DNA of 62,903 nt, the filler included, from Basidiobolus ranarum (taxonomy: Eukaryota), in assembly GCA_040143965.1 (NCBI GenBank). It is 30 parts of 30 records of this genome, joined end to end, with 100 filler letters (N's around TTAATTAATTAA, not from the genome) between each part and the next. Parts side by side here need not be neighbours in the genome. Positions count along the whole stretch, not along the records: positions 46,246 to 48,241 come from JASJQH010010830.1; 29 more parts are not named here. One strand, given 5' to 3'. The position numbers and the translations under genes were made by a program. The notes beneath the pieces are model-generated. The model saw only the letters and a program-made list of their open reading frames with translations. It did not search any database and was not told where the DNA came from. Shown here in pieces: positions 1-62,903 of this stretch. Positions within the stretch are counted from its first letter, which is position 1. Every line of letters starts with the position of its first letter.

Positions 1-28
1 GATATATGAACATTTAGTTGAGTGGGAG

Positions 29-399
29 TGTTGAAGTTTATTATCTTCATTATATGTATTGCCTTTGTCTTTGTACACCCAACTATCTCATATATTACAC
101 TTGAGTTGGTTAACATTATTTCTTCTAATATCACTTATCTGCAAATCAGAACATATATTTTATATATGTGAATTATCTCAGAGTTAGCAATTTTATACTG
201 GAAATTTCAAACTTTAAAAATTGCCCCAAAGATAGCTCATTTTACTTTTACAGATGTTTGGAGCACAACACCAATACTAGTTTACTGTATTTTTACCAAA
301 ATATATAAATGCTTTATTTCTGGACAATAAATTATTATCTCAAGCTAAACACAACTCCATTTTTTTAAAGTGCCTCCAAACAGCCCATATTTTCCAATA
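29..399 (+). mobile_element. LTR family A copy (3' LTR, preceded by PPT GAGTGGGAG)
   Basis: Starts TGTTGAAGTTTATT and ends CCAATA; homologous to 10670-11045, 19325-19702, 35146-35521(-) and 39488-39853. Confidence 0.85.
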
Positions 400-1226
400 C
401 AAACCTGGTGGAGTTTGCTAATTTCCACCCAATTGTTACTCACATGTTGTTTCAACTCTTTACAAAGGGTATGCAATACTTACAATCCAAAATAAATTAG
501 CTTGTGATATTAATTAAAATCCATTTTAAACTATTATATATGCCACAAAGGATAGAAATTACCGGCAAAGCACAAAATCAATTTCCCTGCACTGCAATTT
601 CAGAAATGTTTCCACATGAAAACAACCTAGGTGATGGGTCGAGCGCATGACTTTCACCTCCATCTTTTTTCTGCTTGGCTTTTTGGTAGCCAACATAATC
701 TCTCTTGGTAATAACCCGTTATTCCCGAGACTATTATGAATTAACTGGTGACTACAAGCTAGAATATATTTATTGCAATCAAAACCAATACAATCATAGA
801 ATCATTATAATCTCAGCTATTCGTGTTACACGTGATACAAAATAGTGATTAATTTAGCAGACAATCCTTCTCCTTTTGTACCAGATTGATTGACAGTTGT
901 AAGCCGTATTTGGAAAAATACTGGTAGAATAATCCCATCTCATTACAGTTAAGCTTGGAGTAATCCTGATAGAATCAATGTGGTTGGAGTGGCTATAACT
1001 ATGTTTTGTGATTGAAGTGGTTGGAACTACATTCAGTGGTCCAAAGTAAATTGATATCCAAGATATGGGATTTGACAAAAGATGTTTATTGAATGATTTA
1101 TTTCAACTCCAGTGGTCTTGAATTCAACATTATGTAGCGTTGTAGTAATGCCCACTTGACAGAACTCTCTGCAGTTAACATAGATAAATACAATACGATC
1201 AGATATCTGTTGCAATATTTTCTTGC

Positions 1227-2007
1227 CTACATCCATAAGGCACCGCCACCATCAATGGTAATGGTGGAGCCATTAATATAAGCAGATGCTTTCGAACACA
1301 GGAATAATGCTAAGCCACCCATATCTGTTTCATTCCCGGCACGCCCTATAGGGTATCTTGGATGAGCAATTTAAAGCACTTTGTGATGAAGTAATTAATG
1401 AAGGTTCTACCTTGTGGAATTGTTTTTAAAAATTCTGGGTTCTCAATGAAATCTTGACTCATTTCACTGTTCATAGAATTAGAATTAGAACGCCATCACA
1501 CACAAGTGTATAGGAATCACAAACCTTGGGAAGAGTCCGGGAGCAATGCATACCACATTGATTTTCCTACCAGCTAAGTGTGAAGACAATATAGAAGATA
1601 AATGGAGCACAGCAGCTTTTGAACTTTGGTAGGAGTACGCCTTAAAGTCAGGGCTATGAACAACCCCTAAGATATTGATTGGGTTAGGCTCTTTCTATAT
1701 GTGACTTAAACAAAGTGATAGAACCTGCAATCGATCCAATATTTATAACTCTTGCTGGGTCGGTACTCTGTCGTTTTGATGCTTCTAGCAATGGCAGACA
1801 ACTGAATTCAAATGCAAAGATCAGCAAGACTCCAACATGAAATACTCTCAATATACACTCAATACTCACGCGACAGTTAACTGAAACACGGAAGTGACGT
1901 TGAGCCTATATTCTTGATCCCAATGCTGATCAGGAAACTGTTCAAGTGGTGCTTCGTGGGCCACTCCAGAGTTATTGATTAAAAAATCTAGATGTTGTTC
2001 TTGCTCA
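1227..2007 (-). CDS. Short-chain dehydrogenase/reductase, 5'-truncated, 4 visible introns
   Basis: Exons about 2007-1870, 1801-1725, 1666-1525, 1466-1411 and 1345-1227 with GT-AG introns give LDFLINNSG, RVINIGSIAG, catalytic YQSSK, CIAPGLFP and ASAYINGSTITIDGG, then a stop. Confidence 0.9.
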
Positions 2008-2107
2008 NNNNNNNNNNNNNNNNNNNNNNNNNNNNNNNNNNNNNNNNNNNNTTAATTAATTAANNNNNNNNNNNNNNNNNNNNNNNNNNNNNNNNNNNNN
2101 NNNNNNN
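2008..2107. other. Artificial contig spacer (first of 29): N44-TTAATTAATTAA-N44
   Basis: Identical 100-bp block recurs about every 2.1 kb; TTAATTAATTAA gives stops in all six frames; contig sizes fall monotonically from 2007 to 1994 bp. Confidence 0.98.
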
Positions 2108-2700
2108 CAGTCTATATACATCCTGGACATCATAAATGCTTCAACATGGAGAATATCCAGCCTGTATTCACACCAATGGATCCCAATGTGTAATGAATCA
2201 AAATTTCAGCCAATTTGGCCCAAAATGACTCAAATCACAGTCAGGGGTTGCCTCATCAATCCATGATGGGTAGCGTAATCTATACAATGGCTGGAACACA
2301 TCAAGTCATTGTTAAGGTAGTGGGACCTGTCAGTCAATATCTCAAAAAATCCAGGATTGGAGCACAAAACATCAGTAAAACAAATATTCAGGTATTTGAG
2401 AGGAACTGTAGATCTAGTTCTCAAATACCCCGCCTCTGCTGATGCACAAATTTTTAAGGCTACAGTTATGTTGATTGGGGAGAAAACCTTGACAATAGAA
2501 GATCAACAACAGGGTACAATTTTCTCTATGGTAATGGAGCCATAACCTGGAATAGTAAAAAGCAACCAACTGTAGCACTTTCCACTACAGAAGCAGAGTA
2601 TATGGCTGCCTCCGCTACTACACAAGAAGCTATGTGGTTAAAGAAGTTACTTACAGACTTAGGATACATGCAAAAGCATGTTATTACCAGCAACTCAAAC
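2108..2700 (+). pseudogene. Ty1/copia RT end and RNase H, degenerate
   Basis: Frameshifted [39 protein letters not shown]. Confidence 0.9.
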
Positions 2701-2777
2701 TTTAGCTAAAGCACAATTTGAATTATCAAGATATAAATGAAACTGAAGAGAAATACAAAATAATAGCTGAGTGGGAA

Positions 2778-3128
2778 TGTTGAAATTAGGTAAATAACAA
2801 CTCATTTTTTAGTAGTTAGTGTATCTATATTCTAATTATTTAGCACTCAATTCTGCCATTCAAAATGTGCACTTATTTCTCTAATTGATTGAAATATCAG
2901 TTAGATCACTTTTGCCAATTTTCACCATTTTCTCAAAACTTCTTTAAATCACTTGAAATTTTCACCCATGCTTAACAGGCATTTTTGTTTCCATCTATGA
3001 GTGTCCAATAAATCTATTTCATAGGAAACTATGAATAGGACATATTCAATTCAATCAAACTTATGTGTCTAATTGGCAAATCCAAATCTTGCCCAAAACA
3101 CTTCCAAATTCACCAAACATGTTTAACA
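2778..3128 (+). mobile_element. LTR family C copy
   Basis: PPT AGCTGAGTGGGAA directly upstream; TGTTGAAATTAGG...TTTAACA; inverted homolog at 3748-4088. Confidence 0.85.
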
Positions 3129-3141
3129 GGTTATGAGTCCC
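3129..3141 (+). other. Primer-binding site (tRNA-iMet half-molecule type), one mismatch
   Basis: GGTTATGAGTCCC abuts the LTR end; a gag-like start MSTSTITKVFASPE follows at about 3160. Confidence 0.65.
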
Positions 3142-3289
3142 AAGCTAGCTGCTACAGGAATGTCTACAAGTACCATTACCAAGGTTTTTGCATCCCCAGA
3201 GTTGTTAGTTGAGAGAAGACTTTAACCTTTGGAAATTCAAGATGCAAATGATGCTAGAAGACAAGGACCTAAACACTGCTTACTCAGTT

Positions 3290-3740
3290 ATATAATAGAA
3301 AATTCAATATGAATGGACCATTTGAGATAGGATTAAAGTCTGAATTGATTGGGAAGATGCTTGAAAAAATAAATTCACCATCACATTTTACCAGGACTCC
3401 CATCAATATCCACTCAGCTAGGTGCTTATTGTAATGCAAAGACTTGAAGTTTTAGATTTGTGTATTCAGGTGAAGTAATGAAAAGATTTCCCCCTGATAC
3501 ATATTGCAACATTGGGAGTTTTATGTGGATATTGTTAGTATATTCTTACAGCATCAACTCACATTGACAGATCTCAGGCACATACAGTGACTGTGCAAAG
3601 AATTTGTAGTTGGATAAAAGAAGCTTTATTACAGGTGTACAGAAGATAGTCTGAATCTATGTTAATGTGAGTAAATATGTATCAGCAAAATCTGTGATGG
3701 ATGTAATGCTATGGGTTAAGGAGACTCCAAATTATATTAG
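3290..3740 (+). pseudogene. Fragment of CACTA/Tnp2-like transposase
   Basis: Homologous to the reverse complement of about 50740-51310 (GKMLE..FTRTPINIHS; AKSVMDVM.WVKET). Confidence 0.75.
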
Positions 3741-3747
3741 ATAAAAG

Positions 3748-4088
3748 TGTTTAAGGGATATGGAAGTGTTTTGCACAAGATTTGGATTTGTGAATTAGAC
3801 ACTTATGTTTTATTGAATTGAATATGTCCTGTTTATAGTTTACAATGAAAAGGACTATTGGATGTGCTTAGATCATAACAAAAATGCCTGTTAAGCATGG
3901 GTGAAAATTTGAGGTGATTTGGAAAAGTTTTGAGAAAATAGTGAAAATTGGTAAAAGTGATCTATTGATAATTCTATCAATTAGAGTAATAAACACATGT
4001 TTTTGAATAACAGAATTGAGTGCTAAATAATCAGAATATGAATAAACTAACTACTACATAATGAGTTGCTATTTACCTAATTTCAACA
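3748..4088 (-). mobile_element. LTR family C copy, inverted, with PPT at 4089-4100
   Basis: Reverse-complement match to 2778-3128; PPT TTGAGTGGGAT on the minus strand. Confidence 0.85.
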
Positions 4089-6320
4089 ATCCCACTCAAC
4101 TAATTATTTTATACNNNNNNNNNNNNNNNNNNNNNNNNNNNNNNNNNNNNNNNNNNNNTTAATTAATTAANNNNNNNNNNNNNNNNNNNNNNNNNNNNNN
4201 NNNNNNNNNNNNNNAAGAGTAAATTGAGTGTGAAATGCATGTTTGTACAATATGTTGGATGATATTGAAGGGTACATATATACTTAGCAAGTACGCTATA
4301 ATAGAGTTTGATCATTAAGTCGTCAGCGTCCGTATATATAAATCAAACTTTGAGCACTGTCGCGTTAACATGAACATATAGCAGAGCACTCACAAAAAAC
4401 CTAAATGGGAATAATAATAAAGCTTCGATCTAAATATGCATCACGCTGATAGTTCCGTATGGTCAAGAAGTTACTTTTGAGAGCAATCACCATTGATAGC
4501 TATAGAGGTTGATTTTGAATTTATATTTACATTTTCGACATAAAACAACTGAATGACTATCAACCACCATACAGCGAGGTTAGATGCTAATAATGTCAAG
4601 AGTAGTTCTCTTGGCTTATTCCTTTGTGACTATACATATTCATTCGCAATCAAGTTAGTAATATTTAATTTGGTAGTTGTTTATTGGAATGTGCTTCCCG
4701 ATACATAAAAAGGAAATTTTGCTAATAAAATCTGATAGAGATTAATACTTTCCATGCAACATCTACGACCCAGTTTAATAGAAATTCTGGATAATCTCAA
4801 GTTTTTCTAATTCCAACACGTCAATGGCCTAAATTCCCTGAGCAAATGTTATAAACAGACAATCCAAATCCAGAACTAATCGGAGCAAAGACATCCAACA
4901 AGCATCGGTTATTCAGACCAAGTGATAGATATTTACTCACGCATTGTGTTCTACTTTGAATGAAGAGTTACTTTTAATTCAAATTGGCAATCCTGTATAT
5001 TATGGGATGATATATGAAACAAATTCAATGATCTCTTCAAACTTTGGTGCAGATCCCCATGGTAATTTAGATAAAACCTGAGTAAATACTAGTATCTTTT
5101 TAGAAATTAGAGATAATACAACCAAGCCAAATACGTATTACCGTCCCGAAACCCGGGAAGCTACCACCTCGACTAGTAACTCTTGATCGACATTATGCAT
5201 TTCATCGTACTTATCGAGGTCGTTAAAGTATACGTCGACTTGCATTGTAAATGATAAACGATTGGTTCAGATATTACGTTAATTATGCACTAATTTCACC
5301 GTTACTATAAAGGCGAAATGACGGTAGTATAGTCAGTTATTTTCATTGACCACACATCTAGGAATTCTTAGTATTATTTGGAAATATTTGGCTCAAGCAA
5401 GTAATTCATAATAGAACCTTTCCATTAATTATTTTATTCGCGCCATATGCTATCCATCTTAGTTCAAGCACACGCTATCACTCCTCGTCAGTTGTTTCCT
5501 TAAGAGGTGGGTTCTATGTAGCTTTCTCCCACTTTTTATCTCTTTTCCGCTGCCATATCTGTGTTGTGGACTGCCTGTCTTAAATCCGGTAGTATTTCCT
5601 TAGTGTTCCATTGTGGGCTTTCGTAGATGGTAACTTAATGTTAACCTGGGCATCTTTGTATGACTGACCATAGAACTACGAACTTATCATAAATACTGGC
5701 CCTTCCAAGTAGCAACTATGTTAAGGTTGAAAGAAACTGAAGTAAGCAAAAGTATACTCTCATTATGAATTTCTGGATGTTAAAATTGGATTTACATTAT
5801 CACTAAAAGTGCCAGCACCTTTACTCAGATCAAGTAATAGATATTGCTCGAATTCATAAGAATTCCATGTCTGAACTTTTCAATACACCTCAAATTCTTG
5901 CAATTAATGTCAATGATTAAGCTATATGTGGTCATTTGTGGCTAAAGATACAATTCTACTTGTTCAGCAAATAATCTCATTCAAATTCCAACTTGGCCAT
6001 ATCTCACTAACTAATAAACCATATATCGCCGCCAATGCAATATGTACGAGCATAAATCAAAATCTCTTGGAACTAGCGTTTTAAGCACTTTATTGATCTC
6101 TCTTGATCATGATTTTCTATGAAAAGTGGTGGAACAATAATTACCTCTATACCTGATTCATAGCTTAGACCTCTGCAATTTGTGAAGACGGCTTCGGGCT
6201 ATGGCAATGATATACTCCAGNNNNNNNNNNNNNNNNNNNNNNNNNNNNNNNNNNNNNNNNNNNNTTAATTAATTAANNNNNNNNNNNNNNNNNNNNNNNN
6301 NNNNNNNNNNNNNNNNNNNN

Positions 6321-6485
6321 GCAACTATTTTGCAAGATCTTGCAATTTCACTCCTGAAACTGAAAAAATTGATTAAAATCAAATCTAACCTGACGATTTT
6401 ATGACGGTAAGTAAACGGTCAATCCCAAATGGATTAAAATTGTGACGGTTTTCCTACGATAACAATCCTCAAATTTCTGTTAGGG
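6321..6485 (-). mobile_element. CACTA-like family left terminus (CCCTAACAGAAAT)
   Basis: Matches 20585-, 38952-, 10385- and 52990-53151; retains GACGG subterminal motifs. Confidence 0.8.
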
Positions 6486-6499
6486 CTTCTTTTCACCAG

Positions 6500-8325
6500 T
6501 AATAACATTTTTCATATCAGATTATAGAATCTTCACACAGTTGCTGCATATGCCTGACATTAGCCAATGAGAGTCAATGCTGTAAGAATATATTAGTAAT
6601 GTCCACAAACTACTCCCAATGTTTCTGATACTAATCAGGCAGAAATCTTTTCAAAATTCATTGAAATGTTATTGAATAGCAAGTGCATAGTGCCTAATGG
6701 GATGCTCTGCCTCCAGCTGATCCCATTTAGCAATATATTCTTAGAATTATGGCTAATCCCAAGTTTGATGTTAGACTGACTATTTGATGAATTAATATCA
6801 GTGAGCATATTAAAATCTTACCAGGCTCTTGATGGTAAAATCATGGAGTTTAGTGTTATATTTTAGTTGTAGCAATGCCTATGCCTGATAGAGGAAACCC
6901 CATTAATTTGACAAAATCTTCAGCAAGATAGCCCATTGTGCTCATGAAAGCCATCAAGTTTACCGATGGCAGGAGTGTCACTAATACATACAATGATATC
7001 AGCTTGAATAAAATATTCACCCATGAGAACTCCATTAAATAACCATTCAAATTCTGCAATCACAGGCTCCAAGAAGCTATCTATAAGCACAAGTGATTTA
7101 AGTCAAGATATGGTGGATTGTATCCATATATTACAACTCTTATACTAATCAGAAGGAGGAAGATTCAAGTTAAAATTATTAGCTAGCAAGCCTTTTCACA
7201 CAATATTTTTTAATAAGAAACCATCCAGAGCCAATGCAAATTCATGAACCTACATGTTTTTAAAGAAACCTTGATTTTTCAAATTCAGGTAGTGATATCC
7301 ATCAAGAATATTGAAAATACCATCAACTTGACAGTGAATACTTGGGTATTGGATCAATGATCTATACTTGTGTGATTTCATCAAAACTTTAAGAGGGGAA
7401 ATTAACGGTATGTAAGCCAAATATAAGCAATATTGACCTGACTCAGTGTTTGCCAATTGTGTGCAAACAGTTGATGACATCAGTTTTTTCAGCTCTCTGA
7501 TGAAAGCCAAATACCATTTGGACATGAAGATACTTTAATTCCTGAGTGATTATAAGTCACTCAATTTACAAGTGTTTTCAACTTGTACCAGGTCTGTGGC
7601 AAGCAACAGTGACCAATCTACTGAGGTAAAAGTGTAAGAAAACCACTAAGTACCTGGTTGCTAAGATTGGATTGAACTCTGCACTCTGATTCACTACCAG
7701 CAGTAGTGGAATAAACAATATCAGCATCCAGCAACATATCTTCAAAGTTGTCTGGATTTACAGGTTTGACCAAAGTTGCATTTCTATACACATCATTCTG
7801 TTCATATAACTGTAGTTACTCCACCTTATCTTGACCTTGAGCAGTGTTACCAAAGCTTTGAAGCAAAGCGCAGCCAGTGGACTTAGTGAGCAAAACTTAA
7901 GTTGATTTTGTGCACTTATTACTGTTGATATTCACCAGGCTTTGTGCAGCTGGTGGTGATGTACAGTGACCATGCTTGTGATTTCATTTTCTATGAAGCC
8001 TCCCACTTTCATAGCACAAGAATTTGTGACAATAATAGCAGGGCTTCTTTCAACATTTGTGTTGAGATATAAGAAGGATGTTGTAGAAAAAAGAACAACT
8101 TCTACATGAGGGTGGTATTCTAGGTATACCCCATCAAGATCATTAGCTGATTCTGAGACATTGTCACTGATGAGTCATTAGGGGATTTACAAGATATTTC
8201 TGGTAATTGATGGTGCTTTTGGTTTATTATAAGCTGTTTCTAAGGAATTTCATTATACCAATGTTACCATCCGAAAATTTCAATGCCAATCATACAGCAT
8301 TAACATTCTAAATTAAAATTGGCTT
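6500..8325 (-). pseudogene. CACTA/Tnp2-like transposase, degenerate, plus start of the divergent ORF
   Basis: Colinear with 59440-60809 and 51000-52432 (YIPLI, DGYHYLNLKNQGFF, LALDG); many stops. Confidence 0.85.
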
Positions 8326-8425
8326 NNNNNNNNNNNNNNNNNNNNNNNNNNNNNNNNNNNNNNNNNNNNTTAATTAATTAANNNNNNNNNNNNNNNNNNN
8401 NNNNNNNNNNNNNNNNNNNNNNNNN

Positions 8426-10384
8426 GACAACCGGTTGTTTGAACGACAACAACAAAGAAATATGGCTCCTTTCTACTCTCCCTCCTCCCCTACTTTCAGT
8501 TCTACCCTCCATCAAACACAAAATACAGCTCAAGCAGATGACCCAATGCAAATTGAAGGAACTAAATTCAGAAAGCTTAGCTGTGAGGAGAAATATTGAC
8601 ACCAACAAGAGAATCTATGCCTCTATTGTGGAGCTCCTGTACTGGTAGACAGAACCTGTTTAAAAAAGAATCCTGGATTAAATATCAACAATATGCAGTA
8701 GGAGCAAACACTTCCCAACCATTGAAAAACTTCAACACCCAGCTGCAGTAAAGGCCATGCAGTTGGGCCAACTATCTTCAAAAATGCTTCTTCACCATAC
8801 ATTGCAATCTCTGCAGTCATACCAGTCATTAAAGCTGTCCATTACACTCCCACTGTCCAATTACAAGTCAATAAGAACAACTGCACTTCTTGATTCAGGT
8901 GCTTCCTACTGTTTTATTGACTCTGTCTTTGTCAAATTTCACTCTATCCCAACAATCAAGAAATCTAGTCCCATCCTTGTAGAAGTAATTGATGGAAGGC
9001 TACTATCATCTGGTGCTGTAATATATGAGACAACAACTATGACACTCATATCCACTGCCCATCAAGAAGAAATAGCCTTTAATATCATTTGCTCACCTCA
9101 CCATCCTGTCATCCTTGGTATCTCATGGCTTATGAAGCACAACCCAGTAGTCAACTAGACCAAGAAGAATATCATGTTCAAGCAAACTCCACTGCCTAGT
9201 ACACATTTGCCAACATGCAAAGTATCCACCCATCATAAGCTCAAATTCTCAAAACATCTGTCAAGCCAATATCCATTGCCAGTGTTGCTGAAGAGCTGAA
9301 ACCAACAAGACCTACATTTCCTAAACTCACATCCAAATACTTAGCCTTTGCTGACACCTTTGACAAGAAAAACTCTGCAATACTCCCAGCTCACCATCAT
9401 AATGATTGCCCTATATATTTATAAGAAGGAAACCAACCACCATTTGAGCCTATCAATGGGCTGACCCAGCCAGAGCTCAACATTCTAAAATAGTATAGTG
9501 CAGAAAATCTGAAGAAAGGATTTATCCAATATTCAAAGTCTCCAGCAGACTCTCCAATCATACTTGCTAAAAAAAAAGAACAGATCCCTCTATCTCTGTG
9601 TTGATTATCCAGGCCTATACAGCATTACAGTCAAAAATCAGTACCCCTTGCCATTAATCAAGTCTTTCATGGATCAGCTTGCTGCAGCCAAGGTATTTAC
9701 CAAGAATGATTTAAGAGGTGCTGACAATCATGTAAGAATCAAACCAGGAAACTAATGGACAACTGCCTTTCAAACTTGCTATGACACTTTGAATACAATG
9801 TCATGCCATTTGAACTTACCAATGCCCCTGCAGTCTTCCAACACATGATGAATGATATCTTCAGGGAGTATCTTGACCAGTCTGTGGCAATCTACTTTGA
9901 TGATATCTTCATCTTCTCAAACTCTCGAGAAGAATATAATGTCCATGTTTCCCAAGTCCTGGAAAATTCAAAAACCTCTGGTCTCTATGATGAACTTGAG
10001 AAATGACAATTTGACCAAGCTCAAGTTGAATTCCTTGGATATAACATCAGCCCATCAGGCATCTTCAAGGACCCTAAAAAGATTAAATCTGTTCCATCTT
10101 GGGATACCCACAACAATGTGAAGGATATCCAATCTTTCCTTGGATTTGCAAATTTTTACTAATGGTTTGTCAAGAACTACTCCAAAATATCAGCCCGTTA
10201 ACTAACTGTAACAAGAAAGAACACCTATTTGATTGAATCATATCTTGCTAAGAAGCATTTGTAACTTTAAAAAATGCTTCTACCTCACCACCAATCCTAG
10301 TATGCCCCAAACTAGACAAACAATTCATTGTTGAAACTGGTGCATCTGACTTTGCTCTAGGAGCAGTACTACCTCAGTTTGGTG
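8426..10384 (+). pseudogene. Ty3/gypsy gag end-protease-RT-RNase H, degenerate
   Basis: DDPMQI and CLYCG knuckle; protease ALLDSGAS; RT LCVDY, MPFELTNAPAVFQ, YFDD; RNase H ET.ASDFALGAVL. Confidence 0.92.
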
Positions 10385-10430
10385 CCCTAAGAGAAATTTG
10401 AGGCTTGTTATTGTAAGAAATCATCACATT
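10385..10430 (+). mobile_element. CACTA-like left terminus inserted in gypsy RNase H
   Basis: CCCTAAGAGAAATTTGAGG matches the family left end. Confidence 0.7.
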
Positions 10431-10530
10431 NNNNNNNNNNNNNNNNNNNNNNNNNNNNNNNNNNNNNNNNNNNNTTAATTAATTAANNNNNNNNNNNNNN
10501 NNNNNNNNNNNNNNNNNNNNNNNNNNNNNN

Positions 10531-11623
10531 TGTGAGAGTAGTAATCAGGCAGAGATCTCATCCAATTGGATCTCCTAAGATGGGAAATTGGCACTACAAC
10601 TTCTGGTACCAACTTAGGCAATGAAACCATCTCAAGCTTGGTTGAGGAGACTGCAGGTGAAGAGTTTTCTGTTCAAGTTTATTGTCTTTATCACATTTGT
10701 TATCTCTATCTTTATACCCCTAACTATCTCATATATCACACATAAGTTAGTTAACATTACTTAGTCAAATATCTCTTAACTGCAAGTCTGAACATATATT
10801 ATATATATGTGAATAACGTGAGAATTAGCAATTCCATATTGTAAATTTTGAACTTGTCCCAATTGCCCCAAAGATAGTTCATTTTACTCCTACAGATGTT
10901 CTGAACATAACCCCAGTGTTAGTTTTCTGTATTTCCACCAAAATGTATAAATGCTTTATTTCTGGATAATAAATACTTATCTTACAAAGCTCTTCACAAC
11001 CCCGCTTTTCTAAAGTTCCTCCAAACAGCCCATATTTTCTCAATATTTTCAATGTTTTTTTCACTGATCAGGATCTGATGAGAGAAAGAAGAATTTTAAT
11101 CAATTTTAGATTGCTTTTCTTGATCCTGGATTGTTTTGATTGAAAAATTATCTTCTTCAGCAATTCCATGTCCCTTGACTTGATTAGCCTCTTATTTTCA
11201 GTGTCATATAGTCAGTACCCTTTTGTTCCATCACAATATCCAAAAAAAGACATTTCTGGCTTTTTTGGTGTAAATTTGATCTCTTCTGGTCTGGAATCAT
11301 TGCATATGCAGAACTTCCAAAAACTCTGAGATTAGCCACAGCAGGTTTACTTTCAAACCAGGCTTGATATGGTGTCATAGCTGCTAGAGACCCTGAAGGA
11401 CTTCTATTCCTAATATATACTGCAGTTGCAACCAATTCAGCCCAGAATGTTTTAGCAAATCTTGATTGTGAAGAATTGATCTTGACTTTTCCATTATTGA
11501 TCTGTTTGCATGTTCTGCTTCTCCATTATGCTGTGGTGAATATGACACTGTAGTCTGCTGTTTTATCCCATGAGTTGAGCAGATGTTAGAGAAGAGTTTT
11601 GAGGTATATTCCCCTCTATTATC
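10531..11623 (-). pseudogene. Ty1/copia integrase and linker, degenerate
   Basis: DNRGEYTS, YSPQHNGEAEHANR, TAVYIRNRSP, LRVFGS; uninterrupted homolog at 34190-34420. Confidence 0.9.
10670..11045 (+). mobile_element. Solo LTR family A with 5-bp TSD TTTTC
   Basis: TTTTC at 10665-10669 and 11046-11050; the empty site is seen in the homolog near 34285-34300. Confidence 0.9.
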
Positions 11624-12535
11624 CCCTAACAAAAATAAAATCAATTTGATCCAGATTGGACACACCATCTGAAATAGCAAAATCATCCAAGAACCAGCAC
11701 AATATTGGTGGCTTGCATAATGCCAGGTATTTTGATGGTATTTTGCTGGTATTCACACATGTTAAAATAGCGATCCTCAAATTTGGCATGTATTATTCAA
11801 TATCTGGCAATTTTTGCAAAAATATAATTTTTGAATGGCAAATCACAAGGTTTACTGCTGTAGGAATTTGAATTAATATGCATGCCTTAATTGAGATATT
11901 TTAGGCTTTGTATTGCATCCCCAATGAGAATCAAAAAATACAAGAATCTTGTTGTGTTTAGTGTCTCCATATGCATGTATTTGACTGATTAGACACAACT
12001 CAACAACATCAATATGCTTTACCAGCAAACTGATGGAGAAAAATTGCTAAACATCTGAAATTTTGAATAACAATGACACTTGGCAAAGAGCTGACTCTTG
12101 TACCATTCACAATGAGAATAAGCTCTTGGATTTTGGCAGATTTTCATAAGGAATTCAGCCAATATATCCCCAACTAGCTGTAAACAAATGTCCTGCCACA
12201 AGTAGATGTGTCATTGCCTGAATAAATTACCCCATGACTAAAACAATAATACTGCATATCTGATCTACCTCACGAAGAAGTCTGTCTTGCAGCTTTCCTT
12301 AAAATACCATCAGATTATCACACAAGCAAATTAGTCCAATTATAGCGGTACTTACTCTGTGTCCATAGATTGGGCTTTGTTGCTGTTATTGTGCTCAAAC
12401 AATTCAAAATCCCATTAGCACATTGAAAAGAGCCCTTTGTTGGCAGATTAATATACTCTGGAGTCTCCTTAACCCATTGCATTACATCCATTACTGATTT
12501 TGCTGATACATTGTTAATCAGAGTAGCATACAATA
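11624..12535 (-). mobile_element. CACTA-like family right arm and terminus
   Basis: CCCTAACAAAAATAAAATC at 11624; 12160-12535 matches 50438-50815, the downstream end of the transposase. Confidence 0.85.
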
Positions 12536-13055
12536 NNNNNNNNNNNNNNNNNNNNNNNNNNNNNNNNNNNNNNNNNNNNTTAATTAATTAANNNNNNNNN
12601 NNNNNNNNNNNNNNNNNNNNNNNNNNNNNNNNNNNCTTCGCTTCCGGTTTTACATGGATAAAGCATCCAATACTGTGGCTCCAAATAACGGAGATCAATT
12701 GATACATATTTAGCAATAGTTGATGCCATTCCGGATGTTATATTTTGCACCATAAATGGAAAAATAATGATGGCGAAGAATTAAGCTGCAGCGACGTGGC
12801 TAATGCGTAAGCTAAATCACGTAAGCTAAATTGATACAACCCCTTCCAACATTAAGCCACATTCAATATCTTGCCATGCAAATCATACATTCTAACATAA
12901 AGCGATACGAAATAAATTCCAAAGCTGCGGTTTGCCTCAATAGATTCATGCACTCGTCCTTGATCATATACATTATAAAACAACTTTTCTTTATTAACAA
13001 TAACAAGCAAATTAACTCGTAACAACAGCTAGATTTAACTGAATTCGCCTCTACT

Positions 13056-14168
13056 TTATGATGGAGTGTAAGTGGGAGGTTGAACTGGCCTTGAACAGGA
13101 CCTCGAGATATCATGAGCAATGTGGATGCCATCATCATTCGATATTCTGAATTTCTTGTTGACGGATGTCGGTATTGTGTAGACAACCGGTGAGGTATAG
13201 GTTGGAGGAAGCACTGGTCTTGAACAAGTAGCTGTCGACTCAGCGAGTAAAATTCCGCCTTCGTTGACAACTCTGAGGTCCTGCTTGAGATACGATGAAA
13301 GTGGTAGTTCCACAGTGTCCATCCCTAGGAACGAGGGAAGCGTAATGTTGCTGGTAAGATAGTTAAACGGTGGAATATAGGTGCGGTCATAGTCACCCTT
13401 AGGCAAGTAACCATCAAGAGCCAGCATATAGCCATTTCCACCTTTGGTGATATTAGCAGAATAATTGAAGTCATCGTATAAACGTTGAGCATGACGTGAG
13501 GTCGCAGGAGAGATATGTGTAATGGGTCCCCATTTGTCGGAGCCTTCTAATCTGTAATACTGATCGCCATATATTACACGTCTGGGAACTCTCAAGCTCT
13601 CGGGACTCATGCCATTGCTAAAATCCTCGATGAACTGATAGAAATAATTGGCCGGTACTTGCATGAGTTCACTATAATCGGGGCCAAGAATCTTACCGAC
13701 CAGCTGCCACTCATTGTTCTTGTATATAGAAGTAACGTATATAATATCTTTGCCTTCCCGGTTAATCTCCACCTTCAGCCAATACTTCGTCCCGGGTTTC
13801 CAAAAGTCCCCATGTACAGTAATTTGCGCAGCTGGACCCTCCGCACAATTTTTCTCACATGTTACAAAGTGAGCGTCAGGATGAGCTTCGATAATTTTGG
13901 CGGTATGATTTCCAAGGTTCCATACAGTAAAGATGGTGTTATGGTCATTTTCGGCGACTCTTTGCAAACCAAAGTAACCTAGCCACCAGGCAGCTCCACA
14001 GAAGTACGTATTTACTCCGTCATAGCCCACGGGAATTTCAATTGATGTTACAAAGCCGGTGATTGAACCTCCAATGGGGCCGTTTACGAAAACGTCCAAG
14101 GCATCAATATACTTAGCGCAAAGAAGGAGGGCAGAAGCCGTCGTTGTCAGGAGCAATTTGAACTTCAT
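13056..14168 (-). CDS. Secreted DUF3472/DUF5077-like protein, 370 aa, intronless
   Basis: Intact ORF; signal peptide MKFKLLLTTTASALLLCA; motifs TYF..GYFGLQ..IFTVW..EG..W.PG..Y..FIEDF..R..Y.DQY recalled from bacterial DUF3472 proteins; TATAAA about 40 bp upstream. Confidence 0.75.
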   Translation of the reverse strand: MKFKLLLTTTASALLLCAKYIDALDVFVNGPIGGSITGFVTSIEIPVGYDGVNTYFCGAAWWLGYFGLQRVAENDHNTIFTVWNLGNHTAKIIEAHPDAHFVTCEKNCAEGPAAQITVHGDFWKPGTKYWLKVEINREGKDIIYVTSIYKNNEWQLVGKILGPDYSELMQVPANYFYQFIEDFSNGMSPESLRVPRRVIYGDQYYRLEGSDKWGPITHISPATSRHAQRLYDDFNYSANITKGGNGYMLALDGYLPKGDYDRTYIPPFNYLTSNITLPSFLGMDTVELPLSSYLKQDLRVVNEGGILLAESTATCSRPVLPPTYTSPVVYTIPTSVNKKFRISNDDGIHIAHDISRSCSRPVQPPTYTPS

Positions 14169-14739
14169 GATAAAAATTTAGTGTGGTCAGCAATCAAGAA
14201 CGCAGACTTTATATGGGAAAAGCTTACTACTATAGAAGGAAAAAGCTCATGCTCTCTTCTAAATGGAATGGTTGTGTGGCTGATAATACGTTAAGACCAC
14301 ATGGGTCACCTATTTAGAAGTTTTGTTCCTGGATAATAATCATGTGGTGAGTGGCCACGTAAAAAAATCAGGCTTATCTAAGGTTTGTTTTGAACAAGGC
14401 ATTTCTGGATGAAACATTTTTCCTTCCAATTTGTCTTGGAAAGCCTCTTATTTTCTCGGTATCAGGTCTAGATAAAGAACTGCCACATGGGTACTTGTGC
14501 TTCAACTGTATATAAAAGCTACGTATTTCCAGTATCAGCAGTATTCACAAGATTGACATCATAAAGTTAGTAAGCATGAAAACGTTACTTCCGCTAGTGT
14601 TATTGCCAGCATTATCCTCTGTGGCCCATGGAATGAACANNNNNNNNNNNNNNNNNNNNNNNNNNNNNNNNNNNNNNNNNNNNTTAATTAATTAANNNNN
14701 NNNNNNNNNNNNNNNNNNNNNNNNNNNNNNNNNNNNNNN

Positions 14740-15743
14740 ATATACGGGAGGGGCGATCTTACCGACACAATATCCACCACCAAAGAGAGACCAGTTTCCC
14801 GAACCCCTATATCACCATCTTCCAACAGGTTTTGTAATTTGTCAAGCTGCGTTGTCAGTAGGTTGGCGTCCAGATTATAAACTTTATGCATAACTGTGAC
14901 TGATTTCTTTCGAACAGAAGAGCTATGAATGGACATATCATTGAGAGTCATGCTTATAAAGTGTTCAAAAATGGATTATTACCTGCGATGCATTAGTAGA
15001 GCTTCTAGAATCTGAGAAAATATCGGGAAGGTCTCTGAATTAACCAGGTGGCGAAGTGCATCTAAAGCACAACATATTACTAGGGGATTGGTGCTTTTCA
15101 AGTCCTGTATAAAAGTGGCGGGTTAGTATGACGATATATCGCAGGTATGAAGTTAGAGCTCAAGTACCTGTTGTATGGAATTCATGAGCATGATGGAAAG
15201 TTCATGATCTTTATTTAATAGTAGCGAAGAAACCAAGTAACCTAAGAAGTAACGAAGACTTAGAAATTCTTTCTTGGTTTCTCTTTCGACCCCCCTCTTT
15301 TTACAACTTACCAATTCGTTTTTCTTTAAGATTTTTGGCACTTTGTGCTAATATTATCGCATGAATATAACCAAACTCCACTTTATATCCCAACATTTCA
15401 CAATACAACAGACCCACGACACATTCTGCAAGCTTGGCCTTGAACATGGTTAACTTTTAACTCTCTATAATTCTAGAAAAAATGTGCTAAATCAAATCAA
15501 ACCTGTGATAGTTGGCTTGGAGTCAGAAATCTTTGTTTCAACCTAGCTACTTCTTTTTTGACACTTTGAGTTTCTTCCTAAAATATAATCATACATTAGT
15601 TTTGAAGATATGACGAATATTCTCAAGCTTTGCGCCAAGATTACTTCTTTTCCGGTGGCGTCATTTATAGCTCTTAGAAACTCAAAAAACTCCGTACTCC
15701 GTCCTGAACCAACAAAAGCTGGATCTAATATAGCTGAAGTCAT
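14740..15743 (-). CDS. AP4E1: AP-4 complex epsilon adaptin, N-terminal part, spliced, 3'-truncated
   Basis: Spliced peptide STEFFEFLRAINDATGKEEE..LLYCEMLGYKVEFGYIHAIILAQ..EKRIGYLVSSLLLNKDHEL..LKSTNPLVICCAL..VRKK matches the AP-4 epsilon N-terminus. Confidence 0.85.
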
Positions 15744-16359
15744 TTTTGTCTCTCTACGTTGGAGTTCCGATATGATATCACTGGTAACAAGGTAGAATTG
15801 TGGCTTCAATAGAGTAATTCTTGAAATTCCATATATATTACGATTATCATGTTACTATCAGGACCGTCACAAATATAGTTTCTTAGTACTGCGAATCATT
15901 ACACAATAAGTATTTATTGAGTGATACCCATTGGATGATATTTTTGCTTTCTAAAAAATCATAATTAACATGTGCATTATGAATACAACCAAAAGCATGC
16001 ATTCTATATTAGACACTCATATTCCCAATCTAGAAGAGGGAACATATATGTAGCTCTATGAGTGGCTCTACTGACTCCTCCAAGCAAATGTTTTGTGAAC
16101 ATGAAGATGCTTATCATGTGATTGGAAACAGAATATACTAATATTCTAGAAAATAATCATGAGCTTTGCAGAATATTCATAATCTAAATAGGATGCCACC
16201 TTGTAAAATATATTTAATAAACTAATCTCCATGGAAATGAAATCCTCACTGTGACCCAATTCAGCTTCAGCAAGTGTCTGAGCCGACCCTACTATGATCT
16301 GTCTTCAGCTTTGATAAAAGTGTTGACCAAAGCTTTGAGCCATTATACTGTTGGAATAG

Positions 16360-16743
16360 GCATACCCTTAACATCTATATAGTCATATGTAGCTTAATAC
16401 TTAGTTATTCCATACTTCACTAATATATCACCCTCTATTCTCCAGAGGAATTTAGTCGGAAGTTGGAAGATATATTTTTCATGCTTGTGCTAGAAGTTCC
16501 AAACCTTACACACTGACTCCTCAGACTTTCATTAACACGTTCTATTTGTTTTCTTGTTTACATCTTGACAAAACTATAAATGTCAACTTTCTACTCAATA
16601 AGTCAATAAGTGAGAACAACCAATTATTCTACTTCACGCAGCCACTTGCAACAAACTCCCATAATACTGTTGAAATTAACATTGCCTAAACACCTATATA
16701 GTCATATATAGCTTAGTACTTATCTTATAATTCACTAAGATAT
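16360..16743 (+). mobile_element. LTR family B fragments (one decayed copy, then the start of another at about 16668)
   Basis: Similar to 38043-38374 (TGTTGAAATTA.CATT; GACAAAACTATAAATGTCAACTTTCTACTCAA). Confidence 0.75.
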
Positions 16744-18946
16744 NNNNNNNNNNNNNNNNNNNNNNNNNNNNNNNNNNNNNNNNNNNNTTAATTAATTAAN
16801 NNNNNNNNNNNNNNNNNNNNNNNNNNNNNNNNNNNNNNNNNNNAACTTAGAATGGGATGGAGTACTAGAAGATATATTTGTTTCTTATGATGAAATGTAA
16901 TTTTGTTTTTTAAAATTTCTTATTCTTGTAAATATGCAAGTTGTTATTTAACTCCCGTCATAGAAAGTTTTAATCCTTTGAATATTTTCTGCCATCAGTT
17001 ATTGCGTATCTGACTATTCTTATTTGGTAACTCACCTAGTGCTTTCTGACCATAGTGGTTAGCATGATCGGTTGTGTGCTTGGCGCCACTGTTGCTATCC
17101 AATCACGCAAACATTGCCGTATACGATGAAAGTCCTATAATCCTCGAATTGAATGTGCTCTTCAAATGTACTACTCTGAACTTTCCTAATTCACTCTTCT
17201 TACGTGACTAAATTGTTACTACTACTAGCTGAAAACTGTACCTAATGTTTCGAGATTCTTCTCTTAGATGGATCCCATGCTTATGATTCGGAACAACTAG
17301 CCATAACCACAAAATATACTCGGCTTATTGGTATTCATACTGAATTAGTACAATTCATGTACATTTAATCTTAGTCTTAATGTTAATGGCTTTCTACTAG
17401 CTGCTGAATTCATCTACTAGAGTTTCGACTTCAAACCGAGACTAAGGAAGTATTAGCACACTGTTTAATGTTGTTTCGTTCTTCGTTTCTCAACGAACAC
17501 CGTAACTCAAATAGGATTATGCGGAGTAGCAAGAGATACATATTCTCATTTGTATAGATCTTCTCGGTATTCGTAACCCCTTGGTTTCAGAAATGACCCC
17601 TAATATGAACGTGGATTATTATATTCTACATAGTACCAGTCAGGGTTAAGGCCACAATACAAACTTTACCAGGAATTCTGAGTAAGGTATTATTGAACCC
17701 ATGAAAAGCGATTGGCCAATCGATGCTGTTATTTTATGCCATACTTTATAACACTTGGAAGTAAAAAGAGAAATCCGAGACCAGTGGGGTAGTGGATTTC
17801 GAATTTTCTATAGAGTGAGAGAAACTCTTGATTTAATAACTACCGACCAATTTGTGACCGTATTGGACCGCACCACACTGTTAGACCAAATATGGGCATT
17901 TTATTCCTTAATATGGATGGCAATGTCCTTTTCCAAAAGAACAGATTGTACTATTGGTCGAATGTTGGCTGAATTTAGTAACAATTCATGGTGCTTATTG
18001 GTGAATAACTAGACATGGATGTAAGACCATCTAGATATCGGTAGTATCTAGATTCTATCGTGGAGAAAGTCTTTAGCCTACAGGTAGTAAATCAGATTTG
18101 CTGACAACTTTAGGGTTAGATAACTCTAGCCTCACCTGGTGGTTGCGGAATCCCTAATATGGAATGTGGCTGGTGTTGATGCTACACAAGAAATACATTT
18201 TGGGCCATCCGAAAGTAAACCAATATGTATGTGAAACACAATATAGTTTATTACTATCTTCAAGTTGCATGGCAATTATATCCAAGTATAGACATAATTG
18301 CTTGATGGAGAGCAACATGGGTTTCAGTTTAAAGTCACTTATGGTGTAAGGAGGAAGCCACCATACCATCTATATTCAATGAGGAGAAACGTGCTTACTT
18401 CCAATTTGCAGTGAATCCCGATTCCTGGTATAATATGAGACATCTCAGCCACGTTACAACAGAGCCGAGATTTAGGTTCTCTGTATAGGGTGCACGAATA
18501 AGATGAGATCAAACCCTTGGTTAAGAGTTGGCATGTCCGTTAACTAAATTTGACATTCTAACCCTTACCATGGATCTAGCACTGGTTGGCAATATTTGTC
18601 CTGCAAATGGCAGAGTCTATAAGCAAATCGGGTGTTATGTTCTAGCCTTGCTCACGGTAAATGATTTTCTTTACAATGGGTCTATCAATTAAAGGCGAAT
18701 ACATGGGTACAGGATATTCCAAGCGTCTACTTGTTCCGAGGATTTCGGAATTCTCTTGACTGAATTCGGCCAATCTGGTGTTAAGTAAAACACATAAATA
18801 CTCTGCTGGAGACTACTGTCATATCATACCAATTCAACTACCGCCTNNNNNNNNNNNNNNNNNNNNNNNNNNNNNNNNNNNNNNNNNNNNTTAATTAATT
18901 AANNNNNNNNNNNNNNNNNNNNNNNNNNNNNNNNNNNNNNNNNNNN

Positions 18947-19054
18947 TGACAAAACTATAAATGTCAACTTTCTACTCAATAAATCAATAAGTGAAAACCA
19001 CCAATTCCTCTAATTCTCCAAACCACTTCCAACAGGCTCCCAAATACTTTAACA
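18947..19054 (+). mobile_element. LTR family B 3' end
   Basis: CCACTTCCAACAGGCTCCCAAATACTTTAACA matches the end of 38043-38374. Confidence 0.8.
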
Positions 19055-19099
19055 AATTTTAGCATTCTCTACCCAACATGATATATACAGCACAATCTG

Positions 19100-19957
19100 G
19101 CACTATCACAGAGAAAAAGTCCATTGATTTTTGAGTTATGTCTGATAAGTCAGGTATGTGCATATGTAGAAACTAAATACAACAAAATTCTTGTATTTTT
19201 TGATTCTCATTATGGCTGGAATACTATGCCTAAAATATCTAAATAAAGGCATGCATATTAATTCAAATTTCTATAGTGGTTAACACAAAAGGTTGCCAGA
19301 AATAAAATAACACATGCCAAATATTGTTGAAGTTTATTATCTTTATCATATTTGTTATCTCCATCTTCATATACCTAACTATTTCATATGTCACATATAA
19401 GTTAGTCAAGATTACTTAGTCAAATATCACTTAACTGCAAATCAGAACATTTATTATATATATATGTGAATAATTTGAGAGTTAGCAATTCCATATTGAA
19501 AGTTTCAAACTTATCTAAGTTGTCCCAAAGATAGCGCATTTTACTCCCACAGATGTTCTGAACACAACCCCAGTGTTAGTTTTCTGTATTTCACCAAAAT
19601 GTATAAATACTTCATTTCTGGAAAATAAATAATTTTCTCACAGAAGCTATTCACAACTCCACTTTTCTAAAGTTTCTCCAAACAGCCCATATTTTCCCAA
19701 TAAATATGAGGATCAATAATTTACTATCTATGATAACTGTCATAATACCATCAAGAAGACACCATCTCACCATCAAAATTGCTGGCAGAATACAAGCCAC
19801 CAATCATCTGATGGTCCTCTGATTGTTTTGTAATCCAGAAGGGTGGATTCAATCTGGATCAGATCCAAGCCACCACTCATCTGATGGTCCTCTGATTGTT
19901 TTGTAATCCAGCAGGGTGGATTTAATCTGGATCAAATTGGTTCTACTCTTGTTAGAG
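19100..19957 (+). mobile_element. CACTA-like right arm, interrupted by a solo LTR, with an internal ~75-bp tandem duplication
   Basis: Reverse complement of 19980-20400; duplicated AAGCCACCA.TCATCTGATGGTCC...TGGATC; degenerate end TTGTTAGAG. Confidence 0.75.
19325..19702 (+). mobile_element. Solo LTR family A with 5-bp TSD AATAT
   Basis: AATAT at 19320-19324 and 19703-19707; empty site visible at 33665-33685. Confidence 0.9.
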
Positions 19958-19979
19958 AAGAAAGGTCATAAGATCATAT

Positions 19980-20584
19980 CACTAACTAAGATAAAATCAA
20001 TTTGATCCGGATCAGATCCACCCTTCTAAATTCCAAAACCATGAGAGAACCAGCACAATATTGGTGGCTTGCATTCTGCCAGGGATTTTGATGGTGTGAT
20101 GGTGGTTTCTTGATGGTGTTTTAATGGTATTCACATATGTTAAATAATTGAACCACATACTTGACATGTGTTATTAATTTCAGGCAATTTTTGCAAAATA
20201 TAAATTTCAAATGGCAAATTATTGGGTATACTGCTGTAGGAATTCAAATTATTATGCATGCCTTTATTTAGATATTTTAGGCTTTGTATTCCAGCCATAA
20301 TGAGAATCAAAAAATACAAGAATCTCATTGAGTTTAGTCTCTACATATGCACATACTTGACTGATCAGACATAACTCAACAACATCAATATACTTTACCA
20401 GCAAACTAACAGTGGAAAAATTGCTTAACATCTGAAATTTGAATAGCACTGACACTTGGCAAATAGGTGACTCTTATTACAATTCACAATAAGAATAAGC
20501 TCTTGGATTTTGGCAAATTTCTGTAAAGAATTCAGCCAATACATCCCCAACTTGCAGTCAACAAATGTCCTGCCACAAGTAGAG
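19980..20584 (-). mobile_element. CACTA-like right arm (terminus CACTAAC)
   Basis: Colinear with 11624-12205. Confidence 0.85.
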
Positions 20585-20949
20585 CCCTAAAAGAAATTTG
20601 AGGAATGTTATTGTAGGAAAACCATCACAATTTTAATCCATTTGGGATTGACTGTTTACTTACTGTCATAAAACTGTCAAGTTAGATTTGATTTTAATCA
20701 ATTTTTTCAGTTTCAGGAGTGAAATTTCAAGATCTTGCAAAATAGTTGCAAATGATTGGCTAAAATCTTAGTGAACTATGGATCAACCTGTGTGCAAAAA
20801 ACGTAACTCAAATTTTACACAATTACCACTTGAATGCTAATTTGTCACCTTTGAAATCCCTAGTCTCTTTGATATATTCTCCTGAATATTTTTATAGAGT
20901 TCTTCATACCCAAGGTTTAGCTCATACCCAACACAAGTTTGTGTCAATA
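20585..20949 (+). mobile_element. CACTA-like left arm nested in a right arm
   Basis: CCCTAAAAGAAATTTGAGG, colinear with 38952-39315. Confidence 0.85.
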
Positions 20950-21329
20950 NNNNNNNNNNNNNNNNNNNNNNNNNNNNNNNNNNNNNNNNNNNNTTAATTA
21001 ATTAANNNNNNNNNNNNNNNNNNNNNNNNNNNNNNNNNNNNNNNNNNNNTTCAGTTTCACCAACAGAAGGCTTTAAAGCAAAGATTGAGTGCTTTGATCT
21101 CTGCTATTAGGCCTGACCTACTCCCAGTCCACTCAAGTTGATGGACTCTTTGATTCACTAACTCTGGTCCTATATGTATGGCAAAACCTATTCTTTATAC
21201 CTTCCTTTCCCTAGTAAGCTCTACTAGAATTTCAAATTTCTTCATTTTATGTTATATTTGACCTTTGTTGATTTTCTTAAAGCACACCATATATAGGTGA
21301 TGCTCAATAAAGTTACTAAAAACCTACCC

Positions 21330-21700
21330 TAAATGAGATAGCAGATCCAACAGCAAAGACAGTTGCTCCAGTATTTTTGCCAGAAAGCTGACAACTCAGA
21401 AGTGAAGATCAATGTACATCTTCTTACCAACAGTGGTGAGACAAAAAAGAACCTATATACTTGGAAAGTCCAAGTAGAGCAGCCCTTTAAGGCCAAGAAC
21501 ACCCCAGAAGACAAATAAGTAGCTTTCTTTGCTAGTTACCTAGTGGGAAATGCCTAACAATTATATCAGAACAAGTTGTTAAAGGCACTGATGCAAGACA
21601 TAGCAACTTTAGAAACTTGGGGAGAATTTAAAGCCAAAATTTGGAAGGAGTTCCTACCTAAAATTACAAGTATTAAAAAGCCATCTTGCCAACATCAGGC
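21330..21700 (+). pseudogene. Retrotransposon gag remnant (gypsy-like)
   Basis: W..QVEQ.F...PEDK.VAFFASYL.GNA..LETWGEFK...KEFLP pattern, with stops. Confidence 0.55.
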
Positions 21701-21944
21701 ATAGAGGAACAGTTCAAGACTCCATGTATAAGTTTTGAGATACAGCAATACAGACTTGGTGATAAATGGATTTTTAGTAATGAAGTGAGAGGAACATGAG
21801 TGATATAGTTTTGGAACTTCTGAATGCTTTCTATGCTTGGTCTTCTAGATATGTTGAGCAGTCTAGAAGCATTGGAAACTATGTTCAATGCAGAAAATAC
21901 AGGCCTTTGTAATGATATGAAGAAGTTGATAAGTAGGACAGTAG

Positions 21945-22620
21945 AGCCAACAACCACTGGCTTCTTTGCTTTTCCCATGAGTTTACTAACTTCCTGCTTC
22001 TTGAGCACAACTTTAGCTACTTTTCTTTCTTTTCCAAGCCAATAATTGTATACATTTTTGAGATGTTTCATGAATAGACCTATACTAGCCCAATTGTCAC
22101 TTGCTTGCAAAAGCCCAGCATACACTACATGAAATAAGTCAAGAACTCTCTGAGTAAAGACTGGTCTTTAGTTTTCCAAAATTAGCTCAAACTAAGGTGA
22201 TTTTGGGCAAGATTCTGCACAGTTTCCAAAATGTCAAACCATTCATCATCAGAGCAAGTCACAGCAGCTCTGACATGCAGGGTTTTTTGGTTTGCTGGTT
22301 TTCCTATGAGATTTCTACTTTCATGTGGGCAAGTAATCTTTGGTTACTGTATAGGCATAGTGGTCTAACTCATATTCTGCTCTGCTAGATTGTCACAGTG
22401 ATGTTCATATTTGTGGTGTGGGATTGATTGAAATCCAGTATCAGAATGGATGGAGAGAGCAGCATGTTGCTATAGCTCAAGCACAGCATTCTGAAGGTCA
22501 TAGATCATTGTTGAGTGACTCCCTAACTAATGACTAACTGCTTCAGAATGCTGCATTAATTTCTATATTACTGTGTCATTGCTTGTCATGGCCTGTGTAG
22601 CAACTTTGTAGGGTTTACTT
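21945..22620 (-). pseudogene. CACTA-like family accessory ORF fragment
   Basis: 22370-22620 matches 58816-59060; 21945-22370 matches the reverse complement of 48600-49030. Confidence 0.75.
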
Positions 22621-23152
22621 GTGATATGCTAGACCTGCTCAAAGAAGACTTCATGTTAGAGCTGATACTTTTGTTATTACTCTATGGACCATCTGCTAAT
22701 TTGGAAATGTTGATTTTGGCCTATTTAAGAACATAAAGGTAGTTTAAACAAGTAGGTATTGATACTACTAAATTTATTAACATGAGGTACTTCAAACACT
22801 TTACTCTTGAGAATATACTTGAAAAGTGCATTGCCACAGAACTCTTTGAGGAAGTATATGATAGAGTCTCTTGAGAGCCAATTGGTTACTTCTTTTGAGA
22901 TAATATTGGTACTCCACTATACATTCCCATTTCTTTAGAGGACACTTTGCTTATAAGATTTACTTCACTTCAGAAAAATTCTCTGTCTCCACTGACTACA
23001 AAATTTTTGGAAGATTTCAACATTTCTAAAGCTGAGGTACTTCTTCCCAACTNNNNNNNNNNNNNNNNNNNNNNNNNNNNNNNNNNNNNNNNNNNNTTAA
23101 TTAATTAANNNNNNNNNNNNNNNNNNNNNNNNNNNNNNNNNNNNNNNNNNNN

Positions 23153-23348
23153 GAAGGTCCCAGGAACATGTGTGCAAAGTTTGGGGCTTCTTTGAAAAAT
23201 CTATATATCTGAGAACTTCTAAGTTGGTGTCAATATTCTAAGTAAATTCCGATTGAGAATAATGGATAATATCTTAGTGAAATAAAAGAGAACTAAATAC
23301 TAAGCTATATATGATTATATAGGTGTTTAGGCTTTGCTAGCTTCAACA
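23153..23348 (-). mobile_element. LTR family B 5' half
   Basis: Matches 53307-53510; ends CTTCAACA on the plus strand. Confidence 0.8.
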
Positions 23349-23659
23349 GTGGTAGTGCTAACTGTGATATACTTTGGTGCTTAATTCTAATAAAGTGATT
23401 TTTTCTTTCACCTAACATTTTTATTTGGTAATGTTGAAGTTTCATAATATAGGTGATTTAGGTTTTAAATCATGTGGCATTTACTTATGACATATGCAGA
23501 TGGGGAGAGGACTAAACCTGGTGGCTAAAAAGAAATTAAGGGGAGGGGGAGATGAATTTAGGGTTTGACAATGCCGATATGTCTCCGAGGTTTTGAAACG
23601 ATACGCATTTCTATCTCTCTCTCTCTCTCCTTGCCAATATCAACGTAACCACAAAAGTC

Positions 23660-23911
23660 ATGTCAGGCCGCAACAACCAGTACTATTCAGGTACCAATAG
23701 TCAGGGCCACCACTACTGCCACCGCGGTGATTCAACCGCTCCTGGCGGTAACTATCACTATTCGAACAGTGACGGTTCGTACTATTACCAGAACGCGAAC
23801 GGCTCTACTTATTATGCCAGCCCTAACACTGGCACTGCTTGGTACTCTCCTCCTAGTGGTGGCTCTTCTGGCTCTTCAGACAAGAGTTATTCCCAAAGCA
23901 ATAACCAATAA
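23660..23911 (+). CDS. Small Tyr/Ser/Gly/Asn-rich protein, 83 aa
   Basis: Good start context; CT-rich tract just upstream; SGTNSQG.HYC.R...YHYSNSDGSYYY.N.NGSTYY resembles a recalled conserved fungal hypothetical protein family. Confidence 0.8.
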   Translation: MSGRNNQYYSGTNSQGHHYCHRGDSTAPGGNYHYSNSDGSYYYQNANGSTYYASPNTGTAWYSPPSGGSSGSSDKSYSQSNNQ

Positions 23912-26900
23912 TAAGATAAGCAAGCAGTTGTCAATTCTTGATATTCTTCTGCTACCTTATTGTACTTTGCTCTTCTAAATGAGAGTTCCTTTCGGAAGTT
24001 TAGTGTAAGCCGGATTTACTCTCTTCAATATTTTTCTAACTCGTCTTGTTACTTTTATTTTAAACAAGACTTACCAACTTGTTTATTATATAAATAAAGG
24101 TTTTCATGGTCTTGATGTTAAATGAATACCAAAGTGCATATTGTGATATCAAATTAAAGTATCTCTGGTTTAGGTATCGATTGCAACTGATGTTTTGGAA
24201 TTAAGGTGTGGATATACTGAAAATAATTATCATGTATTTGATCTTAACGTCTCTCCAGACCTCGTGATTGGCTAGAGAAATCAGCCCCAATGATCCAATT
24301 GGCAGTGTAAATCACCTTCTGGTCACATCTGCGTCAAGGTAACAAAACAACATCTTCAGGGTTTTAGAGACCAACAAAGATCTCTAGAGAATGACTAACT
24401 GTTAATCACGTTGGATCCTACCAAAGGTATGGTTTCTTAAGTGAATTTACCTGATCTTGTTGTAGTGACTTTCTGTATCTCTCCAGTATTGTTAACAGTA
24501 GATATTTGATCTCTTACTGTTCAAGTGTCGGATACAAATATGATAGAAGGCAATTGCAAAATCTGGATCCCTCATATCGACGCATCGCGTAGTGGCACTG
24601 TTTTAGAGTGGTTTCTATCCATATCTAGTATAGTATATCCTAGGTGTCCTGGTCAAGTGTCCTGGTTGTAGCCAGTGGCTGGACATCTTAAATGTTCAGA
24701 AACATGCCTGGGTATATATAGATTCCATACAGATCGTTGTTTTAGAGTGGAAATTCTGTAAATGCCGACAGTGGCTTAGTCGTGATTGTTTCTCCTCGCA
24801 TAAACCTTCCTGCTTCTTTCGGCGATTCATGCTGACACTTTTGCTGTATATTCCCTTGCAATTTGGCCCAATTTTCCCGATTATCCGCTATTGTCAGTTA
24901 TGAATCAGATGTAGAGGCTATACCTGGATACGAGACTCCCGCTACATACTGGTCAGCAGTTGTCTTTTATTGTGACTTTCTTGGTATGCAAACATGCCAT
25001 AATGAAAGAGTATTCATCTTCCCATTGTGGGACCAAGATGCTCATTGTGTAGCTAAAGTAATAGACACCGGTGTAAATTGTTGCCGCGGAGACGTTTGAT
25101 GAAGGAGGGCCTGTATTGCGCGTATTTTGCAAGTACGATTGGAAATCAGGAGTCNNNNNNNNNNNNNNNNNNNNNNNNNNNNNNNNNNNNNNNNNNNNTT
25201 AATTAATTAANNNNNNNNNNNNNNNNNNNNNNNNNNNNNNNNNNNNNNNNNNNNCCCTTGCCATACCCACAAATGTAGATTCTATATAGCAACATCAGAT
25301 CCTTAACCTGGAAAAATTTATAGCTCAGCCTGCGTGCGTCACCAGTAATAGCCCATAGTTTTAGCACAGGATATAGAGGCAACGTGCTCAAGAATGACTC
25401 CAATGATATATGTTATATCTCTACAGCAAAATGTAGCTTTTGCAAAACCTTGTTGTATCTTCAAAAATAAAGATAAGTAAGTTTCGTGTCTATCATATAT
25501 AACATAATTGAACTTTGTGAGAAAACTGTACCTAGATACAACGGGTGGAAAATATTCAACACAAGAGCAATTTACTGACTTAATGATTAACCGAGTCCGT
25601 GATTATAGTTGAATATCATTTCGATCAACAGAAAGTAATACTTGCAGATAATAGTAAAGTTTGTGCATCCAATAACAGCAAGTTCAGATTGAAGTGTCGA
25701 AGTAGTAACAGGATCTACTTTGTCAAGACTGGAGTTAGGTAATGCTCAGAGAAAACAAGTAAAGTCTCTATAAGGGGAATTGTGCATATTCGTACCATTC
25801 ATTCAGTCGGATATGCTTTTGTACACACGCTACGATCCAACATATTGTAGATTTCATTTCTTCATAGCAAACCTTTCTACGATAAGTTATTCTTGATAAC
25901 AGGTACACAACTCATTTAGCTATATTGGTAAAGAGTTTGTTTCAAATTGTGGAGAAATTTGCAAGGATTGGAAGAACCTATCCATTAGGTTTAATTGGTC
26001 AGAAAAACCTGGGGCACTTGGCAAAAGTCTAATAACTCAAGATACTCTCACTCTTCTAATCGAAGCTAGATGAAATATGCTGGATAGTTAGATATTCATA
26101 CCTTTGAGAAACTGTAAATACTCCATCGGTAAGTAATTGTCGGAAGCAAATCTTCAAGGCTTTGTGGCGTTGACCATCGCTCATATGGAAGTGATTCAGC
26201 CTTCACCGCGTCACTCACGGTACAATCCAACATCCAGACTATAACACGGTTAATCCATTAGGTGTATATCTTTTTAAGGGGTATGAACAAGGTGCATATG
26301 AATCTGACCTTTCCGTTACTTGAAGAACCATTCAATTATTCATTTCTATAATATGATTAGAGTTGGTGATGCTTACGAAAATGCACTATTTTGACCACAG
26401 AACTTATAGAAGAGCAAATACGTGGCCGTTACTATTGGTAGCTTTATAAGGGTTACTGTTGAGCATGTCAGCCAAAAGAAAAGCACATCTTATGGAAATA
26501 TTCTCACCTGTCTCTTTCAAGATTTGCTTGATGTACTCAGATCTGAAAAGGGACTTCATAACTGTGACTGAGATCATCAATACCATCACTCCACTTTGTA
26601 CCATCACCCCGAATTTTCCTCTGATGTACTTAATATCTTCAATACGTTTTGCACCAACCTCATACTAAAGCCACACTTCAAAGGATACAATACGGATGTG
26701 AGTAACAACCTTAGGTGCTCTTTCAACGGCGAATTGATGGATGGTATGTTGCAGAGAAACAAAAGCGGCTGATTGAGTATTTCAAGCATTGACCACTTTG
26801 CCAACATTTGTAATATGAGTCTCAATTTTCAGGTTGATTCATGTGTTTCCAATAATTCAAATCAACCCTCCACTTAGCAATAGTATAATCCATATCCTTC

Positions 26901-27355
26901 ATTACTTCCCTACATTCAGTATTAAAATTGCTAAAGAGAGGATGCATTGGACTACACTTGCCACTCTTTGCATGTCATCTTTCAATATCTAAATATGCTC
27001 TTTGATTTGATCAATATTAAGCTTGTAAAGATCAGCGTGGGTAATTGTAAGAAGCAACTCAATATAAGCATGCTTCTGACAAACAGAGATTTATGCTGAG
27101 TTTCTCTCCATTTTCCTCCAAATATTACACTATAGAAATAACTTATGTAAGTTGTATATACTAAACAAGATCATTTGAGGATATGTAGAAATATTTGAAT
27201 ATTAGGTGGAATTCTGTACAATGAAAGTACACGTTCCCAGAAAAAAAATTCATATNNNNNNNNNNNNNNNNNNNNNNNNNNNNNNNNNNNNNNNNNNNNT
27301 TAATTAATTAANNNNNNNNNNNNNNNNNNNNNNNNNNNNNNNNNNNNNNNNNNNN

Positions 27356-27438
27356 GATATTGTGACGGTTCTCTGACGGTTTTGCTATTTCGGAGGGTGG
27401 ATCCGATCCGGATCAAATCGATTTTATTTTTGTTAGGG
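27356..27438 (+). mobile_element. CACTA-like right terminus (least decayed copy), inserted in LTR B
   Basis: GACGG repeats, then GGATCCGATCCGGATCAAATCGATTTT...TTTTGTTAGGG. Confidence 0.85.
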
Positions 27439-27514
27439 GAAAAACACCAATTTCTCTAATTCTTCAAATCACTTCCAATAGGCTCCCAAATACTTCAACA
27501 GGTTATGAGCCCTG
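27439..27514 (+). mobile_element. LTR family B 3' end plus PBS GGTTATGAGCCCTG (27501-27514)
   Basis: CTTCAACA directly followed by the complement of the tRNA-iMet anticodon arm CAGGGCUCAUAACC. Confidence 0.85.
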
Positions 27515-27531
27515 ACCTCGCACTCTTTGCT

Positions 27532-29356
27532 ATGTGTACTTCTCAAATTTATGGAGCTTTTCCCTCTTCTGAAAAATTAGATGGAACCAATTATCAAGTT
27601 TGGAAAATTAACATGAAGATGCTGCTGTAAGAAAAAGGACTTTGGGACACTGTTGTAGGAGAACAAAACAATGCAAAACTATCTGAAACCAAAGTTTTAC
27701 TCCAGGTTAAAACAGAACAAATTGCTAATTCAATGTCAAAGAGCTAAAACTACCAAGAAGGTATGAAAAGCCTTGAACAACATCTACCAAACATGTTCTG
27801 CTGTCAGCACAATATTTCTAAGAAGACAATTCTTTAACTTAAAGATGAAGCCAGGAGCAGACATTAAATCACTAATTAACAAAGTCACTATTTTAGGAGA
27901 TGAACTGAAATGCATTGGAGTACCTACTATTGATCAAGATATCATAGTAACAGTTCTGAATAGCCTGCCACACAAGTTTCATAGCCTAGTAATGGCTCTA
28001 GAATCAAGAACTGAAAATTTGACTTTAAATTATGTATATGTCAGACTTCGGGATCAAGATTTATGTAAATTAGGATTAAACCAAACGAATGAGGAAAATG
28101 CTTTAATAGACCATGGGAAACCTTCCTATAAAGGTAAACAGCACTTTAAGAAGAAAAGTAACACATTCTGTGATAACTGTAAAAGAACTGGCCATTTAAG
28201 CAAAGTTTGATTTAAAAGAATTGCAATAGAAGAAAAACATACTGAATCTGGAAATGTGGCTAGAACTGAAAATCACTTGTTCATATCTGCCCTATCTATG
28301 ACTACCAACAAGGATTCTCAGGTGTGGTATATTGATTCTTGAGTCTCCCAATATTTCACAAAACAAAATCATTGGTTTGTGAGTTATGAAACAATCTCAA
28401 TTAGAAAGTTTTCATGGGAGATGACTGCACATTGGATGCTATTGGAATGGGAACAATTCAAGTCAATTTAAGTGGAGCTTCTGAAGAGAAAGTGTTTGCT
28501 TTTAAGGATGTATTACATGTTCCAGATATTGCCAAGAATCTAATATCTGTGTGCAAGGCCAGCTCAGAAGGGCTAAGATTCAATTTTGATAAGTTGGGAT
28601 GCACCATCACTGATCAAAATTATTTAGCGTTGGGAGAAAAGGATCAGAACTTATACAAACTTACATATAATCCATGAGGTTTATGTGTAAATATAAGTTA
28701 TTCCAATCAAAAAGCTATTCAATTATGGCATAAGAGATTTGGCCATATTTGATTTGATTATTTGAGAAAAATGATCAAAAATTGCCTAATTTCTGGAATT
28801 CAAATTAACCCCCCAACCAACATGGAAATTTGTGAGGATTGTATATATGGAAAACAAGCCAGGCAACCATTCAAGAGCTCTGGTTTAACCAAATCTGTGA
28901 AAAAGTTGGATCTAATTCATTCAGATTTATGTGGACCTATGCAAAATTTATCTTTAGGTGGGATAAAATATTTAATCACATTAATTGAACATATATAAGA
29001 TACACTTAAGTCTACTTCATAGAAAGAAAAGAAGAAACTCTCTCTATCTTTGGAGATTTTAAAACACTTGTGGAGACTGAAACTGGAACTAAAGTCAAGA
29101 AAATGCATACTGATAATGGTGGAGAATAAACTTCAACACTATTTAGGCACTTTTGCAAAGTGCATGCAATCAAGCAAGACACTACTGCCCCCTATTCACC
29201 TTAATAAAGTGGACTTACTGAAAGAGCTAACAGGACTATAATAGAAATGGCAAGATCTTTGATAAATGCACAAAGTGTATCTCATAACTTTTGGGTGGAA
29301 TCTGTTGCTACAGCTATATATCTGAAGAATAGGAGTTTTACTAGAAGTCTGTCTAA
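27532..29356 (+). pseudogene. Ty1/copia gag-protease-integrase, degenerate
   Basis: KLDGTNYQVWK, LNSLP..F..LV.ALE, CDNCKRTGH knuckle, WYIDS, CEDCIYGKQ, LDLIHSDLCGP. Confidence 0.93.
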
Positions 29357-30149
29357 NNNNNNNNNNNNNNNNNNNNNNNNNNNNNNNNNNNNNNNNNNNN
29401 TTAATTAATTAANNNNNNNNNNNNNNNNNNNNNNNNNNNNNNNNNNNNNNNNNNNNATTCCCATTCTCATTCCAACATTTCTTTACTCTCTTTTGTAGCT
29501 ATAATATAGTAATTGGATCAACATACCCAATTGTGTTTTATGGATGGTTTACAATCTTCAATAACATAGATTTTCTTTCAACTTTATTAAATCAAGTATG
29601 TCATGTAATAACTCCCCACTGGCTCAACTCATTCCTTTTACTAAAGTACAAGTAGGAAGGAGGGTAGTTTATTTAATTAAATTGGATATAAGCTCAATAC
29701 TAAAATCTAATTGACTTCATAACTAAAAATCATTTATGCATGGAGTTTAAAGATGGTTAAATTACTTTAGGGTGGAGTCACGTGTACCCACATACCCTTG
29801 ATAGGATAGAGCCCATAGAAGACAAACCAATTGTGACGGTGTTTAAAGCATGGAATGAATGTATCAGTGAAAATCGATGGAGGAAAGATTATTGGTCAGA
29901 TGTATGAAATCCGAAACCAAGGATGTAGATTCATTCGAAAGATATACGTATAACAGGTTTACGTATACCATTCTAACTACCATTTACCATCCGGGACCAT
30001 CGCTGTAGTAATATAACGAGGCTGGGAGGATGAAAGAAAAAAAATGAATCTACCCCCCTCAAACCCAATCATCTCAAAGTAGTTAAACTTGATGACGTCC
30101 TCATGAGTAGAACGCGTAGTGTACTAATAATAAAGGAGAGTAAGAATGG

Positions 30150-30156
30150 TATAAAA
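30150..30156 (+). promoter_or_regulatory. Probable TATA box of the aldolase gene
   Basis: TATAAAA about 70 bp upstream of the ATG. Confidence 0.45.
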
Positions 30157-30222
30157 TGAGCTTGGTATGAGAAGAAAGCAATAATCTCCCAAACAATCAC
30201 GACATCCAAATAAATTTTCACT

Positions 30223-31299
30223 ATGGGTATTCTTGACCTCGTTCCACCTGGTGTTGTCACTGGAGATAACCTTCGAAAGATATTAGCATACGCTAGTGAG
30301 CATCAATTTGCCATCCCTGCTGTGAATTGTACCTCCTCTAGTACCATCAATGCAGTCTTGGAAGCGGCTAGAGATATCAAGGCACCGGTGATCGTACAAT
30401 TCTCCAATGGTGGTGCTGCTTATTACGCAGGTAAAGGGATAAGTAATGAAGGTCAAAGGGCCTCTATCTTAGGTGCTATCGCCGGTGCACATCATGTTCG
30501 TACTGTTGCCAAAGAGTATGGTATACCGGTAATACTTCACTCTGATCATTGTGCGAAGAAATTATTACCCTGGTTTGATGGAATGTTAAAAGCGGATGAA
30601 GCCTATTTCAAACAACATGGTGAACCACTCTTCTCCTCTCATATGTTAGATCTATCCGAAGAACCCAAAGAAGAGAATATCAAGATTTGTATGGATTATT
30701 TGAAGAGAATGGCACCCATGGGATGTCTTTTAGAAATGGAAATTGGTATCACCGGTGGTGAAGAAGATGGTGTTGATAATAGTGGTGTAGATAATGCTTC
30801 CTTATTCACCCAACCCGAAGATATTTGGGATGTTTATAGGAATTTCAGTACTATCACCGATTTATTCACTATTGCTGCCGCTTTCGGTAACGTACATGGT
30901 GTTTATAAACCAGGTAATGTTGTATTGGAACCACAACTTCTGGGTAAACATCAAGTCTACGTCCAGGAGAAACTCGGTTCTAAAAGTAATAAACCAGTTT
31001 GGTTCGTATTCCACGGTGGTTCTGGTTCAACTGAACAAGAGATTCAAACTGCCGTATCTTATGGTGTTATAAAGATGAATGTCGATACCGATACTCAATG
31101 GGCATATTGGGAAGGTTTAAAGAATTATTACGAATCGAAGAAAGGTTATCTACAACATCAAATTGGTAACCCTGATGGTGCTGATAAACCGAACAAGAAA
31201 TATTATGATCCCAGAGTGTTTGTACGTGAATCCGAGAAGACCATGATAAAGAGAGTACAAGAAGCATGTAAAGCCCTCAACAATGTAAACACCCTGTAG
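30223..31299 (+). CDS. FBA1: Fructose-bisphosphate aldolase class II, 358 aa, intronless
   Basis: Complete ORF; HSDHCAKKLLPWFDG, FSSHMLDLSEE, EIGITGGEEDG, GNVHGVYKPGNV, VFHGGSGS, KMNVDTD, PNKKYYDPR. Confidence 0.98.
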   Translation: MGILDLVPPGVVTGDNLRKILAYASEHQFAIPAVNCTSSSTINAVLEAARDIKAPVIVQFSNGGAAYYAGKGISNEGQRASILGAIAGAHHVRTVAKEYGIPVILHSDHCAKKLLPWFDGMLKADEAYFKQHGEPLFSSHMLDLSEEPKEENIKICMDYLKRMAPMGCLLEMEIGITGGEEDGVDNSGVDNASLFTQPEDIWDVYRNFSTITDLFTIAAAFGNVHGVYKPGNVVLEPQLLGKHQVYVQEKLGSKSNKPVWFVFHGGSGSTEQEIQTAVSYGVIKMNVDTDTQWAYWEGLKNYYESKKGYLQHQIGNPDGADKPNKKYYDPRVFVRESEKTMIKRVQEACKALNNVNTL

Positions 31300-31558
31300 A
31301 TTCTCCCCTCCCCCTTCTTCGCAATTTCTTGTAGGAAATAAAGTGTTCATTCTATTTTAGCTTGAAAATCATGCTATTTGCTTTTTAATATTTGGGTATT
31401 GTTAATAAATTGGCATGATTTATGTACATTGGGATATTAACATGTTGAAGTGAAATNNNNNNNNNNNNNNNNNNNNNNNNNNNNNNNNNNNNNNNNNNNN
31501 TTAATTAATTAANNNNNNNNNNNNNNNNNNNNNNNNNNNNNNNNNNNNNNNNNNNNGA

Positions 31559-33556
31559 GGTGATGAACTGGAGCGGCGTATCTCGAATCGGATGATGAGT
31601 GAAAAGGAGCTGCTAGTTGATCCAGCCTTTTTCTTCGCACTGAAAGAAGAAATCCCAGAGATAGCACATGTAGAGATTTTAACCAAAACTGGTCGTAGTC
31701 TCAATGAACTGACTCAATACCGCTACCAAGTGATTATTCGAGTTGGGGCTAGTGAAGATAGCCAAGTGATTGAGGACTGGGTGGACTATCAGACATCTGA
31801 TATTACTTTGGATTATATCAAGCAGACTCTTAAAAGCGGACAGAAGGAGTATTTCGCCCTTGAAAATGTCATTAATAGACGATTGATAAAGGAGGTTACT
31901 TTAGTCAAGCTCTTGGAATCGCACCAATCACAAAATTGGTCGGTCGCAAAAATTAAAGCTTTACAAAACGAGATGGTACTCGCAGGTGTAGAAGTTGAGG
32001 ATCTTTTGGTTTTGAGTGAGGAAACAGATTATAATGTGGATATAAGTTGGAATCGCCAGAAAAATGATGGATGTCTGGATGTAATCTTCTTTAAAAGAGA
32101 GTTACCTGCTTCAGCGAAATACCGCTTCAAAGAGCCAAACTACAGCGTATGGAAATGGCGATCATATGGAAATAACCCAATGCATGAGACTGTAAACAAG
32201 ATGTTTGTTCCACATTTGCGTGAGCATCTCCGTACAGTATTACCAAAATTTATGATACCTAGCGCCATTATCATTTTGGAATCGTTGCCACTTATGCAAA
32301 ATGGCAAAATTAATCGTGGAGCATTACCGGCTCCTACTTCTCTTCACACAGGCGTTACCGTAGATTATGTAGAGCCAAGAAACATACTTGAAGAGACTCT
32401 TGGAGGTATATTTGCGGAAGTACTTGGATTCAAACGAGTCGGTATTCATGATAATTTCTTTGACATGGGTGGCCACTCTTTATCTGCAACTAGAGTGATG
32501 TCACGTATTCGAGTTGTATTGGGGCAAGAAGTACCGTTAAAAATGCTGTTTGAGGCTCCGAGTATTGCATCTCTGAGCGAAAGATTAGAGTCTACTATTA
32601 ATAAGATCAACGTAGCCGACAATACTATACCAGTGTTGAACAAACTGGCTAATCGAAATCACTTACCATTGTCTTTTGCACAAGAAAGACTTTGGTTTAT
32701 GAATGAACTGCTCCCTAACAGTAGTATTTACAATATACCATTTGCTTTGACACTTTTAGGCGAGCTAAACGTTGATGCGCTGAAGAAATCTATACTTGAT
32801 ATTATCGTTCGACACGAAGCGTTACGAACAACATTCGTAATGTTGAATAACGAGCCAGTTCAAACTTTCAGAGCAGCCTCAAGTTTTTCAACCTCACTCA
32901 TCCAAGACGTTGATGGAGCAGATGATCCAGAGCTTGTCAAAGCAATATTTGCTGAAGAGTCTAGAAAGCCATTCGATTTAGCAATTGGGCCACTGATTAG
33001 AGTAAAAATAATACGCATTAGCCGCGAAAAACATGTGCTTATAGTCGTAACTCATCATATTGTGTCTGATGGTTGGTCAGTTGCTGTCTTACAAAAAGAG
33101 CTATCAGCATTATATGAATCAAATTCCCTAGGAAAACCATCTCCGTTATCTGACCCTGTGATTCAATATGCTGATTTTGCTGTATGGCAACGACAATGGC
33201 TACAAGGTGATAACCTTGACATACAGATGAGATATTGGAAGGAGCAGCTGAGTGACTTTAATACATTAGAATTACCCACTGACTTTGTCCGACCAGCTGT
33301 ACTCAGTTATCAAGCAAATATTCAGGAGATGAACTTCTCTTCGGCGTTAACTAATCAGTTAAAAGAGCTGAGCAAGCTTGAGACTTCTACCTTGTACATG
33401 ACCCTGTTGACAGCATTTGAGATATTGCTTTTCAAATACACTGGACAGGAAGACATTGCCATCGGCTCTCCTATTGCTAATCGTAATCGTGAAGAGATAG
33501 AAGCACTAATCGGGTTCTTTGTCAACACTCAAGTGATTCGGGTTCAGGTGGATCGT
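31559..33556 (+). CDS. Non-ribosomal peptide synthetase, internal fragment: N-methyltransferase tail, A subdomain, PCP, condensation domain
   Basis: Open across the whole contig; ELLVDPAFF and NELTQYRY (embedded N-MT), NGKINR (A10), DNFFDMGGHSL (PCP Ser), LSFAQERLWF, HHIVSDGWS, IQYADFAVWQ, LIGFFVNT. Confidence 0.95.
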
Positions 33557-33656
33557 NNNNNNNNNNNNNNNNNNNNNNNNNNNNNNNNNNNNNNNNNNNN
33601 TTAATTAATTAANNNNNNNNNNNNNNNNNNNNNNNNNNNNNNNNNNNNNNNNNNNN

Positions 33657-34170
33657 AATAATGCATGCCAAATTTGAGGATCAATATTTTAACATGTATG
33701 AATACCATTAAGATACCATCAAGAAACCACCATCACACCATCAAAATCCCTGGCAGAATGCAAGCCAACAATATTGTGATGGTTCTCTGATGGTTTTGCT
33801 ATTTTGGAGGGTGGATCTGATCCAGATCAAATTGATTTTATTTTTGTTAGGGACTTGTGTTGGGCATGAGTTAAATCTTGGGCATGAAGAACTCTGTAAA
33901 AATATTCAAGAGAATATATTAAACAGACTAGGGATTTTGAAGGTGACAAAATAGCTTTCAAGTGGTAATTGTGTAAAATTTGAGTTACATTTTTCCCACA
34001 TGTGCTGATCCAAAGTTCTCTGAGATTGTAGCCAATCATGTGCAACTATTTGTGAGATCTTGAAATTTCACTCCTGAAGCTGAAAAAATTGATTAAAATC
34101 AAATCCAACATGATGAATTCATGATGGTAGGTAAACACTCAGTCCCAAATGGATTCAAATTATGATGCTT
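33657..34170. mobile_element. CACTA-like right end (33657-33852, +) inserted into a left arm (33853-34170, -)
   Basis: TTTTGTTAGGG joins directly to left-arm sequence homologous to 52798-53115. Confidence 0.8.
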
Positions 34171-34174
34171 TTAT

Positions 34175-35145
34175 TTGCTGAAGAAGAAAAAATTTCAATC
34201 AAAACAATCCAGGATCAAGCAAAACAACCAAAAATTGATGAAAATTCTTCTTTTTCTCACCAGATCCTGATCAGTGTGAAAAATATTGAAGATTCCTCAC
34301 CTGTAGTCTCCTCAACCAAGCCTGAGGTGATTTCATTGCCTCAATTGGTACCAGAATTTGTAGTGCCAATTTCCCATTTCAGGAGATCTAATTGGATGAG
34401 ATCTCCACCTGATTACTAAAGCCAGAGTTATGGCTAAAGAATACTCTCAAATGGTAGGAGTGGACTACAATGAAACATTTGCCCCTGTAGCAAAGTTTAA
34501 TTCCATCAGAACTGTACTAGCAGTAGCAGCAAAACAGGGCTTAAAATCCATCAAATGGATGTTAAAACTGCTTTTTGAATGGGGACTTGGAAGAGGATAT
34601 ATTCCTGGATCAACCAGATGGTTTTGTGAATCCTGAGCACCCTGAGAATGTGTGTAAGCATCAAAAATCACTTTATGGAATTAAACAATCAACCAGGGCC
34701 TGGTCCACTAAGATAGACACATACTTGTAATCACTGAATTTCCAAAAGAGTATGGTGCATTTTGGTATCTACTTTAAGACAGAGAAGGACAGTAAGGTGA
34801 TACTTGCCTTATGTGTAGATGATCTGGCTATAGCTACCAATAATGACAAAGCTCTCAGGAACACCAAAAGAAATCTATCAGTCCAATTCAGGATGACCAA
34901 TTCAGGTGAACTTACATATTTTTTAGGCCTGCAGACCCATACAGATATATAGAGCGAATCTATTATCCTGAATCAATCAAAATACATCTCAGACATTCTC
35001 AGACATTACAGGATGGAGAATTGTAAGCCAGTAGCAACTCCCATGGATCCAGATGTGAAACTAGTCAAAAATCACATCAAAAATGATGAAAATCATCCAA
35101 ATATGGCTCAAAATAGGTCATTTGAAAGCCCTGAGTTCCCTTGCC
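34175..35145 (+). pseudogene. Ty1/copia reverse transcriptase, degenerate
   Basis: [54 protein letters not shown]. Confidence 0.92.
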
Positions 35146-35521
35146 TATTGGGGAAATGTGGGCTGCTTGGATGAACTTTAGAAAAATGGAGTTGTGAATA
35201 GCTTTGCAAGATAATTATTTATTGTCCAGAATGAAAGCATCTATATATTTTGGTGGAAATACAGAAAACCAACACTGGGGTTGTGTTCAGAACATCCGTG
35301 GGAGTAAAATGAGCTATCTTTGGGGCAATTTGGACAAGTTTGAAATGACCAATATGAAATTGCTAATTATTACTTATTCATATATATATATAATATATGT
35401 TCCAATTTTTAGCTAAGTGATATTTGACTAAGTATTGTTAACTAACTTATATGTGATATATGATATAGTTAGGTGTATAAAATGGAGATAACAAATATAA
35501 TTAAGACAATAAACTTCAACA
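35146..35521 (-). mobile_element. LTR family A copy, no TSD
   Basis: Reverse complement of family A; flanks are unrelated to each other. Confidence 0.85.
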
Positions 35522-35655
35522 GTGATAAACTTGATCATAAAAGCTTAAGCAAATCAATTCAGTAGCCTTCTGCCTTCAACTCCCAGCCCATTCCAAAGTC
35601 CACAATGTATTCCATGTGTCTCTCTTAGAGCCACATGCCAGAAACACCTTCAGGG
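35522..35655 (+). pseudogene. Ty3/gypsy integrase C-terminal remnant
   Basis: KLDHK...VHNVFHVSLLEP. Confidence 0.7.
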
Positions 35656-35755
35656 NNNNNNNNNNNNNNNNNNNNNNNNNNNNNNNNNNNNNNNNNNNNT
35701 TAATTAATTAANNNNNNNNNNNNNNNNNNNNNNNNNNNNNNNNNNNNNNNNNNNN

Positions 35756-36592
35756 GATGAGGCTGTTGCCTACGGAGCTGCTGTTCAAGCAGCTATATTG
35801 TCTGGAGATACTTCCGAGAAGACCCAAGACTTACTCTTACTCGATGTCGCTCCACTCTCATTGGGTATTGAGACTGCTGGTGGAGTAATGACCCCATTGA
35901 TCAAGAGAAATACCACTGTTCCTACCAAGAAGTCCGAGACCTTCTCTACCTATGCTGATAATCAACCTGGCGTATTGATCCAAGTGTTTGAGGGTGAACG
36001 TGCCCGTACCAAGGACAATAATATTCTTGGCAAGTTCGAGCTCTCTGGAATTCCACCAGCCCCTCGTGGGGTTCCCCAAATTGAGGTTACTTTTGATGTT
36101 GACGCCAACGGTATCTTGAATGTATCTGCATTGGATAAAACTACTGGTCGTTCAAATAAGATCACCATTACCAACGATAAGGGCCGTCTTTCTAAAGAGG
36201 ATATTGAACGTATGGTCTCCGAAGCTGAAAAATATAAGGCTGAAGATGAAGAGGCAGCTTCTCGTATATCCGCTAAAAATGGACTTGAATCCTATACCTA
36301 CTCACTTCGTAACACCCTCCAAGATGAAAAGGTTGCTGGGAAATTAGATGCGAATGATAAGAAGAAACTTGAAGAAGCTATCAACAGTACTATCAGCTGG
36401 TTGGACGCAAGTCAAGAAGCTTCAAAGGAAGAATACGAAGAGAAGCAAAAAGAGTTGGAAGGCGTTGCTAATCCTATTATGGCCAAGATGTACCAGACTA
36501 CTGGTGAGGCCCCCGGTGGCTTCCCAGGAGCTGCTCCAGGAGGATTTCCAGATAGTGACAACAGTGAACCAACTGTTGAAGAGCTAGATTAA
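35756..36592 (+). CDS. HSP70: Cytosolic Hsp70 (SSA type), 5'-truncated
   Basis: [56 protein letters not shown] repeats; ends PTVEELD. Confidence 0.97.
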
Positions 36593-36798
36593 GCTAATTT
36601 CATTCCATATGTATTTAACCATGTACAATATTATACATTTTATGTTTAAATAAAACCCGATCAGAGAATAAAAAGTTTTCTTCTTTAATATCTCACCTGC
36701 CCGGAGGTTCCTATCGTATGTTCCCTAACGTTACCAGTATTGATTATGATTTTTAATGTTATGATATTAAAAATGAGATACAGTGAGTAAAAAAACGA

Positions 36799-36870
36799 GG
36801 GCTCAACCGGGAATTGAACCCGGGACCTCCACGACCCGAACGAGGAATCATACGACTAGACCATTGAGCC
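36799..36870 (-). tRNA. tRNA-Pro(CGG)
   Basis: Acceptor stem GGCTCAA/TTGAGCC; anticodon loop TT-CGG-GT; T arm CCGGG-TTCAATT-CCCGG; T7 Pol III terminator just downstream (36789-36795). Confidence 0.9.
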
Positions 36871-37854
36871 CTGACTTATAGAGATAAAAATTGGAAATGG
36901 CCATTATTCTACAGAGGTTGGTTCCTGAGGTGAGTGCAATTTTGGGACTTGATTCACTGATAAATTGATTGATTAATTTTATTTCGATTGTGCTATTTTT
37001 ATAGGGTTGATCAGGGGAAAATCGAGTGGCATTCCTGCCGGATTTGGGAGTATGCTAATTTCGAAACATGTATATAACACTGACGGCCTGTTTCCGATGT
37101 CTTGTACTTTTGTCTTCACTGTTGGTTCGTTTTGAAATTTATACATATGTTAGAACAATAGTATGGAAATATCTACCTAAAATTTAGTAATGATTCGTCC
37201 AGTAGTTCTGGAGATATATGCATTTCTTTTTCTGTTTCGGTGATTGTGAGACGTGTGGGAGAGGTGTAGAGATGAAACTTGGTGGAGGTCAAGGTTTGCT
37301 TAAGCACTATATGTGTGCAAAATATTGAGTTGATTGAGACATTATGTTGTCTCCAAAATTGCCATCGCTTTTGTCTGATAATCCAATTTCGTAACAATTC
37401 TCTCAAGATCTGGTGAACTTTCATTGCTGGTGAGATGTACTCAGTATTATAAAGAATACTCAAAATCTCTTAGTTGTTAAATACTTCGTCTTTGATGGAG
37501 CTTCATGTACAACATCCATAAATACAAAGCCTGCATAGAAGTATTGCGACTTATTACAATCCAATAGTAAGTGTATCATTTGTCACAACACAATGTTTGT
37601 ACTTGCTTAAAATCAGATATTTTGTCTTTGATAAAAATAATGAGAGATATGGTCAACGCATCGGCACAATTTCCCACAAACCAAATAAATGGTTACTGGT
37701 AGTTGGTTCCTAATTGTTGACTTTCCATCTAGAGCACTTAAGACAACTAAATAGNNNNNNNNNNNNNNNNNNNNNNNNNNNNNNNNNNNNNNNNNNNNTT
37801 AATTAATTAANNNNNNNNNNNNNNNNNNNNNNNNNNNNNNNNNNNNNNNNNNNN

Positions 37855-38035
37855 TGCTTGTATAGCTGAAATGCCAAAGTACCATACATTGACAGACTAG
37901 GTTAAGGTTCCCTAGCAATATAGGCATAGCATACAAGGACTGGTAGCTCAGTGCTTAGAGCACCTTGCTAGAGTGAAGTAGGTCCCAGGTTCAAATCCTG
38001 GCCAGACCAATATTTCTCCCTAAAAAAATTCAACA
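37855..38035 (+). mobile_element. 3' part of LTR family D carrying a tRNA-like cassette (37937-38009)
   Basis: Cloverleaf-like GGACTGG..GCTC AGTGCTTA GAGC..CCAGG TTCAAAT CCTGG CCAGACC, then 26 bp to the LTR end TTCAACA; second copy at 46246-46327. Confidence 0.75.
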
Positions 38036-38042
38036 ATGTTTT

Positions 38043-38374
38043 TGTTGAAATTAGCATTATCTAAGCACCTATATGGTCCTATGTAGTTTAGTATTAAGTT
38101 GTCTTTTATTTTACTAAGATATTTGAAATTTACTTGGAAAATTTTTACCATATTAGAAATTCTCAAATATGTAGATTTTTTCCAACTTGTGCTAGAAGCC
38201 CCAAACTTTGCACACTTGTTCTTGCAACCTTCCTTAACATATTCTAAATGATAGTTATCTTACTTGTTGACAAAACCATAAAGGTGAACTTCCTACTCAA
38301 GAACTCAATCAGTGAAAACAAGCAATTTCTCTAATTTTCAAACCACTTCCAACAGGCTCCAAAATACTTCAACA
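38043..38374 (+). mobile_element. Solo LTR family B, near-TSD GTTTT/GTTAT
   Basis: TGTTGAAATTAGC...CTTCAACA; reverse complement of 53166-53510. Confidence 0.85.
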
Positions 38375-38951
38375 GTTATATAGATGGAGTTGGTTAAAGC
38401 AGCTGTATATCTGAAGAATAGGAGTTTTACTAGAAGTCTGTCTAACTATACACCATATCAAGCTTGGTTGGCAGTTAAACTTGATATAAAGCATTTGAGG
38501 ATCTTTGGATACAGTGCTTATGTAACTTATGCAAAACCAAAATTTTTAAGTTAATCAAGTCCAGGGATGATTTGTTTGATGAAACTGAAACACTTTCACC
38601 CAAAATGACCTCCCATGACAACAGAAATCAATTTTCTCCTGATCCGATCATTCAAATAGCTTGATACTAAAACAATAAAGAAAATAACATTCCTTCAGAC
38701 CCCTTGACCATGATTCACACTACCAAAGTGCCCAACATAGTGCCACAAGTTGCAGTACCTATATCCCAAAAAAGGTGATCAAATTGGATCCAAAACAGCT
38801 TTAATAAGTATATCAATCAGTCTCAAAACTGAGCCTATGCCTGCACAGGTCAAGTCCATGAGCCCTACACTGTAAAAGAGATCCTAAATGGCCATCACAC
38901 ATAATTTTAAAGATATGCAAGGGCTGTTGAGCACCAGGCTTTGATTGATAA
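38375..38951 (+). pseudogene. Ty1/copia integrase tail remnant
   Basis: AVYLKNRSFTRSLS (also at 29310-29356), TPYQAW, HLRIFG. Confidence 0.8.
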
Positions 38952-39487
38952 CCCTAACAGAAATTGGAGGATTGTAATTGTAAGAAAACTGTCTCATTTT
39001 TAATCCATTTTGGATTGACCGTTTACTTACCATCATAAAACTGCTAAGTAGGATTTTATATAAATCAATTTTTTCTGTTTCAGGAGTGAAATTGTAAGAT
39101 CTTGCAAAATAATTGCACATTATTGGATACAATCTCAGAAAACTATGGATCAACACTTGTGCAAAAAACACAACTCAAATTTTACACATTTACCACTGGA
39201 ATGCTAATTTGTCATCTCCAGTATCACTGGTTTTTTTGATACATTCTCCTGAATATTTTTATCAAGTGCTTCATACCCAAGGTTTAGCTCATATCCAACA
39301 TGAGTTTGTATCAATATCTCTATCAAAGCCCTCCATTGTATTAATGTTGCTGAATCAACATTCTTCCAGCCATCTGGTGGATACCTTGCAATATTGTGCC
39401 ACTCTGTATTAAGTTCTTCCCAGATATCTGCATAGTCAACACCAGACTGAATGTCAAGTTGAATATTCTTCTTCTGAAGCCACTTTC
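38952..39487 (+). mobile_element. CACTA-like left arm
   Basis: CCCTAACAGAAAT terminus; reverse complement of 52615-53151. Confidence 0.85.
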
Positions 39488-39853
39488 TGTTGAAGTTTAT
39501 TGTCTTTGTCATATTTATTATCTCTATCTTTATACAACTAACTATTTCATATATCACATATAAGTTAGTTAACATTACTTAGTCAAATATCACCTAGCTG
39601 AAAATCAGAACATATATTATATATATATGTGAATAATGTGAGAACTAGCATTTCCATATTGGAAATTTCAAACTCATCCAAATTGCCCCAAAAATAGTTC
39701 ATTTTACTCCAACAGATGTTCTGAACACAACCCCAGTGTTAGTTTTCTGTATTTCAATCAAAATGTATAAATGATTTATTTCTGGACAATAAACAATTAT
39801 CTCTCAAAGCTATTCACAACTCCATTTTTCTCAAGTTCCTCAAAACAGCCCAT
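39488..39853 (+). mobile_element. LTR family A copy, cut by the contig end
   Basis: TGTTGAAGTTTATTG start, inserted in the CACTA left arm. Confidence 0.85.
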
Positions 39854-40034
39854 NNNNNNNNNNNNNNNNNNNNNNNNNNNNNNNNNNNNNNNNNNNNTTA
39901 ATTAATTAANNNNNNNNNNNNNNNNNNNNNNNNNNNNNNNNNNNNNNNNNNNNATTGGGTAAGTTACAGTATAAATTGTTTATTGTTACACATTCAGTAA
40001 TTTGTAAGTTACAAACTAGGGGATGAATTTACTT

Positions 40035-40273
40035 TGTCAGTTACCCAAAATCGTAATTTGGCAATACTAAATCGGGTAACTTGGTACAGGCTGGCACAAT
40101 ATCTCCAAAAAAATCATTGTGTCCGATTGTGGTGGGATAGTGCCATATTGTTCCTTATAGTGTCTGATCGAGTGTTATAGGACCCAGCCATGGTAATTGA
40201 CAGATCATGCCAGATGGTGTACTAGCAGGCTGGATTGAGCGGCACAATATGACCTGATCCGATGGAACAAGTC
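40035..40273 (-). repeat. Repeat ending in GACTTGTTCCAT; probable other end of the Harbinger-like element
   Basis: Reverse complement of 47994-48235; shares its terminal 12-mer with 42553-42564. Confidence 0.6.
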
Positions 40274-40839
40274 TAATACTTCAGTAGCAAGAATTATGGG
40301 GATTGAGTAAGCTAGTTTCATACCCACAAAGACTGGATGGATGTTTATTAAGGGAGATCCTGCTGTATTTATACTTAATTAATATAAATGAATGACATGC
40401 ATTTACCAATTACTACTTGAAGTAGTCTATCAGGATATAGCTACATCATAATGGGGTAGCACAGTCCTTGGCCAAGACATGCTAACATAGTGCAGCTATC
40501 AGCTGGTTCCAGTTGGGTTGGCATACTAAATTTGATCAGGTGACCAACTAGGAAAGAAGAGATTTGCTCTTGCAACCCTACATGGTAGATTACTATAAGA
40601 CCTGCCATGCATTCTACCATAAATACTATTGTTGCAATAAGGAACTGGACAAGGACTGGAAGCAGCAACAAGAGGCTATAAAGCAGGAGGGTACTTGGGT
40701 GTAGACCACAAGGCAAGACAAGACTGGAAAGTGAAGATACTTTGGCAAGAATCTTTCTTGATAAATGGCATTGATCAGACTGAGATCTGATCAAGGAAAA
40801 CAGGGAGCTTATATAGATATTGCAGGGTGAAATGTAATA

Positions 40840-41110
40840 CACTGAATAGGGAATATACTGTGGCAAGTTCAAGTATTGGGATGTTAGAGACTACAAGTAC
40901 TAATACAAAGAAGGATGATGTAAGGATCATCAGGTGACCTTGCATGGAAGGTCTTAGCAGAAATAGAGTATATGTAGGATGACATGATTGGTTTCATGGA
41001 ATGTTCCAAAGAACATGACTTTCATACAAGGTAACCGGGATGAACCAGCACAAGATTGCTGAGACAGGATGGCACAGCAGATATGATATCATAAACAAAC
41101 AATAGAAGAG
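40840..41110 (+). repeat. Unclassified decayed repeat
   Basis: Reverse-complement homolog at about 45870-46145. Confidence 0.65.
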
Positions 41111-41305
41111 TTCCATTTGCAGTGGATGATTATATTGAGATCAGAAACATGATAACTACTGGAACATCATATGGCTGCAGACTTTTATTGATTGATATTT
41201 AGATAACTGATACTGATGGTTCCAATATTATCAATGTGATGCTAATGCCAACATACAAATAATATAAATACTACATAGCTAAGCTAATGCTTTCAACTTC
41301 TATGA

Positions 41306-41600
41306 TTAGCAAATCAAAAAATCACTCTCACCAATAATGAGAAGGCTCCCATGAGTCTTTCTTCCTGTGGTACCAGTATTTGGTGGTGAAACAACTTCTT
41401 CAAGTTTGATAACTGTGTGTCTGACTTGGTGGACTGAGCCTTCTAAGGTGACTCCTTGTTTATCCTCTAGCTGATTTGTCTGGAAGCAGTACTCCCTAAT
41501 TACTTTGAAAGGTCCTGTCCAAGAACGGTCACCCTTGCTGCTTTTATGTTTTTCACACCACCAAGGCTCCTTCAGCAATTAGTTTAAAGTCAGCAGTGTT
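41306..41600 (-). pseudogene. Ty3/gypsy integrase C-terminal (GPY/F) remnant
   Basis: SKGDRSWTGPFKV...QLED..G..L...VH. Confidence 0.6.
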
Positions 41601-42051
41601 GTCAAAATGAGTCTTCATCATTGAAACACTGGTTTAATTCTTACTTTTCCTATATTCATTTTTTAAATAAGCTTTTCCATTGCAGTCATATGGTGAGCTC
41701 ATATTTCTAATGGTCAGGAAGCTTTGGTTGCCAAGAATCTCCTGCAATTTTTGGCTGATATCCATAGACTAAGTAGAAAAGGGACTTCTGAGTTGTAGTT
41801 TATATGATGATATGGCAAGCAAAGGTGGCTTGCTCAATGTACTCATCCTGCTTCTGTGTTGCCTGCTGACATACTTGGAAAGTCACATGACTTATAAGCT
41901 AATTCAGTTATGTAGGATTAGGGCAGTAAGGTATTTGCTAATCAGCAACATNNNNNNNNNNNNNNNNNNNNNNNNNNNNNNNNNNNNNNNNNNNNTTAAT
42001 TAATTAANNNNNNNNNNNNNNNNNNNNNNNNNNNNNNNNNNNNNNNNNNNN

Positions 42052-42564
42052 CCCCCTGTGTAAAGTTCCAGGCTTTGACAGATTTGGAAGGAAATATCAT
42101 TTGGTTTAGTGGGCCACATCCAGGGAGACACCATGACACAAGGCTTTGGGTTGAGAGGCAAAAGCTTTATAATGACATTTTTTCCCATTTTAGAGCAAGA
42201 GTAGAAAATAGCTTTGGTTTCCTAAAGAGATGTAGCATTGTGGCAGGAAAGTGTAGAGGAAAATCATTTTGTGGGCCTCAATCAAAGTTAGGCAAAGTAG
42301 TCAAAATCTTGATTAATTCTCAATACATCCATACTCAAAGATATCCATCGAGAGCTCTGGACTTAAGACACTATGAGTAAAGCTTTCATCATCTTTTGAA
42401 TGTGCCATAATGTCAAAAGTACTTTTCTTAAATATACCACATAAGTAAATTAAACTGTTTCCAAAATGGTAAATAACATTGTGTTGGATAGTGCCCAGTC
42501 ATGCCAATTTGTGCTGGCACACTTTTTTGCTGGCCTGATCTGGCTCAATAAAATGGAACAAGTC
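42052..42564 (+). mobile_element. PIF/Harbinger-like (DDE_Tnp_4) transposase C-terminal fragment and right end
   Basis: TDLEGNIIWFSGPHPGRHHD and YN...RARVENSFG.LK motifs (the middle Asp segment appears deleted); ends ATGGAACAAGTC, then copia gag resumes. Confidence 0.75.
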
Positions 42565-44048
42565 TAGTCATGACACTACTTAGGAGCCTGCTAAATGAGC
42601 TTGGGGACCTCATTATTGCCCTAGAATCAAGATCAGAGCCATTAACCATGGAATATGGAGGTGTTAGGCTTTGGAATGGAGAAATAAGGAGATCAAATTC
42701 TCAACAAAATAATGCAGAACAGGCATTTTTTGGAGCTGTAAAACATCCAACAGGCTTCAATTATGGCGCCTCTAATAGGATATCAATCATCTTCTAGTAT
42801 TACAAGAAACCTGGCCATATTATCAAATATTGCAAAAAAAGGATTTTTGCCAAAAAGCTGATATTGAAACAAGCAAATCAAGTAAGCACCAATAGGCATC
42901 ATCTATCTGTGTCTGCCTTATTGGTAACCAATACAGAAGACTCAGAAATGTGGTGCATTGATTCCGCAGCTTCCCAGCATACATCAAACAAGAAAGATTG
43001 GTTTTCCAGCTTAAAACCTAACCAAACAATGAACATCTACTTAAATGATGACTATGTACTAGATGCAGCTGGTAAAGGTGCAGTTGTACTCAATTTAGAC
43101 CAAAATTTAGCTAAACCATCTGCAAAATTAGATGATGTACCCTATGTACCAACTATACCAAAAATCTACGCCCAGTAAGCCAAGCAACAACTCAAGGACT
43201 AAATTCCATGTTCAGTAAGGCTGGATGCACTATCATAGATCAGAATAATACCAAATTAGCTACTGGGATCAAAACTCAAAACTTATACAAGCTAGAAATG
43301 CACAAATTGCTTTCTAAGTATGCACACTTGGCCAATCTGTGTGAAGGTGCATCTATGGAAAACATCACAGACAGCTGTTTTCCAGCTCTGAAGAGATCAA
43401 ATCAACTCAGAATTTTGCCCTAATTCATTCTGACCTATGTGGGCCCTTAAAAATATCTCACTAGGTGGAAAGAGGTACTTTATGATCTTTATTGATGCCC
43501 AAACAAGATATACTTTGGTATTCAGTCCCAAATCAACATCTGAAGCCTTAGCTACATTCAAGCACTACAAAATAATGGTAGGGAAAAAATCAGGCCAAAA
43601 AATAAACGTACTAAGAAGTGTTAATGGTGGAGATTACTGCTCAAAAGACTTTACTAGTTTTTGTTCTAAACATGAAATTAAGAAACAAACTACTGTAGCT
43701 CATAATCCACAGCAAAATGGAGTTGCTGAACATGCTAATAGGAGCATGGTGGAGATGGCAAGATCAATGTTACATGATTAAAAGTAGAATGCCAATATTG
43801 AGCTGAATCTGCTGCACTGTAGTCTATATCAAAAATAGATGCCCAACAAGATTGATACAAAATTCTACTCCATTTGAAGCCCTATATGGATCAAGATCAA
43901 GTGTAGATCATCTCAGGCCCTTTGGTTGCACAGAAAATTATCTGATTCCAGCTCAAAAACGCTCCAAATTGGATTCAAAAAGCCGCAAATGCATATTTCT
44001 TGGCTACTGTGACAGATATTAGGCTTATACACTCCTAAATACCAAAAA
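42565..44048 (+). pseudogene. Ty1/copia gag-protease-integrase, degenerate
   Basis: ALESR, KKPGH knuckle, WCIDSAAS, LIHSDLCGP, LRS.NGGDY, PQQNGVAE, KRSKLDSK. Confidence 0.92.
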
Positions 44049-44148
44049 NNNNNNNNNNNNNNNNNNNNNNNNNNNNNNNNNNNNNNNNNNNNTTAATTAA
44101 TTAANNNNNNNNNNNNNNNNNNNNNNNNNNNNNNNNNNNNNNNNNNNN

Positions 44149-44648
44149 TGTCACTTATTTTGGAAGGATATGCTGATGCAGACTGGGCTAACTATACAGA
44201 AGACCATGAATCCAGAACTGGATATGTGTTTAAGCTAGCAGGTGGGCCAATAAGCTGGACTAGCAAGAAACAACAAACTGTTGCATTATCAACTACAGAA
44301 GCAAACTATATGGCAATCTCTATGGCTGTTCAAGAAGCTATATGGCAAAGGAGTCTTCTCAAGGAACTAGGATATGATCAAGGTAATCCTACCCCTATAT
44401 ATCAAGATAATATTAGTTGTATTCAGATCACCAAGAATCCCAAGCATCACTCAAGGATGAAACATATTGACATAAGACATAATTTTATACAAGAGAAAGT
44501 TCAAGACAAAGAAGTGAACTCCAATTATTGTAATACTGAACACATGCTTGCAGATATACTAACAAAACCACTAAAAACTTCAAGCTTTGAGAAGTTAATA
44601 GCAGGAATAGGCATTAGGAATATAAGCACAATGCTGAATACAAATTAA
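44149..44648 (+). pseudogene. Ty1/copia RNase H
   Basis: [53 protein letters not shown]. Confidence 0.95.
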
Positions 44649-44655
44649 GGAAAGG

Positions 44656-44971
44656 TGTTGGATAATTAATCTTTATTCAACATCATTGTTAACCTTAGTT
44701 ATGATACATATATCTGAAACAGACAGCAATGTATCTATAGCCCCTATATTCTAAATAGGAATATCTTTATATCTATATCACAAGTATGTCTTATTATCCA
44801 CACTTATCTAATATATCTTATTACACAAACTCCTGAATATCTTAAACAATTGATTTTCTTTTCTAATATATAAGTCACCATATACTCTTGAGAATAAACT
44901 AACTAAAACACACTATCATAAGTTGCTTCTAATACACAAAGTCTACCCCCATTATAAAAGATCCTCCAACA
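44656..44971 (+). mobile_element. 3' LTR (further family) after PPT AAGGAAAGG
   Basis: TGTTGGA...TCCAACA inverted ends directly after RNase H and the PPT. Confidence 0.8.
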
Positions 44972-46245
44972 GTAACTAATATTACATGTTTTACCAAAAC
45001 AGGTAACATCCCTTAAAATTTTGCTATTTGTCACCCATTATCTCATGAAACTCCACTTCCTCAACTTCACTGGGTTCAAGTCCCACCAGCATCTGCAAAA
45101 AGCAAAACAGCTGGTCATGCTTGCTGACCTACATTATTATTGAAATCTGCATTAATAGCTTTTGCATATTTGCTCCTGCTCATCAAATTGTTGGCATTGA
45201 AGATTTCTTTGGTTTACTAGTGGTTGCACCATCTTTATTAGCAAGTACAGTTATATTAATATATTTCAAAATCTATGAGTTTGAGCTGCTAATCAATAAC
45301 ATTGATTTAGGTTGTGAACTTCTTTTAGCAGCCTGTCAGGGTTCAGTTTTCCTTAGAATAAGGTGTTGGGTATGGCTTCTTTTGCTGTATAGTTGGAGTA
45401 TGTCAGCTTGATTCAGCAGTAGAATTGTTGGCAATATTTGTACACATTCCTGACTGGATAAACTCAGGTCCTATATTCTCTTGTGGGTCATTTGAGGAGA
45501 GAGACTTCACCACAATCAGAGCCTGTGTTCTGGCTTTGAAATAGTCATGTGCATCCTTCATGAACTTCAACAGATAGACCAGTGGTTGCCCAATACCCAT
45601 TGGTCTAGCAAAATACTATTTAAGCAAGGAGAAAGCAACCCCCAACCTCTGTGATGAATTGAGCAAAACATAAACTGAGTTTTGACAACAGTGCAATTCA
45701 ATTGTAGTTGGGCCTATAAAATACTTGCTCAAACACCATCAGAAGGTGCTTGCAAATCCAATGAATCAGTATCCCAACTATCAGAAGCTTCTCTTGAATC
45801 ACAAACACTTTGAAAAGGTCAAGATCTGTCATAATTCTGATCTTGGCTTTCTTATACTCTCCAAATAGAACTCTTCTATTACTCAATTATGACATCATAT
45901 CTGCTGTGCCATCCTTGCTTAGCAATCTTGTGCCAGTTCATCCAGGTTACCTTCTATGGAAGTCATGTTCCTTGGAATATTCCATGAAACTTGACTAATC
46001 AAATTGGCCCACATATAGTGTATTTCTGCCAAGACCTTCCATGGAAGGTCACCTGATAATCCTTACATCATCCCTCTTGTATTGGTCTTTGTAGACACCA
46101 ACACCCCAACACTTGAACTTGCCCCAGTATATTCCCTATTCAGTANNNNNNNNNNNNNNNNNNNNNNNNNNNNNNNNNNNNNNNNNNNNTTAATTAATTA
46201 ANNNNNNNNNNNNNNNNNNNNNNNNNNNNNNNNNNNNNNNNNNNN

Positions 46246-46400
46246 GTTAGAGCACCTTGCTAGAGTGAAGGAGGCCCCAGGTTCAAATCTTGGCCAGACC
46301 AATATTTCTCCCTAAATAATTTCAATAGGTTATGAGCCCTGGTTAGTGCTAAATCTGGAAATTCTGCTTGATGGGGAATGTTGAAAGTCTGGTGACTTGT
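46246..46400 (+). mobile_element. TRIM-like element: LTR D end (to 46327), PBS (46328-46341), PPT (46369-46378), next LTR start TGTTGAAA (46379)
   Basis: tRNA-like 3' half, TTCAATA, GGTTATGAGCCCTG, short spacer, TGATGGGGAA, TGTTG. Confidence 0.7.
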
Positions 46401-46879
46401 GGAACAAGCAGTAATTCCCAACTGAGAGCCCAATTTTTACTCCAACTAAATGACCACAGAAATCCACTGGTCAAGAAGTGGCTAGTCAAACTATCTTCAA
46501 ATTAACTCTCTTGCTGGAAACTGATACAAGATGACCCTCTTGTTTCTGAACTAGCTTAACAACTGCATCAAAGAAAACAGCCCAAAATTGTTGCTGTAGA
46601 CTTTCAGCTAGATCTTTGAAAGCAATACCTATCCTCCAAGACGCCTTTTTTGATCCCCATTATACCAGGCTTTTGTCCTATTGTCCATTTGGTTTGTACT
46701 GTATATCTTCCTTTCTGCTTACTACCTTTACCCCTTAACACTGTATTTACACCCTTGTAACTAGATTATATTTGATATCAAGTTAAGTATGGATATGATC
46801 TGGTTTTGTCACACTATCTTAAAAGATTGATGTCATGATTGTCACTTTGTTTAGATTAGTATATAAACTAAATAAAGTC

Positions 46880-47180
46880 CATGCCACCTGGGGCATTTCA
46901 TCCCCCTAAGTGCCATTTGCTTGCAAAACCCAGGATAAGCCACATGAAATGAGTCAAGAATCTTCTGATGCCTTGTTTTTGGTTTTTCCATAATTGGCTT
47001 AAATCAAGGTGATTCTGTGCAAGATTCCATACAGTTTCCAAAATTTTTAATCATTCATCATCAGAGTAAGTGACAGCAGCTCTGATATTTAGAGTCTTAT
47101 GGTTTGCTGGTTTTCCTATGAGATTTCTTCTTGTGTGTGCTCAACAATGTTGGGTCATTGTGTATGCTTAATGGCCATGT
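46880..47180 (-). pseudogene. CACTA-like accessory ORF fragment
   Basis: Homologous to 22070-22370. Confidence 0.7.
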
Positions 47181-47993
47181 TGTGTACAAGAGAAAAGTGG
47201 ATAACAAGTCTTGAACTTGACTGAACCAAAGAAATGGTTAAGTGCAGAATCTTAGAACTGTTTAAGCAGGATATATCAGCAGAGCAGATCTAATCAATAT
47301 ATGTCTTTGGAATAGCTGTGTGTTGCTATGTTATGAAAGAGAGTAGGTTTGCTAGGCAGCTAGGCTTGGTATTTTGTAGTTGTAGTGGATACTAGGCTTG
47401 GATAGAAATGAGAGGGGAATATTGAATTTGTTGAGAAGCACTGAGAAGTGTTGTGATCCTATATTTGTTGAGATACACACTAAACCAAAAGGTTCAGTTA
47501 GCTTTGTTTATGCTTTTTGATAGCAAAGTGAATTAGTCAGCACCAAGATAATAAATAACTAATTCTGATAAAAGACAATGTGATTGGATAGATAGATAGA
47601 AAGATATGTGAGTCATGCATCAGCTGAAGGATTAGGGTATAGATGTTCTGTTAAAGATAAGGGAGTGTAAGGATGAAAAGAGGGGGTCTGGTTGATGCAG
47701 TCCTCCCAGTATAAAAGAAAGTGGGGGGTTTGCGGGATGCAATCCTCCATGTACACCCCTCTCTCAGAATATTCACAAGTCACTAGTATATGGGAAGAAT
47801 TGTGCTTGCCCAAATTTTCCAAAGCCCAGATTACAGACCTTTGCCTGAAATCTTGAAGAGAAACTATTCCCAAAACTTCTATCAAGTCTTCACACAAATT
47901 TATAGATTGTCACAATTTTGTGAAATTTCTCAATTTAATATTTACCAACAATTGACTTTCTTAGAATGTTCATGTATCTCACTTCCAACAGTA

Positions 47994-48241
47994 GCCTTGT
48001 TCCATTGGACCAGGTCAGATTGCACTGCTTGATCCAGCCTGCTATCATACCATCTGGTGCAATCTGTCAATTACCATGGCTGGGTCCTATAACACTCAAT
48101 TGGACACTACAAGGAACAATATGGCACTGTCCCACCACAATTGGACACAATAATTTTTTTGGAGATATTGTGACAGCCCATACCAAGTTATCCAATTTAG
48201 TATTGCCAAATTAAGATTTTGGGTAACTCACAAAGCAAGAT
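47994..48241 (+). repeat. Second copy of the G(A/C)CTTGTTCCAT-ended repeat
   Basis: Reverse complement of 40035-40273. Confidence 0.7.
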
Positions 48242-48379
48242 NNNNNNNNNNNNNNNNNNNNNNNNNNNNNNNNNNNNNNNNNNNNTTAATTAATTAANNN
48301 NNNNNNNNNNNNNNNNNNNNNNNNNNNNNNNNNNNNNNNNNCTTTTCTTTGGTTGAGACCTGATTTGCTTGTTCTGACT

Positions 48380-49030
48380 TCTCACTATACAGGTCATGAA
48401 AGTAATAATGCAGCAATATTGCAATTAATGCAGCATTCTGAAGCAACTAGTCAATAGTCAGAGAGTTACTCAACAATGATACAAGACCTTCCAAAAGGAG
48501 TACTTGGGCTACAGCAACATGCAACACCTGCCATCCATTCTCAATTGCAATTTCAATCAATCCCACACCATACATACAAACATCACTATGACAATCTAGC
48601 AGAGCAGCATATGTGTTGGATTATTAAGCCTGCACAACAACCCAAAATTGCTTGAGCATATGGAAGCAGAAATCTCATAGGAAAACCAGCAAGCTAAAAG
48701 GCTCTGAATTTCAGAGCAGCTGTCACCAGTGCTGATAATGAGTGGTTTTACATTTTGGAAACTATGCATAATCTTGCCTGATATTACCTTAATTTGAGCC
48801 AATCATGCAAAAACCAAAAACCGGGCTTTACCTCAAGATTATTGATGTATTTAATGTGGCTTTTCCTGTGTTTTACAAGCAAATGGCCATTGGGCTAGTA
48901 TATTCCTATGCATCAAACATCTCAGAAATGTATACAATTGTCAGCTTTAAAAGAAAAGAAAGCAGCTGAAGAAGTACTCAAAGAGAAGGAAGTTAATAAA
49001 TCCAAGGGAAATGCAAAGGAGCCAGTAAGT
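48380..49030 (+). pseudogene. CACTA-like accessory ORF fragment
   Basis: NNAAILQLMQH..SMIQDL matches 58816-59040; continues to KEKKAAEEVLKEKEV, also seen at 21960-22040. Confidence 0.78.
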
Positions 49031-50437
49031 TTAGGCAGAGTAGTTGTTTTAGGGTGTAACTTGCAACTAAAACTGCAATGTCTTAAGGGCTTTTTGAGGT
49101 GTTCAAAGGGTGCAAAAAGCACAGTTGAATAACTCTGGGATATACTGTAATATTGGCCTCTCTCTTGCCTTTTGGGTCTTTGTGAAATGGAATCAAGCCT
49201 ACAGAAATGTCTGAGGACTGATAGAACACAATGCAATGTCCAGCTTTCTGTTGAATAATATGCTGGCACCTGACAAAAGAATATACAGGCTTCAATGTCC
49301 TTTGAAAATGATCAGATACAAAGGATATATCCAATCAAAAACAACCATTAATGCAGCCAGCAGGGTCTTGAACAAGGATGCAGTGGTATTGACTTATCCA
49401 AGGATAAGAAAAGTTCCTTGCCTATGCACACAAAGCTAGGGAAAAAACATAAAGTATCAGAAATATAACACCTATCTGTCAATACTTCCTTTGAGCTGGT
49501 CGAGTTCTTTCTAGTCACACAGTAGCCTGTAACTGTCTCTAGTAGTCTCTCTTGAGCTTCCTCTTCAAAAGTCTTGCAAGCAGTGATGAAAATATGTGAT
49601 GAACAGAAGAAGTAATTGTTAGTTGAAAACCAGCATGATTTTTATTTGAAAAGATATGGCTCCTATTTATACTTCTCTGATAGTAGCAATGATTACTAAT
49701 GAGAATTTCTGGAAAGTGGCAAAAATTCTATTGGTGGGGATCTGGGGTTGTGATATCATTATAAATCATAAGATTAGGAATCCAACCAATGTTCCAGAAG
49801 GTTGTGGAATAACCCAGAAAGTCATGGAATATTCTGGCATAATCAAGTTTTAATTGATCAAAATTCATGCAATGCTCAAATTTTCAAGAATCTTGCAAAA
49901 TGTTCTGGAAGTTTGTAGAATTTTTTAGAAAATAATGGGGCTGATGTGGGTTAATACTGATATATCTCAAATAATTCATGATCATACCAGTGTAGTGATA
50001 TGATAGGCTAGAAATTATGGGTAAGTCAAATATGGATAATAAGATAGAAATTGAGCAATAATGATATGAGCTCAGAGTGGAAGTAAGTCAACCTGCCAGT
50101 GGTTAGCAATGCTACCCCACTATGGCAGTGATGTCTCATGTATCAGATTCCTGACACCATTTCACAGATCTGTATTTCTTGAATCAGTTGTACTAGCTGA
50201 TATACTGGCAAAAAGGCTTAATTTTGTCATGGCATCAGGTACACCAGTTGGAAGATTGCTAAATTTGGTAGTTTATCAAACACATGGCATCTCTCAACAA
50301 GCCAAAACACCAGTAAATAGAACTCACAGATCTCCAANNNNNNNNNNNNNNNNNNNNNNNNNNNNNNNNNNNNNNNNNNNNTTAATTAATTAANNNNNNN
50401 NNNNNNNNNNNNNNNNNNNNNNNNNNNNNNNNNNNNN

Positions 50438-52432
50438 AGCCAATATATCCCCAACTTGCAGTCAACAGATGTCCTGCCACAAGTAGATGTGTCATTGCTT
50501 GAATAGATTACCCTGTGGCTAAAATAATATTGCTGTGTATCTCCATCTATCTCACCAAGAAGTCTGTCTTGCAGCTTTCCTAAAAATACCGTCAGATTAT
50601 CACACAAGCAAATTAGTCTGATTATAAAGGTACTTACTCTGTGTCCATGGATTGGGCTTTGTTGCTGTTATTATGCTCAAACAATGCAAAAACCCATGAG
50701 CACGTTGAAAAGAGCCCTTTGTTGGCAGGTTAATATACTCTGAAGTCTCCTTAACCCATTGCATTACATCCATCAGTGATTTTGCTGATATATTTTTAAT
50801 CAGATTAGCATATGGTAATACTGACAATTTCACATGGAGCATCATTTCACCGCAGGTGTGTGCCATTGGGTTTCCCAGAATGTATAGCAAGGGCCTATAA
50901 TCTCTAAGCTTTGTGCAAGAAATAGCAGGGAATGTATTGACTACAGGCATAGATTTAGTCTATCTTCTTTAAACCTGTAATAAAGTTTTTCATATCCAAT
51001 TAAAAAATCTTTGCACAGTTACTGTATCTGTCCAAGATTTGCAAATGCGAGTTGATGCTGTAAGAATATTTTAACAGTATGCACAAACATCTCCCAATAT
51101 TGCCAATACTTATGAGGCAGAAATCTTTACAAAATTCCACTTGAATATATACAAATCCATTACTTCCTGTCTTTGCATTTGAATAAACACCCAGAAGAGT
51201 GGATATTGATGGGAGTCCTGGTAAAATATGATATCTTGACGTTTTCAAGCATTTTCCCAATCAATTCAAACTTTGATTCTATCTTGAATGGCTCGTTTAT
51301 ATTGAATTTTCCACTATATAACTGAGTGATTAGTATCAAAATGTTGTTGAATAGTAAGTGCATAGTGCCTAATGGGAAGCTCTGGCTCCTGCTGATCCCC
51401 TTTAGCAATGTAATCATGGGCTTATGGCTAATACCAAGTGTGATGTTACACCGACTATTTGGTGAATTGATATCAGTGATCATGTTGAAATCTGACTGGG
51501 CTCTTGATGGTAAAATCATGAAGCTTAGTGTTATACATGGAAAGTAACAACGCATATGCCTGATAGAGTAAACTTCATTGATTGGACAAAATCTACTGCA
51601 AGATAGTGCATTGTGCCTACAAAAACCTCCAAGCTTACTGATGGCAGGAGTGTCCCCAATACATACAATGATATTAGCTTTAATAAAATATTCACCCAGC
51701 TGAACCCCATTAGATAACCATTCAAATTCCGCAATCAAAGGCTCCAAGAAGCTATCTATAAGTACTGGTGATTTAGGTCCAGATATGAAAGATAGTATCA
51801 AAATATTATGACTCTTGTTCCATTCATAAAGAGGAAGATTTAAGTTGATTAAAATTATTGGCCAGCAAGCCTTTCCAATGGTATTTTTGTCTAGTGAGAA
51901 ACCATCCAGAGCCAATGCAAATGCATGATTGTATATGTTCCCAACAAAACCTTGACTTTCCAGATACTGGTAGTGATATCCATCAAGTATATTGGTAATA
52001 CCATCAGCTTAATGGCAAGCACTTTGGTATTGATCAATGATCTATATTTGGGTGATTTCATCAAAACTTTAAGACAAGGAATCAACAGTATTTAAGCCAA
52101 ATATGAACAATATTTACCTGATTAAGTAATTGCCTATTGTGTACAAACAGTACATGACTTCAGGTTTTTCAGATCACCAGTGAAAGCTAAACAACCATTT
52201 GAACATTAAGGTAATGTAACTACTCAAGGAGTATACGTCATACAATTGATAAGTGTTTCCTACTTGTGCCAGGTCTGTGGCAAGCAACAGTTACCCATCA
52301 ACTGTGGTCAAAGTGTAAGAAAACCAATAAATACTTGGTTGCCAAGATTGGATTGAACTCTCCACTCCTCAATAATCAAAGCTGCTTCCTTTACCATAAG
52401 TGTTATGAGTGGACTAATGTTTGCCAATAACA
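50438..52432 (-). pseudogene. CACTA/EnSpm Tnp2-like transposase, degenerate
   Basis: ALDGF, CWPIILINLNLP, ISGPKSP..IDSFLEPLIAEF, GDTPA..KL.GF..HNA...RFC, MHLLF, later CGE...PYANL. Confidence 0.88.
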
Positions 52433-52532
52433 NNNNNNNNNNNNNNNNNNNNNNNNNNNNNNNNNNNNNNNNNNNNTTAATTAATTAANNNNNNNNNNNN
52501 NNNNNNNNNNNNNNNNNNNNNNNNNNNNNNNN

Positions 52533-53151
52533 CACTACAAGGACTTACAAAAATAGTCAAAGTGCTTGGGGAGTATTTTCAAAAGTATGAAGGGAAAACG
52601 CAATGCAAGTATGCAGAAAGTGGCTTCAGAAGAAGAACATTCAACTTGACATTTGGTCTGGTGTTGACTGTGCACATATCTGGGAAGAACTTAATACAGA
52701 GTGGCATAATATTGCAGGGTATCTGCCAGATAGCTGTAAGAATGTTGATTCAGCAATGTTAATACAATGGTGTGCTTTGATGGAGATATTGATACAAACT
52801 TGTGTTGGGTATGAGCTAAACCTTGGGTATAAAGAACCCTATAACAATATATAGGATAATATATCATAGAGACTAGGGATTTTGTAGGTGACAAATCAGC
52901 ATTGAAGTGGTATTTGTTTAATATTTGAGTTATGTTTTTTGAACATGTTTTGAACCATAGCTCTCTGAGATTGTAGCCAATCATGTGCAACTATTCTGCA
53001 AGATCTTGAAATTTTACCCCTGAAACTGAAAAAATTGATTAAAATCAAATCTAACTTGACAATTTTATGATGTTAATTAAACAGTCAATCTCAAATGGAT
53101 TAAAATTGCGATGGTTTTCCTACAATAACAATCCTCAAATTTCTGTTAAGG
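52533..53151 (-). mobile_element. CACTA-like left arm
   Basis: Ends TTCTGTTAAGG (decayed TIR); homologous to 38952-39487. Confidence 0.83.
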
Positions 53152-53165
53152 TTTTGGGTAAACTC

Positions 53166-53510
53166 TGTTAAAGTACTTGGCAGCCAGTTAGAATTGGTTT
53201 GGAGAATTAGTGGAATTGGAGGTTTTCACTTATAGATTTATTGAGAGAAAGTGACATATATAGTTTTGTCAAGATGTAAACAATCTAATGTGTAGAATGT
53301 GCTAAGGAAGGTCCCAGGAACATGTGTGCAAAGTTTGGGGCTTCTAGCACAAGTTTGAAAATCTATATATCTGAGAACTTCTGAGTAGGTAAAAATATTA
53401 TAAGAAAATTCTGATTGAGAATAATGGATATTAACTTAGTGAAATATAAGATAACTAAGCACTAAGCTATATATGCTTATATAGGTGCTTAAGCAATGCT
53501 AATTTCAACA
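53166..53510 (-). mobile_element. 3' LTR family B with PPT AGCTGAGGGAGAG (53511-53523)
   Basis: Follows minus-strand RNase H; matches 38043-38374. Confidence 0.88.
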
Positions 53511-53529
53511 CTCTCCCTCAGCTAAATAG

Positions 53530-54527
53530 TCATATGCACTAATCTAACAAAGGTCTAAATTTCTTAAATTTCCATCTAGCTAATGGTCTGGTTTATATAA
53601 CAGCAATCCTATCTTCTGTAGAACAATAAGTTAAGTCACTAAACTTATTCTCTATAATATCTCTAATGAAGTGATGCGCAATATGTACATACTTGCTTCT
53701 ATTATGGAACATGGAACTTTTAGCTTATTTAATTTAACTTTGATTATCTTGAAATATTGTGATTGGTGATATTTGACAATATTGTAAATCTGTTAAGAGT
53801 CTCCTTAACCATACTGCTTCTTTTGTTGCAGCACAAGCAGCCATAAATTCTGCTTCTGTTTTTGGAAGTGCTATGGTAGGTTGCTTCTTTGAATTCCAAG
53901 AAGTAGCTCTGTTACAACAAAAAAATATATATCCTGTAGTATATCTCCTGTCTTAAATATCTCTTCCCCAATTTGCATCTGAATATCCCATCAGATCAAA
54001 GTTATTAAGAATATGTGTATTTCCAGCACAGATTTAGAGTACATTTGAAATATCTGAATATTTGCTTAACTGCTATGATTAGTTCATATCCATAATTTTA
54101 AAGAAATTGGCACATAACTCCCACCAAATATGCAAGATCTGGCCATGTTTCAATCATAATATACCTCAAACTAACAACCATAGATTGATAAGGAAATTTC
54201 TAGCTTTTATTTGAATCAAGAATGTCTGATTTGAGCTCTTCTTGGACAAGTTCAGATTTGTCTCCATTAGGGTTGATAATAGATTACCTTCTTCCATTTT
54301 AAACTTCTTTGCTATATCTAGGATAGACTTAGACTGGTTTAAATTATTGTTTTGGTAGTTCTATCTATAATAATTTGAATTCCAATATGGTACATCAGTT
54401 CACCAAGATCACTCATTTTCAATTTGGCAGCTAAGCCGGCTTAGGTTTTCTCCAAAGTCTTCAAGTCACTGGTTACTATATTAAGGTTATCCACATATAA
54501 GGCTAATAAAACTGGGTATGTCTTATC
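53530..54527 (-). pseudogene. Ty1/copia RT-RNase H, degenerate
   Basis: Minus-strand LYVD, GYSDANW, WNSKKQPTIAL..TEAEFMA, FQDNQS, HHFIRD. Confidence 0.9.
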
Positions 54528-56443
54528 NNNNNNNNNNNNNNNNNNNNNNNNNNNNNNNNNNNNNNNNNNNNTTAATTAATTAANNNNNNNNNNNNNNNNN
54601 NNNNNNNNNNNNNNNNNNNNNNNNNNNGTAGTTTTTGATTGGATTGGTCAGCCAACTCCAAAGGACTACTGATAATCCGATGATAATGATGATTTCGATC
54701 ATAGAGAAGTTGAAACGGAACTAAGTAATTGTTAATTGCTGAATTCAATACTCAATCATTGGTTTATATACAATTGTTACTAAATGCCGAGCAACTTTAA
54801 GCGGGCTACCTGACATTTTGTATCATTCATCTTACATGTCAATTGGTGATAGACTCCACTTTGACAGCACTTACTCCGCCTTCATAAGATACTCCGCTTC
54901 GATGACTTATTCCGCTCTACTTATCTAACCAACCAGTGAGCTCTGCTGTATCACCGAGGGCTATGTTCACTTAATTTACCTGCAAATCTCATCAGATACC
55001 GGTCTGTGTTCTTCTTTGATTGGCTATGGCTTTTGTTACCTGGCTTAGATACAAGTATTCCTACTGCCAAGCATTAAGCTGCAAGAGAAACGTAATGATG
55101 TTGTTCGCTCATCTTCAATCACATGATCTAGATGTTATAAGGTACACTAGCGCTCATAACTGATTCACTTTTTTCGCATGGATTTTCCAAATGACAATAA
55201 CTCTGCATTCACTTCCTGATTCAATTTGATATTTGTCACATAGCCTAAGCGAAGCCCAAATAACAATCTTTGATAGTATGATGGTGATTTCACTATTCTT
55301 GGTATTACGCACATTAATGCTCATCACAGTTAGAAAATCAGTTTTAAGCTCAACATATTTTTTGCGCATGGTTATATTTTCAAGTGTTATGTTACATTGG
55401 ACCCAAATTATTGACATCATGATTTTTCTGTTAACTTTGTATGTTTCATAGAAATATTGTTGGTGAGCATCAATCGAATGGTTAGGAGTAGGCTGTAACA
55501 GGGCTTGACTAACCCTAAGCTATCTCAACCACTGCGGGAACGTTTTTTAAAATGGAATTTTTATTCTACATCTAATAAACACTTGTCAAAGTATCATTCA
55601 CTTATCATATATGTTCCTTTGGTGTTAAGTTTCCCTACATTAAGAGAGAGTTACAAATAATATTACAATCAAACAACATTGGTTATACTCTAGTGCTGAT
55701 TTGATTTCCCATTTTCATTTGGGTGTTTACATCATCACATGGGACTATGGATAAAGGATATTCACGATAGAAGTTCTGGGATTAAGGTCAGATTCTACCA
55801 ATGAGTGTGTATTATTGTTTTGTCTCTGCCACCAAATCATGTATTCAATTATTACAAAAACTAAAGGTTTAGGACAAGTGTAAATCTACGGGGAATCTAA
55901 TGGCAATTTACTAGTCGTGTCTTATCCTAGTGCTTGTGGCATCGAATATATATTCTATAAGCAACGAAACATGAATTCAATAAAGGTTACACTCATGTTC
56001 TGCTTCTCAGATTCACCTTCTGCAGAGCCTCAGATAAGTTAGTTACACCTCAGATCTAAACTAGATATCTGTATTGTCAAATCAATCTATATGATACTAC
56101 ATCATTGGTGCTTAGATGTGCTATTTGGTAGTCTCAGCGGAATCAACAATAACTGGATAATAGAAGAGAGATTCCCAGACTGGTTGACTTTTGTAGTAAA
56201 AGCTAGAGATTACTTTTATGTAGAAGTTGAGATGTTAATTACAGAAGCTTCAATATTGTGAACCACATTGATACTAATCAATGAGCTAGATGAACACCGA
56301 GGGCAAAGCTGGTAGAATAAAAGATAATGCTCGAATAGATGCAAACTCGTAAACATTAATCAAAGGTATACAGGTTCATAGTAAAATAGCACTAGAATAC
56401 AAGTCACTTTATTGAACATGTCAGATAGTGTTGGGTGTGATCT

Positions 56444-56620
56444 TCAACTATTACGTTCACGCATTTCTACAAACATTCCGTATCTCATTGGTGAAGTGAG
56501 AGAGGTTTCCCTTTGAATGGTTTGTCCAGGCACCAACTTCATATCGAAGTCATCCATGATACGAACTAGCGTGATCACTCCTTCAAGAATGGCCAAATTC
56601 ATCCCTAGACAAATTCTGTA
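56444..56620 (-). CDS. Cytochrome P450, C-terminal end only
   Basis: YRICLGMNLAILE (heme Cys), then FDMKLVPGQ...SLTSPMRYGMFVEMRERNS and a stop. Confidence 0.85.
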   Translation of the reverse strand, partial: YRICLGMNLAILEGVITLVRIMDDFDMKLVPGQTIQRETSLTSPMRYGMFVEMRERNS

Positions 56621-56721
56621 TNNNNNNNNNNNNNNNNNNNNNNNNNNNNNNNNNNNNNNNNNNNNTTAATTAATTAANNNNNNNNNNNNNNNNNNNNNNN
56701 NNNNNNNNNNNNNNNNNNNNN

Positions 56722-57620
56722 ATAGATCCTGACTGATGAAGACTGAATTTCAGCCCTTCCAAGGTGGCCTTGCATGCAGATATTAAATTATGGGAATATA
56801 TGAAACATGTAGTAAATCCTTAAGAGTATACACTTTCTCTTCAGAAGTACAAGTTAAATTGACTTGAATTGCTCCCATTCCAATGGCATCCAATATATGA
56901 TTATCTCCCATGAAATCCTTTCTAATTGGGATTTCTTCAAAATTCACACACCAATGTTTTTCATTGGTGGAATGTTGGGAAGGTCCAGAATCAATATGCC
57001 ATATCAGGGAGTCCTTGTTGATAGTCATACATTGAGTTGATATGAACAAGTGACTTTCTGTAGTAACCACTTTTCCAGATTTAGTATATTTTCTTCTTTT
57101 GCAATTCTTTTAAAGCTACCTTGGCTTAAATGGCCAGTTCTTTAACAGTAATCATAGAAGATATTACTTTCCTTCTTAAAGTGCTTTTGATTTTTATAGG
57201 ATGGTTTCCCATAGCCTATTAAAGTATTTTCTTGATTCTTTTGATTGGATCCTAATTTGTGTAAATCTTCATCCAGGAGTCTGTCAAATATATAATTTGA
57301 GATCAAATTTTCTGTTCTTCATTCAAGAGCCATTACTAGGCTATGAAACTTGTATAGCAGGCTATTCAGGACTGTAACTATAATATCCCAATCAGTAGAA
57401 GGTACTCCAATGTGTTCCATTTCATCAACTAAAACAGTGACTCAATTAGTCAGTGATTCAATGGTTTCTCTTGGCTTCATCTTTAAGTTAAAGAATTGTC
57501 TTCTTCAAAACATCTTGTTAGTAGCAGAGTATATATGGTAGGTGTCTTCCAAGGCTTTCCATACCTTCTTGGGAGTTTTGGCTTTTGAACCTTAAATTAG
57601 CAATTTGTCTTTAACATATC
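56722..57620 (-). pseudogene. Ty1/copia gag-protease, degenerate
   Basis: Reverse-complement homolog of 27700-28610 (WHIDSG, MGD...LDAIGMG). Confidence 0.9.
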
Positions 57621-58425
57621 ATAACATTTACCAAGTAGATTTAATCAAGCTACCAGAATTAAAATATATGCTTGATTAACTGAGTATCAGTTTATCTGTT
57701 TACATAATTCTTTGTCTCTTTTATTCACAGAACTATTCTCACATCTCATCTATCATAATCATGATCTATCGGTGAATGGGCTAGTCCGGTATTGGAAACT
57801 GCAGCGAATTATGCTCCTCACAAATAGTAAAGCTTGACTCGAGAATGTACCCAAATTGACTTTGTCTTCAATCTTCTTTGATTTGTGGTTAAACTCTGAG
57901 TTACAATGTATCTTCCAATATCTCGCAACAGATGTAGAACAGTGAATTTACTTTGTAAACAGATACTCAGGGCAGTAAAATATACAATACAGAGGAAACG
58001 CCGAAATGAATTGAAAGATACTTACGAATCCTTGGCCTACAAGCAAATTCATTCACCAGTACAGTACAACCATCCTAAATCCTCTATCGGTTGTTCAAGT
58101 GTTATTGATACCAAAGCGGCTACGTACGAAGCGTATTCAACTTGAATGGCCAAGATGCAAACCTCCTCACGCATTGCCTGGCCTAAGCCAAAATTACTCG
58201 GTTAATGGCAATATCAGCGGAATACAAGAATTCTTCACATGTCAATAATGCAATAATCGTATTGAAGTAGATTGGCTTTCTTTATTAAGAAATGGATAGG
58301 GATAAATTTACAGAGAAGCTGGCTGCTTCTACTTTTAGGTTAATGTTACATTGAAACGAGACGGCCTACACTTGAGAAGAAAGCAACAGAAGAGTAGGAT
58401 TGGTTGTTGACTCGTGCCATAGATT

Positions 58426-58714
58426 TCACCACCACACGTAGGTTCCCAAATCATTGGCTAAATTTTGTTTTGTTAACTTGGAGCTGTCCTTGACGCTCTT
58501 GGGTGTATAAACCACGCCGTAACCGAGAAGACCAGCGATGGTGAGCCCTTTTGTGGGGAATTGGAATTTCATGGGAGATACGATGTTGCAAGAAGTTGTT
58601 GTACTAATCCCATATGGCTGAAGAGTCTTTATACCTTTACTGCTTAAGGAGATACCAACTAAAGATTTTGATCCAGCTTTGCAGATGGGAATATTTTTGT
58701 ACATTGCCATGTGA
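58426..58714 (-). CDS. C-terminal part of an unknown protein
   Basis: Frame open from the contig edge to a stop (about 95 codons); CpG retained, unlike the TE DNA; no recognised motif. Confidence 0.4.
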
Positions 58715-58815
58715 ANNNNNNNNNNNNNNNNNNNNNNNNNNNNNNNNNNNNNNNNNNNNTTAATTAATTAANNNNNNNNNNNNNNNNNNNNNNNNNNNNN
58801 NNNNNNNNNNNNNNN

Positions 58816-59482
58816 CATATTCTGCTCTGCTAGATTGTCACAGTGATGTTCATATGCTTGGTGCGGGATTGATTGAAGTCCTGTATGAGAATGGATGGAG
58901 GGAGCAGCATGTTGCTGTAGCTCAAGTATGGCATTCTGAAGGTCTTGTATCATTGATGAGTGGCTCTGTAACTGTTGACTAGTTGCTTCCAAATGCTGCA
59001 TTAATTGCAATATTGCGGCATTGTTACTTGTCATGGCCTGTATGGCAACTTTGTAGTTTTACTTATGATTGCATACAAATCATTATGGTGTTCTGCCTGC
59101 AATTCTCTTGTTGTAATAATTCTATCCAATTTTCTGTGGCGCATTGTTCAATAGTAGGCAAAGTAGCCATTTTGGAAGTTGATGGTCTTGATGGTGTTTT
59201 GGTTGAACTTTGCTCAACTATTGATTTAATAAGTAATTGAGGGATTACAATCTCTTCACTTGCGCAATGGCTGGAAAGGAACGCATCTGGTATATTGATT
59301 AATGCTTCATCATTACTTGAGTTAGTTTCTGGCATGTTGATGCCTTCCAAAGTGGATAGTGGATTGCTAGACTGCTCATCAAATAAGTCACCTGTTCTTG
59401 CTGGTTTTTTTCCTTTTGTGCCAGCAGACTTTGGCTTGGGGGCCAATTTTGACTTAGATTTTGAATGCTTTTTGAATGGCAT
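58816..59482 (-). pseudogene. CACTA-like family accessory ORF, N-terminal part, divergent from the transposase
   Basis: MPFKKHSKSKSK start, also conserved at about 8283; downstream coiled-coil-like segment shared with 22370-22620 and 48380-48620. Confidence 0.65.
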
Positions 59483-59751
59483 TGAGATTTTCAGATGGTA
59501 AACTTGGTGTAATGAGACTGCTTAGAAACCACTTATAATAAACCAAAAGTGCCATCCATTACCGGAAATATCTTGTGATTCCCCTGATGACTCATCTGTG
59601 ACACTGTCTCAGAATCAGCTGATAATATTGATGGGCTATACCTAAGATACCAACCTAATGTAGAAGGTGTTCTTTTTTCCACAATATCCTTCTCATGTGC
59701 AACACAAACATTTAAAGAAGCCATGCTATTATTGTCACAAATTCTTGTGCT

Positions 59752-60809
59752 ATGAAAGCCAGAGGCTTCATAGAAAAAAAGTCACAAGCATGGTCACTGT
59801 ACAAAGCCACCAGCTGCACAAGCCTGGTTAATATTGACAGTAATAAGTGCACAAAATCAACTTTAGTTTTGCCCATTGAGTCCACTGACTGTACTTTGCC
59901 TCAAAGCTTTGGTAACACTGCCAAAAGTCAAGATACCATGGAGTTACCACAGTTATATGACCAGAATGATGGCAACAGAAATGCAACTTTGGCCAAACCA
60001 GTAAGTCCAGACAACTTTGAGGACATGCTGCTAGATGTTGACCTTGGTTATTCCATTACTGATGTAGGTATATCAGAAGTTGAAGAAGAAGACAATGTTT
60101 TGGTTATGGACTCTTTGTCATTGGCAAGCATTAATCCACTCATAAGACTTACAGTAAAGGAAGCAGCTTTGATTATTGAGGAGTGGAGAGTTCAATCCAA
60201 TTTTAGCAACCAGGTGTTTATTGGTTTTCTTACACTTTTACCACAGTTGATTGGCAACTGTTGCTTGCCACAGACCTGGTACAAGTGGAAAACACTTGTC
60301 AATTGTATGACTTATAATCCTTCAGTAATTAAACTGCCTTCATGTCCAAATGGTTGTTTGGCTTTCACCAGTGATCTGAAAAACCTGAAGTCATGTACTG
60401 TTTGCACACAATTGGCAATCACTGAATCAGGTAAATATTGCTCATATTTGGCTTACATATTGTTGATTCCCCATCATAAATTTTTGACGAAATCACCAAA
60501 ATATAGATCATTGATCCAATACCATAGTACTCACCATAAAGCTGATGATATTACCGGTTTACTTGATGGATATTGCTACCAGAATCTGAAAAGTCAAGGT
60601 TTCTTTGACAACATGTATGATCATGCATTTGCATTGGCTCTGGATGGTCTCTCACTAAACAAATATACTGTTGGAAAGGCTTGCTGGCCAATAATTTCAA
60701 TCAACTTAAATCTTCCTCCTTCTGAATGGTATAAGAGTCATAATATTTTGATACTATCCATCATATCTGGACCTAAATCACCAGTGCTTATAGATAGCTT
60801 CTTGGAGCC
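59752..60809 (+). CDS. CACTA/EnSpm Tnp2-like transposase, N-terminal ~350 aa, open to the contig end
   Basis: CPNGCLAF..CTVC, YI.LIP, LALDG, CWPII.INLNLPP, ISGPKSP..IDSFLE. Confidence 0.88.
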
Positions 60810-60910
60810 NNNNNNNNNNNNNNNNNNNNNNNNNNNNNNNNNNNNNNNNNNNNTTAATTAATTAANNNNNNNNNNNNNNNNNNNNNNNNNNNNNNNNNNN
60901 NNNNNNNNNC

Positions 60911-61270
60911 ATCACACCTGGTAACTTGATAGCCTTGCTCGATGGCAGCCAGAACAGCTATGGTACAAATGAGGCTAGCTTTGCGTACTACAACTATAAT
61001 CAGTGCTACAACTTCCAACCCCTCACAGATGTGGAAGTGTTTGTAACCTTTGGACAAAAGGACAATGCCGGACTCTACTGCTACTACAGTAACTGGGATT
61101 GTTACGGTGAGGAGATTTGCATCGAGAATGATGGCACCACACTAATTCCTGTATCAGACGACATCAAGAAAACCGGAATCAGGAGCACTTTGATAAAGAG
61201 ACATCCTAGCAGCACCGATGAACAGTATGGAAACGACATTCCCAAAGATGCTATCTCATGGGTTTATTGA
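60911..61270 (+). CDS. C-terminal part of a secreted Cys-containing protein (joins 62661-62903)
   Basis: Frame open from the contig edge (ITPGNLIALLDG...ISWVY-stop); the first 19 nt equal the last 19 nt of the contig. Confidence 0.8.
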   Translation: MTPGNLIALLDGSQNSYGTNEASFAYYNYNQCYNFQPLTDVEVFVTFGQKDNAGLYCYYSNWDCYGEEICIENDGTTLIPVSDDIKKTGIRSTLIKRHPSSTDEQYGNDIPKDAISWVY

Positions 61271-62660
61271 ACTCACAGATGACAAAGATATTCCCATAAA
61301 AGATTAATGTAAATTAAAATAATTCAATAAACACAAACAATTCAGAAGTAGCTTTTTGCGAGGAAATGATATACAACATACCATCTATACTTTCATATTT
61401 CAGCCTTGATTCATTCCAAGTTGTTGCTCTAAGTATACTATGGTCAGTGTATAGTGCGATACCCATTGTGTTAGACGAAAGCAACAATAAGATTTACACT
61501 CAACCACATATGGATGTATACAATGTGACTCAAAAGGAAACGTGTTTTCGGCCTTCTTTCTTTGCGAATTCCACACTGTCAAGTATTCTTCTATTTTGAT
61601 AGGTAACATTATTATGCAGGTAAGACATATAACTTGCCATCTAAACATACATATTTTAGTTTTGATGTATCTTGAACTGTTTCATTAAGTACACTATGAA
61701 GAGTGAGTACTTTACTGTCTCATATAGTGGATGACATCAGCAATAAGCTAGTTTCAAGACAGAAATAATTATGTGGAGATTTCCCCTCAATCACCTATGG
61801 CTGTATACACTATTACGTAAAAGGAAATATGCTTTCGATATAGTTTCGTTCCGAGTTTCACACTGTTCTATGTTCTTCTATTTCCTGATTCAAACAATGT
61901 CTGCGTTGTTTTAGTGATCGAGTTAGAGTGTGTCGTCTTAGAATTGATTGATGAAGGAGACTTAATGTTTTGTTGCGCACTTTCGTAGTTTAAGTATGGG
62001 GAGGAATAATCGTGAGACAAGGGATAAAATTCCGGTTCATCGATTATCAAGCATGTTGATTGAAAATAAGGAAGTAATTAAAGGCCGTAACATACAGTTC
62101 TATTGTGTATCATTTTGGAGTCAACATTGGGAGGCTGATTGATCTGATAGACTTTGTCAAATTTACCGAATGAGTTTAGGCATTGTTCAAACCGAGATTG
62201 TAGTGGAAATGGGTCCCTTTCCTATTCCCTTTGCTTGGCTTCTAATGGGAATGATTTCGGATATTCTGTATTCCGATACACCATAACGTTCTGTTGTCCT
62301 TAAAAACTCTATATTTTCTAATAAGTGTTCGTCGGTAAAATAGCATGAACCAATAGTATTTGCAGATAGGCTATCACTTACTACACAGTTACGTCATGTT
62401 TACCAATTTTAAGATGCATTTTTGGATCCCGAAAACCAAGTAACCTCATATAGATGAATAGTATTCTGGAAGACTTGCCCCCCGTTCTATTAGGCCACTC
62501 AAACGTCAGTAATATTGTTCTGCTATTCTAAAAAATGATAGCACTGGATGCAAAACTATATTAGTCATATCAGAAGAATGGTATTTCTGGCTCATGTCTA
62601 TATATACCGTATGAAAAGTAAAGACTCATTCAACTCACAGTGATTACTTCTCTGCCAACA

Positions 62661-62903
62661 ATGCACTTCTCCAGCGCGGTCTTTTCTCTTCTTTCGTCTG
62701 CAGCAATTCTTACACGCTATGTTACAGCTGCACCTCTTGATAATTGCAATGTGCTCACCAGCGAGCAACAGAACCTCATTGGGCTTAATGCTTGCAACCC
62801 GGTACAGGTCACCATCCAGTCCGTCCCAGAATCAGTCGTGAGCTTTCTCGACAATACGCCTTATCAAGTGGGACAACAAGACTTCATCACACCTGGTAAC
62901 TTG
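62661..62903 (+). CDS. N-terminal part of the same secreted protein
   Basis: MHFSSAVFSLLSSAAILTRYVTAAP signal peptide; context CCAACAATG; TATATA about 60 bp upstream; ends DFITPGNL in frame with 60911. Confidence 0.8.
   Translation, partial: MHFSSAVFSLLSSAAILTRYVTAAPLDNCNVLTSEQQNLIGLNACNPVQVTIQSVPESVVSFLDNTPYQVGQQDFITPGNL

Follow-up and report, generated by a model that had tools for sequence, protein, structure and literature searches.

A Helenus-type TRIM with a tRNA-like cassette in its LTR in Basidiobolus ranarum, and its PBS-junction hybrids with three Copia families

The window, by which we mean the whole 62,903-nt stretch of DNA analysed, is drawn from assembly GCA_040143965.1 of Basidiobolus ranarum, a host that we take to belong to the Zoopagomycota, and consists of about 30 unrelated contigs of about 2 kb with N spacers between them. 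It contains two copies of a small LTR element with a tRNA-like cassette, together with pieces of Copia elements and a gene of the host. Copy 1 is on contig C10826 and copy 2 on contig C10830; both are cut on the 5′ side by the contig start, so that copy 2 is without cassette positions 1–17. The features are as follows.

3129–3142 (+): PBS of a Copia family B copy, the second candidate helper, on a separate contig
27501–28210 (+): PBS and decayed gag start of Copia family A, a candidate helper, on a separate contig (PF14223, E 3.6e-18)
30223–31299 (+): class II aldolase gene, used as a host marker only (91% identical to its Basidiobolus meristosporus counterpart; among the 120 matches listed of 1072, none from another genus exceeds 81%)
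37855–38035 (+): TRIM LTR positions 102–282, copy 1 (96.7% to the observed complete solo LTR)
37937–38009 (+): tRNA-like cassette of copy 1, with A box, B box, short variable arm and nominal AGA (Rfam RF00005, ARAGORN)
37968–37971 (+): CTAG palindrome at anticodon-loop positions 32–35, a candidate kissing motif
38029–38035 (+): LTR end TTCAACA of copy 1, 26 bp after the cassette
46246–46327 (+): 3′ part (LTR 201–282) of the 5′ LTR of copy 2
46246–46301 (+): cassette positions 18–73 of copy 2, with CTAG at 46260–46263
46328–46341 (+): 14-nt PBS of copy 2, complementary to the host initiator tRNA anticodon stem-loop, positions 27–40
46328–46378 (+): entire non-coding interior of copy 2, 51 bp, with four differences from the interior of the complete copy L021
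46370–46378 (+): polypurine tract (PPT), its position unchanged in other interiors
46379–46421 (+): first 43 bp of the 3′ LTR of copy 2, from TGTTG, then a junction to an unrelated repeat

An earlier note on this DNA had described two tRNA-like cloverleafs, each shortly before an LTR end. Both cassettes are real, and the LTR of copy 1 ends at the distance from its cassette that had been given; unrelated sequence follows, which makes this LTR a 3′ or a solo LTR. The note had also placed a PBS, a PPT and a new TGTTG behind copy 2, and there the 5′ LTR does end at 46327 and the TGTTG does begin at 46379, where the 282-bp LTR starts again and not some different sequence. The PBS of copy 2 carries one CpG-type change, and that of L021 is intact (14/14). 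The anticodon arm that had been reported, CCTTG-CTAGAGT-GAAGG, holds for copy 2, which has GAAGG, but not for copy 1, which has GAAGT and also a change in the A box.

Searched for across the assembly, both the LTR–51 bp–LTR arrangement and 5-bp TSDs (at solo LTRs) were found, as the note had anticipated. The TRIM is about 615 bp long, with LTRs of 282 bp (280–283 bp, TGTTGA...TTCAACA) on either side of the 51-bp interior. The complete copy L021 measures 283 + 51 + 280 = 614 bp, has LTRs identical at 271 of 280 positions and has no coding capacity. A motif covering the B box and acceptor gave 253 matches genome-wide and its reversed control 0, showing that the matches do not arise by chance; the interior gave 21 matches, from which it follows that most copies are solo LTRs. 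Full copies were about 91–97% identical to the observed solo LTR (5th–95th percentile), indicating that the copies have decayed, and identical young copies could be collapsed in a fragmented assembly. The substitution spectrum is uninformative on CpG, the reference copy being CpG-free. A pattern combining B box and PBS, with which other half-iMet Helenus families in this genome were sought, returned 14 matches, 13 of them the same TRIM; the remaining one is a Copia B LTR in which a B box occurs by chance.

TSDs were counted at the 34 LTR copies that have both flanks unique, out of at least 115 distinct ones retrieved. An exact 5-bp TSD was present at 15 of the 34 (shuffles: mean 0.47, maximum 4), and at 21 with up to one mismatch (shuffles: mean 1.62, maximum 8); none of the 34 had a duplication of 4 or 6 bp. 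Complete elements with both flanks scored 3/5 (L021, no clean TSD) and 4/5 (the interrupted L157). L157, on contig C12063, is a complete TRIM into whose PBS a Copia A solo LTR has inserted backwards, duplicating 5 bp of the PBS. The association of cassette and LTR was assessed at 30 loci selected solely for their B box, namely the first 30 exact matches of the 253. All 33 cassette alignments at these loci extended into the LTR 3′ end; 20 also reached the LTR 5′ end, 10 were cut by an edge and three were 5′-truncated. The cassette is thus a component of the LTR, the opposite of the finding that the note had named as fatal to its reading.

The cassette of copy 1 scored 51 bits against the Rfam tRNA model (cut-off 29), and ARAGORN assigned it to Ser-AGA with a short variable arm, bearing out the earlier description of a nominal AGA without the Ser-type long arm. 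Rfam found a tRNA and no 5S in the cassette, which rules out Cassandra and Ajax. When the L021 cassette was compared with 84 host tRNA genes from 17 loci, part of the host set, the best match was Thr-AGT, at 49–50 of 73 letters; the cassette has A3–A70 and G31–G39 mispairs, and the host possesses true Ser-AGA genes. The four cloverleaf stems covary across 11 families (88% paired, double changes in 12 of 21 pairs, 0/500 shuffles), a pattern that could also stem from descent from different tRNAs. At minimum energy the cassette of copy 1 formed no cloverleaf (z −1.14) and its anticodon hairpin was unstable; in the fold of a putative 414-nt transcript the 5′ cassette was partly cloverleaf, with the loop mostly open, and the 3′ cassette was not.

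Judged by its sequence, the cassette probably provides a Pol III start. No canonical Pol III terminator was found after it, and the TRIM has no T4 run on the sense strand; the latter is not significant, as 774 of 2000 shuffles were also without one, although this held for only 26 of 152 window stretches. One sequencing run, of presumed kind, contributed one contig of 164 nt that covers part of the TRIM and is uninformative either way. Annotation of this genome gains at least 250 false tRNA-Ser(AGA) candidates from the family.

Several observations on the genuine tRNA genes of this genome and on the remainder of the window stand apart from the TRIM. Clusters of tRNA genes are dense, with 16 genes of 16 anticodons in 5.2 kb, nine in 3.5 kb and eight in 3.5 kb (C8462:1-5200 (L081), C1890, C2156, C9679, C10466, C1207 and C3156); they partly share gene sets, in differing order. 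tRNA-Arg(TCG) is amplified alone on contigs C6885, C7711, C6957 and C1188 (L077–L079, L089), each with several near-identical copies 0.4–1.2 kb apart that have unrelated flanks and T-rich trailers and, as far as seen, do not constitute an LTR element. A tRNA-Pro(CGG)-like gene with mispairs (49 bits), unrelated to the TRIM, lies at 36797–36871 (−) in the window. Bacterial-type NRPS genes occur in Basidiobolus, and the window has an intronless NRPS-like fragment at 31557–33556 (+) with a methyltransferase-like end and carrier and condensation domains, recognised by eye. A 370-aa ORF at 13065–14177 (+) begins with what resembles a signal peptide and carries a repeated motif in its C-terminal part, and a long imperfect inverted repeat at 19879–20058 recurs elsewhere in the window and matches a miRNA model far below the cut-off.

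The TRIM PBS is complementary at all 14 positions to nucleotides 27–40 of the host iMet tRNA, for which there are four host genes. Three Copia families, to which we gave the labels A, B and C and whose gag was identified by Pfam PF14223 (for family B on L108, E 1.1e-14), have a 14-nt PBS identical to that of the TRIM. Pieces in L188, in L147 and at window positions 44154–44645 that we take, from Copia motifs, to be RT/RNase H-like gave no match in Pfam, and neither did the ORF after the PBS in the metagenome locus L210.

Identity of the PBS is accompanied by physical joins. Behind a TRIM LTR stood 11 of the 21 TRIM interiors, and the other 10 were preceded by the end of a Copia LTR (four of A, three of B and three of C). 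Nine junctions led from a TRIM LTR through the PBS into something other than the TRIM interior: seven into Copia gag (A 2, B 1, C 4), one into a fragment of an A LTR and one into unrecognised sequence. Reciprocal hybrid forms are therefore present for A, B and C, with every join at the PBS, and TRIM–Copia hybrid junctions total 17. The gag lying downstream of a TRIM LTR in C10616 is 87.7% identical to the Copia A gag of the window. Some arrangements are concatemer-like, with A LTR, TRIM and A gag in succession in C10616 and C12958, and a C 3′ end followed by the TRIM in C3167. In one case (L201) unrelated sequence, and not a TRIM LTR, comes after the interior. Among 23 matches in which a PPT adjoins a TRIM LTR, no Copia 3′ end was found before the TRIM LTR, as far as these were classified; this is expected if swaps occur at plus-strand transfer. 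In another fungus a hybrid of the same type was found in metagenome data, in which the LTR of TRIM L222/L229 is followed by Copia gag (L212), so that one and the same LTR leads, with the join at the PBS, into a TRIM interior in some copies and into Copia gag in others. A join that does not lie at the PBS was seen in L239 (contig C4094), where the end of a Copia C LTR runs straight into a piece of a Copia A LTR and a PBS.

Controls among the Copia families gave a different picture. From the 163 C gag starts, 100 were listed, and of these 97 lay behind a C LTR, three behind a TRIM LTR and none behind an A or B LTR. From the 156 A-LTR ends, 100 were likewise listed: 96 led into A, two into the TRIM, two into neither and none into C. 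Joins between A and C thus numbered 0 among 200 sampled junctions. Were partners drawn in proportion to abundance, all five foreign joins would involve the TRIM with a probability of about 3e-5, a rough value that treats the events as independent and takes its pool sizes from patterns that differ. Among the hybrids, the A LTR of L196 is incomplete, L147 forms a hetero-tandem and the rest are truncated; no hybrid is shown with a TSD, and integration of the hybrids as units is putative.

Plus-strand transfer is a general step of LTR reverse transcription, and the hybrids, as sequence arrangements, argue with good probability for co-packaging of TRIM and Copia RNA followed by intermolecular plus-strand transfer. 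That the junctions name three Copia helpers is fairly well supported, and mobilisation by Copia, which the earlier note had proposed from the common PBS, is supported by hybrid junctions as well as by PBS identity. The note had called these families local, and this part of its proposal did not stand: helpers and TRIM copies lie on separate contigs and are not physically local to each other. The accessible part of a study of sugar beet describes chimeras among non-autonomous families together with template switching (PMC13570524), so that the formation of hybrids in itself has a precedent.

The events that we envisage are these. Transcription by Pol III would start at the cassette of the 5′ LTR and continue at least as far as the 3′ LTR cassette, giving about 410 nt, and the cassette would thereby become the terminal repeat R. 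The RNA would be packaged in particles of Copia A, B and C, with the 5′ half of tRNA-iMet as primer. Plus-strand DNA ending in the 14-nt copy of the PBS would often anneal to the minus strand of another element, giving Copia LTR–PBS–TRIM, TRIM LTR–PBS–Copia gag and hetero-tandems. Copia integrase would insert the product, and recombination between LTRs would then leave mainly solo LTRs. In a more speculative step, the cloverleaf might act as RNA, its loops pairing two cassettes so as to bridge 5′ and 3′ ends or to dimerise RNAs.

This last step was suggested by the anticodon loop. The loop CTAGAGT was found in 84 of the 100 TRIM copies covering it, with CTAG at positions 32–35. Among 116 fungal Helenus LTRs in the accessible part of Data S1 of Kojima (2024), scored by eye, 107 have a Watson–Crick 4-nt palindrome in the loop (CTAG 50, CATG 53, ACGT 2, CCGG 1, ATAT 1), in some cases shifted by one base or more; a further five have a G–U version and four have none. 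Host tRNA types have a loop palindrome anywhere in 7/30 cases and at positions 32–35 in 3/30, and random 7-mers in 23%. As an out-of-sample test, metagenomes were scanned with a pattern that left the loop free, giving 31 loci, of which three ordinary tRNA genes were dropped and 28 Helenus-like LTR ends kept; eight BLAST clusters, one of them split in three, made 10 families. Palindromes were present at 25 of the 28 loci, many of which come from few related samples, and in seven of the 10 families (CATG 4, CTAG 2, TATA 1); each of the three exceptions is a single copy and differs from CTAG by one base. Double swaps between CTAG and CATG separate close relatives (L219 CATG versus L224 CTAG, LTRs 77% identical; L223 versus L227, 75%). 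Treated as pairs, positions 32–35 and 33–34 covary over 11 cassettes (72.7% paired, 0/500 shuffles for the score), a test of two pairs only from which relatedness among the cassettes has not been removed. The loop-palindrome pattern across fungal Helenus is solid.

In the metagenomes, L212, L222, L229, L232 and L210 are Helenus-type TRIMs outside the published set, one with a TATA loop. The TRIM L215 has two LTRs with a common U3 and different cassettes (CATG versus another loop), a hybrid of two subfamilies. The Copia A LTR (for example at window about 38188–38197 and in L003) has a 7-mer including CTAG in common with the TRIM loop, which may be chance; this 7-mer was not seen conserved in Copia B or C LTRs.

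Each transcript would carry two identical cassettes, so that any contact between their loops must be self-complementary, and for this reason we tentatively read the palindrome as a putative kissing loop that pairs RNA ends or two RNAs. A loop that pairs with itself leaves any pairing with Copia RNA unaccounted for. Somewhat more probably, the cassette is a Pol III promoter only, its palindrome inherited from a tRNA-Thr(AGT)-like ancestor and altered by chance changes without any role in pairing, an account that competes with the kissing-loop step alone. The loops of host Thr-AGT and Ser-AGA already start with CTAG, the CUAG self-duplex is weak (−1.4 kcal/mol), CACG and CATG interconvert through CpG decay, and the families are related, so that 107 of 116 does not amount to 116 events. 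Among Helenus families in the accessible part of Data S1, scored by eye, a palindrome occurs in only 23 of 43 from bivalves, and none was seen at positions 32–35 in those from teleosts. Yet CATG, which can arise only if the invariant U33 is lost, is as common as CTAG in the fungal set, where inspection by eye showed neither of the one-step intermediates, CTTG and CAAG; CCGG, ACGT, ATAT and TATA occur too. The double swaps between close relatives and the out-of-sample result, obtained without constraint on the loop, likewise speak against inheritance plus chance.

Other accounts concern the element and its hybrids. Recombination at the PBS, between integrated copies or free cDNAs outside particles, or assembly error could have produced the joins and would be silent on packaging; we consider this unlikely. 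Consistent with it are the want of a TSD at any hybrid, the concatemer-like structure of L147, C10616 and C12958, the fragmentation of the assembly into 13754 contigs and the tandem Copia arrays of this genome, whose PPT–LTR–PBS junctions were seen for families B and C (window about 2780–3140, L188). However, Copia A and C have the same PBS and offer about sevenfold more PBS junctions, and were never joined to each other; hybrids with visible flanks differ in those flanks and in their decay changes; and assembly overlaps are usually longer than 14 nt. It is highly improbable that the LTR with the tRNA-like cassette is that of an autonomous Copia subfamily with a C interior, of which the TRIM would be a deletion derivative. 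Four copies do show TRIM LTR, PBS and C gag in succession, three with visible and different 5′ flanks, but we rejected this account on the control in which nearly all listed C gag starts had their own LTR; moreover, no Copia 3′ end was found before the tRNA-bearing LTR, and the TRIM LTR also joins A and B. Least credible is a SINE, a dispersed tRNA pseudogene or a functional tRNA-Ser(AGA) family, which we regard as virtually excluded. The cassette does score as a tRNA, but it lies 183 bp inside the 282-bp LTR, runs into the LTR 3′ end in every alignment examined and is flanked, with its LTR, by TSDs of 5 bp, all of which rule out a SINE; against a functional tRNA, which we set aside, stand the missing long variable arm, the mispairs in the anticodon and acceptor stems and the true Ser-AGA genes of the host.

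In conclusion, the element is almost certainly a Helenus-type TRIM, as the earlier note had it, with all the sequence-level defining features present, and the best explanation of the data is probably that it parasitises several Copia families at once. The hybrids indicate several helpers rather than one co-evolving partner, and PBS-junction hybrids offer a simple readout of TRIM helpers from the genome only. It is conceivable, though we hold it with some reserve, that the fungal Helenus cassette is, beyond a promoter, a folded RNA module at either end of the transcript, its loop rebuilt in self-complementary form (CUAG, CAUG, CCGG, UAUA, ACGU), and that with it and a common half-tRNA PBS one TRIM rides several unrelated Copia families and swaps its own LTR onto them. 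Such a lineage would extend over both Zoopagomycota and Basidiomycota, whether through great age or through horizontal transfer. The loop palindrome makes an RNA-level role of a captured tRNA fold cheaply testable in vitro. In the literature searched, which did not cover subscription journals, we found no prior report of TRIM–Copia PBS hybrids or of the loop palindrome; searches found nothing on Basidiobolus copia retrotransposons with tRNA, and no report of a tRNA-like self-complementary anticodon loop in LTR-retrotransposon dimerization. The accessible parts of PMC12859917 and PMC11481361 do not report kissing loops or palindromes in TRIMs, and the matches listed for Helenus/TRIMp3 since 2024, and for chimeric partners of Cassandra and strand transfer, held nothing relevant.

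The published framework for these elements is that of Kojima (2024; PMC10886601), and what follows refers to its accessible part. Helenus (TRIMp3) is defined there by a tRNA-bearing LTR, PBS, PPT and TSD, with fungal hosts in Table 1/S1 only from Basidiomycota, priming in fungi predominantly by the iMet anticodon loop, LTRs of 106–284 bp, interiors from 51 bp and total lengths of 311–724, and with nominal Ser-AGA calls known for rust families. The cassette is treated as a promoter, no palindromes, dimers or kissing being named, and Pol III transcription is unvalidated for published Helenus too. Helpers were proposed because their PBS was similar and, in one case, because of an internal match; Cassandra has no known helper, and how the dependence of a TRIM on its autonomous partner is maintained is described as not known. 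The Basidiobolus TRIM resembles fungal Helenus in having the cassette near the LTR 3′ end, TG...CA ends, an iMet anticodon-loop PBS, a PPT, a 5-bp TSD, many solo LTRs and sizes within the published ranges. It differs in its host, Zoopagomycota by our assignment as opposed to the published Basidiomycota, which extends the range of Helenus to a second fungal phylum, and in the hybrids that link one TRIM to three Copia families. In the accessible part of Data S1 it is not among the 116 fungal LTRs by eye, and nine of 11 short motifs from it are absent, the other two being chance 9-mers; line breaks may hide single motifs. The closest cassette seen there by eye is that of Helenus-1_AmAr from Amylostereum areolatum, with 61/73 letters and one gap against L021 and the same CTAG loop; that element differs in having a 3′-end iMet PBS, an LTR of 209 bp and an interior of 85 bp, and likeness outside the cassette was not noticed by eye.

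Among more distant systems, as far as the accessible parts of the sources describe them, Cassandra is a TRIM that also has a Pol III cassette in its LTR and cassette-to-cassette transcription, but its cassette is 5S-derived and its hosts are plants (PMC10886601). Ty5 and Drosophila copia likewise use the initiator tRNA anticodon stem-loop as primer (PMC10886601), but are autonomous elements. For the putative kissing loop the nearest parallel is Ty1, in which hairpin loops pair between RNAs, starting dimerisation and packaging (Gamache, 2017; PMC5454406); Ty1 does so with two complementary 7-nt motifs, in contrast to the lone 4-nt palindrome in a tRNA-like fold to which we would ascribe such a role here.
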